Shown: piece by piece, positions 1 through 64,000 of the stretch
How the letters are laid out: every line of letters begins with the position of its first letter
How positions within the stretch are numbered: position 1 is the first letter of the stretch
DNA from: an uncultured delta proteobacterium
Lineage (GTDB): Bacteria > Desulfobacterota > Desulfobacteria > Desulfobacterales > Desulfosalsimonadaceae
DNA length: 64,000 nt
Assembly (NCBI GenBank): GCA_963826785.1
Contig: CAWGYD010000004.1
Coordinates: forward strand, 64,001-128,000
Reading direction: 5' to 3'
Notes under the pieces: model-generated
What the model was told of the DNA's origin: nothing
Database searches by the model: none
Seen by the model: only the letters and a program-made list of their open reading frames with translations
Translations under genes and position numbers: made by a program

Positions 1-744
1 CTTTTTCTCTTTTGCCGGTTCAGCGGTTGCGGCGGCCGCCGGCTGAGGCGCTTTTTCTTCCGGTTTTTCCACCTCCGGCGGTTTTTCCGGCATGCTGATC
101 ACCTTGGCCGGCATGCTTTTCTTGACTTTGCGCTTGGGTTTCTTCTTGTCCTGCTTTTCCGCGGCCTCTGCTTTTTCAGCCGTTTCCGGCTGCGGCTGCG
201 CGGCTTCAACCGGCGCTTGATCCTGCGGTGCCGCCTCTGCCTCGGGGGCAGCCGTTTGCGTTTCGGTGGCTTCGGGTTCAACGGTTTCAGGTTCTGCCGT
301 TTCTGCCGTTTCTGTTTCAATTTCCGCAGGGGTTTCTTCCGCCGGTTCCTCGACAGGGGCAACGGATTCTGATTCCGCGGTGGCCACAACCTCTTCGTTC
401 TCGGCTGGTTCGGCTTCCACTGCAGGGGTCTCTATGACTTCAGCCGGGGCTTCTTCTTGAGTTTCTGAAACCGCTTCAGCGGCCGGAGGCTCCACCGGCT
501 CCGGTTCGGTGGGCACAATTTTGCGCCGCCGCCGGATGACATTCGGTTTGATCCGCTTATCCTCAACAATTTCCTCGGGTTCCGGGCGGCCGAAAATCGT
601 ATTCTTAATGCGCTCGATGTCGTCTTCCTCCAGGGTGGACATATGATTTTTGACCTCAATGTCCATATCCTGGACCTTTTCAAGGAGCGCCTTGCTTTCC
701 ATGTTCAATTCTCTGGCGAGTTCAAATACTCTGAGTTTTGCCAT
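1..744 (-). CDS. infB: Translation initiation factor IF-2, N-terminal part (runs off the window start)
   Basis: ATG at 744 reads MAKLRVFELARELNMESKALLEKVQDMDIEVKNHMSTLEE...KRIKPNVIRRRRK (IF2_N motif), then an Ala/Glu/Pro-rich linker; directly downstream of nusA. Confidence 0.93.
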   Translation of the reverse strand, partial: MAKLRVFELARELNMESKALLEKVQDMDIEVKNHMSTLEEDDIERIKNTIFGRPEPEEIVEDKRIKPNVIRRRRKIVPTEPEPVEPPAAEAVSETQEEAPAEVIETPAVEAEPAENEEVVATAESESVAPVEEPAEETPAEIETETAETAEPETVEPEATETQTAAPEAEAAPQDQAPVEAAQPQPETAEKAEAAEKQDKKKPKRKVKKSMPAKVISMPEKPPEVEKPEEKAPQPAAAATAEPAKEKK

Positions 745-818
745 CCATCCCCCTTGGTGTTCATGAGAACTTCAACACAATTTGATCAAACGGGTATGTT
801 TGAAATATTTTAAAATCG

Positions 819-2153
819 TTATTCGATATCGTCTTCGGCAGCGGCGTCATCTTCGCCGGGTTCTTCCGGTTCGGGTGCTTCCGTTTCATCTTCATCCGAA
901 GACTCCGGAGTCTCCGGCGCTTCCATTGCTTCCATGACATGGTCGATCAGTTGCCGGGCTTCGTCTTCGGTGATTCCGATGGTTTCCACAAGATCCTCCA
1001 CCGAAGCCTTGGAAAGATCATCCATGGTGAAAAATCCGCTTTTGCGCAGCCGGTCGGCGAGTTCTTCCGTCATGTCCGGAAGATTCATGATCGCTTCGTA
1101 TTCTCTTTGCATGTATTCGTTATACCGGGTCTCACTCTCCACATCCAGCCGCCAGCCGGTCAGCTTTGAGGCCAGGCGGACATTCTGGCCGCCCTTGCCG
1201 ATGGCGATGGACAGGTAGTCATCGGGGACCACCACTTCCATGGAATGATTTTCCTCATCGATGATCACCCGGGCGATCTCCGCCGGGGCCAGCGCGTTGC
1301 AGACGAATTTGGCCGGGTCCATGTGCCAGGGAATGATGTCGATTTTTTCGCCTTTCAATTCCTGGACCACGCTTTGCACCCGGTTTCCCTTCACCCCGAC
1401 GCAGGCGCCCACCGGATCGATATCGGAATCGTTCGAACTCACGGCGATCTTGCCCCGGCTTCCCGCTTCCCGGGCCGCGCCGACGATGCTCACGATCCCC
1501 TCGCTGATCTCCGGGACTTCCGTTTTAAAAAGGTTCATCAGGAAGCTGGGATGGGTTCGGCTCAGCACGATCTGGGGACCGCGGCTTTCCTCGTGCACTT
1601 TCAGGATAAAGGCCCTGAGCCGGTCGCCCCGCCGGTAATTCTCCCCGGGGATCTGCTCCCGTTTGGGAAGTACGGCTTCCGCCTGCCCCAGGTTCACGAT
1701 GATTTCGTTTCGCGTCACCCGCTGGATGATGCCGTTGATGATCTCCCCCTGGCGCTCGATGAAGCTGTTGTAGACCGCGCTTCGCTCAGCGACTTTCATT
1801 TTCTGGATGATCACCTGCTTGGCGCTCTGGGCGGCGATGCGGCCGAAAGTGGTGGTGTCCATCTTGGTGCCCAGGCTGTCGCCGATTTCACATTCCGGGT
1901 CCAGCTTGCGCCCTTCTTTCAGGCTGATCTGGAACGCGGCGTCTTCCACCTCGTCGACCACTTCCTTGAACTGAAATACCTCGAGTTCTCCGGTTTCCTC
2001 ATTATACTGGATTTCAATGTCGATCTTGTTGCCGAACTTCTTCTTGGCCGCAGAACGCAGGGCTTCTTCCAGTGTTTTCACCAGGACATTGAACTCGATT
2101 CCCTTGTCCCGGCTCACCTGCTCAATTACACGCTTCATGTCGGTTATAAGCAT
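819..2153 (-). CDS. nusA: Transcription termination/antitermination factor NusA
   Basis: FGRIAAQSAKQVI, S1/KH domains, DPVGACVG and AIGKGGQNVRLASKLTGW motifs. Confidence 0.98.
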   Translation of the reverse strand: MLITDMKRVIEQVSRDKGIEFNVLVKTLEEALRSAAKKKFGNKIDIEIQYNEETGELEVFQFKEVVDEVEDAAFQISLKEGRKLDPECEIGDSLGTKMDTTTFGRIAAQSAKQVIIQKMKVAERSAVYNSFIERQGEIINGIIQRVTRNEIIVNLGQAEAVLPKREQIPGENYRRGDRLRAFILKVHEESRGPQIVLSRTHPSFLMNLFKTEVPEISEGIVSIVGAAREAGSRGKIAVSSNDSDIDPVGACVGVKGNRVQSVVQELKGEKIDIIPWHMDPAKFVCNALAPAEIARVIIDEENHSMEVVVPDDYLSIAIGKGGQNVRLASKLTGWRLDVESETRYNEYMQREYEAIMNLPDMTEELADRLRKSGFFTMDDLSKASVEDLVETIGITEDEARQLIDHVMEAMEAPETPESSDEDETEAPEPEEPGEDDAAAEDDIE

Positions 2154-2156
2154 TGG

Positions 2157-2720
2157 TTACTCTCCGTTATAATTGACAAGCCGTGCTTTCATAATATCCT
2201 CATAGAGAATGACAACCGTTTCTTTTTCCAGCTGAAGATGCACACAGTCGTCAAACATGCCTACCAGGGTTCCTTTGAAATTCTTCTGTCCGTTTATGGG
2301 CTGAGCGGTCCTGATCCTGGCCGTCTCTCCCGCAAACCGGTTGAAATCTTCTTTTTTGGATATGGGCCGGTCCAGTCCCGGCGATGATACCTCCAGGGTA
2401 TAGGGCAGGTCCGTATCCATCTTGATGTCAAGTATGTCCGACAACTGCCGGCTGATCCCGGAGCAATCGTCCAGCGATACGCCGCCGGGTCTGTCGATAT
2501 AGGCGCGCAGCACGCGGCCGCCGGGTTCGCGCTGAAATTCGACATGGACGAGTTCGATCCCCTCCGCCGTGCACAGGGGGCCGCCGATGTCCCAGGTCAG
2601 CGATATCATCTTTTTCTGCAGATCGGCAAATCTGGCCTCCCGGGAAATCTTTGTTTCCGGGTGTTCCGAAATCGCCTTGTGCGCTATGTCATGATGCTCT
2701 GTCTTTTTACCCGTTGCCAT
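2157..2720 (-). CDS. rimP: Ribosome maturation factor RimP
   Basis: YIDRPGGVSLDDC and YTLEVSSPGLDRP motifs; rimP-nusA-infB synteny. Confidence 0.95.
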   Translation of the reverse strand: MATGKKTEHHDIAHKAISEHPETKISREARFADLQKKMISLTWDIGGPLCTAEGIELVHVEFQREPGGRVLRAYIDRPGGVSLDDCSGISRQLSDILDIKMDTDLPYTLEVSSPGLDRPISKKEDFNRFAGETARIRTAQPINGQKNFKGTLVGMFDDCVHLQLEKETVVILYEDIMKARLVNYNGE

Positions 2721-2801
2721 CTACTGAAACCCCGATCAATCCTTCAACTGCCTGCATGCGTCTTTCTTGCCGGCTTTTCCCCGGCCCCTGTTTAAAGAAA
2801 C

Positions 2802-2828
2802 AAAAAAACGGGCAATCATGCCCGTTTC
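2802..2828 (-). terminator. Intrinsic terminator/attenuator between tRNA-Gly and rimP (rimP-leader position)
   Basis: Minus strand GAAACGGGC-ATGATT-GCCCGTTTTTTT: GC-rich stem plus U tract. Confidence 0.7.
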
Positions 2829-2896
2829 TCAAGCAAATCCATGTTGGTCTCTATCTGCTCAAAACCGCTTCAACCCGAATGGGCCTACAAGAAAAT

Positions 2897-2972
2897 TGGA
2901 GCGGGCAACGAGATTCGAACTCGCGACACCAAGCTTGGGAAGCTTGTACTCTACCAACTGAGCTATGCCCGC
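2897..2972 (-). tRNA. tRNA-Gly (anticodon CCC)
   Basis: Minus strand GCGGGCATAGCTCAGTTGGTAGAGTACAAGCTTCCCAAGCTTGGTGTCGCGAGTTCGAATCTCGTTGCCCGCTCCA; 76-nt cloverleaf with TTCGAA T-loop and encoded CCA. Confidence 0.97.
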
Positions 2973-2987
2973 ATCCTTAGCCGCTTA

Positions 2988-3016
2988 AAATTAAGGCAAA
3001 GTAATTTTATTGTCAA
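2988..3016 (-). promoter_or_regulatory. Sigma70 promoter of tRNA-Gly/rimP
   Basis: TTGACA-N17-TAATTT ending 15 nt upstream of the tRNA. Confidence 0.6.
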
Positions 3017-3132
3017 TACAAATTTTGGGTTTAAAGTAAGTTGAAATGAGGCGGGTGTCAAGGCGGGCTGAACGGGTTATATCCACAGGCGACGGATATG
3101 GATTGACCTCCGGATGCGGGTTTGATCCGCTT

Positions 3133-3477
3133 TTAATCGAGCAGTGCCCTTATTTCATGCAGTCCGGCCCGGATTTCATCTATATCGATTATTGCCGGAA
3201 GGGATTCCTTTTTCTGGCACTTGAGGAATTTCCGGGCACCGGGGATCGTAAATTTGCGGTCATAAAGGAGATCTTTGATCTTTAAGATCGATTCGATGTC
3301 GGATTTTCGGTAAAGCCGCTGGCCGGAAGGGGTTCGTTTGGGAGATATGATGGGAAATTCAGATTCCCAGAACCGGAGCACATAGGCTTCCAGCGCGGTA
3401 ATCTCGGACACCTCGCCGATTCTGAAATAAAATTTGTCCGGGATCTGGCACCCTGATGGGCTCTTATTCTCCATCAT
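3133..3477 (-). CDS. MerR-family transcriptional regulator
   Basis: PDKFYFRIGEVS...VLRFWESEF...GQRLYR; usual position downstream of pheT. Confidence 0.9.
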   Translation of the reverse strand: MMENKSPSGCQIPDKFYFRIGEVSEITALEAYVLRFWESEFPIISPKRTPSGQRLYRKSDIESILKIKDLLYDRKFTIPGARKFLKCQKKESLPAIIDIDEIRAGLHEIRALLD

Positions 3478-3524
3478 CACCTTAAATCCGGATGCTCCGT
3501 TTGCATTTTGCGGTGAAAATGCGT

Positions 3525-5936
3525 TCAGACCGGAAGCGACGCGTCAAAAGCTGAAATGAGCCGTTCCGATATCTGCTGGTGAAGATTGTTGACCTGTTTA
3601 TCCGACAGGGTTTCCTCCGGCGAGCGATACGTGAAGCGGATGGATATGCTCTTTTTACCGGCGGGAATCGATCCCCCCTGGTACAGGTCGAAAATCCGGA
3701 CATTTTCCATCAGCGCTTCATCAAATGATCGCGCCTTCTGAACAATATCACCCGCCTGGATGTGATTGTCAACAATTAAGGTGACATCCCGCTCTACTGC
3801 GGGGAACCGGGGGATGGCGGAAACAGCCGCCGCATCCCGGGAAAGTTCCACCAGGGCGGTAATCTCCAGATCAAAAACGAATGCCGGTTGTTTCAGGTCG
3901 AACCGGTCCAGTACGTCAGGCGAGACCTCTCCCATCAAACCGATGAACATCCCTTTCGATTCAATCTTGGCCGTGTGCCCCGGTTGGGTGTAAACGCAGT
4001 TCTCATCCGGCATACGGGTAAACATCGGATCGATATGCAATGAATCCAGAAGATTTTCGACCACCCCTTTTAAATCGAAGAAATCACAGGGCTCGGGTTT
4101 GTGATGCCAGGTGGGTTCGTGCCGGCTGCCCGTCCACAGCCCGGAAAGTTTTTCGATTTCCTCCGGCTGTTGATCGGGTCCCTGGCTGACAAAGATTTTG
4201 CCCAGCTCAAAAAGCCGAAGATCCCGGTTCTGCCGGTAAATATTTCGTTTCATGATCTCGATAAGCCCGGATACCAGCGAGGTTCGCATCACCGCCTGGT
4301 CTTCGGACAGCGGATTGATGATATCGAGCATGGACCGCTGATGATCGTCTGGGCCCAGTCCCAGGCGGTCGCAGGCAGAGGCATCGGTGAAGCTGTAGCT
4401 GATCGCTTCGGAAAACCCGCATCCAGCCATTTTATCCCGGATGCGGTCCTTGAGCGACAGCCGCCGGGACGGCAGCATGGTCTTTGCCGATATTTTGGGG
4501 AAAGTGGTCCGGATCTGGTTGTATCCCCACAGCCGGGCCACCTCCTCCATGAGGTCTTCGGGCCGGCTCACGTCCACCCGGAAGGAAGGGGGGATGACGG
4601 AAAGCGCCCCGGGGCCGGTTTCCTCCACGACAAATTCGATGGAGCTGAGGTGATGGGCGATATCTGCGGTATTCAGGGCGGTGCCCAGGTGGCGGTTGGT
4701 CCTGTCCGTATCGAGTTGAATGGTCTTTCTCTCAACCGGCTTTGGATGGGCATCGATGATTCCCCCCACCAGGGTTCCGCCCCCGATTTCGGCCATCAGC
4801 TGCGCTGCCCGGCGAGCCGCCCGGACGGTCCCTTCGGGATCCACCCCCCGCTCGAACCGGTGGGAGGCGTCGGTGTTGAGGGCTAATCGCTTGGCCGTTT
4901 TACGGATGGAGATCGGATCGAAATAGGCGCTTTCGATCAGCACCCGAGAGGTGCCGGGGCTGATTTCAGAGTTTTCGCCGCCCATGACGCCGGCGACGGC
5001 CACCGGCTTTTCACCGTCGCATATCATCAGGGTTTCCGCGGTGAGCGTGCGTTCTTTCCCGTCCAAAGTGGTGAAGGCTTCGCCTTCTGCGGCGGTTTTC
5101 ACCACGATCCGGTGGCCGGCCAAAAGATCGAAATCAAAGGCGTGCAGCGGCTGGCCGGTTTCCATCATCACGAAATTGGTGATGTCCACGATATTGTTGA
5201 TGGGTTTGAGGTCAACGGAGATCAGCCGGTTCTTCAGCCATTCAGGGGAGGGGCCCACCGTAATACCGGTTATCATCATGGCCGCATATCGCGGACACAG
5301 GTCCGGAGCCTCTATGGTGACGGAAGCCAGTTCATGGATATTTCCCGCTGCCGGGGGAAGAACGATCTCAGGCAGTGCGACCCGGCCTCGCACCATGGCC
5401 GCCACTTCCCGGGCCACGCCAATGATGCTCAAGCAGTCCGGCCGGTTGGGGGTCAGGCCGATTTCAAATACCACATCGGATAGCTGCAGCACCTCGGCCA
5501 GGGGGCTGCCTGCCGCCGCATCGGCATCGAGTGCCATAATCCCGGAGGCACCGGAGCCGAGCTCCAGTTCGGCCTGGCTGCACAGCATGCCTTCCGAAGC
5601 CACCCCCCGGATGGTGCTTTTGGCCACCTGCAGGCCGCCGGGAAGGCATGTCCCGGGCAGCGCCAGTGGTGCGATCATTCCCGGCCGTACGTTGGGCGCG
5701 CCGCACACCACCGACAGCATCCGGCCGCCTGCATCCACCTTGCACAAAGAGAGCCGGTCCGCATTGGGGTGCCGGCCGACTTCGACGATCCGTCCCGCAA
5801 CCACCGTGTCCAGGTAATCAAAACGTTTGATGATCGCTTCGACTTCCAGCCCCGCCATGGTGAGACGGTCCGCCAGTTCAGCGGTGGGCATGGACACGGA
5901 AACATACTGCTTCAACCAGTCAAGACTGACTTTCAT
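3525..5936 (-). CDS. pheT: Phenylalanine--tRNA ligase beta subunit
   Basis: MKVSLDWLKQYV, TPNRPDCLS, RFERGVD, C-terminal FDX-ACB domain; 803 aa. Confidence 0.98.
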   Translation of the reverse strand: MKVSLDWLKQYVSVSMPTAELADRLTMAGLEVEAIIKRFDYLDTVVAGRIVEVGRHPNADRLSLCKVDAGGRMLSVVCGAPNVRPGMIAPLALPGTCLPGGLQVAKSTIRGVASEGMLCSQAELELGSGASGIMALDADAAAGSPLAEVLQLSDVVFEIGLTPNRPDCLSIIGVAREVAAMVRGRVALPEIVLPPAAGNIHELASVTIEAPDLCPRYAAMMITGITVGPSPEWLKNRLISVDLKPINNIVDITNFVMMETGQPLHAFDFDLLAGHRIVVKTAAEGEAFTTLDGKERTLTAETLMICDGEKPVAVAGVMGGENSEISPGTSRVLIESAYFDPISIRKTAKRLALNTDASHRFERGVDPEGTVRAARRAAQLMAEIGGGTLVGGIIDAHPKPVERKTIQLDTDRTNRHLGTALNTADIAHHLSSIEFVVEETGPGALSVIPPSFRVDVSRPEDLMEEVARLWGYNQIRTTFPKISAKTMLPSRRLSLKDRIRDKMAGCGFSEAISYSFTDASACDRLGLGPDDHQRSMLDIINPLSEDQAVMRTSLVSGLIEIMKRNIYRQNRDLRLFELGKIFVSQGPDQQPEEIEKLSGLWTGSRHEPTWHHKPEPCDFFDLKGVVENLLDSLHIDPMFTRMPDENCVYTQPGHTAKIESKGMFIGLMGEVSPDVLDRFDLKQPAFVFDLEITALVELSRDAAAVSAIPRFPAVERDVTLIVDNHIQAGDIVQKARSFDEALMENVRIFDLYQGGSIPAGKKSISIRFTYRSPEETLSDKQVNNLHQQISERLISAFDASLPV

Positions 5937-5937
5937 T

Positions 5938-6954
5938 TCAAAATTGCCTTAAAAACCTGTAGTCATTTTCAAAAAACATGCGGATATCATTGATGCCGTA
6001 TTTAAGCATGGCAATCCGTTCAACGCCCATGCCGAAGGCAAATCCCGAATAGGCAGACGTGTCGTATCCCACGTTTTCGAAGACTGCCGGGTGGACCATG
6101 CCACATCCGAGGACTTCCAGCCAGCCGGTATGGGAGCAGACCTTGCACCCCTTTCCCCGGCACATGACGCACAGGATGTCGACCTCCGCGCTGGGTTCGG
6201 TAAAAGGGAAAAAACTGGGCCGGAACTTGAGGCTGGTTTTTTCGTCAAATATCTGGTGCACAAAAGCGGTCAGAATGCCTTTTAAGTCCCCGAAGGAAAT
6301 CCCCTTGTCCACCAGAAGCCCTTCCACCTGGTGGAACATGGGCGTGTGGGTCAAATCCGAATCGCACCGGTAGACTTTGCCCGGGGCGATGATCTGAACC
6401 GGGGGCTGGTACTGCTCCATGATCCGGACCTGGATGGGCGAGGTATGGGTTCGAAGGACAATATTGTCTGAGACGTAAAAAGTGTCCTGCATGTCCCGGG
6501 CGGGGTGGTTTTTAGGGATGTTCAGGGCCTCGAAGTTGAAATAGTCCGTTTCCACCTCCGGGCCTTCGGCGATATCAAACCCCATGCGGGAAAATATCTG
6601 GCAGATCCGGCGGGTCACCTGGGTGATGGGGTGCAGGGTCCCCTTGGAAGCCGGTCGGCCGGGCAGAGAAACATCGATGAAATCGTGTTTTTCCCGGGCA
6701 GCGGCGCCAACCCGCTCGATTGCGGCTCCAAATGCCGCTTCCAGCTCCTTTTTGACCCGGTTGGCGTTTTTTCCTGCCGCCGGCCGTTCTTCGGCCGGCA
6801 GATCGGATACCCCCCTTAAGAACAGGGTCACCTGGCCTTTTCGGCCCAGGTATTTTACGGAAAGGGCATTGATGTCATCCGCACCGGATACGCTTTCCAA
6901 TTCGGCCAGCGCTTCGGCTTTGATCTGTTCAATGGATTTAACGGTTGGGTTCAA
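5938..6954 (-). CDS. pheS: Phenylalanine--tRNA ligase alpha subunit (start uncertain; TTG at 6954 assumed)
   Basis: [30 protein letters not shown] and [10 protein letters not shown] motifs. Confidence 0.97.
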
Positions 6955-7039
6955 TTCCTGTAAGCCCTGGTAATAAGTGAATGCTGCTGCCCGGCGGCTC
7001 AAAAAGATGCCTTGGGCATCGCAGCCGTATAAATACACA

Positions 7040-7074
7040 AATCCATCAGGGGTGAATTCACCCGATGATGGATT
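7040..7074 (-). terminator. Long hairpin in the rplT-pheS spacer (terminator/attenuator candidate)
   Basis: AATCCATCA/TGATGGATT arms around the palindrome GGGTGAATTCACCC; U-rich TGTGTATTT follows on the minus strand. Confidence 0.45.
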
Positions 7075-7292
7075 GCGGTTTCGGGGCCTTGATACCGGTG
7101 GGGCGAAGGCCGGATCTGATTTTCACACCGGCGAAAAAACGGATCCTTAAGCATCCGGTTCAGCCGGTGATCGGCTGCTCACTTTTCAACTGCCTGTTTG
7201 CAATGGGTCTCCCCCATGCTCGAGATAAGGGGCTGTTGTGAGCGCATGGTCATTAATCGACAGATTAAGTGACGTTTGGCGATCCGAAAAGA

Positions 7293-7640
7293 TCAGGCCC
7301 CCGAGGCCCGGCCGGCCAGCTGGGTAAAAGCGCCGGGATCCGAGACGGCCAGCTCGGCCAGTATCTTTCGGTCCAGCTCGATTCCCGACTGTTTCAGTCC
7401 GTGCATGAGCACGCTGTAGGACAGACCGTTCATGCGGGCGCCGGCATTGATCCGGGCGATCCATAATTTTCTGAATTCCCGTTTGCGGACTTTCCGGTCG
7501 CGGTAGGCATACATCAATGCCTTGTCAACGGCATCGGCCGCCGTTCGGAACAGTTTCCCCCGGCCACCCACAAAACCTTTGGCCAGTTTCAGAACCTTTT
7601 TCCTGCGTCTTCTGGCTTTGAATCCTCTTTTTACGCGCAT
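7293..7640 (-). CDS. rplT: 50S ribosomal protein L20
   Basis: [15 protein letters not shown]...YAYRDRK...LWIARINA...[10 protein letters not shown]. Confidence 0.98.
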
Positions 7641-7662
7641 GCCAAAACTCCTTTATCGCTTT

Positions 7663-7860
7663 TTACCCGTTGGGCAGAAGCAGTCTGATCTCTTTCATAT
7701 CGGATTTGTTGATGATCTGATCTTTTCTCAATGCCCGTTTCCGCTTGCGGGTCTTTTTGGTCAGAATATGGCTGGCATGAGATTTGGAATATTTGTACTT
7801 ACCCGTTCCCGTCTGCCGGAACCGTTTTGCTGCGGAACGGTTCGTCTTGATTTTCGGCAT
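7663..7860 (-). CDS. rpmI: 50S ribosomal protein L35
   Basis: [14 protein letters not shown]...[15 protein letters not shown] at 7860 preceded by AAAGGA. Confidence 0.97.
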
Positions 7861-8382
7861 AATGTGATTCCTTTCACCAAATGGTTGATGGCGTCTTCTT
7901 GTAAAATCACTTACGGCGTTGCAGTGATTCTGTCTCAGCCATCTTAATCTTTTAATAAATCCGGTTTCGGATTTTTCCCGAATATTCCCGAATATAATGG
8001 ATTGCCCGGAAAAAAGATATTTTGCCGGCAATAAATCCAAACGATCTGTCCGGGATGGCGCGCGGGTACTTGTGCGGCACCCAAATCGCTTCACCAGAAC
8101 GAAATTCGCATTTCCGGGACGGATAATAAGCCGAGTGTTAACTCGAATGCCGGTCTGCTATTAAACAAAAAAAAGACAGATTTCAATCGGTTTTTTTAAA
8201 CCGACAAAAAAATCATGGCGCAAAGAAAGTCGATTATGCGCCAATCTATTTGATTTAAATACTAAATTTTAAATTTCTAAAACTGGAAAAAACAGTTCCG
8301 GCGACCGGACAAAATCCAAACAATCGGTTGCGGGCGGCGGTGAAAAAGTGGTCTGCGGCCATCGGGCTGGCCGCTCAATCGG

Positions 8383-8907
8383 CTATTTGGGTGCCAGTAC
8401 CATATTCATGGTACGGCCTTCCATCTTGGATTGCTGCTCCACTGTGGCAAACATCTTGGTATCCTCGGCGATCTGGTCGAGAAGCGACCTTCCCCTGTCC
8501 GTCAGGGTGATTTCCCGACCTCTGAACACGACGGTGACCTTGACTTTGTTCTTCTTGTCAATAAACCGTTTGATGTGGCCGATCTTGATTTCCAGGTCAT
8601 GGGTGTCCGTTTTGGGTCGGACCTTGATCTCTTTGATCTGAAAAGTCGTCTGCTTTTTTTTGGCTTCCTGCAGCTTTTTATCCTGCTGATACTTAAAGCG
8701 GCCGTAATCCATAATCTTGCAGACCGGCGGCGTTGCCGTAGGTGAGACCTCCACCAGATCCAAGCCGAGTTCCTCGGCTGTCGAAAGCGCCTGCTGAATC
8801 GAAATGACGCCCAGCTGTTTGCCGTCCGGATCGATAACGCGAACCTCTTTTTCCCTGATGTCCTGGTTTATCCGGGTGGTATTGCCGACCTGTCGTTGTT
8901 TAGCTAT
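8383..8907 (-). CDS. infC: Translation initiation factor IF-3 with non-canonical AUA start
   Basis: AGGAGG-7nt-ATA GCT AAA CAA... is in frame with RINQDIREKEVRVIDPDGKQLG and PPVCKIMDYG/FRGRE; 174 aa. Confidence 0.95.
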   Translation of the reverse strand: MAKQRQVGNTTRINQDIREKEVRVIDPDGKQLGVISIQQALSTAEELGLDLVEVSPTATPPVCKIMDYGRFKYQQDKKLQEAKKKQTTFQIKEIKVRPKTDTHDLEIKIGHIKRFIDKKNKVKVTVVFRGREITLTDRGRSLLDQIAEDTKMFATVEQQSKMEGRTMNMVLAPK

Positions 8908-8950
8908 GCCCGCACCTCCTGTTTTTTTTAATGAAAAACCGGGATTAACA

Positions 8951-8979
8951 TTTACAAGTCAATCCGTGTTGGATATAAT
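8951..8979 (+). promoter_or_regulatory. Sigma70 promoter toward the YkgJ/SDR genes
   Basis: TTTACA-N17-TATAAT. Confidence 0.6.
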
Positions 8980-8988
8980 TAACCCAAA

Positions 8989-9017
8989 AATTTATTCTGT
9001 TTAATTTAAATATGCAA
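8989..9017 (-). promoter_or_regulatory. Sigma70 promoter candidate for infC
   Basis: Minus strand TTGCAT-N17-TAAATT. Confidence 0.45.
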
Positions 9018-9141
9018 GAAAAAATAGCGATTAACCCGCCGATTATCGAAAAAAAGAAGGGGCGCCGGTTTTTTTAATCACCTCGATCATCCACCGCCTG
9101 CGAAAAGCAGTGAAATTCAACATATCGCAGATAGAATATAT

Positions 9142-9858
9142 ATGAATCAAAACGAATTTGTCCACCTCGGGGAAAAAGAACCCTTCTGCTTCCGGTGCGA
9201 CAGCGAGATTCCCTGCTTTAACGACTGTTGCCGGGATTTAAACCAGTTTCTATCCCCCTATGATATCCTGCGGCTTAAAACCGGCCTCGGCCTGGATTCC
9301 ACCCGTTTTTTGGATCAGTATGTCCGCATCCATATCGGCCCCCGGACCGGACTGCCCGTGGCGTCGCTGAAACCGGCTGATCCAGTTTTCCGGAAATGTC
9401 CGTTTGTCACCCCTTCCGGCTGCCGCGTATATGCGGACCGGCCCGGGTCCTGCCGGATGTATCCCCTGGTGCGGGTGGCTGCCCGGGACCGGGTCAGCGG
9501 GACCGTACGGGAACGCTATATGCTTTTGCAGGAAGAACATTGCGCCGGATTCGACCGGGGCGGTCATCGGATGGTCGATGAATGGGTCCGCAATCAGGGA
9601 TTGGCGCCCTACAATGATTTCAATGACCGGATGACGGACATTATCAGCCTGAACAACCAGCGGGCTTCCGGGCCGCTTTCCGAGTATCTGAAAGACATGT
9701 TCGTGCTTTGCCTCTATGATGTGGATCGATTCCGGCGCTTGATTTCCGAGCAGCCGGAGCGCTATAAGACAGGCGATATGATGCCCGCTGCAGGAGATGA
9801 CCTGGAAGTGCTCGATTTCGGATTTTCCCTGATGACCCATCTTCTGAGCCGGGCCTGA
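9142..9858 (+). CDS. YkgJ-family cysteine-cluster protein
   Basis: FRC...CFNDCC...LSPYDILRLK...CPF...GCRVYADRPGSCRMYP...CAGF. Confidence 0.88.
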   Translation: MNQNEFVHLGEKEPFCFRCDSEIPCFNDCCRDLNQFLSPYDILRLKTGLGLDSTRFLDQYVRIHIGPRTGLPVASLKPADPVFRKCPFVTPSGCRVYADRPGSCRMYPLVRVAARDRVSGTVRERYMLLQEEHCAGFDRGGHRMVDEWVRNQGLAPYNDFNDRMTDIISLNNQRASGPLSEYLKDMFVLCLYDVDRFRRLISEQPERYKTGDMMPAAGDDLEVLDFGFSLMTHLLSRA

Positions 9859-9875
9859 CCCGAAGGATACGTGCA

Positions 9876-10700
9876 TTGAATTTAGAAGGCAAAGTGGCTC
9901 TGGTGCTGGGCGCCATTCGGGGAATCGGTCGTTCAATTGCCCTGGCCCTGCTGGAAGAGGGGGTGCGGGTGGCCGCCAGCTACTTTGACTGGGAGGCGCA
10001 TCTGCCCCAAATGCAGGAGGCCTTTGCCCGCACCGGAACAGACCATCTGATCGCCGCAGCCGACCTGCGGGAGCAGGGGCAGGTGGCCGCGCTGGTCAAC
10101 CAGGTGATCGACCGCTTCGGCCGGATCGATATTCTGGTCAACAACATCGAGCGGGGCGGGTGGCCGGTGGTGCATGGCGCCTATACACCGGCCCAGTGGA
10201 ACCTGGAAATGGAAACCACCCTGCGGGCCAAGCACTGGGCCTTTGAGAGCGCCATTCCCCATCTTAAGGCCGCGAAGGACGCCTGCGTGATCAACCTGTC
10301 TTCCATCGCCGCCCTGGTGGGACGTTCCGGGCCGGCCGGCGTTGTGTTCAACGACGGGTATGCCGCCGCCAGCCGAGGGGTCTCGGCATTGACCGAGACC
10401 TGGGCGCGGGTGGGTGCCCCGGAAGTCCGGGTAAACGAGATCATGCTCGGCTTTTTCGAAACCCGGCATGCAGAATCCACCCGTGGCTGGGGAATGCTGA
10501 CAGAAGATCAGCGGCAGGCCATCCTGGACCACACCCTGATGGGGCGAACCGGAACAATTGACGATGTGGTCCGGATGACGCTGTTTCTGATCAAGGAGGC
10601 GGCATTCATGACCGGATCCGTCATCCGTCTGGACGGCGGGTATGTGCTGGGCGGCGACCGGACCGGGCCCCTGCCCGAAGGGGTGGAAAAAATATATTGA
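9876..10700 (+). CDS. Short-chain dehydrogenase/reductase, atypical active site
   Basis: KVALVLGAIRGIG, DILVNN, INLSS, FMTGSVIRLDGG; YxxxK is replaced by YAAAS. Confidence 0.88.
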   Translation: MNLEGKVALVLGAIRGIGRSIALALLEEGVRVAASYFDWEAHLPQMQEAFARTGTDHLIAAADLREQGQVAALVNQVIDRFGRIDILVNNIERGGWPVVHGAYTPAQWNLEMETTLRAKHWAFESAIPHLKAAKDACVINLSSIAALVGRSGPAGVVFNDGYAAASRGVSALTETWARVGAPEVRVNEIMLGFFETRHAESTRGWGMLTEDQRQAILDHTLMGRTGTIDDVVRMTLFLIKEAAFMTGSVIRLDGGYVLGGDRTGPLPEGVEKIY

Positions 10701-10924
10701 GGGGATGTTTGAATTTAAGGTCCAATGGATTGGAGTGACGAAGGTTTACTTCCTGTTCAACATGGGACCTGTATGAAGGCGCAAAGTCTCTGCGCCGTGT
10801 CATCCAACCTTAAAGGCGTCATCCATCGCCGGTTTTTCAGAAATACTGCGTTGATAAGCCGGATGCAATGCGTATATTGAACTTTCTTTTATCCGCCATA
10901 TAAACAACGAGGAGAACATATTAA

Positions 10925-11734
10925 ATGGATTTACCCGATCAGGCCATGGCGAGCATCTCGCCGGTTCAGCTAAGCGACGAAAGCCGATTCGAATTCAAAT
11001 GCCACAAGGGGCTGTCCTGTTTTACCAAATGCTGCCGGGGGATCGATATCATGCTGACCCCCTATGACATTGTCCGTCTGAAAAACCGGTTGCAGATGCC
11101 GTCCGATGAATTTCTGGCCATCTACACCCAGCCGCATCTGCTGGAAAAGACCGACCTGCCGGTGGTGACCCTAAAACTGCTGGATGATGATGAAAATTCA
11201 TGCCCATTTGTAAGAGACGACGGATGCATCGTCTATGAGGACCGGCCCACCACCTGTCGATATTATCCGCTGGGCGTGGCCTCCCTGAGCTATAAGGATC
11301 AGATGGACAAGGGGTTTTATTTTTTCGTGAACGAACCCCACTGCCTGGGGTTTACGGAAAAACAGCCCTGGACGGTGCGCGAATGGCGCCAGGACCAGGG
11401 GGTGGATGTCCGGGATGAAATCAATGCGCAATGGACCGATCTGATCGTCCGGAAGCGATCCATTCCGGCCAATATCCGGCTGACGGAAAAGACGAAGAAC
11501 ATGTTTTTCACCGCCAGCTATGATATCGACCGGTTCCGTCGATTCGTCTTCGAAAGCTCCTTTCTCAAGCTTTACGATATCGATGAAAAAACGCGGAAAG
11601 AAATCGCATCAGACGAAATCGCCCTGCTCCGGTTCAGTTTCCGATGGCTCAACTGGCTGTTGTACAAGGCCGGGGATTTCAAAATGAACGACCAGGAAGC
11701 AGCCCTCCGGAAAGAGCGGTCGAGAGCGGAATAA
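10925..11734 (+). CDS. YkgJ-family cysteine-cluster protein (paralog of 9142..9858)
   Basis: FKCHKGLSCFTKCC...LTPYDIVRLK...CPF...GCIVYEDRPTTCRYYP...HCLGF. Confidence 0.9.
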   Translation: MDLPDQAMASISPVQLSDESRFEFKCHKGLSCFTKCCRGIDIMLTPYDIVRLKNRLQMPSDEFLAIYTQPHLLEKTDLPVVTLKLLDDDENSCPFVRDDGCIVYEDRPTTCRYYPLGVASLSYKDQMDKGFYFFVNEPHCLGFTEKQPWTVREWRQDQGVDVRDEINAQWTDLIVRKRSIPANIRLTEKTKNMFFTASYDIDRFRRFVFESSFLKLYDIDEKTRKEIASDEIALLRFSFRWLNWLLYKAGDFKMNDQEAALRKERSRAE

Positions 11735-11805
11735 AGGGTGTGCGGCTGTACCATCGATCGTTTGCCGCTGATGCCGCACGGTTTGTGCGCATCAGTGGCA
11801 GTTGA

Positions 11806-12843
11806 TCAGTAGTCCGGGTATGCCAGATTTTCCCAGTTGGCGGGGGTATTGAGCCGCTTTTCGATGTCGATGCCGAAGAAATCAGCGGCCGGTGTCAGTA
11901 TGCCAGGATCGGCGGCATGCACCCGGCGCAGCGCATCGAGGATGGTGTCGATGCCGTTTGCGGTCATTTTTCCCAGGGGCTGCCGGCAGGCGCCGGAGGG
12001 CATGCCCATGATCCGCATCAGGGTCTTGACCGGCAGGGGATTTCGCGCCCGGCAGGCCACCTCTCCAAACGGGGTATTCTCGCGGGTTTTGACCGTCACC
12101 AGGTCAAACAGCGGGGCCATGGCCATAGCGATTTTTTCAGCGTCTGCGGCATTCCCGCTGATCAGCAGATTCACCATCTCCGCAACGGCTTTCGGCGCGA
12201 TGTTGGACATGACCGAAATCACACCGGCGGCATTGATGCCCGGATCGGTCATCATCTTAAAGGTGATGGCGTCATCTCCGGACAGGATGGTAAAATCCGG
12301 CCCGCAGCAGGTCCGGGTTCGCCGCATGTTGTCCATGTTGCCGGTGGCTTCCTTCACCGCAGAGACATTGTCAAACTGATCCGCCAGGAGGGCCAGGTCC
12401 TCGGGAAGCAGCTGGGCGCCGGTCCGGCCGGGGATCACGTAGGGGATCACCGGGGTGTCGGGGAAACGACTGGCCACCGGCGAGATGTATTCCCTGCGGA
12501 TCTCCAGGGAACTGGGTCCATTATAATACGGATCCACCAGGAGGATGCCGTCGATGCCGGATTTGACCGCCTGGGCGGTTGCAGCCAGGGTTTCGGCCGT
12601 GTTGTTGCTTCCGGTGCCGGCGATGCACATACACCGGCCCCGGGTTTTGGCCGCGATCTCGGAAATCACCCGATGGTGTTCCTCCCAATTGAGGGTAGGG
12701 CTCTCCCCGGTGGTGCCCACCGCCAGTATTCCGGTGATCTGATTTTCCATCTGGAAGTGCACCAGCTTTTCCAGTCCGGCGTAATCAACGGCACCTTCCC
12801 CGGTAAAAGGCGTGATCAGTGCGGTGTAACATCCGGCTTGCAT
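11806..12843 (-). CDS. dapA: 4-hydroxy-tetrahydrodipicolinate synthase
   Basis: TALITPF, GTTGESPTL, GTGSNNT, Schiff-base VKEATG, LSGDD. Confidence 0.9.
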   Translation of the reverse strand: MQAGCYTALITPFTGEGAVDYAGLEKLVHFQMENQITGILAVGTTGESPTLNWEEHHRVISEIAAKTRGRCMCIAGTGSNNTAETLAATAQAVKSGIDGILLVDPYYNGPSSLEIRREYISPVASRFPDTPVIPYVIPGRTGAQLLPEDLALLADQFDNVSAVKEATGNMDNMRRTRTCCGPDFTILSGDDAITFKMMTDPGINAAGVISVMSNIAPKAVAEMVNLLISGNAADAEKIAMAMAPLFDLVTVKTRENTPFGEVACRARNPLPVKTLMRIMGMPSGACRQPLGKMTANGIDTILDALRRVHAADPGILTPAADFFGIDIEKRLNTPANWENLAYPDY

Positions 12844-13078
12844 AAATCCTCCTCTTCATTTCGCATTTGCGCAAATTTTCCTTAAATTACTAAGGAAAAG
12901 GACGTATGTTGTCAATTAAAAAACCAGGAATACCGGCTTTTTCGATCAATCACGCCCGGCGGCCCATCCGGTATCCGGAACATCGCAGCGGCCTCCCCGA
13001 TTTTCCTTGACATTGGGGGTGCCCTTTTTTAATTTTGTTTTTTTTAAATGACTTGAACCTTAATCGAAGGATAAGAAT

Positions 13079-13699
13079 ATGTCAGAATCCAGAAGCCTGG
13101 AAGAATATATCGCTGTTCAGAGACATGCGATTTCCCAGAATCCCGACTGCGGCATGACCCATTACAATCTGGCCACCGCACTGCTGAACCAGCGGAAATA
13201 TGATGAGGCCGAAGCTGAATTCAAAGAGGCCATCGGGTGCAGTCCGAACCTTGCCGAAGCCTATGTTCAGCTGGGCGGAATCTGCCTTCAGCGCGGTGAC
13301 CTGGAGGGATGCCTGAAATACAATGAGCAGAGCATCCATGCCCGCCCCCGGTTTGCCGAAGGATACGGCAACATCGGATTTGTCCATCTGCAGATGGGCA
13401 ACGTGGAAAAGGCCATTGAATACCTGATCAAGGCCGTCAAATTCAATGAGATATACATCCAGGCCTATGCCACCCTGGCCAATGCCTACCTGTTTGACGG
13501 CCAGGTGGACAAGAGCATCGAAACCAACCTCAAGGTTCTTGAAATCGATTCGAATTTTGCTGTGGCCCATCACAACCTGGCCATCGGCTATATGGAGAAA
13601 AAGGATGCCGCCGCAGCACGAATTCATTGCAAAAAAGCGCAGGAGCTGGGCTATGCGGTGCCCGCCGAAATCATCGAGGAAATTGAGCGGATGGAATAA
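13079..13699 (+). CDS. Tetratricopeptide-repeat protein
   Basis: Several ~34-aa TPR units (HYNLA, YVQLG, YGNIG, YATLA, HHNLA). Confidence 0.9.
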   Translation: MSESRSLEEYIAVQRHAISQNPDCGMTHYNLATALLNQRKYDEAEAEFKEAIGCSPNLAEAYVQLGGICLQRGDLEGCLKYNEQSIHARPRFAEGYGNIGFVHLQMGNVEKAIEYLIKAVKFNEIYIQAYATLANAYLFDGQVDKSIETNLKVLEIDSNFAVAHHNLAIGYMEKKDAAAARIHCKKAQELGYAVPAEIIEEIERME

Positions 13700-13784
13700 T
13701 GACGGATGGGCAAGCGCCTGTGTCAAGCCGCGCCCGTTTTCGCCCGGAAGATGTTTCCGGTGCGGTAACTGAATATGAATTCTG

Positions 13785-13813
13785 TTGACAAAGACCGACA
13801 TTGATTTTATAAA
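13785..13813 (+). promoter_or_regulatory. Sigma70 promoter of dsrAB
   Basis: TTGACA-N17-TATAAA, about 130 nt before the GGGAGG RBS of dsrA. Confidence 0.6.
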
Positions 13814-13946
13814 ATCTTTTTCCTGTTCTTGTAAATGGGTACATCTGTTCAGGATTTCTTGCGACAGCAAGCAGATATATGCACCAGATCACATCATGTG
13901 AAAATGACGGGTAGATCTAATTTCTTAATTTAAAGGGAGGTAAACA

Positions 13947-15266
13947 ATGGCGAAACACAAAACCCCCTTGCTGGACCAGCTGGAGAGCGGTCCGTGGCCG
14001 AGCTTTGTGTCCGACATGAAGCAGGAAGCCGCAGCAAGGGCAAAGAATGAGAAGAATGTTGAATATCAGGTCCCTGTTGATGTTGTCGATGACCTGCTGG
14101 GTGTGCTTGAGCTTTCTTACAAGGACGGCACCACCCATTGGAAGCACGGCGGTATCGTGGGCGTGTTCGGTTACGGCGGCGGCGTTATCGGCCGCTACTG
14201 CGACCAGCCGGAGCAGTTCCCCGGCGTGGCCCATTTCCACACCATCCGGGTCAACCAGCCGGCGGCAAAATTTTACACCACCGAATACCTGAAGCAGCTC
14301 TGCGACCTCTGGGAATTCCGGGGCAGCGGGCTGACCAACATGCACGGCTCCACCGGGGACATCATCCTCCTGGGAACCCAGACCAAGCAGCTGGAAGAAA
14401 TTTTTTATGAGTTGACCCACACGTACAATCAGGATCTGGGCGGCTCCGGCTCCAACCTGCGGACCCCAGCCGACTGTATCGGCGAAGCCCGCTGCGAATA
14501 CGCCTGCTACGATACCCAGGATCTGTGCCATACCCTGACCAACGAATACCAGGATGAACTCCACCGTCCGGCATTCCCCTACAAGTTCAAGTTCAAGTTC
14601 GATGGATGCCCCAACTGCTGCGTGGCCTCCATCGCCCGGTCAGACATGTCCTTCATCGGTACATGGAAGGATGAGATCCGGATCGATCAGGACGCGGTGC
14701 AGGGCTACGTAAACGGCGAATTCAAGCCCAACGCCGGCGCCCACTCGGGCCGCGACTGGGGTGCGTTCGACATCCAGAAGGAAGTCATCGGCCTTTGCCC
14801 CACCGAGTGCATGAAGTACGAAAATGGCAAGCTGGAGATCAACAACAAGGAATGCACCCGCTGCATGCACTGCATCAACGCGATGCCCCGCGCCCTGCGC
14901 CCGGGCAAGCAGAAAGGTCTTTCCATCCTCTGCGGCGCCAAAGCCCCCATCCTGGACGGCGCTCAGATGGGATCGCTGGTGGTTCCCTTTGTTGAAGTCA
15001 ACAAGGAAAGCGGCTATCAGGAAATCAAGGACGTCATCGAAGCCGTATGGGACTACTGGATGGAAGAAGGCAAGAACCGCGAGCGTCTGGGCGAACTGAT
15101 GAAGCGCCAGGGATTCCAGAAACTTCTGGAAGCCACGGGCATTCAGCCGATGCCGCAGCACGTGCAGGAACCGCGGCATAACCCGTACATCTTCTGGAAG
15201 GAAGACGAGGTCGAAGGCGGCTGGGAGCGGGATGTGAACGAATTCAGAAAACATCATCAGCGATAA
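13947..15266 (+). CDS. dsrA: Dissimilatory sulfite reductase alpha subunit
   Basis: TPLLDQLESGPWPSFV, THWKHGGIVGV, siroheme motifs CIGEARC and FDGCPNCC, KAPILDG. Confidence 0.99.
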   Translation: MAKHKTPLLDQLESGPWPSFVSDMKQEAAARAKNEKNVEYQVPVDVVDDLLGVLELSYKDGTTHWKHGGIVGVFGYGGGVIGRYCDQPEQFPGVAHFHTIRVNQPAAKFYTTEYLKQLCDLWEFRGSGLTNMHGSTGDIILLGTQTKQLEEIFYELTHTYNQDLGGSGSNLRTPADCIGEARCEYACYDTQDLCHTLTNEYQDELHRPAFPYKFKFKFDGCPNCCVASIARSDMSFIGTWKDEIRIDQDAVQGYVNGEFKPNAGAHSGRDWGAFDIQKEVIGLCPTECMKYENGKLEINNKECTRCMHCINAMPRALRPGKQKGLSILCGAKAPILDGAQMGSLVVPFVEVNKESGYQEIKDVIEAVWDYWMEEGKNRERLGELMKRQGFQKLLEATGIQPMPQHVQEPRHNPYIFWKEDEVEGGWERDVNEFRKHHQR

Positions 15267-15281
15267 TAGGGGGTTAATATA

Positions 15282-16428
15282 ATGGCTTTTATATCTTCTG
15301 GTTATAATCCGGAAAAACCGATGGAGGACCGGATTACCGACATCGGTCCGAGAAGTTTTGAGGAGTTTTATCCTCCGGTCATCAAGAACAACAAGGGAAA
15401 ATGGTTGTACCATGAAATCCTGAAACCAGGGGTACTGGTCCATGTTTCCGAGACCGGCGAAGAAGTTTATACCGTAAGAGTGCGGCGGCGCCCGTCTGAT
15501 GAGCGTCACCCATATCCGTGAAATCTGCGAAATCGCGGACAAACACTGCGACGGGTATGTCCGGTTCACCACCCGTAACAACATCGAGTTCATGGTGGAC
15601 AGCAAGGACAAGGTCGACCCGCTGGTCAAGGACCTGGAAAGCCGCAAGTTTGACGGCGGCAGTTTCAAGTTCCCCGTGGGCGGCACCGGCGCCGGCATCA
15701 CCAACATCGTTCACACCCAGGGCTGGATTCACTGCCACACCCCGGCCACCGATGCTTCGGGTCCGGTGAAGGCGGCCATGGACGTGCTGTTCGAAGATTT
15801 CCAGAACATGAGAATGCCGGCCCACGTCCGGGTTTCCCTGGCCTGCTGCCTCAACATGTGCGGCGCGGTGCACTGCTCCGATATCGCCATCCTGGGATAT
15901 CACCGCAAACCGCCGATGGTCGACCATGCGTACCTGGACAACATGTGTGAAATTCCGCTGGCCATCGCCGCATGCCCCACCGCAGCCATCAAGCCCAAGA
16001 AGGTCGACGTGGACGGCAAGCAGAAGAACAGCGTGGAAATCAACAGCGAACGGTGCATGTTCTGCGGTAACTGCTACACCATGTGCCCGGCGCTTCCGCT
16101 TTCGGACAAGGAAGGCGACGGCATCGTCATCATGGTCGGCGGCAAGGTTTCCAACCGGATTTCGGCACCGAAATTTTCCAAGGTGGCGGTGGCGTTTATC
16201 CCCAACGAAACCCCGAGATGGCCGAAAACCACCGACACCATCAAGCACATCGTGGAAGCCTACGCCAATGATGCCCGGAAATACGAGCGTCTGGGTGATT
16301 GGGCCGAACGGATCGGCTGGGAAAGATTCTTCGACAAGACCAATCTGGAATTTACCCATCACCTGATCGATGACTTCCGTGATCCGGCCTATTATACCTG
16401 GCGCCAGACCACCAACTTCAAATTCTAA
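15282..16428 (+). CDS. dsrB: Dissimilatory sulfite reductase beta subunit, interrupted by a +1 frameshift at ~15480
   Basis: [10 protein letters not shown]...RITDIGP joins [10 protein letters not shown]...HTQGWIHCH...CCLNMCG...[12 protein letters not shown] if one G is removed from AGA-G-TGC-GGC-GGC-GCC; the repaired protein is 381 aa. Confidence 0.95.
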
Positions 16429-16442
16429 ATTTATATCAATTC

Positions 16443-16468
16443 GCGGGGGCACCTCAGGGTGCCCCCGC
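16443..16468 (+). other. Perfect 11-bp GC hairpin between dsrB and dsrD
   Basis: GCGGGGGCACC-TCAG-GGTGCCCCCGC with no U tract. Confidence 0.75.
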
Positions 16469-16496
16469 TCAATGGCAGTTCGAAAAGGATGTCACC

Positions 16497-16736
16497 ATGG
16501 AATACGAAGAGGCGAAACAGAAGGTCATCGATGAGCTGACCAAGAAATCCAAATCAAAGTCCAAATTTTACTTCAATGACCTGTCCAAGATTCTGGAAGC
16601 CAAGCCCCGGGATGCCAAGAAAATTGTCAATCAGATGGTAAGCGAAGGCATCCTGGAATACTGGTCGAGCGGAAGCACCACCATGTACGGTCTGAAGGGC
16701 CAGGGTAAACAGGCTGCCGCCGAACACGAAGAATAA
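16497..16736 (+). CDS. dsrD: Dissimilatory sulfite reductase D
   Basis: KSKFYFNDL...LEYWSSGSTTMYGLKG; directly after dsrB. Confidence 0.96.
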   Translation: MEYEEAKQKVIDELTKKSKSKSKFYFNDLSKILEAKPRDAKKIVNQMVSEGILEYWSSGSTTMYGLKGQGKQAAAEHEE

Positions 16737-16877
16737 CGGCATCTTTAAAATCTCATCTACTGCGTTGAAGTTGTTCTCTTTCCAGATTCAGGCGTGCATT
16801 CATGCCTTTGCAAGTCAATGATCACGGCGCATCGTATGTGGGCTTTTAATTCAGCCCTATTTTCATTATTTTAATTT

Positions 16878-18317
16878 ATGCAGAATGCCCGCATCGATAT
16901 CCCCCGGGTCACCATCGCCGCATTGCGGGGCGGATCCGGAAAGACTGTTCTGTCGATCGGGATCATCGCCGCATTTACCCAGCAGGGTAAAACGGTCGCT
17001 CCCTTCAAGAAGGGCCCTGATTATATAGATGCCGGCTGGCTGGCCCTTGCGGCCGGCCGGCCCTGCTACAATCTGGACACCTTCATGGTGGCGGAACCCG
17101 CCGTCTGCCACTCCTTCATTTCCCATTCCGCCGATGCCGATATTGCCGTTATCGAAGGCAATCGCGGGCTGTACGACGGACTGGATGCCGATGGCACCAC
17201 CAGCACCGCCTCACTTGCCAAACTGATCAATTCGCCCGTTATTTTATGCCTCGACTGCACCAAGTCCACCCGGACCATGGCCGCAGTCGTACTCGGATGC
17301 CTTCATTTTGATCCGGAGGTGACCATCGAGGGGGTTATTTTAAACCGGATCGCGGGCAGCCGTCACGAGCAGGTCCTTCGGGCAAGCATCGAAACCCATT
17401 GCGGTGTAAAGGTGATCGGCGCCGTCCCCAAGTTGAGCGCGGGCGATTTTCCCGAGCGGCATATGGGTCTGATTCCCACCCCCGAGCATCAGCTGGCGAA
17501 CCGGTCGGTGGAAAATGCCGCCAGAATTGTCTCCAATCACGTGGATGTCCCCGAGGTTCTGCGCATTGCCGCCAAATGGGGGAAATCACCCGTTGCCTGC
17601 CCGCCCCGAAGTGATGCCCGCTTTTCCATTTCATCGGATCATGTTCCCGAAAAAAGCGATACCGCAGGCCGTCCCAAAATCGGCGTGATCCGGGATTCCG
17701 CTTTTCAGTTTTACTATCCGGACAATATCGAGGCCATCATCGCCGCCGGCGGAGAGGTCGTCCCGGTGAGTCCGCTGAAGGATCAGGGGCTCCCCGATGT
17801 CGATGCGCTGTATATCGGCGGCGGATTTCCCGAGACGCATGCCCGGATTCTGAGCGAGAACAGCAGATTCCGCAATGAGCTGAAATCCGCGGCGGATAAC
17901 GGAATGCCGATATATGCGGAATGCGGCGGCTTGATGTTTCTGGGAGAATCGCTCGTTTTAGACGAATCGTATCCCATGACCGGCGTCCTGCCGGTGGTGT
18001 TCGGATTTTCCAAAAAGCCCCAGGGCCACGGATATACCATCATCAGCGTGAATCGGGACAACCCGTATTACCGGAAGGGGACCATACTCAAGGGGCACGA
18101 ATTCCATTATTCTCATGTCCTTGAGTGGAAGGGGGATGCCGGGGACCTGGTGTTTACGCTTTCCAAGGGGCGGGGAATTTCCGGAAACCGGGACGGGTTC
18201 TGCCGCAAAAATGTGCTGGCGACCTATTCCCATATCCATGCACTGGGTGTACCCGACTGGGCGGATCGCTTGGTGAAACTGGCCGGAGGGCATGATCCGG
18301 GGGCAAAAGATCAATAA
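16878..18317 (+). CDS. dsrN: Cobyrinate a,c-diamide synthase-like siroheme amidase
   Basis: GGSGKT, FKKGPDYID, EGNRGLYDG, ERHMGL, AECGGLM, GHEFHYS; follows dsrD. Confidence 0.88.
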   Translation: MQNARIDIPRVTIAALRGGSGKTVLSIGIIAAFTQQGKTVAPFKKGPDYIDAGWLALAAGRPCYNLDTFMVAEPAVCHSFISHSADADIAVIEGNRGLYDGLDADGTTSTASLAKLINSPVILCLDCTKSTRTMAAVVLGCLHFDPEVTIEGVILNRIAGSRHEQVLRASIETHCGVKVIGAVPKLSAGDFPERHMGLIPTPEHQLANRSVENAARIVSNHVDVPEVLRIAAKWGKSPVACPPRSDARFSISSDHVPEKSDTAGRPKIGVIRDSAFQFYYPDNIEAIIAAGGEVVPVSPLKDQGLPDVDALYIGGGFPETHARILSENSRFRNELKSAADNGMPIYAECGGLMFLGESLVLDESYPMTGVLPVVFGFSKKPQGHGYTIISVNRDNPYYRKGTILKGHEFHYSHVLEWKGDAGDLVFTLSKGRGISGNRDGFCRKNVLATYSHIHALGVPDWADRLVKLAGGHDPGAKDQ

Positions 18318-18344
18318 CTGACGGGTCTCATGTGATCAAAAGAA

Positions 18345-18382
18345 AAAGCCGGACGCACGATGTTTCTCGCGCGTCCGGCTTT
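18345..18382 (-). terminator. Intrinsic terminator between convergent dsrN and cytochrome c3
   Basis: AAAGCCGGACGC...GCGTCCGGCTTT inverted repeat with flanking A/T runs. Confidence 0.7.
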
Positions 18383-18408
18383 GCTGTTTTAATGGAAGTT
18401 ACGGCTCG

Positions 18409-18921
18409 TTATTTTTCCGGTTTGGGGTGGCATTCGGTGCACTTGACCGGCCCCTTTTTCATTTCCTTGTGGCATCCCACGCAGTTTTCATGGATGGCGC
18501 CGTAATAATATTCCAATTGAATCGACTTCCAGTCTTCCGGAGAAACACCCGGCTCCCGTTTGGGTTTTCCGGGTTCGCTGTGGCAGTCCGTGCATTTTTC
18601 CACCGGATCACCGGGTTTGAGGCCGGTCAGCGGTTTACCGTCTGCATCGTGGTGGCAGTCCCCGCAACCAAGGCCGTACCCCTCGGGCTTTGGGGCATAG
18701 TGTTTTTCATGATGGAACGTCACAATCCCCATTTTGTGCTGTTCGAACATGTCCGTGTTTTTCATCTCAATGACCGCGCTCGGCAGGGCGGCGTCGCCGG
18801 ATGCGGCGGCGGATTCTCCGGCGGGCTTCTGGCCTTCTTCTTGCGCGTTGATGGCCGCTGCAAAACAGAACAGAGCAAAAACTGCAAGCGCCAGCAGTAA
18901 GAGTTTCCGTTTTGATGTCAT
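18409..18921 (-). CDS. Periplasmic tetraheme cytochrome c3 (class III)
   Basis: Signal peptide, VTFHHEKH, heme motifs CGDCHH, CTDCH, CVGCH, CTECH. Confidence 0.93.
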   Translation of the reverse strand: MTSKRKLLLLALAVFALFCFAAAINAQEEGQKPAGESAAASGDAALPSAVIEMKNTDMFEQHKMGIVTFHHEKHYAPKPEGYGLGCGDCHHDADGKPLTGLKPGDPVEKCTDCHSEPGKPKREPGVSPEDWKSIQLEYYYGAIHENCVGCHKEMKKGPVKCTECHPKPEK

Positions 18922-19061
18922 TTCAAATACCTCCCTTCGTTGATGTTTATATGAATGAATGTTTCAATAATTAGCATGTTGTCTTCAAACGGAAAAAATA
19001 CCAGCAAAGAATTGCTTTGTCAAAAAAAAACAAAAATATTTATGATCCGGTCATTTCATTC

Positions 19062-19502
19062 TTAATGCTTGATAATCTCGGGCCTGGAGTTTTTTAGATG
19101 ATCCCGGATATCCATAATGAAGGGATTGACAAAACGGCTTCTCCAGGAAGGGGCGATTTCATATATGAAATTGAATTCATAAAGGGCTTTGTGCCACTGC
19201 CGTTTCCGATAATATGCCTGCCCCAGATACCAGTGGGCAAAGAGTTCTCCCGGGTATTGACTGATGCGCTCCTGGGCCAGTTCGACCATGCCGTCAAGAT
19301 CATTGACATTGAGCAGATGGCGGGCCTTGAACTTGAATTCATTGGCCGACTCCTCCGATCTGAACGCTTTTCGCATATCGACAAACAGGTAGATGATCAC
19401 TCCCAACCCGAAGCTGATGACGGCCAGCATTAGGAAGATAAGCCATTTGACATGGACCATCTGGCCGGTCAGCATGTTCATTGAAGTCTGCAACGGGTCC
19501 AT
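19062..19502 (-). CDS. Membrane-anchored TPR-like hypothetical protein
   Basis: One TM helix, then AHWYLGQAYY...ALYEF TPR-like helices. Confidence 0.7.
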   Translation of the reverse strand: MDPLQTSMNMLTGQMVHVKWLIFLMLAVISFGLGVIIYLFVDMRKAFRSEESANEFKFKARHLLNVNDLDGMVELAQERISQYPGELFAHWYLGQAYYRKRQWHKALYEFNFIYEIAPSWRSRFVNPFIMDIRDHLKNSRPEIIKH

Positions 19503-19775
19503 AGGGTATCAAAATCCTCGCATCTGAGATCTATAATTATGGATTGAGGTGCTATTTCGTTCCGCTCAACATTATCAGCATCCACGGCGGCCAAATCAAA
19601 TCGAGATCCCTTCAAGGTCGATCCTTTAATGAAATTTCCGGGATTTATCCCGCCGATGAAATTTTTTTCAGACCATGGGAGGGATTTATTTTGGAAAAAA
19701 TCTCAGTGTAAAATAAAATGATGCCGAAAACCGGCGCTTTCCTGATAACCGAAAAAGGGATTGCAAAAAATTCTT

Positions 19776-20201
19776 ATGAAAAAACATTTGCTTGAGATCA
19801 GTTTCCACGACGGCAGCGGCTACATGCCCCTGGTTGACTTCGATGAATGGCGGGTCGCCATGTTGAACTTCAGCCATGACCTGCTGCCGGAAAATATCAG
19901 ATCCATGCAGCGGCATAATGACACCGATGAGGTATTCGTTTTGCTTCAGGGAAAATGCATTCTGTTTGTTGCAGACGGCACAGCTTCGGCAGGGGCGATA
20001 TACGCAGAAGATATGGAACCGCTGAAGGGGTATAACGTGAAAAAGGGCGTCTGGCACTCCCATGTCCTGAGCCCGGACGCCCGGGTGCTGATCGTTGAAA
20101 ACCGGGACACGACCTATGACAATTCCCCTTTCTGCGACCTGGATGCTTCGCAGCGAAAATTTATGGCAGAGAGCGTCCGGAAATTTTGGGAGCAAGAGTG
20201 A
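19776..20201 (+). CDS. Cupin-fold hypothetical protein (ureidoglycolate-lyase-like); start may be TTG 19761
   Basis: RHNDTDEVFVLLQG and YNVKKGVWH cupin motifs. Confidence 0.7.
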   Translation: MKKHLLEISFHDGSGYMPLVDFDEWRVAMLNFSHDLLPENIRSMQRHNDTDEVFVLLQGKCILFVADGTASAGAIYAEDMEPLKGYNVKKGVWHSHVLSPDARVLIVENRDTTYDNSPFCDLDASQRKFMAESVRKFWEQE

Positions 20202-20316
20202 AACGCAGGAAAGACTTTTTCGGCCTAAGGGCTTTCTGGCAATTTTTCGATCTCCAGAAAATATCGCCGTGCCTGGCGATGAAAAATTCCTGCGTCCGTT
20301 CGGGCGCAAAAACAAA

Positions 20317-20359
20317 AAAACTGCCGGGTCACGTGAATATTGCGTCATCCGGCAGTTTT
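20317..20359. terminator. Bidirectional terminator between convergent genes
   Basis: AAAACTGCCGG...CCGGCAGTTTT. Confidence 0.65.
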
Positions 20360-20386
20360 ACTAATCTTTAATGATTGCGGATTTCA

Positions 20387-21088
20387 TCAGGCGTTTCTGA
20401 CGGAGGTCATCAGTTTGCCCCCCAGAGCAGTGCCGCCGATCAGCATGATGGCACCCAGAATCAGGAATGCCACCAGGCTCAGTACGCCGGGTGCGACCTG
20501 GGAAAGCGCAATGATTCCAAGGATGACCGCGGCCACCCCGACAATCACTTCCAGGCCGATCGAGGCGACGACCGCTTTTTTCAATCCTTTTTCCTCTTGT
20601 TCTTCTCCGGCCCGAAGCGAATTCAGATGCATTTTGGCACCGCTGGACAGGGCCAGTCCGATTCCCAGAACGATCGCAGCAATGGGCAGCAGCACCAGTG
20701 GATACACATTGACCAGCGCCAGAATGCTCAAGGCCAACCCGGCGCCGCCGGCCAGGAATTCAGCGCTCATGCCGCCGGCCACCTGGGCGCTTGTGGATTG
20801 CCCCCGTGCTCTGGTCAGCTTGCCGAATTCCGCACTGATGGACAATCCTTCCAGCATAATGGCGGCACTGATACAAATCGCCGCAACAGATGCGAGGATT
20901 CCCGGAGCTGCCCCGGCAAGGCCGATGATCGTGAGCACCAGCGCCGCCAGCCCGCCTATCATTTCAATAAACGATCCGCCCGCGAATACCTCCAGAACCC
21001 TTTTATCCTGGACGAAGCCCCGGCCCCGGACATCCGCCCGGCGGTCCACCGTATTCAATCTTCTGTCTTCAAAAGTTGCTTCAGCCAT
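20387..21088 (-). CDS. Gly/Ala-rich multi-pass membrane protein with a threefold internal repeat
   Basis: AGGAGG RBS; about 6 hydrophobic helices; repeated E-x3-G-x-A-x-L-x-L-x-I pattern. Confidence 0.8.
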   Translation of the reverse strand: MAEATFEDRRLNTVDRRADVRGRGFVQDKRVLEVFAGGSFIEMIGGLAALVLTIIGLAGAAPGILASVAAICISAAIMLEGLSISAEFGKLTRARGQSTSAQVAGGMSAEFLAGGAGLALSILALVNVYPLVLLPIAAIVLGIGLALSSGAKMHLNSLRAGEEQEEKGLKKAVVASIGLEVIVGVAAVILGIIALSQVAPGVLSLVAFLILGAIMLIGGTALGGKLMTSVRNA

Positions 21089-21288
21089 GATTGCCTCCTT
21101 ACATAGATTTTCATGTTCTATCCACTTGCGTTAACCATGCGCAAAGGCTCTGCTCTTTAAATCTTAAGCCTTGCGCTTTTCACCACTAACGATAGGGCAG
21201 GGATAGTTAAAAGAAAATGGGGGCAACCCGGTATTTTGGTATGGCGGGGGTGTAGTTTCAAAAAGCAGGACCATCGCCGCGCTGCAGA

Positions 21289-21717
21289 TCAGTCCTTAAG
21301 TTTTGCTTCAAGCGTGATTTCAGTACCGGCCAGGGCCCGCGACACCGGGCAGTTTTCTTTCGCATCCTGTGCATGTTTGCTGAAATCGGCCGCATCGATT
21401 TCCGGCACGTTGGCCTGGGTGACAAGATCGATTCTGGAAATGGCAAATCCGTTGCCGGATTTTTCCAGATGAACTTTGGCGGTGGTGTGAATCTGTTCGG
21501 GTGAATATCCGGCCTTCCCCAGGATCAATGAAAGCGCCATGGAAAAACATCCGGCGTGGGCCGCGCCGATCAGCTCTTCCGGATTGGTACCCGCCCCGGA
21601 TTCAAATCGGGATTTAAAGGAATAGGCGCCTTCGAATGCTCCGCTTCCCAGTTTCATGGTTCCGTTGCCGTTTTCAAGACTTCCGTTCCACTCAGCTTCC
21701 GATTGACGTACTGGCAT
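21289..21717 (-). CDS. osmC: OsmC-family peroxiredoxin
   Basis: GGGAGG RBS; AEWNGSL...[20 protein letters not shown]...[11 protein letters not shown]. Confidence 0.95.
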
Positions 21718-22021
21718 AGGACCTCCCTGTTGTGTTGTGCAATGGTTCGGATGGATGATGGACCATATTGCCCGATTCTCATGGCGAGGCAAATAGGTGA
21801 AAACATGTATATGTGGTACATTTTGAATGTACCTTCGATCCGTGATCAGCAATAAACATTGAAAAATCTATAGGCTTTTACTTTGTGCCGGCATGTCGGG
21901 ATGATGTCTGAATTCATGTTTTCTTTTTCGCTCTAAAGAGCGCCCTGTCAGGACTGGCACCTGATTGATGCCGCCCCGCGGGGCCGTGGCGATTTCCCCG
22001 GTGTTTTGCCCGGGCCATGAT

Positions 22022-22597
22022 TCAGATGAGGCTGGAAATGATGTCGAAAAGATGTTTTTGCGTCAACACGCGGCCCTTGGCCAGAAAGGGATAGTCCTGA
22101 TCGAAACCGATCCTGCCGCAGTTGATGACTTCCCCTTGCCGGATATCCACATCCAATAGCTGGTTGCCGGAATGGATGGAAAAATAGTCGAGCAGGTTGT
22201 TTGCGATCCGGTCCTGCATGAATGAAAGGATTTCGGCCGGTGCTTCAAAAGAGACGATCTCGTAAGCTTGTGGTAGCAGGTCGATCTTTTTGCCGTAATA
22301 GAATTCCCCGCGTGTAAAAACAGCCTTTCGGCCGATGCGCAGAGGCCTTAAATACGTGTGCGTCAGGCCGGCGACTTTTTCATTTTTTTCGCAATTGTAC
22401 GATGGGTTCCGGAATACGGCATCATCGATGCCCAAGTGCGCAAAGACTTGGTCAATGCTCGACATCAGATCGATTACCGGTGGATCGGCATCAAGGCAAT
22501 TTTTGCGGGATTTCGTTTTCGCCTGACCGGCCATTAAATTTCCCTGTGTCATTTTCAAAGAGTTTAAACGGCGAAGCGTCCCTTGCGCCGGCATCAA
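22022..22597 (-). CDS. Hypothetical protein
   Basis: 191-aa ORF starting 15 nt after the upstream gene on the same strand; no motif recognised. Confidence 0.5.
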   Translation of the reverse strand: MMPAQGTLRRLNSLKMTQGNLMAGQAKTKSRKNCLDADPPVIDLMSSIDQVFAHLGIDDAVFRNPSYNCEKNEKVAGLTHTYLRPLRIGRKAVFTRGEFYYGKKIDLLPQAYEIVSFEAPAEILSFMQDRIANNLLDYFSIHSGNQLLDVDIRQGEVINCGRIGFDQDYPFLAKGRVLTQKHLFDIISSLI

Positions 22598-22612
22598 TTT
22601 TCTTTGCCATTT

Positions 22613-23274
22613 TTATCCGATGGCATCCCACACCGGCTTTTCCAGAAAGCGGGAGAGGGTATCCGCCTGCTGCCGGATCGTGTCGAGACTGCCGTGGTCG
22701 ATGACGTTGATGCGGCTCCCGTCCGTGAGCACCAGGTTGAGCTCATAGCTGTAGTAAGAATTTTTGTTGCCCCGGCAGTATTCTGAAACCAGTTGGAGCG
22801 CGTAAATCCGCTCGATTTCAGTAAATGCGGTCAGCTGCCTCGGCAGGGCATGGCGTGGGTTTTTCCGGCCTTTCCAGAAATAGCCCGCCTGTTTGTCGAA
22901 AGTGGCCGGGGCAAAGCCGAAGATCATCATGGCGCCGCCGGCCGCCGCAAAAGCCAGACCCATCAGGACCGGGAATAATCCCTCTGCCGAAAACAACGGG
23001 GCGTCCCGGGTCGTGTGGCGATAAAGGAATGCCCCCGCCAGCCCCAGTCCGGCAAGGCAAAAAAACAGGGCAAACAGGAATGCGCCGGCTGAAACCGTAA
23101 ACACCATCCGCCGGGGGAAACGCTGTGCAGCCGGTGGGTGCAAAAACTGGCGCCGCCTGACTTTGCCGGACCCCACTCTATGGTCTCAGCCAGGGGATCG
23201 TTGAAACTTTTGGGATCGACCGGCGTGGGTACCCGGATGTATTTTGCCAGCCGCGCGAAGAGTTGTCTGACCAT
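22613..23274 (-). CDS. Membrane protein split by a 1-nt frameshift in a homopolymer at ~23115
   Basis: ORF 22963..23274 (WGPAKSGGASFCTHRLHSVSP) continues into ORF 22613..23176 (RRMVFTVSAGAFLF...SYELNLVLTDGSRINVIDHG) if one C is added to the minus-strand C5 run. Confidence 0.7.
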
Positions 23275-23471
23275 TGATTTTCGTTTGTGCTGTCGGGTTC
23301 ATGGGGATTTTCGAATTGTTGCCATCTTATCCAGGAAACGGCGAAAAAGTCAAGGAGGGAGAGTCGCTTACATGGGGCAAAACGAATCAGCTGCAGATAA
23401 GTGAGCCTGTTCGGCTGAAGCGCTGGGGCTGTGTATAAAAGGAGACACGTGTATACGGGAAGGAACGAAAA

Positions 23472-24845
23472 TCAGGGCTGTTTCATGCCGATTCGCGTTT
23501 CCTGGTGATTGACCATGGCAACATCGACCAAGTAATCGAACCCGGGATCCTTATCGAGGGTATGGCATCGGGTGCAGGTGTTTTCTGTGACCGGCCGCAA
23601 AAGCTTGCTGTCCGGGTCTTTTACATGATGGGCGGCGGGGCCGTGGCAAGCTTCGCACTGGACCCCGGCCATCCATCCGCTTCCGGCGTCTGGATTAAAA
23701 ATGCTGCCGGGATCGGCATTTAGAAGACCCGTGGCATGGCAGGCAAGACAGTCCGGGTCAAACCCCCTCCTGCGGGCTGTCAGGCTCTCATGGGCGCGGG
23801 CATGGAGGCTTTCCGCCCAGGACCGGTTGATCTCCGGATGGCAGGACCTGCAGGCGCCGCTGCCCGCAAAGGCTTCCCCGCCTCTTGAGGAAATCAGGGC
23901 CTTCATATCGGTTTGGTCCTGCGGGCCAAGGAAGGCTTCTTGTTTTTGATTGATCCAGAGTGCAAACAGCCTCTTGATTTCAGGGTCTTCTTCGATTTGC
24001 CCCACCGTGGCCCGGAGGTGCCGGGAAGCGGAGAAGCCGGGTGCGCCGGCAGCAGCGCCGAGATAATCGGTATAGGCGACGTACATGCCCAGGCTGTTGT
24101 TGGCTACGATCGGGGGGGATGCCCCCATGTCGTCGACCGGAGCATCGGATGCGGCCAGGCCATCCACGATCATGCCGATGCCGGGGCAGTTTTCAATGAG
24201 AGTTGTCCGGTAGGCGGCATCCCCATAAACAATGACCACCATCAGGTCGTCACCGTTTCTGCGCCTGATTTCCCGGAGTGCCGGGATGGGGTCTGCGAAG
24301 ACAATCTTCGGGTCGGCGGATATGGCCAGCGCCGGGTCCATAACCGATGTCACCACCACCGGCGTACGGCCGCTGTTTTTCATAAACCGCGCAGAAGCCT
24401 TGAATCCGGGTATATTTGCTGAAACCAGCGGGACCTTGTAAAACTGCCGAAGTGTATCGGCGGCGTTTTTAAGATCATCCGGTCCGACGCCGATGACCTC
24501 CACACCGGAGGCGGCCAGGGCGGACAGGATAAAGTCGTTTTCCGCCGAAGCGGTATCCGGCGCCGGGTTGAAGTTGTCCCCGGCATTGATGACCAGGGTC
24601 CGGTCCGGACCGAATTCCCTTTTTAATGTGTCGATCAGTGTTTTCCGGCGGGAAAGCCCCCCCGCCTGGTTCTTCTGTCAGCCGCACGGTTCGGCGTTGC
24701 CGTTGAGCCCGCCGCCGTAAATGATCCGCAGAGCGGCGCCCTGCGCGGCATCGCCCCGCATGTCGCCGTCCGCCAGGGATGCCGCCGACGTCAGAAGGAT
24801 GGCCAGCAGCGTAAACGCAGCGCGCAGGTGGGCTTGATATGACAA
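23472..24845 (-). CDS. Probable selenoprotein: secreted UshA-like (CGU) domain fused to a tetraheme cytochrome c (c554-like)
   Basis: GAGGAG RBS, TTG start at 24845, signal peptide, LRIIYGGGLNGNAEPCG-UGA(24680..24678)-QKNQAGGLSRR...INAGDNF...VSANI, all in frame with ORF 23472..24503 (CRSCH, CLACH, CEACH, CTRCH); SECIS-like hairpin follows; 457 aa. Confidence 0.85.
24647..24666 (-). other. Candidate bacterial SECIS hairpin
   Basis: Begins 11 nt after the UGA: GGCGGGGG-GGCU-UUCCCGCC, with a G-initiated apical loop. Confidence 0.65.
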
Positions 24846-25034
24846 AGACCGATGCTCCTCTTTATTTCGTATTCAGATGCGCCGGCGCCGTCGTACAGAT
24901 CATCATCTGGCGCCTTTTACTTACTGCTTTTTGCATCCGGTTGAATGTAAAGCCAAATTCAGGGGATCAACAATCGTCGTGCCGGCGTATCGAATTTCGA
25001 CGCGCCCGGGTCGATTGTCGTGTGAATACTAAAT

Positions 25035-25049
25035 CCAATTTCCGTGCCA
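25035..25049 (-). promoter_or_regulatory. Sigma54-type -24/-12 promoter candidate toward the selenoprotein cytochrome
   Basis: TGGCACG-GAAA-TTGG, one mismatch to TGGCACG-N4-TTGC. Confidence 0.5.
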
Positions 25050-25294
25050 AAAGTGTCAATTACCGCGCTGGCTGATGGGAAGCAAAAAAAATTGCTGTAT
25101 TTTAAATCGCTTGCGCTCCTGAAATTCTGATGCCGATCCATTTACGCATTTGGAAATTTAAACATTGACATTTGATGTGTTAACTTTTATTTAACATGTA
25201 ACCAAAAGGAACGTTACCAAAACGTTACCTTCTTCTGCCCTCAAGAGCGTATGGTCAAAGAGGGCTTGCAAATGGAGATGCCTTAAATCCTCTG

Positions 25295-26698
25295 ATGGAA
25301 GATCGTTGTCTGCAGGATATTTTCGATAGCCGGTTTGCGCGTTTACTGCTCGATGCAATGGCAGAAGGCGTCTTCACGCTGGATGTGCAGGGGCGGATCA
25401 CCTCCTGGAATCCCTCCATGGAAAAACTGACCGGCTACAGTGCCGGAGAGGCCATCGGCCAAACCTGCAAGACCCTGAAATTCACCCGTTGCCTGAACCG
25501 GACATGTCCCGAGAACATCAATGAATGCACCATCTACAGCCGGGGTTCGGTGGAATCGGCCGAATGCCAGATGCGCCACCGGGACGGCCATATCGTTCCG
25601 GTGATCAAGAATGCACGGGTGGTGAAGGATGAACTGGGCGATGACATCGGCGTGGTGGAGACGGTCACCGATATATCGGAACTGATGGATGTTCGCCGCC
25701 AGGTGGAAGAAGCCGCCCTGAAACTGGCCGAAACCCATCAATTTGAAAACATCATCGGTAAAAGCGCCGTCATGCGCAGGGTGTTCGATTCTGTCCGGGC
25801 CGCAGCCAAAAGCGATGCCACCGTGCTGATCCAGGGGGAAAGCGGCACCGGAAAGGAACTGGTGGCCGGGGCCATCCATTTTCATAGCGACCGGTCCCGA
25901 GGCCCCCTCATCCCCGTCAACTGCAGTGCGCTTTCGGAATCGATTCTGGAAAGCGAACTGTTCGGACATGTGCGGGGGGCGTTTACCGGCGCTCACCGGG
26001 ATCGGAAAGGCCGGTTCGAGGAATCCCATGGCGGGACCATCTTTCTGGATGAAATCGGCGAGATCAGCCCCTATATACAGCTCAAGCTTTTGCGGGCCAT
26101 CCAGGAGCGGCAGATCGAGCGGGTGGGAGATTCCAACTCAATGGATCTCGATTTTCGTGTGATCGCCGCCACCAACAAGGACCTGTATGGATTGGTCCGG
26201 CAGGGTCTGTTCAGGGAGGATCTGTATTATCGGCTCAAGGTGTTTCCCATCCATATGCCACCGCTGATGGCGCGAAAAGACGACATTCCGCTGCTGGCCA
26301 CCCATTTTGTAAACCGGTTCAATCGTAAAACCGGCCGGCGGATCAAGGGGGTGGCCAAGGATGCCATGCGGCTGCTGATGGCGCATGCGTGGCCCGGAAA
26401 TGTCCGGGAACTCGAAAATGCCATCGAGCATGCATTCGTGCTGTGCGAAGAAGAAATTATCAAGGCGGCGGCACTGCCGGTGGAAATCCGCAAAATTCCC
26501 GCCGCCCCTCTGCTGGGGCATGGCCCCGTGGTAACGGGGGGCATCCGGGCGGGTTCGCCGAACCGGACGGATCTTCTGGAACTGCTGGATGCATGCGGAT
26601 GGAACAAGGCCGAGGTGGGCCGCCGGCTCGGCATCAGCCGGACTTCAGTATGGAAGTACATGAAAAAACATGATATTCCGTTAAAAAGACCGGATTAG
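25295..26698 (+). CDS. PAS-domain sigma54-dependent transcriptional activator
   Basis: N-terminal PAS with 4 clustered Cys, GESGTGKE, GAFTGA, FLDEIG, WPGNVREL, C-terminal Fis-type HTH. Confidence 0.95.
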   Translation: MEDRCLQDIFDSRFARLLLDAMAEGVFTLDVQGRITSWNPSMEKLTGYSAGEAIGQTCKTLKFTRCLNRTCPENINECTIYSRGSVESAECQMRHRDGHIVPVIKNARVVKDELGDDIGVVETVTDISELMDVRRQVEEAALKLAETHQFENIIGKSAVMRRVFDSVRAAAKSDATVLIQGESGTGKELVAGAIHFHSDRSRGPLIPVNCSALSESILESELFGHVRGAFTGAHRDRKGRFEESHGGTIFLDEIGEISPYIQLKLLRAIQERQIERVGDSNSMDLDFRVIAATNKDLYGLVRQGLFREDLYYRLKVFPIHMPPLMARKDDIPLLATHFVNRFNRKTGRRIKGVAKDAMRLLMAHAWPGNVRELENAIEHAFVLCEEEIIKAAALPVEIRKIPAAPLLGHGPVVTGGIRAGSPNRTDLLELLDACGWNKAEVGRRLGISRTSVWKYMKKHDIPLKRPD

Positions 26699-27152
26699 GG
26701 GGCGTGTCCACTTCTCAGGGGAAGCGGATGCCTGTGCGGTCAAAAAGGTTCATCGCACCGGTTTTTTTCAACCGCACCGGATTTTAATAGAAGCTGCGGG
26801 AAAATGATCAAAAAAATGTAGTTCTATTTTAAATAAATTCAATTATTTTCAATGGCATGCCCTCCCGTTGAAATTGTTTGTCTTGACAAGGGATTAGTCG
26901 GGTGCTCTTATAAAACCTTTTTTACATGGGTTATGGGGTGCAAGTTGTAACTGCTTGATAATTAATATTTTTTCGGAACTGACGGCGGGGCCCCGATTTG
27001 GAGTATGATCACTGCAGACGGATTGCCCTCACCAAGGGTTTCCGAGCCCGCAGCATGGCTCCCCGGAAAAAAGCGCATCGCAACCGAACTCTCCGGGATG
27101 CACTGTTCAACGGTAAAAGAATGATATCTAAAACGGCTTCAAGAATGAAGGA

Positions 27153-28034
27153 ATGCACATCATGAGCTTAAAGAGAAAATTATCAGCCGGTGATTTTGTA
27201 GTCATGGCCGAGATGAACACGCCCAAGGGCGTGGATATATCGGAGCTGGTGACCAATGCGCGGCGCCTCAAGGGCCGGGTGGATGCGGTGGTGATTCCGG
27301 ACATGGACAACGGTGTCATGCGCATGAGTGCCCTGGCCGGCGGCACGCTGATGCGCCAGCAAGGGTTTGATACGGTCATGCATGTCTATGGCCGGGACAA
27401 GAACCGCATTGCCCTCCAGGGCGACCTGCTCGCCGCCTATGTCATGGGCATTGAAAACCTGCTGGTGGTCCGGGGTGAAGAGATGGCCGCCGGGGATCAC
27501 CGGGAGGCCAAACCCGTGGACGATCTGGATGAGCAGGCGATCTTCGGCATGATCCGCTCCCTGAAGGAGGGGGTTGACATGGCTGGTTTCGAACTCAAGG
27601 GAATCCCGGATTTTACCGTGGGATGCGCGCTGCTGCCGTTCACAGATGATGCCGGAATGGAATCCGAAATCGAGTCGATCCGGAAGAAAAAGGAGGCCGG
27701 CGCGCAGTTCGTCATCATTCCGCCGATCTTCGACATGGCCCTCTGCACCCGGCTGGTAAAGCGGCTGAAGGAGCTGGATATCGCCGTCATCGCCACGGTT
27801 TTTCTGCTGAAAAATGTCGGCATGGCCCGGTACCTTTCCATCAATGATCCGGCTTCCAGGGTCTCCGAAGAAATGATTACCCGGATCCGGAAGGCTTCCG
27901 ACCGGGAAGCGGAATGCATCCGCATGGCAGGCGAAATGGCACTTGAACTGAAAAAATCGGCTGATGGCATCAAGCTGGTGACGCTGGGCTGGGAACACCG
28001 GCTGCCGGCCATCCTTGAAAAAGCGGGATTGTAG
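27153..28034 (+). CDS. Methylenetetrahydrofolate reductase-like protein (divergent MetF paralog)
   Basis: AEMNTPKG, MRMSALA, RDKNRIALQGDL; RGE in place of GD and IIPP in place of the TQ motif. Confidence 0.8.
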   Translation: MHIMSLKRKLSAGDFVVMAEMNTPKGVDISELVTNARRLKGRVDAVVIPDMDNGVMRMSALAGGTLMRQQGFDTVMHVYGRDKNRIALQGDLLAAYVMGIENLLVVRGEEMAAGDHREAKPVDDLDEQAIFGMIRSLKEGVDMAGFELKGIPDFTVGCALLPFTDDAGMESEIESIRKKKEAGAQFVIIPPIFDMALCTRLVKRLKELDIAVIATVFLLKNVGMARYLSINDPASRVSEEMITRIRKASDREAECIRMAGEMALELKKSADGIKLVTLGWEHRLPAILEKAGL

Positions 28035-28102
28035 CTTAAGACAGCCTTATTCACGACATGGTGCGGAAACTCAATAACCGCAAGCATATAAATAGGTAAC
28101 AC

Positions 28103-31100
28103 ATGGAAGAAAATAGCGATTACAACGGCCACCGGCCTGAAAATAAAAAAATCCTGGTGATCGGCGGCGGCATGGGAGGGATCCGGGCGGCTCTGGACCT
28201 TGCCGAGTCCCGCCGGGACGTGGTCCTGATCGATCAGTCATACGCCATCGGCGGACTGATGACCCAGCTGGACCGCACCTTTCCCACCAATAACTGCGAT
28301 TTATGCACCGTATCACCGCATCTGTCCGAAAGCGGCCGCCAGCTGCACATCGACATCAAACCGATGACCACGGTGGAACGCGTCGAAGGCGAAGCGGGTG
28401 ATTTTACGGTCACCCTGAAAACCGCTCCCCGCTATATCGATCCGGAAAAATGCACGGCATGCGGTGAATGCGCGGAGAAATTTCCTCAATGGGTGCGGTT
28501 TACCCCCGGTCTCGATCCCCGCGCGCCCACCTGCATGCGTTATCCCCAGGCCACGCCTTACGCCTATTCCATCGACATGGAAAAAGTCGAAGATGTCGCG
28601 GCGCTGCAGGCGACCTGCCGGGCCGGTGCCATTCTTCCCGAAGATACGGAAAAATGTCAAACCCTGACAGCGGCCTCCATTATCCTCGCCACCGGTGCGG
28701 ACCTGTTCGATTACTCCGTGCTGGACAACTTCGGGGGCGGGAAATTCGCCAACATCGTCAGCGGACTTGAATATGAACGGATCATGTCGGCCTCCGGACC
28801 GACCAAGGGTGAACTGGTCCGGCCCTCGGATGGCAAACGGCCCCAGAAAGTCGCCTGGATTCAATGCGTGGGCTCACGCGGCATCAACCGCGCCGATGTT
28901 CCCTACTGCTCCAGCGTCTGCTGCATGTATGCGCTCAAAGAGGCCATGGTCACCAAGGAACGGTTTGCCGACGACATCGAGGCCACTATTTTTTACATGG
29001 ACATGCGGACATTCGGGAAGGATTACGAGCGCTACCTGGAGCGGGCCAAAGGCGAATACAACGTCCGCCTGATCCGGAGCCGGCCCCATACGGTGCTCGA
29101 GCACCCCGAAACCAAAAATCTGTCCATCAATTACATCACCGACGATTCCATTGCGCACCTTACCGAAGAATTCGATATGGTGGTGCTCTCCACCGGATTC
29201 AGGGTACCGCAGCGGACACTGGATCTGGCGGCCCGCCTGGGCATCGAAGTCAATGTCCACGGATTCGCCCAGACCGGAAATTTTTCTCCGGTGGCCACTT
29301 CGCGTCCGGGAATTTATGTCTGCGGTGTCTATGAAAGCCCCAAGGATATTCCCGAAACCATGGTCCAGGCCAGTGCCGCCGCCTGTGTCGCCGGAGCGGA
29401 TCTGGAAGTTCCCGCCTCTATCCAGGCCGAAGAAGATGACTTTACGCCCGAGCGGGACGTCTCCGGCGAACCGAGCCGCATCGGGGTGTTCATCTGCGAC
29501 TGCGGCGAGGAGATCGGCGGTCTCATTGCGGTGCCGTCTCTGGTAAAATTCGCCCAAACCCTTCCAGACGTGGTGGCGGTCGAGGCCGTGGGGCATGGCT
29601 GCAGCAGCGCCTCCATGGACCGGATCGAGCAGGTGATCAAAGAGCGCGGCCTCAACCGGGTGGTGATCGGCGGATGTTCACCCCGGACCCATGAGACCAA
29701 ATTCCAGGATCTGTTGCGCCGGGCGGGACTGAACAAGTACCTGGTCGAAATCGTCAATCTTCGGGACCAGGATGCCTGGGCCCACATCAACCGGCCGGCC
29801 GATGCCGAAAACAAGGCGAAAAAATTGCTCAGCATGGGTATATCCGCGGTGCAGAAAAGCCATCCGCTTACCGAGCACACCCTGCCCGTCAGCCAGAACG
29901 TGCTGGTGGTGGGCGGTGGTATCACGGGGATGAATGCCGCACTGCAGCTGGCCGGACAGGGTTTCCGGGTCTATCTGCTGGAGCGCGCCGCGAAATTGGG
30001 CGGTCTTGCCGGAACCATCCGCCGGACCCTGGAGGGTGACGACGTGTCGGCCTATGTCGCGGACCTGATCAAACGAACCGAGAAAGAGGAACGCATCCAG
30101 GTGCTGACCCAGGCCATCATCGTGGATCATTCCGGCATGCCCGGCCTGTTTACCACCGGCATCCAGATGGGGCCGCGCATGCATTACATGCAGATCAAGC
30201 ACGGGGTCACCATCATGGCCACCGGCGCACTTCCCCGCCGGCCCGACGAATACCTGCTGGGAAAAGACAAACGGGTCATGACCCAGCTGGACCTCGACGG
30301 CATCATCGAAGATGACCCGGACCGGATTTCATCCCTGAAAACCATCGTGATGATCCAGTGCGTGGGTTCCCGGCAGCCGGACAATCCCAACTGTTCGCGG
30401 GTCTGCTGCCAGACGGCCATTAAAAATGCTCTGCGGATCAAGGCCATCAATCCCGAGGCGGAGATCTTCGTGCTGTATCGGGATATGCGCACCTATGGCT
30501 TTTCGGAGGATTATTACCGGGAGGCCCGGAAACAGGACGTGAAATTCGTCCGGTACGGGGTGGAGAACAAGCCGAAGGTAAATGCCGGAGCCGATGGGCT
30601 GTCCGTTTTGTTCAATGATCCCATCCTGGGCATGGATATCGAGGTTTCCGCCGACTGCGTGGCCCTGAGCACCGGGTTTGTGGCCGATGAGGAAACCACC
30701 GAGGATCTGGCCATCATGTTCCACCTGTCCCGGTCCGAGGACAACTATTACCTGGAAGATCATATCAAGCTGCGGCCCATGGACATGGCGGTCCGGGGAT
30801 TCTTTATCGCGGGAACGGCACATGCGCCCAAAAATATGCGGGAAAGCATCACCCAGGCGCAGGCGGCTGCCGGCCGGGCACAGACCCTGCTGGCCCAGAA
30901 GGTCATCAATGTGGGAGCGGTCACCGCCAGGGTGGACTCCACCAAATGCGCCTCCTGCCTCATCTGTGTGCGCGCCTGTCCGTTTGATGTGCCGTATATC
31001 AATGCCGAAGGCTACTCCGAGATCGATCCGGCCAAGTGCCAGGGATGCGGCATCTGCGCCGCGGATTGCCCGGCCAAGGCCATTCAGCTGATGAAATTTG

Positions 31101-31153
31101 AGGATGATCAGATCATGGCCAAGCTCGACGGCCTGTTTGAAAGGATGAATTAA
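28103..31153 (+). CDS. hdrA: Double-length heterodisulfide reductase subunit A-like flavo/Fe-S protein
   Basis: Two FAD motifs (VIGGGMGG, VVGGGITG), DRTFPTNNCDLC, two QCVGSR...CS-x-VCC clusters, C-terminal 2x[4Fe-4S] (CASCLIC, CQGCGIC). Confidence 0.9.
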   Translation: MEENSDYNGHRPENKKILVIGGGMGGIRAALDLAESRRDVVLIDQSYAIGGLMTQLDRTFPTNNCDLCTVSPHLSESGRQLHIDIKPMTTVERVEGEAGDFTVTLKTAPRYIDPEKCTACGECAEKFPQWVRFTPGLDPRAPTCMRYPQATPYAYSIDMEKVEDVAALQATCRAGAILPEDTEKCQTLTAASIILATGADLFDYSVLDNFGGGKFANIVSGLEYERIMSASGPTKGELVRPSDGKRPQKVAWIQCVGSRGINRADVPYCSSVCCMYALKEAMVTKERFADDIEATIFYMDMRTFGKDYERYLERAKGEYNVRLIRSRPHTVLEHPETKNLSINYITDDSIAHLTEEFDMVVLSTGFRVPQRTLDLAARLGIEVNVHGFAQTGNFSPVATSRPGIYVCGVYESPKDIPETMVQASAAACVAGADLEVPASIQAEEDDFTPERDVSGEPSRIGVFICDCGEEIGGLIAVPSLVKFAQTLPDVVAVEAVGHGCSSASMDRIEQVIKERGLNRVVIGGCSPRTHETKFQDLLRRAGLNKYLVEIVNLRDQDAWAHINRPADAENKAKKLLSMGISAVQKSHPLTEHTLPVSQNVLVVGGGITGMNAALQLAGQGFRVYLLERAAKLGGLAGTIRRTLEGDDVSAYVADLIKRTEKEERIQVLTQAIIVDHSGMPGLFTTGIQMGPRMHYMQIKHGVTIMATGALPRRPDEYLLGKDKRVMTQLDLDGIIEDDPDRISSLKTIVMIQCVGSRQPDNPNCSRVCCQTAIKNALRIKAINPEAEIFVLYRDMRTYGFSEDYYREARKQDVKFVRYGVENKPKVNAGADGLSVLFNDPILGMDIEVSADCVALSTGFVADEETTEDLAIMFHLSRSEDNYYLEDHIKLRPMDMAVRGFFIAGTAHAPKNMRESITQAQAAAGRAQTLLAQKVINVGAVTARVDSTKCASCLICVRACPFDVPYINAEGYSEIDPAKCQGCGICAADCPAKAIQLMKFEDDQIMAKLDGLFERMN

Positions 31154-31593
31154 TGGACGCATTCGAACCCGAAATCGTGGCATTCTGCTGCCATTATTGT
31201 GCATATACCGCGGCGGACATGGCCGGCAGTCAGCGGCTGTCGTATCCGCCCAATGTGAAAATTATCCGGGTCCCCTGCACCGGGAAAGTGGATGCCATTC
31301 ATATCATGAAGGCGCTGCAGAAAGGGGCGGACGGGGTATACGTGGCCGGCTGCCTGGAAGGCGACTGCCACTTCAAGACCGGCAATATCCGCGCAGCCAG
31401 CCGCGTGCGTCAGGTGCAGGCAATCCTGTCGCGGATCGGCTGGGAGCCGGAGCGGGTGGAAATGATCACCATGTCGGCGGGGATGGGGGAGCGATTCGCC
31501 CGGACCGCAGAAGAATTTACGGAAAAAATCCGCCAACTCGGCCCCAACCCGATCGGTATCCCTGCCGGAGAGAAGCGGAAGGCCGCGTGTTAA
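31153..31593 (+). CDS. mvhD: MvhD/FlxD-type [2Fe-2S] subunit
   Basis: FCCHYCAYTAAD, IRVPCTG, GADGV-x-VAGC...CHF; TAATG overlap with hdrA. Confidence 0.93.
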   Translation: MDAFEPEIVAFCCHYCAYTAADMAGSQRLSYPPNVKIIRVPCTGKVDAIHIMKALQKGADGVYVAGCLEGDCHFKTGNIRAASRVRQVQAILSRIGWEPERVEMITMSAGMGERFARTAEEFTEKIRQLGPNPIGIPAGEKRKAAC

Positions 31594-31624
31594 CAAAAGA
31601 ATGAATTAACGGGAGATATAAACA

Positions 31625-32293
31625 ATGATAACGGCTGAACAAAAACCCATGGATGAAATCATCGCCTGCATCGCGCCCCTGGATCGCATCCTGCTGGTCG
31701 GGTGCAACGAATGCGTGAGCGTATGCGCCGCCGGCGGCCGCAAGGAGGTCGGATTGCTTTCTTCCGCTCTGCAGCTGTATTTTTTGAAGCAGGGCAAGAC
31801 CATCGACATCAAGGAGATCACTCTGGAGCGCCAGTGCGACCCGGAATACGTGGAAGAACTCGTCAGCATGGTGGATACGGCCGACGCCGTCCTGTCCATG
31901 GCCTGCGGCTGCGGCGTACAGACCATCGCCGCCCGGTACAAGGAAAAACCGGTCTTTCCGGCGGTCAATACCAAATTCATGGGCGCTTCCGAACGCCAGG
32001 GCGTCTGGTCGGAACGGTGCCAGGGATGCGGGGATTGCGTTCTGGGCATCACCGGCGGCATCTGCCCGATCGCCCGCTGCTCCAAAAGCTTGCTGAACGG
32101 CCCCTGCGGCGGTTCAACCAAGGGAAAATGCGAGATCGACTCCAACGTGGACTGTGCCTGGCAGCTCATCTGGGACCGGCTCAAGGCGCTGGGACTGGAA
32201 AAGCGGTATGAAGAGGTCATGGAAGCCAAGGACTGGCGGACCAGCCGGGATGGCGGACCGCGGAAAATTATCAGAGAGGATCTGGCATCATGA
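31625..32293 (+). CDS. metV: MetV (MTHFR C-terminal-domain Fe-S/Zn subunit)
   Basis: GCNECVSVC, RQCD, ACGCG, ERCQGCGDC...CPIARCSKSLLNGPCGG...CAW; ATGA overlap with metF. Confidence 0.9.
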   Translation: MITAEQKPMDEIIACIAPLDRILLVGCNECVSVCAAGGRKEVGLLSSALQLYFLKQGKTIDIKEITLERQCDPEYVEELVSMVDTADAVLSMACGCGVQTIAARYKEKPVFPAVNTKFMGASERQGVWSERCQGCGDCVLGITGGICPIARCSKSLLNGPCGGSTKGKCEIDSNVDCAWQLIWDRLKALGLEKRYEEVMEAKDWRTSRDGGPRKIIREDLAS

Positions 32294-33213
32294 AAACGGA
32301 AAGCAGACTGGAAAAGGTATTTAAATCGGGAAACCTGGCGGTCACCTCCGAGTGCGGCCCCCCCCGGGGCGCTGCCCCCGAAAAAGTCAGAGAAAAGGCG
32401 GAGATGCTCAAGGGCTATGTCGACGGCATCAACGTGACCGACAACCAGACCGCCATGGTGCGGATGTCGAGCACAGCCGCCTGCATCATGATCAAGCAGA
32501 TGGGCCTCGATCCCATCCTGCAGATGGTTTCCCGGGACCGGAACCGGCTGGCCATGCAGAGCGACATCATCGGGGTGTATTCCTTCGGAATCAATACCAT
32601 GCTCTGCCTGTCCGGGGATCATCCCCATTTCGGGGACCATCCCATGGCCAAGAACGTCTATGATCTTGATTCCGTGCAGATGATCCAGATGGTGAAAAAG
32701 ATGCGGGACGAAGGGAAGTTCCAGGGGGGCGCCGATATCCTCAATCCCCCGAAGATGTTCATCGGCGCAGCGGCCAACCCGTTTGCCGATCCTTTCGAAC
32801 TCCGGGTGGCGCGGCTGGCCAAGAAGGTCAAGGCAGGCGTCGATTTCATCCAGACCCAGTGCGTCTACAATCTCGATAAATTCGAGACGTGGATGGAAGG
32901 GGTCTGCGACAGAGGGCTCCACGAAAAGGTCTATATCATGCCGGGCATTACCCCGATGAAGACCGTGGGCATGGCCCGGTACATGAAAAACAAGGTTCCG
33001 GGAATGGATGTTCCCGATGCCATGGTCAAGCGGATGGCGGGGGTCCCCAAAGAAAAACAGGCCGAGGAGGGAATCAAGATCGCCGTCGAGTCTATCCAGC
33101 GTCTACGGGAGGTCAAGGGCGTGGCCGGATTCCATATCATGGCCATCGAATGGGAACAGATCGTCCCCGAGATCATAGAAAAAGCTGGTCTTTATCCCCG
33201 GCCGGAAGTATAA
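32290..33213 (+). CDS. metF: Methylenetetrahydrofolate reductase
   Basis: TSECGPPRG, NVTDNQTAMVRMSS, RDRNRLA, LSGDH, FIQTQ, GFHIMAIEWE. Confidence 0.93.
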   Translation: MKTESRLEKVFKSGNLAVTSECGPPRGAAPEKVREKAEMLKGYVDGINVTDNQTAMVRMSSTAACIMIKQMGLDPILQMVSRDRNRLAMQSDIIGVYSFGINTMLCLSGDHPHFGDHPMAKNVYDLDSVQMIQMVKKMRDEGKFQGGADILNPPKMFIGAAANPFADPFELRVARLAKKVKAGVDFIQTQCVYNLDKFETWMEGVCDRGLHEKVYIMPGITPMKTVGMARYMKNKVPGMDVPDAMVKRMAGVPKEKQAEEGIKIAVESIQRLREVKGVAGFHIMAIEWEQIVPEIIEKAGLYPRPEV

Positions 33214-33264
33214 CCGACTTTTGACAGGCACTGATCAATCTATACAGGCAAAAGGAGTGGCAAG

Positions 33265-33651
33265 ATGAACGAGCAGAAATTAATTTTGGTCGTAGACGAT
33301 GATCCGGATCTGGTGGAATCGGTTTCCATGAAGCTGGAGGCAGCCGGATACCGGACCGCAAAAGCCTATGACGGCATCGAAGCCATGGACCAAATCAAGG
33401 AAGAAAAGCCGGCGGGAGTGATTCTCGATGTCATGATGCCCCGCAAGAACGGCTGGAAAGTCTGCGAGGAAATCAAGACCAGCAGCGAACTCAAGAACAT
33501 CATCGTGATCATGCTGACCGCTGTGGCCGATGCGGTGCAGACGACAAATTATACGCACCACGACGGAAAATCGACTCTGGCGGACGATTACATTCCCAAA
33601 CCCATTGATCTGAACAAGCTCATGGAAATCGTCTCAGACCAGGTGGGATGA
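33265..33651 (+). CDS. Single-domain response regulator
   Basis: ILVVDDD, ILDVMMP, MLTA, DYIPKP. Confidence 0.93.
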   Translation: MNEQKLILVVDDDPDLVESVSMKLEAAGYRTAKAYDGIEAMDQIKEEKPAGVILDVMMPRKNGWKVCEEIKTSSELKNIIVIMLTAVADAVQTTNYTHHDGKSTLADDYIPKPIDLNKLMEIVSDQVG

Positions 33652-33895
33652 CCCGGCCGGGAATTTTTTATCTACCCGGAGCCTTAAAATTTATAAAGAT
33701 CACCTGCATTTTCCCGACCGGAGCGCTTCCGGCCGGGAAAGTGCAGCGATCAAATTCCTATCGGACATCCTTTCGCTCTGATTTTTGCGCCGAAACTGCA
33801 GGGCTTTGCTGCTGTATGACGGGAAAATCGAGGAGCACGCGCCAAAACAGGCAGCGACTGAATGCCAGATCAGAATGCCGCCAGGTGAACCCGTC

Positions 33896-34918
33896 ATGAA
33901 TTCCATCCGGATGAACGGTATCAAGCTGAGCCAGCCCTATGTGCAGGCGGGCGAGACATTTGAACACGCTTCGCCTGACGGTCTTGTCCATCTGTACCAG
34001 CTTCTGTCAGCCGATCGCATCAACATCGCTTTTCTGCTCCTTGATTTTTTGCACTCCCCGGCAATGGTCGACTGTCTGGTGGCGCCGGAGCATCTTGGCA
34101 GTGTCCGACACTATCCCACCCAGGCCAATGCCCCGGGAACCCTGTTTTCCTGCCGGACCGCCATGGGAACCCTGTCCCTGTATCCCCATCGATATGATCT
34201 GAAATCTCTGGGATATGTCTTGAAGCTCATGGGGAAAAGCGGCTTTGAATTTTTTCGGATGGCCTCTTCCACCGCCACACTGACCTTTGTGGTGAAGTGT
34301 CAAGACCAGGAAAACCTGGCGGCATTTTTCGCCGATCGCCTGGACTTGCCGCATACCCATACCCCTTTCCTGCAGGGCCCCATCGATGAGGAGCATCTCC
34401 CCAAAAAGGCGCTGGAAACGGTGGCGACCTATGTGGAACAAAAGATCAAGGTTTACGGGATACAGAGCCGGTCCATGCTGATGCTGTGCCGGATGGATCT
34501 GGACGGCGGGCAGCTGGAAGCCGCCGGTGTCCAGCTGCAGGAACTGGGCGAACAAGGGTGTAAATTCGCCTTTGCATCCATATCCAGAAGACCGGATGGC
34601 GGCTTGCGGATCTTTCTGGTGGTGGAGGAAACAACCCCGGGCGGTCAATCAAAAATGCCGATCAATGGTGCGGCTGCTCAATGGGAAACCCGGTTTGAAT
34701 CGGCCCAGCTTTTTTCGCCGGTGGCCCTGATCTGCCTTCAGGGCCCGCATTTCGGCGATCGCCACGGCATTGCCGCCCAGGCTTTTTCCGCTTTGCTGAG
34801 CCGGTCGATTCCCCTGTGGATCGCCGGGTGCGCCGGTGCTGCCATCCACCTGGTGGTTCCCCAGGAAGCGCTGGCAGACGCGGAAGCCGCACTGGGTCAT
34901 GTTTTTCAGATGCCTTGA
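33896..34918 (+). CDS. ACT-like domain protein, apparently two-module (start at ATG 33896 assumed)
   Basis: MNSIRMNGIKLS N-terminal module; C-terminal ETVATYVEQKIKVYG...QGPHFGDRHGIA...IHLVVP resembling ACT folds. Confidence 0.6.
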   Translation: MNSIRMNGIKLSQPYVQAGETFEHASPDGLVHLYQLLSADRINIAFLLLDFLHSPAMVDCLVAPEHLGSVRHYPTQANAPGTLFSCRTAMGTLSLYPHRYDLKSLGYVLKLMGKSGFEFFRMASSTATLTFVVKCQDQENLAAFFADRLDLPHTHTPFLQGPIDEEHLPKKALETVATYVEQKIKVYGIQSRSMLMLCRMDLDGGQLEAAGVQLQELGEQGCKFAFASISRRPDGGLRIFLVVEETTPGGQSKMPINGAAAQWETRFESAQLFSPVALICLQGPHFGDRHGIAAQAFSALLSRSIPLWIAGCAGAAIHLVVPQEALADAEAALGHVFQMP

Positions 34919-35045
34919 TGGATAAATTTGCGCGGAATTTTCGCGGCAAAGGCGCTTAAATATAGGCGCTTAATAGAGATAAAAGGGATATGATATCATT
35001 CTGAACGACGGCAAAATTGAGATCACGAAAGAGCAATTCTGGCGA

Positions 35046-36524
35046 TTGCGGGTTTTTGATTCCCTGTCTTATCCAACCATTATCATCAAACCGGATAAGA
35101 CGGTCGTCAGTGCCAATCAGATCTTCGTGGAAACATTCGGTTTTAGGACTGAATCCCTTTTCGGCAAGACCTGCAGTGAAGTATTTTCCGACGGCACCAC
35201 CCAGTGCGATACGGATGAATGCCCCATCCACCAGGTGCTGAAACGGAAAAAAGGGTATTCCATGACCCGGCGAAAAGAAAATCGCTGGGAGGACCGGGTG
35301 TTTTCGCCCATCCTCGATGACCAGGGGGAGGTCGCCTACATCATCGAAAGCATCCGGGATGTCACCCGGTTGAAATTGCTGGAGAGCGAACTGGCCGGCA
35401 TCAAGGAGTTTATCAGCCGGGTGGTGCACAGTTCGGCCAGTGCCATCGTGGCTGCAGACCGGCAGGGAAATCTCGAGCTGATGAACCGGGCCGCCCGGGA
35501 ATTGTTCGGCACCGCCCACCAGAACGGAGGCCGCCGGATTCGGCGGGCCGAAGATCTGTACCCGCCGGGAAAGGCCAAGGAGATCATGCGCATGCTCCGG
35601 GATGAGCAGATCGGCGGCAAGGGAAAGCTGCCCAGCACCATGATCACCATCATCAATTCGGACGGGTTGGAAATACCGGTGGAAATGACGGCGGCCATCA
35701 TTTACGACGATGAGGGCCATGAAACCGCCACCATGGCGATTTACAATGATTTGAGGCATAAGCTGGAAGTCGAAAAGAAGCTTGAGGAAGCCAAGAAACA
35801 GCTGGCCCAATCCGATAAAATGGCCTCCCTGGGGCAGCTGGCTGCCGGTGTGGCCCACGAGATCAATAACCCGTTGACCGGGATCCTGTTCAACTCCAGC
35901 CTGATCCTGGAAAAACTGGAAACGGATCACCCCCTGCGCTCCGACCTGGAATATATCGTGGAAGATGCCAACCGGTGCAAGGATATTGTCAAGAGCCTGC
36001 TGGTTTACAGCCGCCGGACGGATTCCAGGAAGAGCATCGTCCACATCAATGAGGTCGTGGAGCAGAGCCTCCGGCTGACCCGGGACCAGAAGATCTTCGG
36101 AAATATCACAGTGAAAAGAGAGCTTGCCGATGACATGATGCTGGTCCATGTGGATGCCAACAAGCTCCAGCAGGTCATCATCAATCTGGTGATGAACGCA
36201 GCCGACGCGATGAAGGGCCGGGGTGAACTGACGTTGAGAACCAGCCGGGACAAATTGAACAAAAAAGTATTTCTGGAGGTGCAGGACACCGGCTGCGGGA
36301 TTCCGGATGAAAACACCTCCCGGATATTCGATCCTTTTTTTACCACCAAGGAAATTGGAAAGAGCACGGGGCTCGGACTTTCCATCGCCTACGGCATCGT
36401 CGAGGAACACGGCGGCCGGATTGCGGTGAAAGCCACCGGTTCGTCGGGGACCACCTTTATCCTGGAGCTCCCCCTGTATGCACCGACCGCGGATGAGCCG
36501 ATGATGTCCGGTGCGCTTTTATAA
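35046..36524 (+). CDS. Cytoplasmic PAS-PAS sensor histidine kinase (NtrB-like); true start may lie slightly upstream
   Basis: Two PAS domains, LAAGVAHEINNPL, QVIINLVMNA, DTGCG, FDPFFTTK, TGLGL. Confidence 0.93.
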   Translation: MRVFDSLSYPTIIIKPDKTVVSANQIFVETFGFRTESLFGKTCSEVFSDGTTQCDTDECPIHQVLKRKKGYSMTRRKENRWEDRVFSPILDDQGEVAYIIESIRDVTRLKLLESELAGIKEFISRVVHSSASAIVAADRQGNLELMNRAARELFGTAHQNGGRRIRRAEDLYPPGKAKEIMRMLRDEQIGGKGKLPSTMITIINSDGLEIPVEMTAAIIYDDEGHETATMAIYNDLRHKLEVEKKLEEAKKQLAQSDKMASLGQLAAGVAHEINNPLTGILFNSSLILEKLETDHPLRSDLEYIVEDANRCKDIVKSLLVYSRRTDSRKSIVHINEVVEQSLRLTRDQKIFGNITVKRELADDMMLVHVDANKLQQVIINLVMNAADAMKGRGELTLRTSRDKLNKKVFLEVQDTGCGIPDENTSRIFDPFFTTKEIGKSTGLGLSIAYGIVEEHGGRIAVKATGSSGTTFILELPLYAPTADEPMMSGALL

Positions 36525-36539
36525 AGAGTGTTGATAAAA

Positions 36540-38030
36540 ATGGAAACAGAAGATCAAAGTAATCAGCAATCGACCCCGAACATGTTTTTCCAGCCGCGGG
36601 TGCTGGTCATCGATGACGAAAAGCGGATCAGGGATTCCTGCTGCCGGTTTCTGAGTGGTGAGGGATGTTTCACTCAGCAGGCCGAAAACGGGGAAATCGG
36701 GCTCAAGATGATCGAGGTGAATCATTTCGATATCATCCTGCTGGATTTGATGATGGCCGGGATATCGGGGATGGAGGTATTGTCCAGGGTCAAATCCCTT
36801 CATCCCGACACGGTAATCATTGTCATTACCGGGTATGCCACCATCGAGCACTCCATCGAGGCCATGAAACGGGGGGCGTTTGATTTTCTCCCCAAACCCT
36901 TTTCCCCCCAGGACCTGCGCCTGGTGGTGACCAAGGCCATTGAGTTCATCCGCACCCTTCAGGATATCGCCACGGAAAAATCACGCATGCGGGTGATGAT
37001 CAACCTGCTGGGCGACGGGGTGCTGATCACGGACAACAAGAAGCGGGTGGCGCTGGCCAATCCCACCTTCATGAAAATTCTGGGCTGCCGTGGGGGAAAC
37101 ATTATTGGCGGACCGGTCAGCGATATCGTCTCAGAGCCCAAAGTGCTGGAGATGATCGATCAGGCCCTGGCCCAGCCTTTGGAGGAATTCGTCGAACTGA
37201 CCGAAGAGATCACCATCGCCGACAATGGCCATGACCGGGATCTGATCATCGGCGCCCGCTGCATCCCTTTCCGGGACCGTCTGGGGCGGAACCTGGGAAC
37301 GGTCACCGTGCTGCACGACATCACGACGCTGCGCCGGCTCGACCGGATGAAATCGGATTTCGTCTCCATGGTGGCCCATGAGATCAAGAGCCCGTTAAAT
37401 ACGGTTTTGATGCAGCTCAACGTCATTTTAGACGGGCTGGCCGGTGACCTGACTGATAAGCAGAAGGAGATGCTGACGCGTTCGTCGGACAAGATCAAGT
37501 CGCTCTCCAATCTCTCGGCGGAGCTTCTGGACCTGGCCAAAATCGAATCGGGCCTGATCAACCAGGACAAGGAAAAACTCAATATTGTCGATCTGATAGA
37601 TGAACAGGTTAAATTTTATCAGGACCAGGCCGGTGAAAAATCGGTGAAGCTGGTCATGGAAAACCCCGGCCGGGCGATTGCCATCATGGGCAATCGGACC
37701 AACATCGGCGAGGTGATTGCAAACCTGATCACCAATGCCATCCGGTACAATCGGGAAGGGGGCACCATCACCGCATCGGTCCAGGAAGATGAGCACTATG
37801 CCGTCATCCGGGTTTCGGATACGGGTTTCGGCATCCCCGAGGAAGAGGCGGACCGCATCTTTGATCGGTTTTACCGGGTGAAAAATGAAAAGACCCGATT
37901 TATCAACGGCACCGGTCTGGGGCTGGCCATCGTCAAGAGCATTGTCGAAGCCCACAACGGCATCATCAAGGTGGACAGCCGAATCGACGAAGGGACCACC
38001 TTTTCGGTCTGCCTGCCCCGACTGGCGTAA
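36540..38030 (+). CDS. Hybrid REC-PAS-histidine kinase
   Basis: N-terminal receiver (VIDDE, LLDLMM, FLPKP), PAS, MVAHEIKSPL, NLITNAIRY, DTGFG, GTGLGL. Confidence 0.93.
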   Translation: METEDQSNQQSTPNMFFQPRVLVIDDEKRIRDSCCRFLSGEGCFTQQAENGEIGLKMIEVNHFDIILLDLMMAGISGMEVLSRVKSLHPDTVIIVITGYATIEHSIEAMKRGAFDFLPKPFSPQDLRLVVTKAIEFIRTLQDIATEKSRMRVMINLLGDGVLITDNKKRVALANPTFMKILGCRGGNIIGGPVSDIVSEPKVLEMIDQALAQPLEEFVELTEEITIADNGHDRDLIIGARCIPFRDRLGRNLGTVTVLHDITTLRRLDRMKSDFVSMVAHEIKSPLNTVLMQLNVILDGLAGDLTDKQKEMLTRSSDKIKSLSNLSAELLDLAKIESGLINQDKEKLNIVDLIDEQVKFYQDQAGEKSVKLVMENPGRAIAIMGNRTNIGEVIANLITNAIRYNREGGTITASVQEDEHYAVIRVSDTGFGIPEEEADRIFDRFYRVKNEKTRFINGTGLGLAIVKSIVEAHNGIIKVDSRIDEGTTFSVCLPRLA

Positions 38031-38050
38031 GTTGATTTAAAGCCTCTCTC

Positions 38051-38082
38051 AAAGGCGCAAGGATTCAGCTTGCGCCTTTTTT
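38051..38082 (+). terminator. Intrinsic terminator
   Basis: AAAGGCGCAAG-GATTCAG-CTTGCGCCTTTTTT just after the kinase stop. Confidence 0.8.
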
Positions 38083-38306
38083 GCGCGTGCGGGAAAAATA
38101 TTTCCTTTATCTACCATTGCTTTGTATTCTGCAGGCGGCTTTTCTCCGGAAATATAGGCAAATGTGAAAATGGATATCTGCGATGACAATTTTGTCTAAA
38201 ATATGCTGTCGGTCTTACAAAATTGTAAATCAATTTAAGGAATCAATTATGATATAATAAAACTTAAAATTAATTAATTCAATTATTTATTATTAATAAT
38301 CGGAAA

Positions 38307-38322
38307 TGGCACGCCCTTTGCT
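38307..38322 (+). promoter_or_regulatory. Sigma54 promoter of amtB
   Basis: TGGCACG-CCCT-TTGCT, exact GG-N10-GC spacing, preceded by a very AT-rich tract. Confidence 0.85.
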
Positions 38323-38402
38323 CATATGGTGATGACACTTGGAGAAGACGAATTCAAAGATTGCTCTTTTGATGTTAACGATTATGGGGAAAGGATGGAA
38401 AA

Positions 38403-39806
38403 ATGAAAATCTTGTCAACTGTCATTATGTTCGTGCTCGCAGGGGCGACCGCGGCATGGGCGGAGGATGCCTCGCCCGCTGATGCGATTGCACTGGTACA
38501 GACCCATGCCGATTATATGTGGACGCTAATGGCGGCCGTGCTGGTATTTTTCATGCAGGCGGGTTTTGCCATGGTGGAAGCCGGATTTACCCGGGCGAAA
38601 AATGCGATCAACATCATGATGAAAAACCTGATGGATTTTGCCATGGGCTCTATCGCCTTCTGGGCCATCGGGTTTGGTCTGATGTTCGGCGCCACCCGGA
38701 CCGGCTGGTTCGGCACTTCCGGTTTTTTCCTGAGTGATTTCACCCCCGGCGGCGATCCCTGGGTGCTGGCCTTCTGGATGTTTCAGGTGGTGTTTGCCGC
38801 CACTTCCGCCACCATCGTGTCCGGGGCCATGGCGGAAAGAACCAAGTTCATCGGCTATATTCTCTATAGTGTCGCCATTTCCGCGGTAATTTATCCCGTC
38901 TTCGGCAGCTGGGCCTGGGGGAGTCTGTTCCACGGCAGCGGCTGGCTGGAAGGGTTTGGGTTCATCGATTTCGCGGGTTCCACGGTGGTTCATTCCGTGG
39001 GCGGGTGGGCCGCCCTGGCCGGCGCCATCGTTCTGGGTCCGCGCCTGGGCAAATACGGCAAGGACGGCGGCATACGCCCGATACTGGGGCACAATATTCC
39101 CCTGGCGGCACTGGGGGTGTTTATTCTCTGGATGGGCTGGTTCGGGTTCAATGCCGGCTCCACCACGGCCGCCAATACCGATATCGCCATGATCGCGGTG
39201 AATACCAACCTGGCTGCCGCGGCCGGTTGTATCATGGCCATGATCATTTCCTGGATCAAATTCGGGAAGCCGGAAGTGGGTATGAGTCTAAACGGCGCTT
39301 TGGCGGGTCTGGTGGGGATCACCGCCGGATGCGCCAACGTGACGCCGACCAGCGCGGTGATCATCGGTCTGGTCGCCGGCGTGCTGGTATTCGTCTCGGT
39401 CCTTTTCTTTGACCACATCAAGATCGACGACCCGGTGGGTGCGGTATCGGTGCACGGCGTAAACGGTGCCTGGGGAACACTGGCTGCGGGGCTGTTCAAC
39501 ATCGGCGGAACATCGGCCAAAATCGTGGGCGTCCAGCTGCTGGGCATCGGCGCGGCCTTCGTCTGGACCTTTGCCGCCGCATTTATCGTGTTCAAGCTGA
39601 TCGATGCGACCATCGGACTGCGGGTTACGCCAGAAGAAGAAATAGAGGGACTCGATTTTGCCGAGCACGGTGGAAATGCCTACCCGGATTTCGAGGTGTA
39701 TTCCTATTCGGGCACGACTTCTCTTCCCGGTCGGCCATCGGGGCCGGCTTCCCCCGTAAATGCCCTGAAAGCGGCAAAAATGTCCAAAGAAGGCGGGATC
39801 GCCTGA
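38403..39806 (+). CDS. amtB: Ammonium transporter
   Basis: FFMQAGFAMVEAG, SGAMAER, DFAGSTVVH, WFGFNAGS, IDDPVGAVSVHG. Confidence 0.97.
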   Translation: MKILSTVIMFVLAGATAAWAEDASPADAIALVQTHADYMWTLMAAVLVFFMQAGFAMVEAGFTRAKNAINIMMKNLMDFAMGSIAFWAIGFGLMFGATRTGWFGTSGFFLSDFTPGGDPWVLAFWMFQVVFAATSATIVSGAMAERTKFIGYILYSVAISAVIYPVFGSWAWGSLFHGSGWLEGFGFIDFAGSTVVHSVGGWAALAGAIVLGPRLGKYGKDGGIRPILGHNIPLAALGVFILWMGWFGFNAGSTTAANTDIAMIAVNTNLAAAAGCIMAMIISWIKFGKPEVGMSLNGALAGLVGITAGCANVTPTSAVIIGLVAGVLVFVSVLFFDHIKIDDPVGAVSVHGVNGAWGTLAAGLFNIGGTSAKIVGVQLLGIGAAFVWTFAAAFIVFKLIDATIGLRVTPEEEIEGLDFAEHGGNAYPDFEVYSYSGTTSLPGRPSGPASPVNALKAAKMSKEGGIA

Positions 39807-39873
39807 GCAATTAAACCTTAAATCTTCCGAGGCAGCCGATGCCGGCACTACATCGGACTGTTTCGGTCTTCAG

Positions 39874-39900
39874 CCGGGCCGGTAATCGTTACCGGCCCGG
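39874..39900. terminator. Perfect 12-bp hairpin between convergent genes
   Basis: CCGGGCCGGTAA-TCG-TTACCGGCCCGG. Confidence 0.7.
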
Positions 39901-39935
39901 TCTGTTTCCGATCAGATGGCAGCAAAAGCGGATCT

Positions 39936-40670
39936 TTACTCCACCGTCCCCCGGACATTGATGGTTAAATCCGGCCGGATCGGGCTGTCGGTCTGAAGAT
40001 GGATTTTTCCCATGTACTTGACGGGCGCCTGGGCGGTGCTTTTTGCAGTGACGATATATTTCCCTTCCACCTGGCGGATATCGACAACGGATAGCTTGTC
40101 TGCGAGGATATCGTCCACGGATGACCCGTTGATCTTAAACGGATATTGGGGCCGGGGAGTGATGGCGATATCAAAGGTTTCACCGCTTCCAGGAGCGGTC
40201 TTGATCCGCAGCGCCCGGGGATCCATTTCCGCGAATTTTTCCACGTCGCCTTCGATGTATAAATAAAAGACGCCTTTGTCCGGATCATTGCTGGATACCA
40301 GTATCTTTCTGGAAAAATTCTGCCCGCCGTACCCTTTGGTGTCCATGGTAAAAGTGATTTCTCCTTCCTCGCCGGCCGGGATCTCTTTGGGATAAGCCGC
40401 GGTGGTGCATGCGCATCCGGTGATGATGTCCCGAATTTCGAGGGGGAGGCTGCCGGTGTTTTTCACGATGAAGGTATGATCAAACCGGGTTCCGTCCACC
40501 ACCGGGGAAAATTCAAATACCTGCTGGGGGATTTCCGCCACCGGCCGTTTGGCTATTTTTTCGGCCTGCAGATAATCCGGCAGGGGCTGGTCATTTTCAC
40601 CGGCAAATGCCGAGGCCGGAATGATCAGGCAAAAAATCGTCATCCATATTTGAAACGTACGCATTTTCAT
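39936..40670 (-). CDS. Secreted DUF1573 (Ig-like) protein, Cys form (C-A-C)
   Basis: Signal peptide; FIVKNTGSLPLEIRDIITGCACTT...IPAGEEGEI...DTKGYGG...SNDP. Confidence 0.85.
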   Translation of the reverse strand: MKMRTFQIWMTIFCLIIPASAFAGENDQPLPDYLQAEKIAKRPVAEIPQQVFEFSPVVDGTRFDHTFIVKNTGSLPLEIRDIITGCACTTAAYPKEIPAGEEGEITFTMDTKGYGGQNFSRKILVSSNDPDKGVFYLYIEGDVEKFAEMDPRALRIKTAPGSGETFDIAITPRPQYPFKINGSSVDDILADKLSVVDIRQVEGKYIVTAKSTAQAPVKYMGKIHLQTDSPIRPDLTINVRGTVE

Positions 40671-40774
40671 GGTTGCAGATCCTCATTGAAATCAGAATTC
40701 GAGTTTAGGGTCCAAGTCTCAGATCTCTTTTTGCCAAAACCCCGGTTGCGGTACAAGCGCTTTTTACGAGAGGG

Positions 40775-41527
40775 TCATTTTGGGTTTTCGGGTTTTTCTT
40801 CCAGAGGGGAGCGGCGCTGAAAGATCCGTGCGCCGATGATGCTGATTTCATAAAGGATCATCAGGGGAAAAGCCATCATGACCTGGGTCACCACATCCGG
40901 GGGGGTCAGAATTGCGGCAATGACAAAAAACAGCAGGAGGGCGTATTTTCGGTTTTTTTTCAGAAAATCGACGGAGACCAGACCCAGCCGGGCCAGAAAG
41001 GTAATCACCAGGGGCATTTCAAACACCAGGCCGAAAGCGATCAGCAGCTTGGCGGCGAACCCCAGGTATTCCTTCATGGAGGGCAGCGCCCGGATGTTCT
41101 GGGTGGCAAACCCCAGCAGAAACTTGAACCCGTAGGGAAAGACGATGAAATAGCCGAACAGCGCCCCCGCCAGAAAGAAAAAGGAGGAGACGATGACGAT
41201 GGGGAGCATGATCTTGCGCTCCTCCCGATAGAGCCCCGGGGCGACAAACATCCAGAACTGGTAGAGAATCACCGGGACGGCCAGCATAATGCCCGAGAGC
41301 AGGGAAACCTTGAGATAGGTGAAAAAGGCTTCCGGAATGCCGGTGAATATCAGGGTATCCCCCTGCTGAAGCGCCGCCAGAAGCGGCTTCGTCAGCAATT
41401 GGAAAATTTTCTCCTTGAATACATAGGACACCCCGAACCCCACGGCGATGGCGATAAAGCAGCGGATCAGGCGACTGCGAAGCTCTTCCAGATGGGTGGT
41501 AAACGGCAGCTTCTCTTCTTCATGCAT
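40775..41527 (-). CDS. tatC: Twin-arginine translocase subunit TatC
   Basis: [40 protein letters not shown]. Confidence 0.97.
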
Positions 41528-41906
41528 CTGTTTTGTTTTCGCTCTCTTCCTGTTTTCCGCCGTTCTTGTCTTCAGCAGGCGGCTGCGGCTGCGGACCGTC
41601 CGCCTGGGGATGATCCGATTCATAGGGGGTCAGCGGCTGGATTTCGACCTTGTCCGCGGGGCTCTGCTTCCGGGTGGTGGCCTTGAGTGCACCCCGCACA
41701 TCGTCATTGATTTCTGTCAGGTTTTTTTTGATGTCGGACAGGTTGTCATCGATGTCGAGGGAATCCTTGAAATCGCGGGAGGCTTTTTTGAATTCATTCA
41801 ACGCCCGGCCCAGGGACTGGGCCAGGTCAGGCAATTTTTTCGGGCCGATCACGATCAGGGCGACGGCCAATATGACGATCAGTTCGGGCATTCCGATGCC
41901 AAACAT
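41520..41906 (-). CDS. tatB: Twin-arginine translocase TatA/TatB-family subunit
   Basis: [26 protein letters not shown]; 128 aa; directly upstream of tatC. Confidence 0.85.
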
Positions 41907-41930
41907 GAAATTTAACTCCTTGGGAAAAAA

Positions 41931-42437
41931 TTAAATGCTGCAGACATGAGCAACAATATGACCGGCTTCGGGAAAAATCAAGGCCTTGCAGGCGAGTTTG
42001 CACGCATTCAGACTGCCCGGCAGGCAAAAAACCGCACTCTTTCCGATCACACCGGCAACTGCCCGTGAAAGCAGGGCCGCAGAAGCGATTTCGGAGTAGC
42101 TGAGTTGTGTGAACAGCACCGCAAAAGCAGTCATCTCCTTTTCAAACAGCGGCCGGATGGATTCGATGGTGACGTCCTGCGGCGTCAGTCCGGTGCCGCC
42201 GGTGGTGATCAGCAGATGGGGGGAATGGGTGCCGACGGTCTTTTTGACCAGATCTGCAATCTGGGGCCGGTCATCGGATACGACCTGGTGTAGCACCACC
42301 ATATGGCCTTCTGCTTCCGCCTGCTGCCGCATCCAGGCTCCGCTCTGGTCATCGGCCAGGGTGCGGGTGGATGAAACCGTGATGATGGCCACTCTCAGCT
42401 GCCTGGGAGCGTCTTTGACGTGTTCTTTCCGGCCCAT
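41931..42437 (-). CDS. moaB: MoaB/MogA molybdenum cofactor biosynthesis protein
   Basis: IITVSSTR, DQSG, TTGGTG, DVTIE, LSRA, FCLPGS. Confidence 0.9.
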   Translation of the reverse strand: MGRKEHVKDAPRQLRVAIITVSSTRTLADDQSGAWMRQQAEAEGHMVVLHQVVSDDRPQIADLVKKTVGTHSPHLLITTGGTGLTPQDVTIESIRPLFEKEMTAFAVLFTQLSYSEIASAALLSRAVAGVIGKSAVFCLPGSLNACKLACKALIFPEAGHIVAHVCSI

Positions 42438-42443
42438 GATCGC

Positions 42444-42986
42444 CTACCCGGTGATGAGATCGACCCGGTCGATGCCGTCGCTTTCCGTGAGCAGCACGTT
42501 AACGGCCTGGTCCGGTCGGGTATCGATGGTCTTTCCGGCATAATTGGCCTGGATGGGAAGCTCCCGGTGGCCCCGGTCGATGAGCACGGCCAATTCGATC
42601 CGGGCGGGGCGCCCGAAATCCATGATTGCATCCATGGCGGCCCGGATGGTCCTTCCGGTAAACAGCACATCATCAATCAGGATGATCTGCATGTCATTGA
42701 GGTTAAATGAGATGTCCGTGGCTTTCACAACGGGCTGCTGGGCCACCCGGGTCCAGTCATCCCGGTATAAATTGATATCCACGGCGCCTGCGGGAAGTTC
42801 GGTTCCGGTTTGATGCAATATCATCTCCCGGATGCGCCGGGCCAGGTAAACCCCCCGGGTGTGGATGCCGATCAGGGCCAGATCGTCTATATCCCTGTGC
42901 GATTTGATAATATCATCTGTGATCCGCTTCAGAATCCCGCCCATGTCCGGTGCCTCCAGAAGAGGGATGCGGTCGCCCATTTTCAT
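42444..42986 (-). CDS. pyrR: PyrR pyrimidine regulator/uracil phosphoribosyltransferase
   Basis: GIHTRG, DINLYRDD, LIDDVLFTGRTIRAA, DRGHRELPI. Confidence 0.95.
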   Translation of the reverse strand: MKMGDRIPLLEAPDMGGILKRITDDIIKSHRDIDDLALIGIHTRGVYLARRIREMILHQTGTELPAGAVDINLYRDDWTRVAQQPVVKATDISFNLNDMQIILIDDVLFTGRTIRAAMDAIMDFGRPARIELAVLIDRGHRELPIQANYAGKTIDTRPDQAVNVLLTESDGIDRVDLITG

Positions 42987-43278
42987 TTCCTTGTTGGGTT
43001 TAAAATGTAAAAAAACAGCCGACAGTCTACCCCGGAAGGTGGCCAAGATCAAGTTTTTAAAAAATATGACCCGGGAGAGACATTGCCCTCTGGTCGGAAG
43101 GCCGATGATGATATTCCGGAAGTCGGCCCTATCCATTGCGGTCGCGATGGTTGCTGTCGCGAGTGGGCATTGACTTCTCATCGATTATTTTTTAATGTCG
43201 GGGTGATGCGGAGATTGGGTGTACTTTCCATTTATTGCGTCATGCAAGAAAAATGGTCGAATGAGGCGGTCGGCACTT

Positions 43279-43890
43279 ATGCAAACCAGGGATGTTTCCT
43301 GCAGCGGCGTTATCCTGGCCGGGGGGTTGAGCACCCGCTTTTCCGGCAGGAACAAGGCTTTTCTGGAAATCGACGGTGTTCGGATCATCGACCGGATCTA
43401 TTCGGTCTTTGCCGCCATATTCGACGAAATCATCATGGTGACCAATGACCCGGTCAGCTACCTGGAATACAATGCCCATATCGCCTCAGACATTCATGAC
43501 ATCCGCAGTTCCCTCACCGGCATTCACACCGGCCTGTTTTACGCAAGCCATCCCTTTATTTTTGTCACTGCCTGCGACACCCCGTTTTTAAAATCTGAAA
43601 TGGTGAAAACCGTCATAGGCGAGATCGAACCGGACGCGGGGGTGGTGATTCCGGAAACATCTGCCGGCCTGGAGCCCATGTGCGCGGCGTATTCCCGAAA
43701 GTGTCTTTCCCTGATGGACCGGCATATCCGGGAAGAAAAATTGAAAATTCAGATGGTGATGCGAAAAACCCGGGTGAAAAAAATCGGGGAAAAGACGCTT
43801 CGGTCGGCCGACCCGGAACTGCTTTCCTTTTTTAACATCAATACCGCTGAGCATCTGGCACAGGCACGCTCCCTGAGCAAGGGGAAATAG
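43279..43890 (+). CDS. mobA: Molybdenum cofactor guanylyltransferase
   Basis: VILAGGLSTRFSGRNKA, ACDTP, EPMCAAY, FFNINT. Confidence 0.93.
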   Translation: MQTRDVSCSGVILAGGLSTRFSGRNKAFLEIDGVRIIDRIYSVFAAIFDEIIMVTNDPVSYLEYNAHIASDIHDIRSSLTGIHTGLFYASHPFIFVTACDTPFLKSEMVKTVIGEIEPDAGVVIPETSAGLEPMCAAYSRKCLSLMDRHIREEKLKIQMVMRKTRVKKIGEKTLRSADPELLSFFNINTAEHLAQARSLSKGK

Positions 43891-43932
43891 GGGAGGTGCC
43901 GAAGGATTGCGGTCACATTCAGGAGCAAAAAA

Positions 43933-44298
43933 ATGAATATCAATGGCTACATTACTCAGGTAAAGCAGCACCCCGATTTTCACAAGGCCGGAATGGTTCT
44001 GTGCCATAACGGGGTCGTCCGGGGCACTTCCCGGGATGGAAGACCCGTTTCCGGGCTGATGGTGTCGGTGGACCACGACCGGCTCGCCCGGATCATCGAG
44101 AAAGAAAAACAGTCTGAAGGGATTGTCGAGATTGTCATCCACATCGCGGAAGGCCGCCGCCTGGCGGTGGGAGAGGACGTGATGGTCATCGTGGTGGCCG
44201 GCGATATCCGGGATCATGTGATCCGGGTGCTGGAGCGTACCTTAAATGCGGTCAAGCAGACGGTGACCACCAAGACCGAATTTTTCGAAGGGGAATGA
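43933..44298 (+). CDS. moaE: Molybdopterin synthase catalytic subunit MoaE-like
   Basis: AGMVLCHNGVVR, VAGDIR, KTE; lies between mobA and moaC. Confidence 0.85.
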   Translation: MNINGYITQVKQHPDFHKAGMVLCHNGVVRGTSRDGRPVSGLMVSVDHDRLARIIEKEKQSEGIVEIVIHIAEGRRLAVGEDVMVIVVAGDIRDHVIRVLERTLNAVKQTVTTKTEFFEGE

Positions 44299-44798
44299 GC
44301 ATGGCCGATGAATTGACCCACCTGGATGAAAAGGGGCGGGTGCAGATGGTGAATGTTTCGGAAAAACCATCCACTTGCCGCCGGGCGGTGGCCCGGGCGG
44401 TGGTTTCCATGAAACCGGCCACATTTGCGCGGATCATGGAAAACGACATCAAGAAGGGCAATGTACTGGAGACCGCCCGAATCGCCGGCATCATGGCGGC
44501 AAAGAGGACACCGGACCTGATTCCCCTGTGCCATCCCTTGAATATTTCCCATGTGGCGGTGGAGTTTTTCCCGGATGCGGATCGATGCCGGATCGAAATT
44601 CGCGCCACGGCGGAGATCTTCGACCGCACCGGGGTGGAGATGGAAGCGCTGACCGCAGTTTCTGTCGCCGGACTGACCATCTACGACATGTGCAAGGCGG
44701 TGGACAGGGAAATGGTGATCTCCGGCATCTGTCTGCTGGAAAAGTCCGGCGGCAGGAGCGGGACTTTTGTGCGCAACCCGGCCGACCCCGAACGATAA
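44295..44798 (+). CDS. moaC: Cyclic pyranopterin monophosphate synthase MoaC
   Basis: LTHLD...MVNVSEK, LIPLCH, TGVEMEAL, IYDMCKA, KSGG. Confidence 0.97.
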   Translation: MSMADELTHLDEKGRVQMVNVSEKPSTCRRAVARAVVSMKPATFARIMENDIKKGNVLETARIAGIMAAKRTPDLIPLCHPLNISHVAVEFFPDADRCRIEIRATAEIFDRTGVEMEALTAVSVAGLTIYDMCKAVDREMVISGICLLEKSGGRSGTFVRNPADPER

Positions 44799-44897
44799 AC
44801 CAGCGATGACCGTCCAGCCGCCATTTAATATTGAGGGACATGAGCAATTGCACAGCAGAAACACCAATGATTCATTGAAGCGCGGAGCCCCGAAATC

Positions 44898-46418
44898 ATG
44901 TCCGAACCCCTGATGCTCTATGGCCTGATCGCCGCCGGAACCGCTGCCGGTTTTTTGGCCGGCTGGATCATTACCCGGGCGGTTCTGCGCCGCCGCCTGG
45001 CCTCTTATGCATCCGTCAATGACCGGCTGGCAGGTGACCTGGAGCGGGCCGGGGCGGAGAAGGATTCCCTGAAAGCCACCCTGGAGCAGTACCACCAGGA
45101 ACTCCAGGCAGCCGACCGAAGGTACCTGGAATTGTCAAACGCCCATGCGGCATCTGAAAACAGCCTGGAACAGATGCAGGCCCTGAAAACGGACCTGGCG
45201 GCGAAAACCGCTGAGGTGCGAACGCTACTGGAGACGGTGTCGGAATTAAAGCAGCGCCAGGCCGAGCTGGCGTGCCGCATGGAGAGCGAACGGGAGGCCG
45301 CCCGGGAAAAGGCGGTTTGGTTCGAGGAAATGCGGGCGCGGATGATCGAGACATTTACGGCATTGTCCGGCCGGGTGCTGCAGGAAAACAACCAGGCATT
45401 TCTGGACCTGGCGGGTCAGACGTTTTCCGGATATGTGGCGGCGGCCAGAACCGATTTTGAAGGGAGGGAAAAGGCGGTCCGGGAAATGGTGAAACCGGTG
45501 GCACAAGTCCTGGAAAAGTACGATCAGCAGGTCCGGTCCATGGAAAAGGCCCGTGAAAAGGCCTATGGCGAACTGACCCAGCAGGTCCTGGCCCTGTCCC
45601 ATACCCAGAACGAACTGCAGCGGGAGACCGGAAAGCTGGTCAATGCCCTGCGCATGCCCCATGTCCGGGGCCGCTGGGGGGAAATCACCCTGCGCCGGGT
45701 GGTGGAAATATCGGGCATGCAGAACCGGTGCGATTTTTTCGAACAGCCCACGGAAAAGGACGGTCAGAACACCGTTCGGCCGGACATGATCATCCAGCTG
45801 CCGGGGGATCGGCGCATCATCGTCGATTCCAAGGTGCCCATCACCGCTTACCTGGATTCTCTGGAGGCCCCGTCCAGGGACGGCACGGAGGAGATGCTGG
45901 AACGGCATGCCCGGCACGTGCAGACCCATGTTCAGAAACTGGCCCAGAAGGAATACTGGACCCAGTTTGCGCCCACCCCGGAATTCGTGATCCTGTTCAT
46001 GCCCGGGGAAAATTTTTTCAGCGCGGCCCTGGGGAAAATGCCCGGGCTGATCGAAGAGGCGGCCGGAAAAGGGGTGATCCTGGCCACGCCCACCACCCTG
46101 ATCTCCCTGCTCAAGGCCGTATCCTACGGATGGAAGCAGACGGCGGCGGCCGATAATGCCAGGGCGGTGTCTACGCTGGGAAATGAACTCTACAATCGTC
46201 TGGCATCACTCGTGGATCATTTGAACAGCCTGGGTCGGGACCTGGAGAAATGCGTCTCCACTTTCAACCAGACCGTGGGTTCGCTGGAACGGCGGGTGCT
46301 GCCGTCCGCACGGAAATTCGAGGAGATGGGGGTGACGGTCAAGGGCGGAAAAACGCTCATCGCGCTTTCACCGGTGGAAAACAAGCCCCGCCGGATGGTC
46401 GTGGAAGAGGACGCATGA
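44898..46418 (+). CDS. rmuC: DNA recombination protein RmuC
   Basis: N-terminal TM and coiled coil, RGRWGE, RPDMII, IVDSKVP, LATPTTL. Confidence 0.93.
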   Translation: MSEPLMLYGLIAAGTAAGFLAGWIITRAVLRRRLASYASVNDRLAGDLERAGAEKDSLKATLEQYHQELQAADRRYLELSNAHAASENSLEQMQALKTDLAAKTAEVRTLLETVSELKQRQAELACRMESEREAAREKAVWFEEMRARMIETFTALSGRVLQENNQAFLDLAGQTFSGYVAAARTDFEGREKAVREMVKPVAQVLEKYDQQVRSMEKAREKAYGELTQQVLALSHTQNELQRETGKLVNALRMPHVRGRWGEITLRRVVEISGMQNRCDFFEQPTEKDGQNTVRPDMIIQLPGDRRIIVDSKVPITAYLDSLEAPSRDGTEEMLERHARHVQTHVQKLAQKEYWTQFAPTPEFVILFMPGENFFSAALGKMPGLIEEAAGKGVILATPTTLISLLKAVSYGWKQTAAADNARAVSTLGNELYNRLASLVDHLNSLGRDLEKCVSTFNQTVGSLERRVLPSARKFEEMGVTVKGGKTLIALSPVENKPRRMVVEEDA

Positions 46419-47638
46419 GCCGATCTGCATTTTCTGAAGCGCAGAACCCTTTTGATACTCGCGGCAGCTGCATGGGTTCTGTTTTTGCTGACCCCGGGCG
46501 ATGATATCGCGCTTGCCGAAGGCGGGCATGCATCCCTGGTGCGGATGGATGAGGCCGATATTCCCGTGTTCGTCGATGATTTGATGTACCAGCACCTGAC
46601 CGATTGTATCGACGGAAGCATTTCTTATTTCAAAAAGCTGCCGGAACAGACCCGTATCCTGTACGGGCGGGATGCGTACACGGCGGCTCACATGGTAAAA
46701 TCCCTTGAATGCTTTGCCGAATTTATCCGCACCGGCCCCGCCCCCCTGCCGCTGAGCGATTTTATCCGCAGGAATTACCGGGTCTATGTATTTTCAGAAG
46801 ACGATGCCGGCGTCCCCGTGCTGTTTACCGGCTATTACCTGCCGCAGCTTGCGGGCAGTCTTCTGCGCACGGACAGATTCTGCCATCCCGTGTACGGCCG
46901 GCCCCAAGACCTGGTCGTGATCCCGCAGCCGGATCTTTCGAGTGCCGGCAAAGACCGCGAAACCATCGGCCGGAAAGTCGGCAGCCAGGTGGTCCCCTAT
47001 TACACCCGCCGGGAAATCGAGGAGGGAAGGGGGGCTGAGACACTGAGGCCCATTGTGTGGGTGGATGATCCTGTGGATCTGTTTTTCCTGCACATCCAGG
47101 GATCGGGTTCGGTCCGGCTGCCGGGGGGCGATCTGTTACATCTTCATTTTGACACCACCAATGGTCAACCCTACCGCAGCATCGGCAAGTACCTGATCGA
47201 AAATGGAAAAATGAAAAAGGAACAGGTCTCCATGCAGTCCCTTCGGGCGTATTTGAAAGCACATCCGGAGGAGATGAACGACATCTTCAACTCCAATGAC
47301 CGTTACGTCTTTTTTAAGAACTTCAGACCGGGGGGCCGTGGGATGTTACGACATCGAACTCACCCCGGGGCGGTCTCTTCGCCGCCGACCGCCGCATCTG
47401 TCCGCCGGCCGGGCTGGTCTACATGGAAGCGCAGAAGCCGGTAAATGCGCCCGAAGGCAGAAAACCCGAGTGGATCGATTGCTCGCGGTTCATGGCCAAC
47501 CAGGATACGGGCAGCGCCATCACCGGTCCCGGCCGGGCGGATATCTTCTGGGGAAGCGGCCCCTATGCGGAAATGGCCGCCGGCTATATGAAACATCCCG
47601 GCCGCCTGTTTTTCCTGGTGCTGAAGCCGGAGGAGTAA
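46415..47638 (+). pseudogene. mltA: Membrane-bound lytic murein transglycosylase MltA with three apparent +1 indels (~46431, ~47315, ~47379); assembly errors or true pseudogene
   Basis: ATGA overlap with the rmuC stop; FTGYY, FFLHIQGSG, NGQPYRSIG, RYVFF; then GAVG...LTPGRSL and QDTGSAI...RADIFWG in successive frames. Confidence 0.8.
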
Positions 47639-47706
47639 AGAAATCGTTCACGTGCACAGATCCTTTGTGGCGGTACAATCTTTTTTGAATTGCCGAACGG
47701 AAAAGC

Positions 47707-48834
47707 CTATCTGCTTCTGTTGAAAAACAGCAGCACGCCCCCTGCACAGGCAAGCCCCGAACTGAACAGAAACAGGGGCCCCGCGCCGACCTTGTCGAAA
47801 AAATATCCGTTGATCAGAAATCCCGCCATGATGCCGAATCCGTAGGTCACCGCGTTGTTCACCGACTGGCCCAGGGTTTTGGCCTCTTTCGGGGTCAGCT
47901 GGTCGATGTAGAGGATGCTGGCCATGTGAAAGGCGCCATAGGAGAAGGCGTGCAGCATCTGGGAGGCGATGATCGGCACGGGAGAGGAGACGAAGAAAAG
48001 GATCAGCCATCGCAGAGCGGCCGCCATGAATGCGCCGATAAGCACATGCTCATAAGAAAACCGCGCAAAGAGCGGCTTTGAAAACATCATCACCCCGATT
48101 TCCGCCGCCGAAGCCAGCGCCCAGGTCACGCCGATGAAGGTGGACGAAAACCCCAGGTTGTCCAGGTGGATGGAAAAAAAACCATAATAGGTGCCGTGGC
48201 TGGCCAGCATCAGAAAGGCGCAGAACAGAAAGACGAACACCCGGCGATTGGCCAGGGTTTTCACGCCGGCGGAAAACGGGGATTTTCGGGTCGTTCGAAC
48301 ATGTGGAATTTTCAGGGACACGGCCGACTGGACCAGTGATCCGGCCAGGATCAGGACGATGATGACGCTGACGCTGTAATAATCAATGATGCGTCCCACC
48401 GCCACCACGGTGAGGATAAACCCGATGGAACCCCATGCCCGAAGCTTTCCGTAGCCGGTCTTTTCCGTGTCCAGCAGGTCCATGGAAAACGATTCCAGAA
48501 AGGCGATGACGGGCGCGAAAAAGATGCCGTAAACGGCGGTGATCACAAGCATCGCCTCAAAATCGGTGGTAAGCAGGTAAGACGCCCAGAGGGCTGCGCT
48601 GATGAAGCTGCAAAAGATGTAGATGGGTCTGCGGATCAGGTATTTATCCGCAAGCGCCCCCCACGCCAGGGGAAACAGGGCCGTGGCCAGTGTCCGCACC
48701 GAGGCGAGCACGCCGATCTGGAAACCCGAAAAATTCAGATGGTAACAGTACAGGTTGAAATAGGGCAGAAAGATGCCCAGTACGGAAAAATAAAGAAAAT
48801 ACTGGGAACTGAGGATCAGGCGGACCGGTTTCAT
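47707..48834 (-). CDS. MFS transporter (HcaT/MFS_1-like)
   Basis: YFLYF...FLPYF, WGALADK, YGKLRAWGSIGF, HAFSYG; about 12 TM helices. Confidence 0.9.
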   Translation of the reverse strand: MKPVRLILSSQYFLYFSVLGIFLPYFNLYCYHLNFSGFQIGVLASVRTLATALFPLAWGALADKYLIRRPIYIFCSFISAALWASYLLTTDFEAMLVITAVYGIFFAPVIAFLESFSMDLLDTEKTGYGKLRAWGSIGFILTVVAVGRIIDYYSVSVIIVLILAGSLVQSAVSLKIPHVRTTRKSPFSAGVKTLANRRVFVFLFCAFLMLASHGTYYGFFSIHLDNLGFSSTFIGVTWALASAAEIGVMMFSKPLFARFSYEHVLIGAFMAAALRWLILFFVSSPVPIIASQMLHAFSYGAFHMASILYIDQLTPKEAKTLGQSVNNAVTYGFGIMAGFLINGYFFDKVGAGPLFLFSSGLACAGGVLLFFNRSR

Positions 48835-48847
48835 ATCGCCCAGCGGC

Positions 48848-49915
48848 TCACTCCTGGGGAGGCATTGCCGGCAGGGTGGTCCGTGAAGGATTGACGCCCA
48901 GCATGACGGAGATCCAGCGGGTCTCTTCGTTGCTCTCCAGCGCAATTTTGATGATCATGGTCAGCGGCACGGACAGGAGCATTCCCACCGGCCCCAGCAC
49001 CCATCCCCAGAACACCAGGGACAGGAAAACCACCAGTGTGGACAGTCCCAGTCCGCCTCCCATGAACCGGGGTTCAAGGATGGTGCCGAATACGATGTTC
49101 ACCCCTAAAAATCCGGCGGTGGCCAGCAGCGCATGCAGCAGTCCCAATTGCACCAGGGCCAGCAATACCGCCGGAACCGCCGCCAGGATCGACCCGATGT
49201 TGGGAATGTAATTGAGCAGAAACGCCAGCAATCCCCACAGGAGGGCAAAATCAACTCCCAGAATGGCCAGCCAGGCAAACACGGCCAGCCCGGTGAGCAG
49301 GCTGAAAATCGTCTTTAATGCCATGTACCGGTTGACGCTTTCCATGAACCGGCTGAAGCCGGAAAGTGATTTTTCCGGCGATTTGAGGGCGCTTCGGATC
49401 TTGTTGGGAAAACCGGCCGCTTCCAGCAGGATGAAGATGACCGTCAGCAGGATCAAAAAGGCGTTGGTCAGCGCGCCGCTGAGCCCCGTGAGGGTTTTGG
49501 CCGCCATCTGCATGGCGATGCTCGGGTTTAAGGTTTTGCGCAGCATTTCATCGGTGATCTCGATTCCCATCCGGGCCAGCCATTTCTGAAAACTGGCCGA
49601 CTGAACGATGAGCATTTCCCGATAGGTGGGAATTGAATTGGTAAAATCGTCCACGCTGCTTCCGACGAACCGGGCAATTCCGTACCCGATGGCGACCATG
49701 CAGGCGATGATAAAAATGATGGCCACGATGCCGGGCACGCCTTTGCGCTGAAGCCAGAAAAGCGGCGGGGTGAATATGATGGCGATGAAGACGGACAGCA
49801 GAAAAGGGATCAGCAGATCGGCCGCATTTTTCATCCCCGCGACGATGACCACAAAACATGCCGCCGCAATCAGAAAGGTGACGCCCTGGGATAAGCCGGT
49901 GGTGTTTTGTTCCAT
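48848..49915 (-). CDS. AI-2E family transporter
   Basis: PFLLSVF, LNYIPNIGS, EPRFMG, FWGWVLGPVGMLLSVPLT. Confidence 0.93.
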   Translation of the reverse strand: MEQNTTGLSQGVTFLIAAACFVVIVAGMKNAADLLIPFLLSVFIAIIFTPPLFWLQRKGVPGIVAIIFIIACMVAIGYGIARFVGSSVDDFTNSIPTYREMLIVQSASFQKWLARMGIEITDEMLRKTLNPSIAMQMAAKTLTGLSGALTNAFLILLTVIFILLEAAGFPNKIRSALKSPEKSLSGFSRFMESVNRYMALKTIFSLLTGLAVFAWLAILGVDFALLWGLLAFLLNYIPNIGSILAAVPAVLLALVQLGLLHALLATAGFLGVNIVFGTILEPRFMGGGLGLSTLVVFLSLVFWGWVLGPVGMLLSVPLTMIIKIALESNEETRWISVMLGVNPSRTTLPAMPPQE

Positions 49916-50228
49916 CCTGTTTTCCAATCGTGTGCGTGTTTCGTTTTATGATCTTGAAATATTGCGCCTGAAATGCCTGAAACGAAAAATCATGGATTTT
50001 GGGCTTTGAGACCAGGGCCGTCATTATGGGCCATAGATCCGCTTTGCCTTCAGATAGTTAATATCAGAAGCGATCTCCCCGCGCAAGCCCCATGACGCCC
50101 GGAGTTATTCACTTGACAGAAAACCCGATATCCCTTATGTGTTCAGGAAATTGTGCAAAGGGCGTTCGGCAGAGGCGCGCCGTTCTCCTGCATATGGTAA
50201 AATTTCAACAACATCGAAGAGGTATGGT

Positions 50229-50960
50229 ATGAAACACAAGATGCGTTTTACCGGTATCATGATCCTGATGATCATACTGGTCTCCGGAATGGTCACTTTG
50301 GCATTTGCCGAAGGACAGGTACCCAAGGCGGTCGCCGAATCCGATTCGTACGATTTCGGCATGGTGGCCGAAGGAAAAACCGTGAAGGCCGATTTTGCCA
50401 TTAAGAATACCGGCAATGCCGACCTGGTCATCAAAGAAGTCAAAACCGGGTGAGGGTGCACCAAAGCGGCTTCTCCCGATAAGCCGATCCCTCCGGGCGA
50501 GGAGGGAATCATTTCAGTACTGGTGGAAACAAAAGGTTACGGCGGCAAAGATCTTCACAAAACCATCCGGGCAATTACCAATGACCCGGAAAACAACGAA
50601 ATAAAACTCAATATCAGCGGCAAGGTCAGCCAGCTGGCCACCATCGAGCCCAGCCGGGTGAACCTGACCGGGTATGTGGGCGAATCCATCACCCGGACCG
50701 TCAAGATCATCCCGGAAGGCAAGACCGCCTTTAACATCTTGAAAATCACTCCCCAGCTGGGGACGGACATTTCCGTGTCTGTAAACGAAAAGGATGAATC
50801 CGGCCAGAAGGTCTATGAATTGACCGTGGCGAACACCAAGCAGACTGAAGGCCGGTATTACGACAAGATCATCATCCTGACCGATCAGAGTGATTATCCC
50901 CCGCTGACCATCGTGGTCACCGGCTACATCCGGCCCAAACCGGAAGAAAACAAGGGCTGA
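50229..50960 (+). CDS. Probable selenoprotein: secreted DUF1573 protein with a U-G-C motif
   Basis: Signal peptide; YDFG...FAIKNTGNADLVIKEVKTG-UGA(50451..50453)-GCTK...IPPGEEG...ETKGYGG...TNDP in one frame; the UGA aligns with a Cys of the paralog at 39936..40670; 243 aa. Confidence 0.88.
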
Positions 50961-51580
50961 TGGGCCGATACCGGGTACTGGCCTTCGACTGCGACGGGGT
51001 GATGTTCGATACGCAAAAGGCCAATTCCGCGTACTATAACGACATCCTGGCAAATTTCGGCCGGCCTCCCATGACGCCGGACCAGTATGCGTATGCCCAG
51101 ATGCAGACGGTGGACCGGGCGATTGCCCACCTCTTTGAAGATGAGGATGCCATTGCCGCGGCCCATGCTTTCCGCAGAACAAACGGGTACGACCCGTACA
51201 TCCCCATGATGGAAATGGAGCCGGACCTTGTCCGGCTCCTTGATTTCTACCGGGGCAGGATTTATCTTACCGTGGCCACCAACCGCTCCGACACCATGGG
51301 CAAGGTTTTAAAAATCCACGGCATCGAAGACTATTTCGACCTGGTGGTCACCGCCTTGGATGTGCCCCGCCCCAAGCCGCATCCGGATCCGCTGCAAAAG
51401 ATCCTTGATCATTTTGACGTGCCGCCGGATCAGATGCTGTACGTGGGGGATTCGAAGCTGGATGCGCTTGCGGCCCGGGCGGCCGGCGTTCCCCTGGCGG
51501 CTTACGACGATCCGGACCTGGACGGCGATTACCATATCCAGCGTTTGAGTCAGCTCTACGATATCTTAAATTCCTCATAA
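50960..51580 (+). CDS. HAD-family phosphatase (phosphoglycolate phosphatase-like)
   Basis: FDCDGV, ATNR, KPHPD, YVGDS; TGATG overlap with the upstream gene. Confidence 0.9.
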   Translation: MGRYRVLAFDCDGVMFDTQKANSAYYNDILANFGRPPMTPDQYAYAQMQTVDRAIAHLFEDEDAIAAAHAFRRTNGYDPYIPMMEMEPDLVRLLDFYRGRIYLTVATNRSDTMGKVLKIHGIEDYFDLVVTALDVPRPKPHPDPLQKILDHFDVPPDQMLYVGDSKLDALAARAAGVPLAAYDDPDLDGDYHIQRLSQLYDILNSS

Positions 51581-51584
51581 GCCC

Positions 51585-54260
51585 ATGACAGAAAAAAGAC
51601 CCACCCTCTATCTCATCGACGGCACCGCCTATATCCACCGGGCCTATCATGCCATCCGCAGCCTGGCCACCTCCAAAGGGTTTCCTTCCAATGCGGTGTT
51701 CGGGTTCACCCGGATGCTGATCAAGCTGATGAACGAAAAAAAGCCCGGGTATGCGGCCATGTTTTTTGATTCCAAGGGGGCCACCTTCCGGCATGATCTC
51801 TATGCCGACTACAAGGCTAACCGGCCGTCCATGGCCGATGACATGGCCGTGCAGATTCCCTACATCAAAGAAGTCACCCGGGGGTTTGGTCTTCCCATAT
51901 ATGAACAGCAAGGTTTTGAAGCCGACGACCTGATCGGCACCCTGGCCAAAAAGGCGGAGCAGCAGGGGTTTTTCGTGGTCATGGTCACCGGCGACAAGGA
52001 TTTCGTCCAGCTGGTGACGGACAACATCATTATCTGGGATCCCATGAAAGACCTGCTCATCGACCCCGGGTCCGTGCGGGAAACCTACTGTATCGAACCG
52101 CAGCAGATGGCCGACGTGCTCGGGCTGGCCGGAGACGCCTCGGACAACATTCCCGGCGTGCCGGGCATCGGCCAGAAGACCGCCCTCTGCCTGCTCCAGA
52201 CGTACCGGGACATGGATGACCTGTACGCCCGCATCGATGAGATCAAGTCGGCCAAGCAGAAGGAAAAACTCCTGGCCCATGAGCCCCAGGCCCGTCTGAG
52301 CCGGCAGCTGGCCACCATCCACACCGACTGCCCCGTTGACCTGGACATAGACGCCTTTACCTACCGGGGTCCGGACAACACCAGGCTGGCGCATCTGTTC
52401 AAGGAGCTTGAATTTCGGCAGCTGCAGAAGGATTACCCCATTTCTTCCGATCTGTCCAAAAAGAATTACCACACCGTACGGGATGAACAGGGATTGTCCG
52501 CGCTGGTAAAAGAGATCGAAAAGGCGGGCATCTGTGCGCTGGATACCGAAACCACGGCTCTGGACACCATGACTGCAAATCTGGTGGGGCTTTCATTCGC
52601 CGTGCGGCCGGATGAAGCCTGGTATATCCCCTGCGGACATGACCCGGCAGAGGATCAGCTCGATCTGGAGGTGGTGCTGACGGCGCTGCGGCCGGTGCTG
52701 GAAAACGCCGATATTGTAAAGGTCGGCCAGAATCTCAAGTATGACTGGACGGTGCTCAGGCGCCATGGGGTCGAGCTGTGCGGGAAGATTTTCGACACCA
52801 TGCTGGCATCCTACCTGCTGAGCCCGGAAAAGCGGGCCCACAGCCTGGACCAGATCGCCATCGATTACCTGGACCACAAGATGGTCTCCTATGAGGAGGT
52901 GATCAAGGCGGCCGGCAAGGTGGATAATTTTTCACAGGTGGGTGTGGAAGCGGCCACCGATTATTCATGCGAGGATGCGGACTGCACGCTGCTGGCCTAT
53001 GAAAAATTCAAGCCGATGCTCGAATCCGCAGGGCTTGCCCCTCTCTTTGATACCGTGGAAATCCCCCTGATTCCGGTGCTGATGAAAATGGAGATGACCG
53101 GCATCCGGGTGGACAAAGACCGGTTAAATGAATTGTCCAAGGATTTCTCCTTCCAGCTGGAGCAGACCTGCAAGCAGATCTATGCGATTGCCTGCTGTGA
53201 ATTCAACATCAACTCCTCCCAGCAGCTGGGCCAGATCCTGTTTGAGCAGCTGAAACTGCCGGTGGTGAAAAAAACCAAGAAAAAAACCGGGTATTCCACC
53301 GATGTGGAGGTGCTCACCGAGCTTTCGGTCCGGCATGAACTGCCGGCCCTGGTGCTGCGGCACCGGACCCTGAGCAAACTGAAATCCACCTATGTGGACG
53401 CCCTGTTCGGCCTGATCAACCCCGAAACCGGAAGAATCCACACTTCCTTCAACCAGACCGTGACCGCCACCGGTCGCCTGTCCAGCTCCCAGCCCAATCT
53501 CCAGAACATCCCCATCCGCACGGAAGAGGGCCGGGATATCCGGCGTGCGTTTATCCCCCGGCCCGGGTGGCAGTTCATATCCGCCGATTACTCCCAGGTG
53601 GAGCTACGGCTGCTGGCCCACTACTCGGATGATGAAATCCTCATCGATGCATTTTTAAAAGATGAAGACGTCCATACCCGCACCGCCGCGGAGGTGTTCG
53701 AAGCCCTCCCGTCCATGATCACGCCGGACCTGCGGCGCCAGGCCAAGGTGATCAATTTCGGGATCATCTACGGTATGGGTGCTTACAGCCTGGCCAAGGC
53801 GCTCAACATCTCCCAGAAAATGGCCAAGACCTACATCGATCATTATTTCAGGCGGTACAAAGGCGTAAAAGCTTTCATCGACGAGAGCATCGCCATAGCA
53901 CAGCAGACCGGAAAGGTGGAGACGGAACTGGGCCGCATCCGGTTCATCCCGGATATCAACAGCAATAACGTCAACCTGCGGAAATTTGCCGAACGCACGG
54001 CGGTGAACACACGGATTCAGGGGACGGCCGCGGACCTGATCAAACTGGCCATGATCCGGATGGACAAAGCCCTTTCGGAGCGAAATCTCAAATCCGCCAT
54101 GCTGCTTTCCGTCCATGACGAACTGGTGTTTGAAGTCCCGCCCGAGGAAATGGAGAGGGTAAAGGCACTGGTGAAAGAAATCATGGAAAATATCTGGGAA
54201 TTCAAAGTGCCCCTGAAGGTGAATGTGGCCGCAGGAGATGACTGGGCAGAGGCGCATTAA
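51585..54260 (+). CDS. polA: DNA polymerase I
   Basis: 5'-3' exonuclease (EADD, GDASDNIPGV), 3'-5' exonuclease (DTET), polymerase (TGRLSS, DYSQVELR, KVINFGIIYG, VHDE). Confidence 0.99.
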   Translation: MTEKRPTLYLIDGTAYIHRAYHAIRSLATSKGFPSNAVFGFTRMLIKLMNEKKPGYAAMFFDSKGATFRHDLYADYKANRPSMADDMAVQIPYIKEVTRGFGLPIYEQQGFEADDLIGTLAKKAEQQGFFVVMVTGDKDFVQLVTDNIIIWDPMKDLLIDPGSVRETYCIEPQQMADVLGLAGDASDNIPGVPGIGQKTALCLLQTYRDMDDLYARIDEIKSAKQKEKLLAHEPQARLSRQLATIHTDCPVDLDIDAFTYRGPDNTRLAHLFKELEFRQLQKDYPISSDLSKKNYHTVRDEQGLSALVKEIEKAGICALDTETTALDTMTANLVGLSFAVRPDEAWYIPCGHDPAEDQLDLEVVLTALRPVLENADIVKVGQNLKYDWTVLRRHGVELCGKIFDTMLASYLLSPEKRAHSLDQIAIDYLDHKMVSYEEVIKAAGKVDNFSQVGVEAATDYSCEDADCTLLAYEKFKPMLESAGLAPLFDTVEIPLIPVLMKMEMTGIRVDKDRLNELSKDFSFQLEQTCKQIYAIACCEFNINSSQQLGQILFEQLKLPVVKKTKKKTGYSTDVEVLTELSVRHELPALVLRHRTLSKLKSTYVDALFGLINPETGRIHTSFNQTVTATGRLSSSQPNLQNIPIRTEEGRDIRRAFIPRPGWQFISADYSQVELRLLAHYSDDEILIDAFLKDEDVHTRTAAEVFEALPSMITPDLRRQAKVINFGIIYGMGAYSLAKALNISQKMAKTYIDHYFRRYKGVKAFIDESIAIAQQTGKVETELGRIRFIPDINSNNVNLRKFAERTAVNTRIQGTAADLIKLAMIRMDKALSERNLKSAMLLSVHDELVFEVPPEEMERVKALVKEIMENIWEFKVPLKVNVAAGDDWAEAH

Positions 54261-54273
54261 CCATTAAGCGTTC

Positions 54274-54441
54274 TTAATCTTCTTCCTTTTTACCTTCGGC
54301 CTTCACCGCATCTTCCACCGTCTTGTAGATATTTTTGAAATGATCATGGAAACTCGTTGGCGAAATGTTGCCCACCTCGATGAATTTTACCACGATTTCC
54401 TTGGCGGCTTTTAATATCATCTCATCGGTTTTTGATCCCAT
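54274..54441 (-). CDS. Small hypothetical protein (55 aa; below the ORF-track cutoff)
   Basis: MGSKTDEMILKAAKEIVVKFIEVGNISPTSFHDHFKNIYKTVEDAVKAEGKKEED; amphipathic helical pattern; converges on the polA stop. Confidence 0.7.
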   Translation of the reverse strand: MGSKTDEMILKAAKEIVVKFIEVGNISPTSFHDHFKNIYKTVEDAVKAEGKKEED

Positions 54442-54724
54442 ATTGTACCCCGCGCGCTAAAAACAGACATTTTTTTCAATGCCGTGCTGCCAAGTTCAAA
54501 TTGTGGGCAAACAAGCGGCTTGATGCGATGCGGACGCGCCGGTTTCAGGCCTTCGGTCGCAAATCCACTGCAATCTTTTCCCGGTATATAGCAGATGGGA
54601 ATATGGCGTGCAATCCATTACTTGACACTCCCGCTGCACGCTTATTATATTCTTCAATACGGATTGAATCGGAATAAATATTGTTCACCGTCTGGATTTT
54701 GTCGGGCGGAAAAACCGGGAGCAA

Positions 54725-55618
54725 ATGATGCTGAAAAATGACATGTTCGGAGTCGGAAGAAATGCGCCGTGTCCCTGCGGCAGCGGGAAAAAATTTAAAA
54801 AATGTTGTATGAGCGCCGATTCTCCGCAGCCGGTGGACATGAAGAAGCTTTATGCCCGGAAGTACGACATCCGGCTCAAAAGCGGAAATGAAATAGAGGG
54901 GATCCGCAAAAGCGGCGGCCTGGTGATCGAAACACTGGACCTGCTGGAGTCCCATATTCGACCGGGCGTCACCACGGATGAACTGGACCGGATTGCCCAT
55001 GAATTTGCCCTGGACCATCAGGCGATTCCGGCGCCCTTAAACTACAGGGGGTTTCCCAAGAGCATCTGCACGTCGGTCAACGACGTGATCTGCCACGGGA
55101 TCCCCGGAAAGCAAGCCCTGGTCGACGGCGATATCATCAACGTGGATGTCACCCTGATTTACCAGGGGTATTTTGCAGATGCCAGCAAGACATATTTCGT
55201 GGGAAGGCCCGGCCCGGATGCCCAAAAAATCGTGCGGGTAACCGCCGAGTGCCTGAAGGCGGCCATGGAGGTGCTCAAACCGGGTAATACCATCGGCGAT
55301 ATCGGATGGGCCATCCAGTCCTGCGCGGAGCCGCAGCAATGCTCCGTAGTCCGGGAATTCGTGGGCCACGGCATCGGCTCCGAGTTCCACGAACCGCCCC
55401 AGATTCCCCACTATGGCCGGAAAGGCTCCGGCATCCTCCTGGTGCCGGGAATGGTGTTTACGGTGGAGCCCATGATCAATCTGGGAAAACCGGATCTGTT
55501 CGTGGCCGCCGACAATTGGACCGCCATCACCCGGGATCGCAAGCTCTCGGCCCAGTTCGAGCAGACTTTCTTGATCACCACGGAGGGTTACGAGAGCCTG
55601 ACGCCCTATGACTTATAG
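54725..55618 (+). CDS. map: Methionine aminopeptidase type I with N-terminal SEC-C motif
   Basis: GRNAPCPCGSGKKFKKCC; FPKSICTSVN-DVICHGIP, DVT, GHGIG, FHE, TVEPM, SAQFEQT. Confidence 0.95.
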   Translation: MMLKNDMFGVGRNAPCPCGSGKKFKKCCMSADSPQPVDMKKLYARKYDIRLKSGNEIEGIRKSGGLVIETLDLLESHIRPGVTTDELDRIAHEFALDHQAIPAPLNYRGFPKSICTSVNDVICHGIPGKQALVDGDIINVDVTLIYQGYFADASKTYFVGRPGPDAQKIVRVTAECLKAAMEVLKPGNTIGDIGWAIQSCAEPQQCSVVREFVGHGIGSEFHEPPQIPHYGRKGSGILLVPGMVFTVEPMINLGKPDLFVAADNWTAITRDRKLSAQFEQTFLITTEGYESLTPYDL

Positions 55619-57210
55619 ATCATGAAGTAACGGTCGGCCACGCACCGTGCGGCGGCCGCGGCGGTAAAATCGATGAGTTCCGGAAGGGAGATCCGCTGAT
55701 TGAACCCGCCCAGGTGCGGACCGGTCAGGATGGCGATGTCCCGTGCCCCTTGTTGCATGCGCTTGATTTCTTCGGCACCCAATCCCCGGCTATTCAGAAA
55801 AGAGGCAAATTCCGTTTTGGTCATGGACTTCTGATCGGCGACCCGCAGTACTTCTTCCATGTGGTGATCGACCCCCATTTCCGCAATCATGCGCAAAACC
55901 AGCTTTCTGGATGCCGCCGGCAGATCTCCGGAAAAGGCTTTCCCGGTAAATCCTTCGTAATATTGAATAAATACCGATTCAACGGTCCGTTCGGCCAAAT
56001 CCGGGTCAAACAGGTCCCGGGCGTCGACCGGGTTTCCATTCCCGTCGACACCCCGCCGATCCGGTTCCAGATTCCTGAAATAACTTCCGATCACCAGGAG
56101 CAGACTGAACAGGTGGGTGCCGATATGCCCGTAGAGCTTTCGCGGCGAATCGGCAAATGAAACAAGGTGTTCAAAGTCCCGGATACCGGTCCTGCCGATA
56201 TTCGGATACCGGCAGGAATCGAGCCATTGGTCCAGGCGGCCGCCCCGGTGCCATTCGTACACCCCCTGGTCGGTCCGCCGCTGGCGCTGCACCCGGTTGT
56301 GGAACAGGGGAATGGGGGCGGTATGGACGATGCCCGAGGCGCACAGCCGGCCCAGTGTCCCGGCGCTGCGGCCCATGATATCCAGAAAGCGGTCCGGGGG
56401 CAGGGGATTTGGATGATGCTCGTTGGGATACGAAAAATATTTTGCCGGTGCGAGAAAAGCAATGCCGTAATAAGGAGGGCCGGACAGGCATTCCGGGGGG
56501 ATGGCGGGAATCTGCCTGAGTTTAAAAACATATCCCTTGTCGACCCGGATGGGGACGGGCACTCCGAAGCCGTCCGGATCATCCCACTGCCGGATGGGGT
56601 CCGACAGATAGGCCTGCCACGTGCTTTCCCGCTCCAGAAGGGGGCAGTCCTGAATCGACCCGGTCAGTTTGACCACCAGCAAGGGGGCATCATTCGGCGG
56701 TTGAATTACCAGGTTGCGGCCCTTCCATGAGGGAAGCCGGGCTGTTTCGGGAATGCCGGCGGCCTGCAGCAGGCCCTGCCAGGAGATTTCGGCGATGGAT
56801 GATGGGTCCGGCAAATCCGGCAGGCATGGCCCCCGGATGATCAGGGGAAGACTTCCCAATGCTTCGGCAGCGGCCTTGAAGGGCTTGCCGGAATGGGCGC
56901 TCACAATTTGATTCAGCGCCTGCAGGGCTTTTTGGGCCAGCACGGGGTCGTTCGTCCGGGAAATGACGGAACCAAGCGCGTCCGCCGCTTTTTTATACAG
57001 GAAATAGGCCTGGCGCTGGCGTCCATGCACGGTGCCGGCCAGAACGGAGAAAAGTGCGGCCACTGTGGTTTCCGTGACGCATTCGATTTCCCGGCCGATC
57101 AGAAACTGAAGGCTCGCCACGGTCATGTAGGTGGCGGCAAAATCACCCTGGCCGTGGATCAGGTAGTCTTCCGCATCCCGGCGCTCTTTTTCGGAAGTCT
57201 GGATGTACAT
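55606..57210 (-). CDS. SidJ-related pseudokinase-fold protein
   Basis: GRNLV...LLVVK...GIVHTAPIPLFHNR...DQGVY...GRLDQW...YPN...GIRDFEH...PHLGGFN resembles, from memory, the Legionella SidJ core. Confidence 0.7.
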   Translation of the reverse strand: MYIQTSEKERRDAEDYLIHGQGDFAATYMTVASLQFLIGREIECVTETTVAALFSVLAGTVHGRQRQAYFLYKKAADALGSVISRTNDPVLAQKALQALNQIVSAHSGKPFKAAAEALGSLPLIIRGPCLPDLPDPSSIAEISWQGLLQAAGIPETARLPSWKGRNLVIQPPNDAPLLVVKLTGSIQDCPLLERESTWQAYLSDPIRQWDDPDGFGVPVPIRVDKGYVFKLRQIPAIPPECLSGPPYYGIAFLAPAKYFSYPNEHHPNPLPPDRFLDIMGRSAGTLGRLCASGIVHTAPIPLFHNRVQRQRRTDQGVYEWHRGGRLDQWLDSCRYPNIGRTGIRDFEHLVSFADSPRKLYGHIGTHLFSLLLVIGSYFRNLEPDRRGVDGNGNPVDARDLFDPDLAERTVESVFIQYYEGFTGKAFSGDLPAASRKLVLRMIAEMGVDHHMEEVLRVADQKSMTKTEFASFLNSRGLGAEEIKRMQQGARDIAILTGPHLGGFNQRISLPELIDFTAAAAARCVADRYFMIYKS

Positions 57211-57292
57211 GGGACGGATTTCATATCACATCTGGTGCCTGAACGGAAAGCACATCTTTTGGCCCGGATGAAGCATGGAAGCACTATTGGCA

Positions 57293-59296
57293 TTATCGGA
57301 TATTCAGCGCCGCCAGAAATCCCCCGTGAATGGCATCGTTGATTTTACCCGGCGCAATGCAGTCTCCCACGCAGGTGTGGGCAAGGCAAAGGCCCTGAAC
57401 CGCCCTGGACAGCGTCTGAACCGGGCGGGAGCCGGCCGCCAGGATGATGGAATCAAACTGTTTCGAATTTTTTTCCCCTTTGACGTCAAAATGCACGGTT
57501 TTGTCTTCAATGCGGCTTACCGTGGCCTCCGTCAAAATGGTGACCCCGTAGCGGGCCAGTTTGTCCATCAGCACCCAGCGGGTGGATCGGCCCACATCCT
57601 TGCCCGCCCGGGGGAGCATCTCAAATACCGTCACCTTCGAAGTCCCTTCAAACATCAGCGCTTTGAGCCTCTCGGGCGGTTCGGCATCGTATTCAAACAG
57701 AAACTGCAGGATATCGGGGGTGAGCGTCCCTTTGGCGGCGGCAAACAAGGCGGTCTCCAGCCCCACGGCCCCGCCGCCGATGACGGCCACTTCTTTTCCA
57801 AGGACCGGGTTGTCCTTCATCACCTGCCAGGAGGACATCACCGCGGCACTGTCCGCCCCCTGGATGGGCGGCATCAGGGGTTTTGCCCCTTCGGCGATGA
57901 TCAGGTAATCCGGGTTGGCGTTTTGAATAAAATCCGGGGTGACTTCGGTATTGAGAAAAACGGGGATGTCGTATTTGTTGACCATGGCCCGGTAGTAGCG
58001 GATGAATTCGAACAATTCCTGCTTGTGGGGCGGCGCGCCGGCAATCCAGATCTGTCCGCCGATGTCGCCGTCCTTTTCATAGACTTCCACCCGGTGTCCC
58101 ATCTGAGTTGCGGTGACGGCGGCCTCCAGGCCGGCGAGTCCCGCCCCGATGATCATGACCCGTTTGGGCGCATCGGTTTGAACGATCTTTCGCTCTTCCT
58201 CGAACCCGGCCTGGGGGTTTCCGGCACAAAACACCGGCATGCCGGCAAAGATCTGGTCCGTGCACCCCTGGGAGCAGGCGACACAGGGACGGATTTCATG
58301 GGCCTTGCCGGAAAATGCTTTTTGGGGCCAGTAGGGATCGGCGATGAGCACCCGGCCCAGGTTGACCATGTCCGCGCACCCGTCTCTGAGCATCTTTTCG
58401 GCTGAATCGGGATCTGCAATCCGGTTGGAGGCCATCACCGGCAGGGATACCGCTTTTTTGATATTCAACGCCAGGTAGGAAAAGGCCCCCCGGGGCAGTT
58501 CCATGGGAAGCTGGGGCACCTTGGTGACGTGCCACCCGCCGGTGACATTGAGTGCATCCACACCGGCCTGTTCATAGGCTTGTGCGATGAGCGGGGTCTG
58601 TTCGTCCGTGTTGCTCCCCGGCACGAAATCGTTTCCGGCCATGCGGATGGTGAGCGGTACATCGGGGCCCACTGTTTTTCGGGTCAGTTCCAGCACCTCC
58701 ACGGGAAATCGGAGCCGGTTTTCAAAGCTTCCGCCGTAGCGGTCCTGGCGCTGGTTGGTCAGCGGGGAGAGAAACTGGGTCAACAGATACCCCGCCGATC
58801 CGATAATCTCCACCCCGTCAAAGCCGGCTTCAACTGCCCTTACGGCCGCCCGGGCAAATGCGTCCTTGACCCGTTCGATATCCTCTATGGTCATTTCCCG
58901 GGGCGTGGTTTTGGAATAGGTGCAGTAAATCGCAGACGGTGCAATGGGGGTCTGGTTGTTGATCAGCATGGGATGGGAAAAGGCGCCGGCGTGAAACAGC
59001 TGAATCCAGGCCCGGGCCCCTTCGGCCCTGATCAGGCCGGCCAGTTTCCGGAAAGAGGGGATGGCTTCATCGTCGGCAATGGACAGCGCGGCCAGCCCGG
59101 CTCCCAGATCATCGATTCCCACAGGCCCCACGGTGACCATGCCCGCCCCGCCACGGGCCTTTTCCCTGAAATAATGATAATACCGGTCATTTAATTTGCT
59201 GTCATAGGAGTACAGCAGACCCAGGGCCGGATAGGCGATCCGGTTCTTGATTTCCATGCGGTTGATGGTGATCGGGGAAAAAAGGGTTTTATACAT
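57293..59296 (-). CDS. NADH:flavin oxidoreductase (OYE + Fe-S + FAD; 2,4-dienoyl-CoA reductase-like)
   Basis: QLFHAG, AGFDGVEI, GYLLTQFLSP...NQRQDRYGG, CVACSQGC, IIGAGLAG, VIGGGAVG. Confidence 0.9.
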   Translation of the reverse strand: MYKTLFSPITINRMEIKNRIAYPALGLLYSYDSKLNDRYYHYFREKARGGAGMVTVGPVGIDDLGAGLAALSIADDEAIPSFRKLAGLIRAEGARAWIQLFHAGAFSHPMLINNQTPIAPSAIYCTYSKTTPREMTIEDIERVKDAFARAAVRAVEAGFDGVEIIGSAGYLLTQFLSPLTNQRQDRYGGSFENRLRFPVEVLELTRKTVGPDVPLTIRMAGNDFVPGSNTDEQTPLIAQAYEQAGVDALNVTGGWHVTKVPQLPMELPRGAFSYLALNIKKAVSLPVMASNRIADPDSAEKMLRDGCADMVNLGRVLIADPYWPQKAFSGKAHEIRPCVACSQGCTDQIFAGMPVFCAGNPQAGFEEERKIVQTDAPKRVMIIGAGLAGLEAAVTATQMGHRVEVYEKDGDIGGQIWIAGAPPHKQELFEFIRYYRAMVNKYDIPVFLNTEVTPDFIQNANPDYLIIAEGAKPLMPPIQGADSAAVMSSWQVMKDNPVLGKEVAVIGGGAVGLETALFAAAKGTLTPDILQFLFEYDAEPPERLKALMFEGTSKVTVFEMLPRAGKDVGRSTRWVLMDKLARYGVTILTEATVSRIEDKTVHFDVKGEKNSKQFDSIILAAGSRPVQTLSRAVQGLCLAHTCVGDCIAPGKINDAIHGGFLAALNIR

Positions 59297-59541
59297 GTCC
59301 GCGCCCCCAAATAGTGAGTTAAATTTTTAAATTGAATTATATTCAAAAGTCGAGGCTCATTATAAATTGGCGGTTTCTGCTTGTCAAGGTTATCATAAAT
59401 TGAATAAAAAGAGTTGATGCGATATAGACGCATGGGAAATGGCATTTAAAATAGTGGCCGAACGAAAACCGGATACCGGTGGATACCCTGGTTTTTGCTC
59501 GGCCACTAATAGGTTGTTAACTCAATTTCGGGTCGTAAGAG

Positions 59542-60561
59542 ATGAAAATATTATTGACGGGCGGTGCCGGTTTTATTGGGAGTCACACCTGTGTCCTGCT
59601 GCTGGAAAGTGGGTATGACGTGGTCATTATTGATAACCTTTCAAACAGCAAGGCAGCGGCCCTGACCTGCATTGAGGAAATTACCCGAAAAAGGGTCGCT
59701 TTCGTGCACGCGGACCTGCGCAATCGGGACGCGGTGGAAAACTTATTTTCAAATCATCGCTTCAATGCGGTCATCCATTTTGCGGGGCTCAAATGCGTGT
59801 CCGAATCCGTCGAGAACCCGTTGTCCTATTATGATAACAACCTCGTGGCGACAATGGTGCTGCTGGATGTGATGCGGCGGCATCATGTCCGGCAACTGGT
59901 ATTCAGCTCCTCGGCCACGGTATATGGTGAGCCCGAAACAATCCCCCTGCCGGAAAGTGCCGCCCTGCGCCCGGTCAACCCCTATGGCCGGACCAAACTG
60001 ATGGTCGAAAAGCTCCTGAAGGACGTTCAGGCCTCTGATCCTTCATGGCGGATTGCCATCCTGCGGTATTTCAATCCTGTGGGCGCGCATCCATCGGGAT
60101 TGATCGGAGAGGACCCCTCGGATATTCCCAACAACCTGATGCCCTACATCAGCAAAGTGGCCGCCGGCGTACTGCCGCAACTCCGGGTCTATGGAAACGA
60201 TTACCCGACTCCGGACGGCACCGGCATCCGGGACTACATTCATGTGATGGATCTGGCGGAGGGGCATTTAAAAGCCATGGAAAGCATCGGCAGGAAAAGT
60301 GGACTGCTGATCTGCAACCTGGGCACGGGCCGGGGGTACAGTGTCCTCGAGATGATCGCTGCATTCGAGGAAGCCTCAAAACGCAAAATCGCATATCAGA
60401 TTGTGGGCCGCCGACCGGGCGATGTCGCAGTCTGTTATGCCGATCCCGCGCTTTCTGAACGGCAGCTGGGATGGAAAGCCGGGCGCGATCTGTCCGCCAT
60501 GTGCAGGGATGCCTGGCACTGGCAGTCGATGAATCCGAAAGGGTACCCGGCGCCAAATTGA
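59542..60561 (+). CDS. galE: UDP-glucose 4-epimerase
   Basis: TGGAGFIGSH, HFAG, FSSSATVYG, YGRTK, LRYFNPVGAH, RDYIHV. Confidence 0.96.
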   Translation: MKILLTGGAGFIGSHTCVLLLESGYDVVIIDNLSNSKAAALTCIEEITRKRVAFVHADLRNRDAVENLFSNHRFNAVIHFAGLKCVSESVENPLSYYDNNLVATMVLLDVMRRHHVRQLVFSSSATVYGEPETIPLPESAALRPVNPYGRTKLMVEKLLKDVQASDPSWRIAILRYFNPVGAHPSGLIGEDPSDIPNNLMPYISKVAAGVLPQLRVYGNDYPTPDGTGIRDYIHVMDLAEGHLKAMESIGRKSGLLICNLGTGRGYSVLEMIAAFEEASKRKIAYQIVGRRPGDVAVCYADPALSERQLGWKAGRDLSAMCRDAWHWQSMNPKGYPAPN

Positions 60562-60713
60562 ATTGATGGCTGAAAGCTTTCCTTTTCTGCACGCCCCGAT
60601 GTTTTTTCTCATTTCGATATCCATTCAGCAAAAAACAATTGTCCGGCCTTTATTGACATCAACAACATCCTGTATTACTTATCCAGTTTGAATCAGAAGA
60701 GGAAAGCCAATCC

Positions 60714-61409
60714 GTGAATCGCATGAGAGAGCTGCACTCAGTTGAGCGGCAGCAGTTTGAAAAGTTATTCAAGCAGGAAAAAATCGACCGGTTCGATGAC
60801 CGCTTCAAGGTATTGGAAGCGTTTTTGAATAAGGAGCGGCACATGACCGCATCCGACCTTGCAGGCGTGCTCAAAGACCAGAAAGTCAGCCTCCCCGAAG
60901 CGTTCATCGAAGAAACCCTGGAATTGATGTGCTACTTCGGGTTCGCCCAGAAGAACCGGTTCAAGAACGGGGACATCCACTATGAACACCGGCACCTGGG
61001 GCAGCATCATGACCATTTGATCTGCACCAAATGCGGCGACATATCGGAATTCAAAAACGACCGGCTGGAGCAGCTGCAGGGCCAGGTATCCTCCCAGCTG
61101 GGTTTTCACATGCTGCAGCACCGGATGGACATATACGGCATCTGCGGCAACTGCCTGAAGGCAAGAGACCAGCAGATGCCGCTCACCGCCGCCAAACAGG
61201 GGGAGCGGGTGGTCATACGGGATTTTCTCGGGGGCGGCGATTTTAAGCTTCGGCTGCTGAGCATGGGGCTGCGGGTGGGAGACGAGCTCGAGGTGATCAC
61301 CAATCATGGCAAAGGGCGGCTGGTGATTGCCGCGGACTACCAGCGATATGTCCTGGGGCCCGGCATGGCCCAGAAAATCATCGTGGCCCAGATGGCCGCG
61401 GCCGACTGA
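60714..61409 (+). CDS. Fur-family regulator fused to a C-terminal FeoA domain
   Basis: HHDHLICTKCG and YGICGNC Fur motifs, then RLLSMGLRVG...YVLGPGMAQKIIV (FeoA). Confidence 0.88.
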   Translation: MNRMRELHSVERQQFEKLFKQEKIDRFDDRFKVLEAFLNKERHMTASDLAGVLKDQKVSLPEAFIEETLELMCYFGFAQKNRFKNGDIHYEHRHLGQHHDHLICTKCGDISEFKNDRLEQLQGQVSSQLGFHMLQHRMDIYGICGNCLKARDQQMPLTAAKQGERVVIRDFLGGGDFKLRLLSMGLRVGDELEVITNHGKGRLVIAADYQRYVLGPGMAQKIIVAQMAAAD

Positions 61410-61453
61410 TTCCCGAAATTAAATTCCATCCGATTTTATCATAAAGGACAGAT

Positions 61454-61684
61454 ATGCGCTTGAGTGACATGAGAGCGGGCCAGTGCGCGCTCATCATCAG
61501 TATCGGCGGGGAGCCCCGGCTTAGGCGGCGTATCCTGGAGATGGGGCTGACCCGGGGGGCGGAAGTCTACGTTGAAAAATATGCGCCCCTGAAAGACCCC
61601 CTGGAACTGGTGGTGCGGGGAAATCACATTTCCCTGCGGGTGAAGGAAGCCGAAGAAATCATCGTCGAACCCAAGGCCACCTGA
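61454..61684 (+). CDS. feoA: Ferrous iron transport protein A
   Basis: RRILEMGL...YAPLKDP...ISLR. Confidence 0.93.
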   Translation: MRLSDMRAGQCALIISIGGEPRLRRRILEMGLTRGAEVYVEKYAPLKDPLELVVRGNHISLRVKEAEEIIVEPKAT

Positions 61685-61692
61685 AGGCGGAT

Positions 61693-63855
61693 ATGGAAAC
61701 AAAGCAGATCCGGATCGCCCTGACCGGAAATCCCAACTCCGGAAAGACCACCATCTTCAACCAGCTCACCGGGACCCGCCAGAAAGTGGGGAACTGGCCC
61801 GGGGTGACGGTGGAAAAAAAAGAGGGCGACATCCAGCGTTTCGGATACGATCTGCAGATCATCGACCTGCCCGGCACCTACAGTCTGACCCCCTTTTCCA
61901 TCGAAGAGATCGTGGCCCGAAACTTCATCCTGGATGAAAAGCCGGATGTGGTCATCGATATCATCGACGCATCCAACCTGGAGCGCAACCTCTATCTGGC
62001 CAATCAGCTGCGGGAACTCGACTGCAAAGTCATATTTGCACTGAACATGGCGGATCAGGCCCGCTCCCGGGGTTTTCGGATCGATGCCAAAAAGATGTCC
62101 GAACTGCTGGGCGTTCCGGTTCTTTTTACGGTGGGCAACAAGGGTGAGGGGCTCGATGAACTGATCCAGACCGCCATCGAACTTTCCAAGACACCCATGG
62201 ACATCCCGGAGGAGCGCAAAGTTCGATACAGCCAGGATATCGAGGCGGCCATCCGCGTGCTCAGACCCTGCATCGCAGAGCGGATCGATGCCTCTTTCCC
62301 CTACAATCTCCGGTGGACCGCCATCAAGCTCCTTGAAGACGACCGGATCATAAAAGAGCGGATCACGCAACGTCTGGGGGCGGAAGGCCGCAAAGTTTTA
62401 GAAAAGGCCCAGGACCTGCGCGGCCGCCTGATGGACCGGTTAAATGACGATCCGGAAATCGTCATGACCGACGAGCGATATGGATTTATCGCCGGCACCG
62501 TCAAGGAAGTCGTGTCTTCCACCACGCACCGGCGGGTGGATATTTCACGCAATATCGACCTGGTCCTCACCAACAAGTTCCTGGGATTTCCCATCTTTGT
62601 TTTCTTCATCTGGGCCATGTTCCAGATGACGTTTACCCTGGGCGCCTATCCCATGGGCTGGCTGGATACCGGGGTCAACGCCCTCTCGGCGGGCCTTGCC
62701 CACCTGCTGCCGGCAGGAATTTTAAAGGATCTGCTCCTGGAAGGAATTATCGCCGGGGTCGGAAGCATCATCATATTTTTGCCCAACATCCTGATTCTGT
62801 TCTTCTGCATCGCCCTGTTTGAAGACACCGGGTACATGGCCCGGGCCGCCTTTTTAATGGACAAGATCATGCACCTGATCGGGCTGCACGGAAAATCCTT
62901 CATCCCCATGCTCATGGGGTTCGGGTGCAGCGTGCCCGCCATCATGGCCACCCGCACCCTGGAAAGCCGCAAGGACCGGATCCTCACCATCCTGATCACC
63001 CCGTTCATGTCCTGCTCAGCCCGGCTGCCGGTCTACATCGTGCTGGCCGGGACTTTTTTTGCCGCCCATGCCGGCACGGTCATTTTCATGATCTATCTCA
63101 CCGGAATCGTCGCGGCCATTCTCACCGGCAGATTGTTCAGGACCGTCCTGCTGAGAGGCGAAGACGCCCCCTTTGTGATGGAGCTTCCCCCTTACCGGGT
63201 CCCCATGATAAAGAGCCTGGTCATCCACATGTGGGACCGGAGCAAGATGTTTTTAAGAAAAATGGGCGGCATCATCCTGATCGGTTCGATTGTGGTGTGG
63301 GGGTTGACCAATTTCCCGCGCAACATTTCCTATTCAACCGATTATGAGACCCGGATCAACGAAATACAGCGGCAGATTCCGCCGGATCAGGCCCTTTCGG
63401 CAGCGCAGAAAACGGAATTGCTGCAGCTTCTCAAAACAGCCCGGGAAAAGGAACGGGCGGAAAAATCATACATCGGGCAAATCGGCAAATTCATCGAGCC
63501 GGCGTTTGCGCCTCTGGGGATCGACTGGCGGGGAAGCGTGTCGCTGCTCACCGGTTTTGTCGCCAAGGAGATCGTGGTGAGCACCATGGGTGTGCTCTAT
63601 GCGGCCGGTGATGCAAACGGTGCCGAATCCGAAGTGCTGCGAAACGCACTGAAAGAATCGGGCATGACCCCGCTGTCTGCGCTTGCCATTATGGTATTTG
63701 TTTTGCTCTATGTCCCCTGCCTGGCCACAGTAAGCGCCATCACCCGGGAAACCGGGTCTCTCAAATGGACCTTCTTCAACATCGGATACACCACCGGCGT
63801 CGCCTGGATTGCTGCGTTTCTTGTTTTCCAGGGGGGGCGCCTGCTGGGGTATTGA
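61693..63855 (+). CDS. feoB: Ferrous iron transport protein B
   Basis: GNPNSGKT, VGNWPGVTV, DLPGTYSL, NMAD, EDTGYMARAA, FVMELPPY, AKEIVV. Confidence 0.98.
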   Translation: METKQIRIALTGNPNSGKTTIFNQLTGTRQKVGNWPGVTVEKKEGDIQRFGYDLQIIDLPGTYSLTPFSIEEIVARNFILDEKPDVVIDIIDASNLERNLYLANQLRELDCKVIFALNMADQARSRGFRIDAKKMSELLGVPVLFTVGNKGEGLDELIQTAIELSKTPMDIPEERKVRYSQDIEAAIRVLRPCIAERIDASFPYNLRWTAIKLLEDDRIIKERITQRLGAEGRKVLEKAQDLRGRLMDRLNDDPEIVMTDERYGFIAGTVKEVVSSTTHRRVDISRNIDLVLTNKFLGFPIFVFFIWAMFQMTFTLGAYPMGWLDTGVNALSAGLAHLLPAGILKDLLLEGIIAGVGSIIIFLPNILILFFCIALFEDTGYMARAAFLMDKIMHLIGLHGKSFIPMLMGFGCSVPAIMATRTLESRKDRILTILITPFMSCSARLPVYIVLAGTFFAAHAGTVIFMIYLTGIVAAILTGRLFRTVLLRGEDAPFVMELPPYRVPMIKSLVIHMWDRSKMFLRKMGGIILIGSIVVWGLTNFPRNISYSTDYETRINEIQRQIPPDQALSAAQKTELLQLLKTAREKERAEKSYIGQIGKFIEPAFAPLGIDWRGSVSLLTGFVAKEIVVSTMGVLYAAGDANGAESEVLRNALKESGMTPLSALAIMVFVLLYVPCLATVSAITRETGSLKWTFFNIGYTTGVAWIAAFLVFQGGRLLGY

Positions 63856-64000
63856 CCATCCATTTTTACTTAATCCAATCCGTTATGGTCTTCTCGGCTC
63901 GCCGGCAAATTATAGGAGGCCGTCCTTGACAGGGGTGCCCGTTTGTGGCATATGGTAAAAAAATAACATTTACGACTTCTTCTTAGCCATAATTGATGAT

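What the first reader, a model, noticed from the sequence alone, without database searches (positions are those of the whole stretch)
23472..24845. Hidden selenoprotein: UshA-like CGU domain fused to a tetraheme cytochrome c
Seen: the 343-aa ORF-track entry extends 114 codons upstream through a single in-frame UGA (24680..24678) to a TTG start with a GAGGAG RBS and a signal peptide. The context is GNAEPCG-U-QKNQAGGLSRR, a SECIS-like hairpin starts 11 nt after the UGA, and four CxxCH motifs lie at the C-terminus. The 5'-nucleotidase metal ligands are degenerate (GLN for DxH, GPDD for GNHE). Known: UshA-like CxU selenoproteins occur in deltaproteobacteria with no assigned function. Inference: a periplasmic Cys/Sec redox site on a non-catalytic phosphoesterase fold wired to a heme chain, i.e. 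an uncharacterised periplasmic redox enzyme that standard annotation would truncate.
Basis: partly seen in the sequence, partly recalled or inferred. Interest (0 to 1): 0.8.

Follow-up and report, generated by a model that had tools for sequence, protein, structure and literature searches.

The report
Heme-wired UshA-like selenoprotein, known family
This is a real gene for an exported selenocysteine protein that joins a disabled nucleotidase fold to four hemes; its family is already catalogued but untested, and the evidence here points to a role in making or breaking disulfide bonds in cell-envelope proteins.

Summary
TTG start, GAGGAG, signal-like N-terminus, one in-frame TGA (codon 56, PCG-U) and four CxxCH give a 457-aa protein. 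Four fused orthologs keep TGA and the hairpin; a SECIS-like hairpin follows 28 of 28 TGA sites against 44 of 98 Cys sites. The assembly has tRNA-Sec and other selenoprotein genes; selB and selD were not found and selA is frameshifted (87.8% complete, indel-prone).

The fusion is not new. NCBIfam NF041198 already spans both domains. This protein scores 182 (cut-off 275): a divergent member that has lost seven of eight UshA metal/catalytic positions.

Added here: covariation over 213 homologs puts the Cys54-Gly-Sec56 loop against the heme-2 motif, the heme without a conserved distal His. Relatives are fused to DsbA-like domains (8 proteins, more than one origin) and lie beside genes for envelope and secreted cysteine enzymes.

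Best reading (0.45): a periplasmic thiol-disulfide oxidoreductase passing electrons between protein cysteines and hemes, direction unknown. It does not replace VKOR by distribution (16 of 46 carriers against 12 of 55 others). No activity or distance was measured.

The parts
23472..24845 (-). Gene for a 457-aa UshA-like CxU selenoprotein with a tetraheme c554-like domain (TTG start, TGA stop)
   Evidence: full-length orthologs
24855..24860 (-). Ribosome-binding site GAGGAG, 9 nt before TTG
   Evidence: G030 and G028 have AGGAG/GAGG-like sites before a TTG 56-57 codons upstream of the TGA
24771..24845 (-). Probable signal peptide, residues 1-25 (cleavage site inferred)
   Evidence: hydropathy; similar hydrophobic N-termini in four orthologs
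23931..24734 (-). 5'-nucleotidase-type metallophosphoesterase domain and linker helix (about residues 38-305), metal site lost
   Evidence: fold match Z 27.6, rmsd 2.7, 263 aligned to 3ivd_A; Z 26.9 to UshA 1ush_A; ligand alignment
24678..24686 (-). Cys54-Gly55-Sec56; TGA at 24680-24678
   Evidence: C54 in 94 of 94 and C/U56 in 93 of 94 rows that cover the site
24645..24669 (-). SECIS-like hairpin, apical loop GGCU at 24658-24655
23505..23882 (-). Cytochrome c554-like domain (about residues 322-447): four CxxCH and three conserved distal His (348, 407, 447)
   Evidence: PF13435 E 1.7e-12; 1bvb_A Z 10.4, rmsd 2.9, 129 aligned; conservation
23838..23852 (-). Heme 1 motif CRSCH (332-336)
23736..23750 (-). 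Heme 2 motif CLACH (366-370); inferred heme without a distal His, and the segment that covaries with the CxU loop
23643..23657 (-). Heme 3 motif CEACH (397-401)
23562..23576 (-). Heme 4 motif CTRCH (424-428)
25035..25049 (-). Sigma-54-like -24/-12 site TGGCACGGAAATTGG, about 190 nt upstream (consensus recalled)
   Evidence: 2 matches in the window against 0.16 expected, the other before an ammonium-transporter-like gene (name recalled); similar site upstream of G028 and L213 orthologs, not found for 7 of the 10 Sec-clade loci checked
25295..26698 (+). Divergent PAS / sigma-54 activator, probable regulator
   Evidence: a 54%-identical gene is divergent from the ortholog in L216

Best explanation
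An exported, soluble thiol-disulfide oxidoreductase. Shown by sequence and models: the phosphoesterase fold has lost its metal site and carries a Cys54-Gly-Sec56 pair on the loop above that site, and a c554-like tetraheme domain takes the place of the nucleotide-binding domain. Supported by covariation: that loop packs against the heme-2 segment. Inferred: Sec56 attacks a disulfide (or accepts one from a dithiol) on a partner protein, Cys54 resolves it to a selenenylsulfide, and heme 2 and the heme chain move the two electrons one at a time to or from periplasmic cytochromes. Inferred clients: DsbA/thioredoxin-like proteins and cysteine-rich or cysteine-catalytic envelope proteins; for this clade the transglutaminase-like surface-protein cluster. 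The direction is open: a CPHC DsbA fusion suggests oxidation; thioredoxin plus CcdA-like neighbours and the low-potential cytochrome pool of sulfate reducers (recalled) suggest reduction.
For: CxC/CxU and four hemes are near-invariant while metal ligands vary; D-E/D-H-H is kept in 47 of 213 full-length rows and lost here. Two-domain model pLDDT 88.5, pTM 0.89. Top inter-domain coupling N59-A371 (z 7.7, in the top ten of 11 of 12 subsamples), with L64-T372, N59-L374 and T98-D363/D365. Loop 50-66 x heme-2 segment scores 5.08 against 2.2-3.5 for five other cytochrome segments; 0 of 62 random and 0 of 62 kin re-pairings reach it. [quoted passage not shown] DsbA-like fusions: 7 proteins by Pfam (P0048, P0078, P0100, P0146, P0150, P0170, P0198) plus P0143 by BLAST, among the 278 proteins then held; one origin rejected, p-AU 0.0001. 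Thioredoxin, redoxin or MsrAB neighbours in L097, L139, L140, L112; thioredoxin plus CcdA-like gene in L084. Transglutaminase-elicitor-like gene directly upstream in L113, L162, L214, L219 and within about 2.7 kb in 7 of 10 stand-alone loci; L162 and L219 are the sister group of this protein's clade. G000 has that cluster without its own copy, and this gene is its only CxU/CxC member found. A CGC peptide has E0' -0.167 V and isomerase activity (10.64898/2026.01.27.701630, passages).
Against: No activity and no Sec-to-iron distance were obtained. DsbA fusions are a small minority, and five of the eight have a single Cys in place of CxxC. No anti-correlation with VKOR: 16 of 46 carriers against 12 of 55 others in a Planctomycetota sample, Fisher p 0.18; VKOR is in 3 of the 5 close genomes, G000 included. 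The commonest neighbour (34 loci) is a DUF1573 Ig-like protein with no redox motif. The five close orthologs share no neighbourhood and none lies beside a Dsb gene. Stand-alone copies do without hemes. Covariation rests on about 206 effective sequences and also gives unsupported pairs of similar score (V117-D433 z 7.3). In CD73 the same loop carries cysteines too (alignments), which are structural there (recalled).
Confidence: 0.45

Rival explanations
1. A small-molecule chalcogen reductase or oxidase that works like MccSep: Cys54 ligates or approaches heme 2, Sec56 attacks polysulfide, selenite, thiosulfate or a peroxide, and the hemes deliver electrons.
For: MccSep is a periplasmic multiheme selenoenzyme whose His/Cys-ligated heme 2 and nearby Sec cleave S-S bonds (PMC13510729, results and discussion read). 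Here four hemes have only three conserved distal His and the loop covaries with the heme-2 segment. The host carries dsrAB and the gene looks like a sigma-54-regulated single gene.
Against: Most carriers in the pattern scan are Planctomycetota and Poribacteria with Cys (97 of 118 TGY), not known sulfur respirers; in MccSep U325C nearly abolishes activity. No membrane anchor, porin or sulfur-respiration gene recurs among neighbours. The coupled residues flank the CxxCH rather than show axial ligation, and K432 of the conserved D/S-P-x-F loop covaries with L367 and T372, as a cap on the open face would. NF040886 score 13.4 against 250.
Confidence: 0.2
2. Cys54 and Sec56 bind a soft metal or metalloid (Cu(I) beside heme 2 as in MccA, recalled; or As/Hg), making a bimetallic site or a periplasmic detoxification or redox-sensing protein.
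For: The CxU loop sits over the former dimetal site. Heme 2 of the c554/MccA core is the active site. Stand-alone copies lie in clusters with ArsR-like, DGC and thioredoxin genes (L084, L088).
Against: Only 2 of 10 stand-alone loci and none of the five close orthologs have that context. No conserved third ligand remains in this clade (positions 90/122/207/230 read D-P-Y-L, N-V-H-L, E-P-H-L).
Confidence: 0.12
3. A redox-gated hydrolase or ligand-binding protein: the phosphoesterase pocket still binds or cleaves a phosphate or sulfate ester, and CxU and hemes only switch it.
For: 47 of 213 full-length homologs keep D-E/D-H-H, and these four positions covary strongly; three of six stand-alone copies aligned read D-D-H-H and one D-E-H-H. 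SoxB shows that the fold can act on sulfur substrates (fold match Z 26.8).
Against: This protein keeps only D90 of eight UshA positions. His at the catalytic H117 position is not among the seven commonest residues in 213 rows. The substrate-binding domain is replaced by the cytochrome.
Confidence: 0.1
4. In this organism the UGA is not read through (Sec machinery decayed), so the gene gives no full-length product.
For: selB and selD not found; selA is split by a one-base frameshift.
Against: Assembly 87.8% complete with other indels, including dsrB in this window and 2 of 27 test genes. The gene after selB in three relatives has no match in G000 either. tRNA-Sec is present. Five HdrA, one MvhD and four other in-frame-TGA contexts are intact. 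selB is in 48 of 57 other family genomes.
Confidence: 0.05

Closest known systems
NCBIfam NF041198 UshA_like_PCGU, 'UshA-like (seleno)protein' (= COG0737 UshA-like, CxU, in PMC2398784, PMC9312934, PMC13188914)
   Same: PCGU motif, nucleotidase-like N-domain and the tetraheme C-domain, which the 519-position model covers; best NCBIfam match, E 1.6e-53; no function given in the passages seen
   Different: 182 bits against a cut-off of 275; a long-branch clade (branch 0.95) that has lost nearly all metal ligands
NCBIfam NF049981 UshA-like (seleno)protein family 2
   Same: CxU on a UshA-like domain; weak match to residues 39-115
   Different: 30 bits against 140; a 262-position model, too short to hold this protein's two domains
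E. coli UshA / CD73 5'-nucleotidases and SoxB
   Same: N-domain fold and linker helix, Z 26-28
   Different: Seven of eight metal or catalytic positions lost or gapped; substrate domain replaced by a cytochrome; CxU inserted after motif I
Cytochrome c554 of Nitrosomonas (1bvb) and the c554/OcwA/MccA heme core
   Same: Fold (Z 10.4, rmsd 2.9, 129 aligned), first three CxxCH and the first distal His align; four proximal and three distal His
   Different: Shorter, fused to a CxU domain; NF043010 33.6 against 400
MccSep / ExtKL polysulfide reductase (PMC13510729)
   Same: Periplasmic multiheme selenoprotein; Sec carried on a second domain near heme 2
   Different: Five hemes, C-terminal Ig-like Sec domain, Sec and Cys far apart in sequence; no significant sequence match (E 0.65)
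DsbB / VKOR and Erv-type thiol oxidases (functional analogues, recalled)
   Same: A cysteine pair that couples protein disulfide chemistry to an electron chain; family members fused to DsbA-like domains
   Different: Soluble and heme-based, not a quinone- or flavin-binding protein; co-occurs with VKOR

Membership tests
NF041198 UshA-like (seleno)protein | Score at or above the curated cut-off of 275 bits | tested here: not met
   182.1 bits with C for U. 0 of 201 genomes of the order pass it; homologs P0090 (371.9) and P0133 (307.4) do. So a divergent relative, not a member by cut-off.
NF041198 UshA-like (seleno)protein | PCG-U/C motif after motif I | tested here: met
   P53-C54-G55-U56
NF041198 UshA-like (seleno)protein | Nucleotidase-like domain followed by the tetraheme domain, as the model spans | tested here: met
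   matches at model positions 17-236 and 360-518 in one reading frame
Bacterial selenoprotein gene | In-frame UGA aligned with Cys in homologs and with UGA in other genomes | tested here: met
   21 TGA and 97 TGY among 118 GTDB pattern hits; TGA in four close orthologs
Bacterial selenoprotein gene | SECIS-like hairpin with a G-starting apical loop shortly after the UGA (rule recalled) | tested here: met
   loop GGCU at 19 nt; 28 of 28 TGA against 44 of 98 TGY contexts (kin not independent)
Bacterial selenoprotein gene | selA, selB, selC and selD in the genome | tested here: inconclusive
   selC yes; selA frameshifted; selB and selD not found in an 87.8% complete assembly; both present in G030, G019, G028
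Bacterial selenoprotein gene | Selenium in the protein | not testable with these tools
   needs 75Se labelling or mass spectrometry
NF049981 UshA-like family 2 | Score at or above 140 bits | tested here: not met
   30.3 bits
5'-nucleotidase (UshA/CD73/SoxB) | Calcineurin-like metallophosphoesterase fold | tested here: met
   Z 27.6 / 26.9 / 26.8
5'-nucleotidase (UshA/CD73/SoxB) | Dimetal ligands and catalytic His (UshA D41, H43, D84, N116, H117, H217, H252, Q254; numbering recalled, residues checked on the fetched ushA) | tested here: not met
   only D84 kept
Cytochrome c554 | c554 fold with four CxxCH and three distal His | tested here: met
Cytochrome c554 | NF043010 cut-off 400 | tested here: not met
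   33.6 bits
Cytochrome c554 | Five-coordinate heme 2 | tested here: inconclusive
   no fourth conserved His, Met or Cys in the domain; which heme is open is inferred from c554; needs spectra
MccSep / ExtKL (NF040886) | Five hemes, C-terminal Sec domain, score at or above 250 | tested here: not met
   four hemes, N-terminal Sec, 13.4 bits
MccSep / ExtKL (NF040886) | Cys as distal ligand of heme 2 with Sec beside it | tested here: inconclusive
   covariation gives proximity to the heme-2 segment, not ligation
DsbB / VKOR (works-like claim) | Takes the place of DsbB or VKOR in genomes | tested here: not met
   DsbB 1 of 50 and VKOR 10 of 50 carriers, but DsbB is 1 of 101 in the whole phylum sample and VKOR is no rarer in carriers
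DsbB / VKOR (works-like claim) | Disulfide exchange with a DsbA-like partner | not testable with these tools
   fusion evidence only

The most novel reading that the evidence does not exclude
The NF041198 superfamily is a further kind of periplasmic disulfide machine: a soluble, heme-wired counterpart of DsbB/VKOR (or of DsbD) built on a dead nucleotidase fold, in which a CxC/CxU pair trades disulfides with DsbA-like and cysteine-rich envelope proteins and passes electrons through heme 2 to cytochromes instead of quinones. It would serve many phyla in which DsbB is rare, and this gene would be its selenium form serving a transglutaminase-like surface-protein cluster in trans.
Probability: 0.3. 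Interest if true: 0.8.

Novelty: new member of a known kind. Interest (0 to 1): 0.42.

Why it matters
As a gene it is an annotation fix: callers drop the signal peptide and the active site. As a family it is large (3,080 cluster representatives at E up to 1e-10, an unknown share matching on the cytochrome part only), catalogued since 2008 and, in the papers seen, without a function. The covariation result names the contact to test (CxU loop against heme 2), and the fusion and neighbour data name the substrates to try first. Cys forms from cultured organisms exist (Inmirania thermothiophila WP_123401539.1, Motiliproteus sp. WP_076719969.1), so it can be tested without Sec expression. If the Dsb-like reading holds, it would bear on how bacteria with little or no DsbB handle envelope disulfides.

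Tried and rejected
Complex prediction of homolog P0198's CxC-heme module with its own DsbA domain: no answer, score 0.00, neither for nor against. A direct Sec-to-heme distance was not obtained: the fold tool gives no coordinates. Strict DsbB/VKOR replacement: not supported by distribution. Sequencing runs: no RNA holder listed; two small-share DNA runs gave four short pieces, none over the UGA. The search for related loci found nothing in genomes or viruses; no plasmid match for P0197. Rfam: no match. ESM Atlas returned only 'hypothetical' or c554-named clusters. A link to the nearby metF/hdrA/mvhD cluster was considered because G030 and L215 also lie by metF; the other orthologs do not, and the genes are convergent: rejected. 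A split form (stand-alone domain beside a separate c554-like gene) was not seen in the 10 stand-alone loci fetched. Pfam PF16683 missed the transglutaminase-like gene in G000; tblastn found it. Papers: searches found family listings only; (selenoprotein, Geobacter, nucleotidase, multiheme) and one search gave 0 papers; one search gave one unrelated review; PMC1976440 and PMC5029168 hold no 'UshA' in the main text. Haft and Tolstoy 2025 (PMC12013261) and PMC2806813 are not held; they, the NCBIfam comment text and unread supplements could already describe the fusion or a function.

Full report
Observation. The database record of this gene is the 343-aa truncation, and the next ten homologs cover only 74-84% of the query, as expected if callers stop at the same codon.

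Is the UGA selenocysteine? Among 60 relatives three have a full-length ortholog (G030, G019, G028; 39-52% identity, one TGA each); a fourth, G103, came from a search of the order. All four have TGA at the aligned codon and the same hairpin, and the 17 codons before it are conserved with many synonymous changes. Of the 80 with flanks, 74 continue in frame into four CxxCH; four run off their contig and two end early. A hairpin whose apical loop has G in its first two bases, 14-37 nt after the codon (rule recalled), is found in 28 of 28 distinct TGA contexts and 44 of 98 Cys contexts; mean z against synonymous recodings is -1.57 and 0.04 (relatives are not independent). Against plain shuffles the hairpin alone is only modest.

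Sec machinery. The assembly has tRNA-Sec and selA, split by a one-base shift in a G-rich run. selB and selD were not found. The assembly is 87.8% complete and has other indels: dsrB in this window and 2 of 27 test genes. The gene that follows selB in three relatives has no match in G000, selB is in 48 of 57 other genomes of the family, and G030, G019 and G028 have selB and selD. The genome holds in-frame TGA contexts that I recognise (recalled motifs) as five HdrA, MvhD, a rhodanese, a glutaredoxin, a HesB-like and a DsbA-like protein (the last confirmed as PF01323 with one TGA). Missing sequence is the likelier cause, but this check is not closed. Reads did not cover the codon.

What it is. 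The best NCBIfam match is NF041198, UshA-like (seleno)protein, 182 bits against a cut-off of 275. The model's last 160 positions match the cytochrome domain, and homologs P0090 and P0133 pass the cut-off in one stretch over positions 17-518. The fusion is therefore the family's own architecture. The family is listed as 'COG0737 UshA-like, CxU' in PMC2398784 and in two reviews, PMC9312934 and PMC13188914 (passages seen), with no function in those passages. Carriers include Planctomycetota, Poribacteria, Fibrobacterota, Nitrospirota, Acidobacteriota, Desulfobulbaceae and Gammaproteobacteria. The window protein belongs to a long-branch clade whose DNA-checked members all have TGA.

Anatomy. The model is confident (pLDDT 88.5, pTM 0.89). 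The N-domain is a 5'-nucleotidase fold (Z 27.6, rmsd 2.7, 263 aligned) and the C-domain matches c554 (Z 10.4, rmsd 2.9, 129 aligned). Against E. coli UshA only D84 of eight metal or catalytic positions is kept, and CxU sits in the loop just after motif I, over the old site. Across 213 full-length rows 47 keep D-E/D-H-H, so the metal site is optional, while C54 and C/U56 are in 94 and 93 of 94 rows. The cytochrome has four proximal and three conserved distal His (348, 407, 447). [quoted passage not shown]

Is the CxU wired to the hemes? No coordinates were available, so I used covariation. I had named heme 2 beforehand; the window limits were chosen after a first run. From 357 sequences, 213 full-length rows were kept; truncated and gappy rows were dropped. 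The method recovers the old metal cluster (D90, P122, Y207, L230), a useful control. The best inter-domain pair is N59-A371, three residues after Sec56 and one after heme 2's proximal His (z 7.7; top ten in 11 of 12 subsamples), with L64-T372, N59-L374 and T98-D363/D365. Among 578 blocks, those of the CxU loop and the motif-II loop with the heme-2 segment rank 2-5; an unrelated block ranks first on the full set but recurs in only 4 of 12 subsamples. The loop scores 5.08 with heme 2 and 2.2-3.5 with five other segments, and none of 62 random or 62 kin re-pairings reaches the observed values. This supports contact between the old active-site face and the heme-2 segment. It does not show axial ligation, and some pairs of similar score have no support.

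What does it act on? Eight of the 278 proteins then held carry a DsbA-like domain: one with CPHC, two with CSRC, five with a single Cys. They fall in three places on a 48-row tree, and one origin for the seven in the tree is rejected (p-AU 0.0001; I had seen a rough tree before naming the group). Five others are fused to DUF1573 Ig-like domains, and a DUF1573 gene lies beside 34 loci, mostly Planctomycetota. Other neighbours are O-antigen-ligase-like and glycosyltransferase genes, LptD, cysteine peptidases C25 and C39, thioredoxins, a redoxin and MsrAB (62 of 83 nearest-neighbour representatives were scanned, and some of the rest earlier). No respiratory membrane anchor or porin recurs. In this protein's own clade a transglutaminase-elicitor-like gene lies directly upstream in L113, L162, L214 and L219, and near 7 of 10 heme-less stand-alone copies. 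G000 has that cluster (C3:6350-9441, with the same small lipoprotein and glycosyltransferases) but no UshA-like gene in it, and the window gene is the only CxU/CxC member a six-frame profile search found. A CGC peptide has a PDI-like potential and isomerase activity (10.64898/2026.01.27.701630, passages).

Against this reading. The protein does not stand in for VKOR: 16 of 46 carriers and 12 of 55 other Planctomycetota genomes have it (carriers defined by an NF041198 hit at 1e-25, which may include true nucleotidases), and so does G000. DsbB is rare in carriers (1 of 50) but equally in the phylum (1 of 101). The five close orthologs share no neighbourhood. The rival with real precedent is MccSep, a periplasmic multiheme selenoenzyme that reduces polysulfide at a His/Cys heme 2 (PMC13510729; abstract, results and discussion read). 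It is unrelated in sequence, and its Sec-to-Cys change nearly kills activity, whereas Cys forms dominate here.

Regulation. A sigma-54-like site lies at 25049-25035 (2 matches in the window against 0.16 expected), with a divergent PAS/sigma-54 activator at 25295-26698. The activator is divergent from the ortholog in L216 too, and a similar site precedes those in G028 and L213; seven other Sec-clade loci checked show none.

Verdict. A real, mis-called selenoprotein gene; a divergent relative of a catalogued family, below its cut-off; the fusion is not new. Most likely a heme-wired periplasmic thiol-disulfide oxidoreductase (0.45), direction open. Earlier AI notes of this scan reached the same family and, in part, the DsbA link; I saw them after my own fusion results and do not count them as support. 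Searches found no functional study; Haft and Tolstoy 2025 was not available and no supplements were read.

Noticed in passing
window 15283-16428 (+): The dsrB-like gene is split by a one-base frameshift near 15490; probably an assembly indel, since the gene is essential for sulfate reduction (recalled).
   Followed up: partly
L002:2060-2085 (G000:C3, about 45840): selA is split by a one-base frameshift in a G-rich run; selB and selD are not in the assembly.
   Followed up: partly
G000:C3:2300-15700: Cluster of a transglutaminase-elicitor-like gene (829 aa), a 144-aa lipoprotein, CAP-like genes and glycosyltransferases. In relatives the same cluster carries a stand-alone or fused UshA-like selenoprotein; here it does not. 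Looks like an uncharacterised surface-layer cross-linking system.
   Followed up: partly
window 38307-38321 (+): The only other sigma-54-like site in the window precedes an ammonium-transporter-like gene.
   Followed up: no
window 18409-18921 (-): Class III cytochrome c (PF02085), 4.5 kb downstream on the same strand; a possible electron partner, not shown to be linked.
   Followed up: no
window 27153-33213 (+): metF-like, hdrA-like, mvhD-like, metV-like and metF-like cluster (names recalled from motifs); this HdrA and MvhD are Cys forms, while five other HdrA and one MvhD in the genome have TGA.
   Followed up: no
L084:1576-4925 and L088:6702-10931: Heme-less UshA-like copies inside clusters with ArsR-like, DGC, thioredoxin and CcdA-like genes; the L088 copy reads EPMGCC without a stop.
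   Followed up: partly
G424:C24, G459:C2, G442:C20: Tandem pairs of fused family genes, the first with one TGA and the second without.
   Followed up: no
L096:2115-7212: In a Planctomycetota genome the Cys form and its DUF1573 neighbour follow a hydrazine synthase alpha gene; not so in L151, so perhaps gene order only.
   Followed up: no
G042:C48, G050:C3, G059:C13 and others: Many genomes of the order encode a stand-alone c554-like cytochrome of about 150-200 codons matching only the C-terminal part of NF041198.
   Followed up: no
proteins P0044, P0069, P0073, P0077, P0095, P0124, P0135, P0147: A group of family members with a shared N-terminal extension of up to about 490 residues, almost without Pfam match (one weak Peptidase_M61_N hit).
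   Followed up: no
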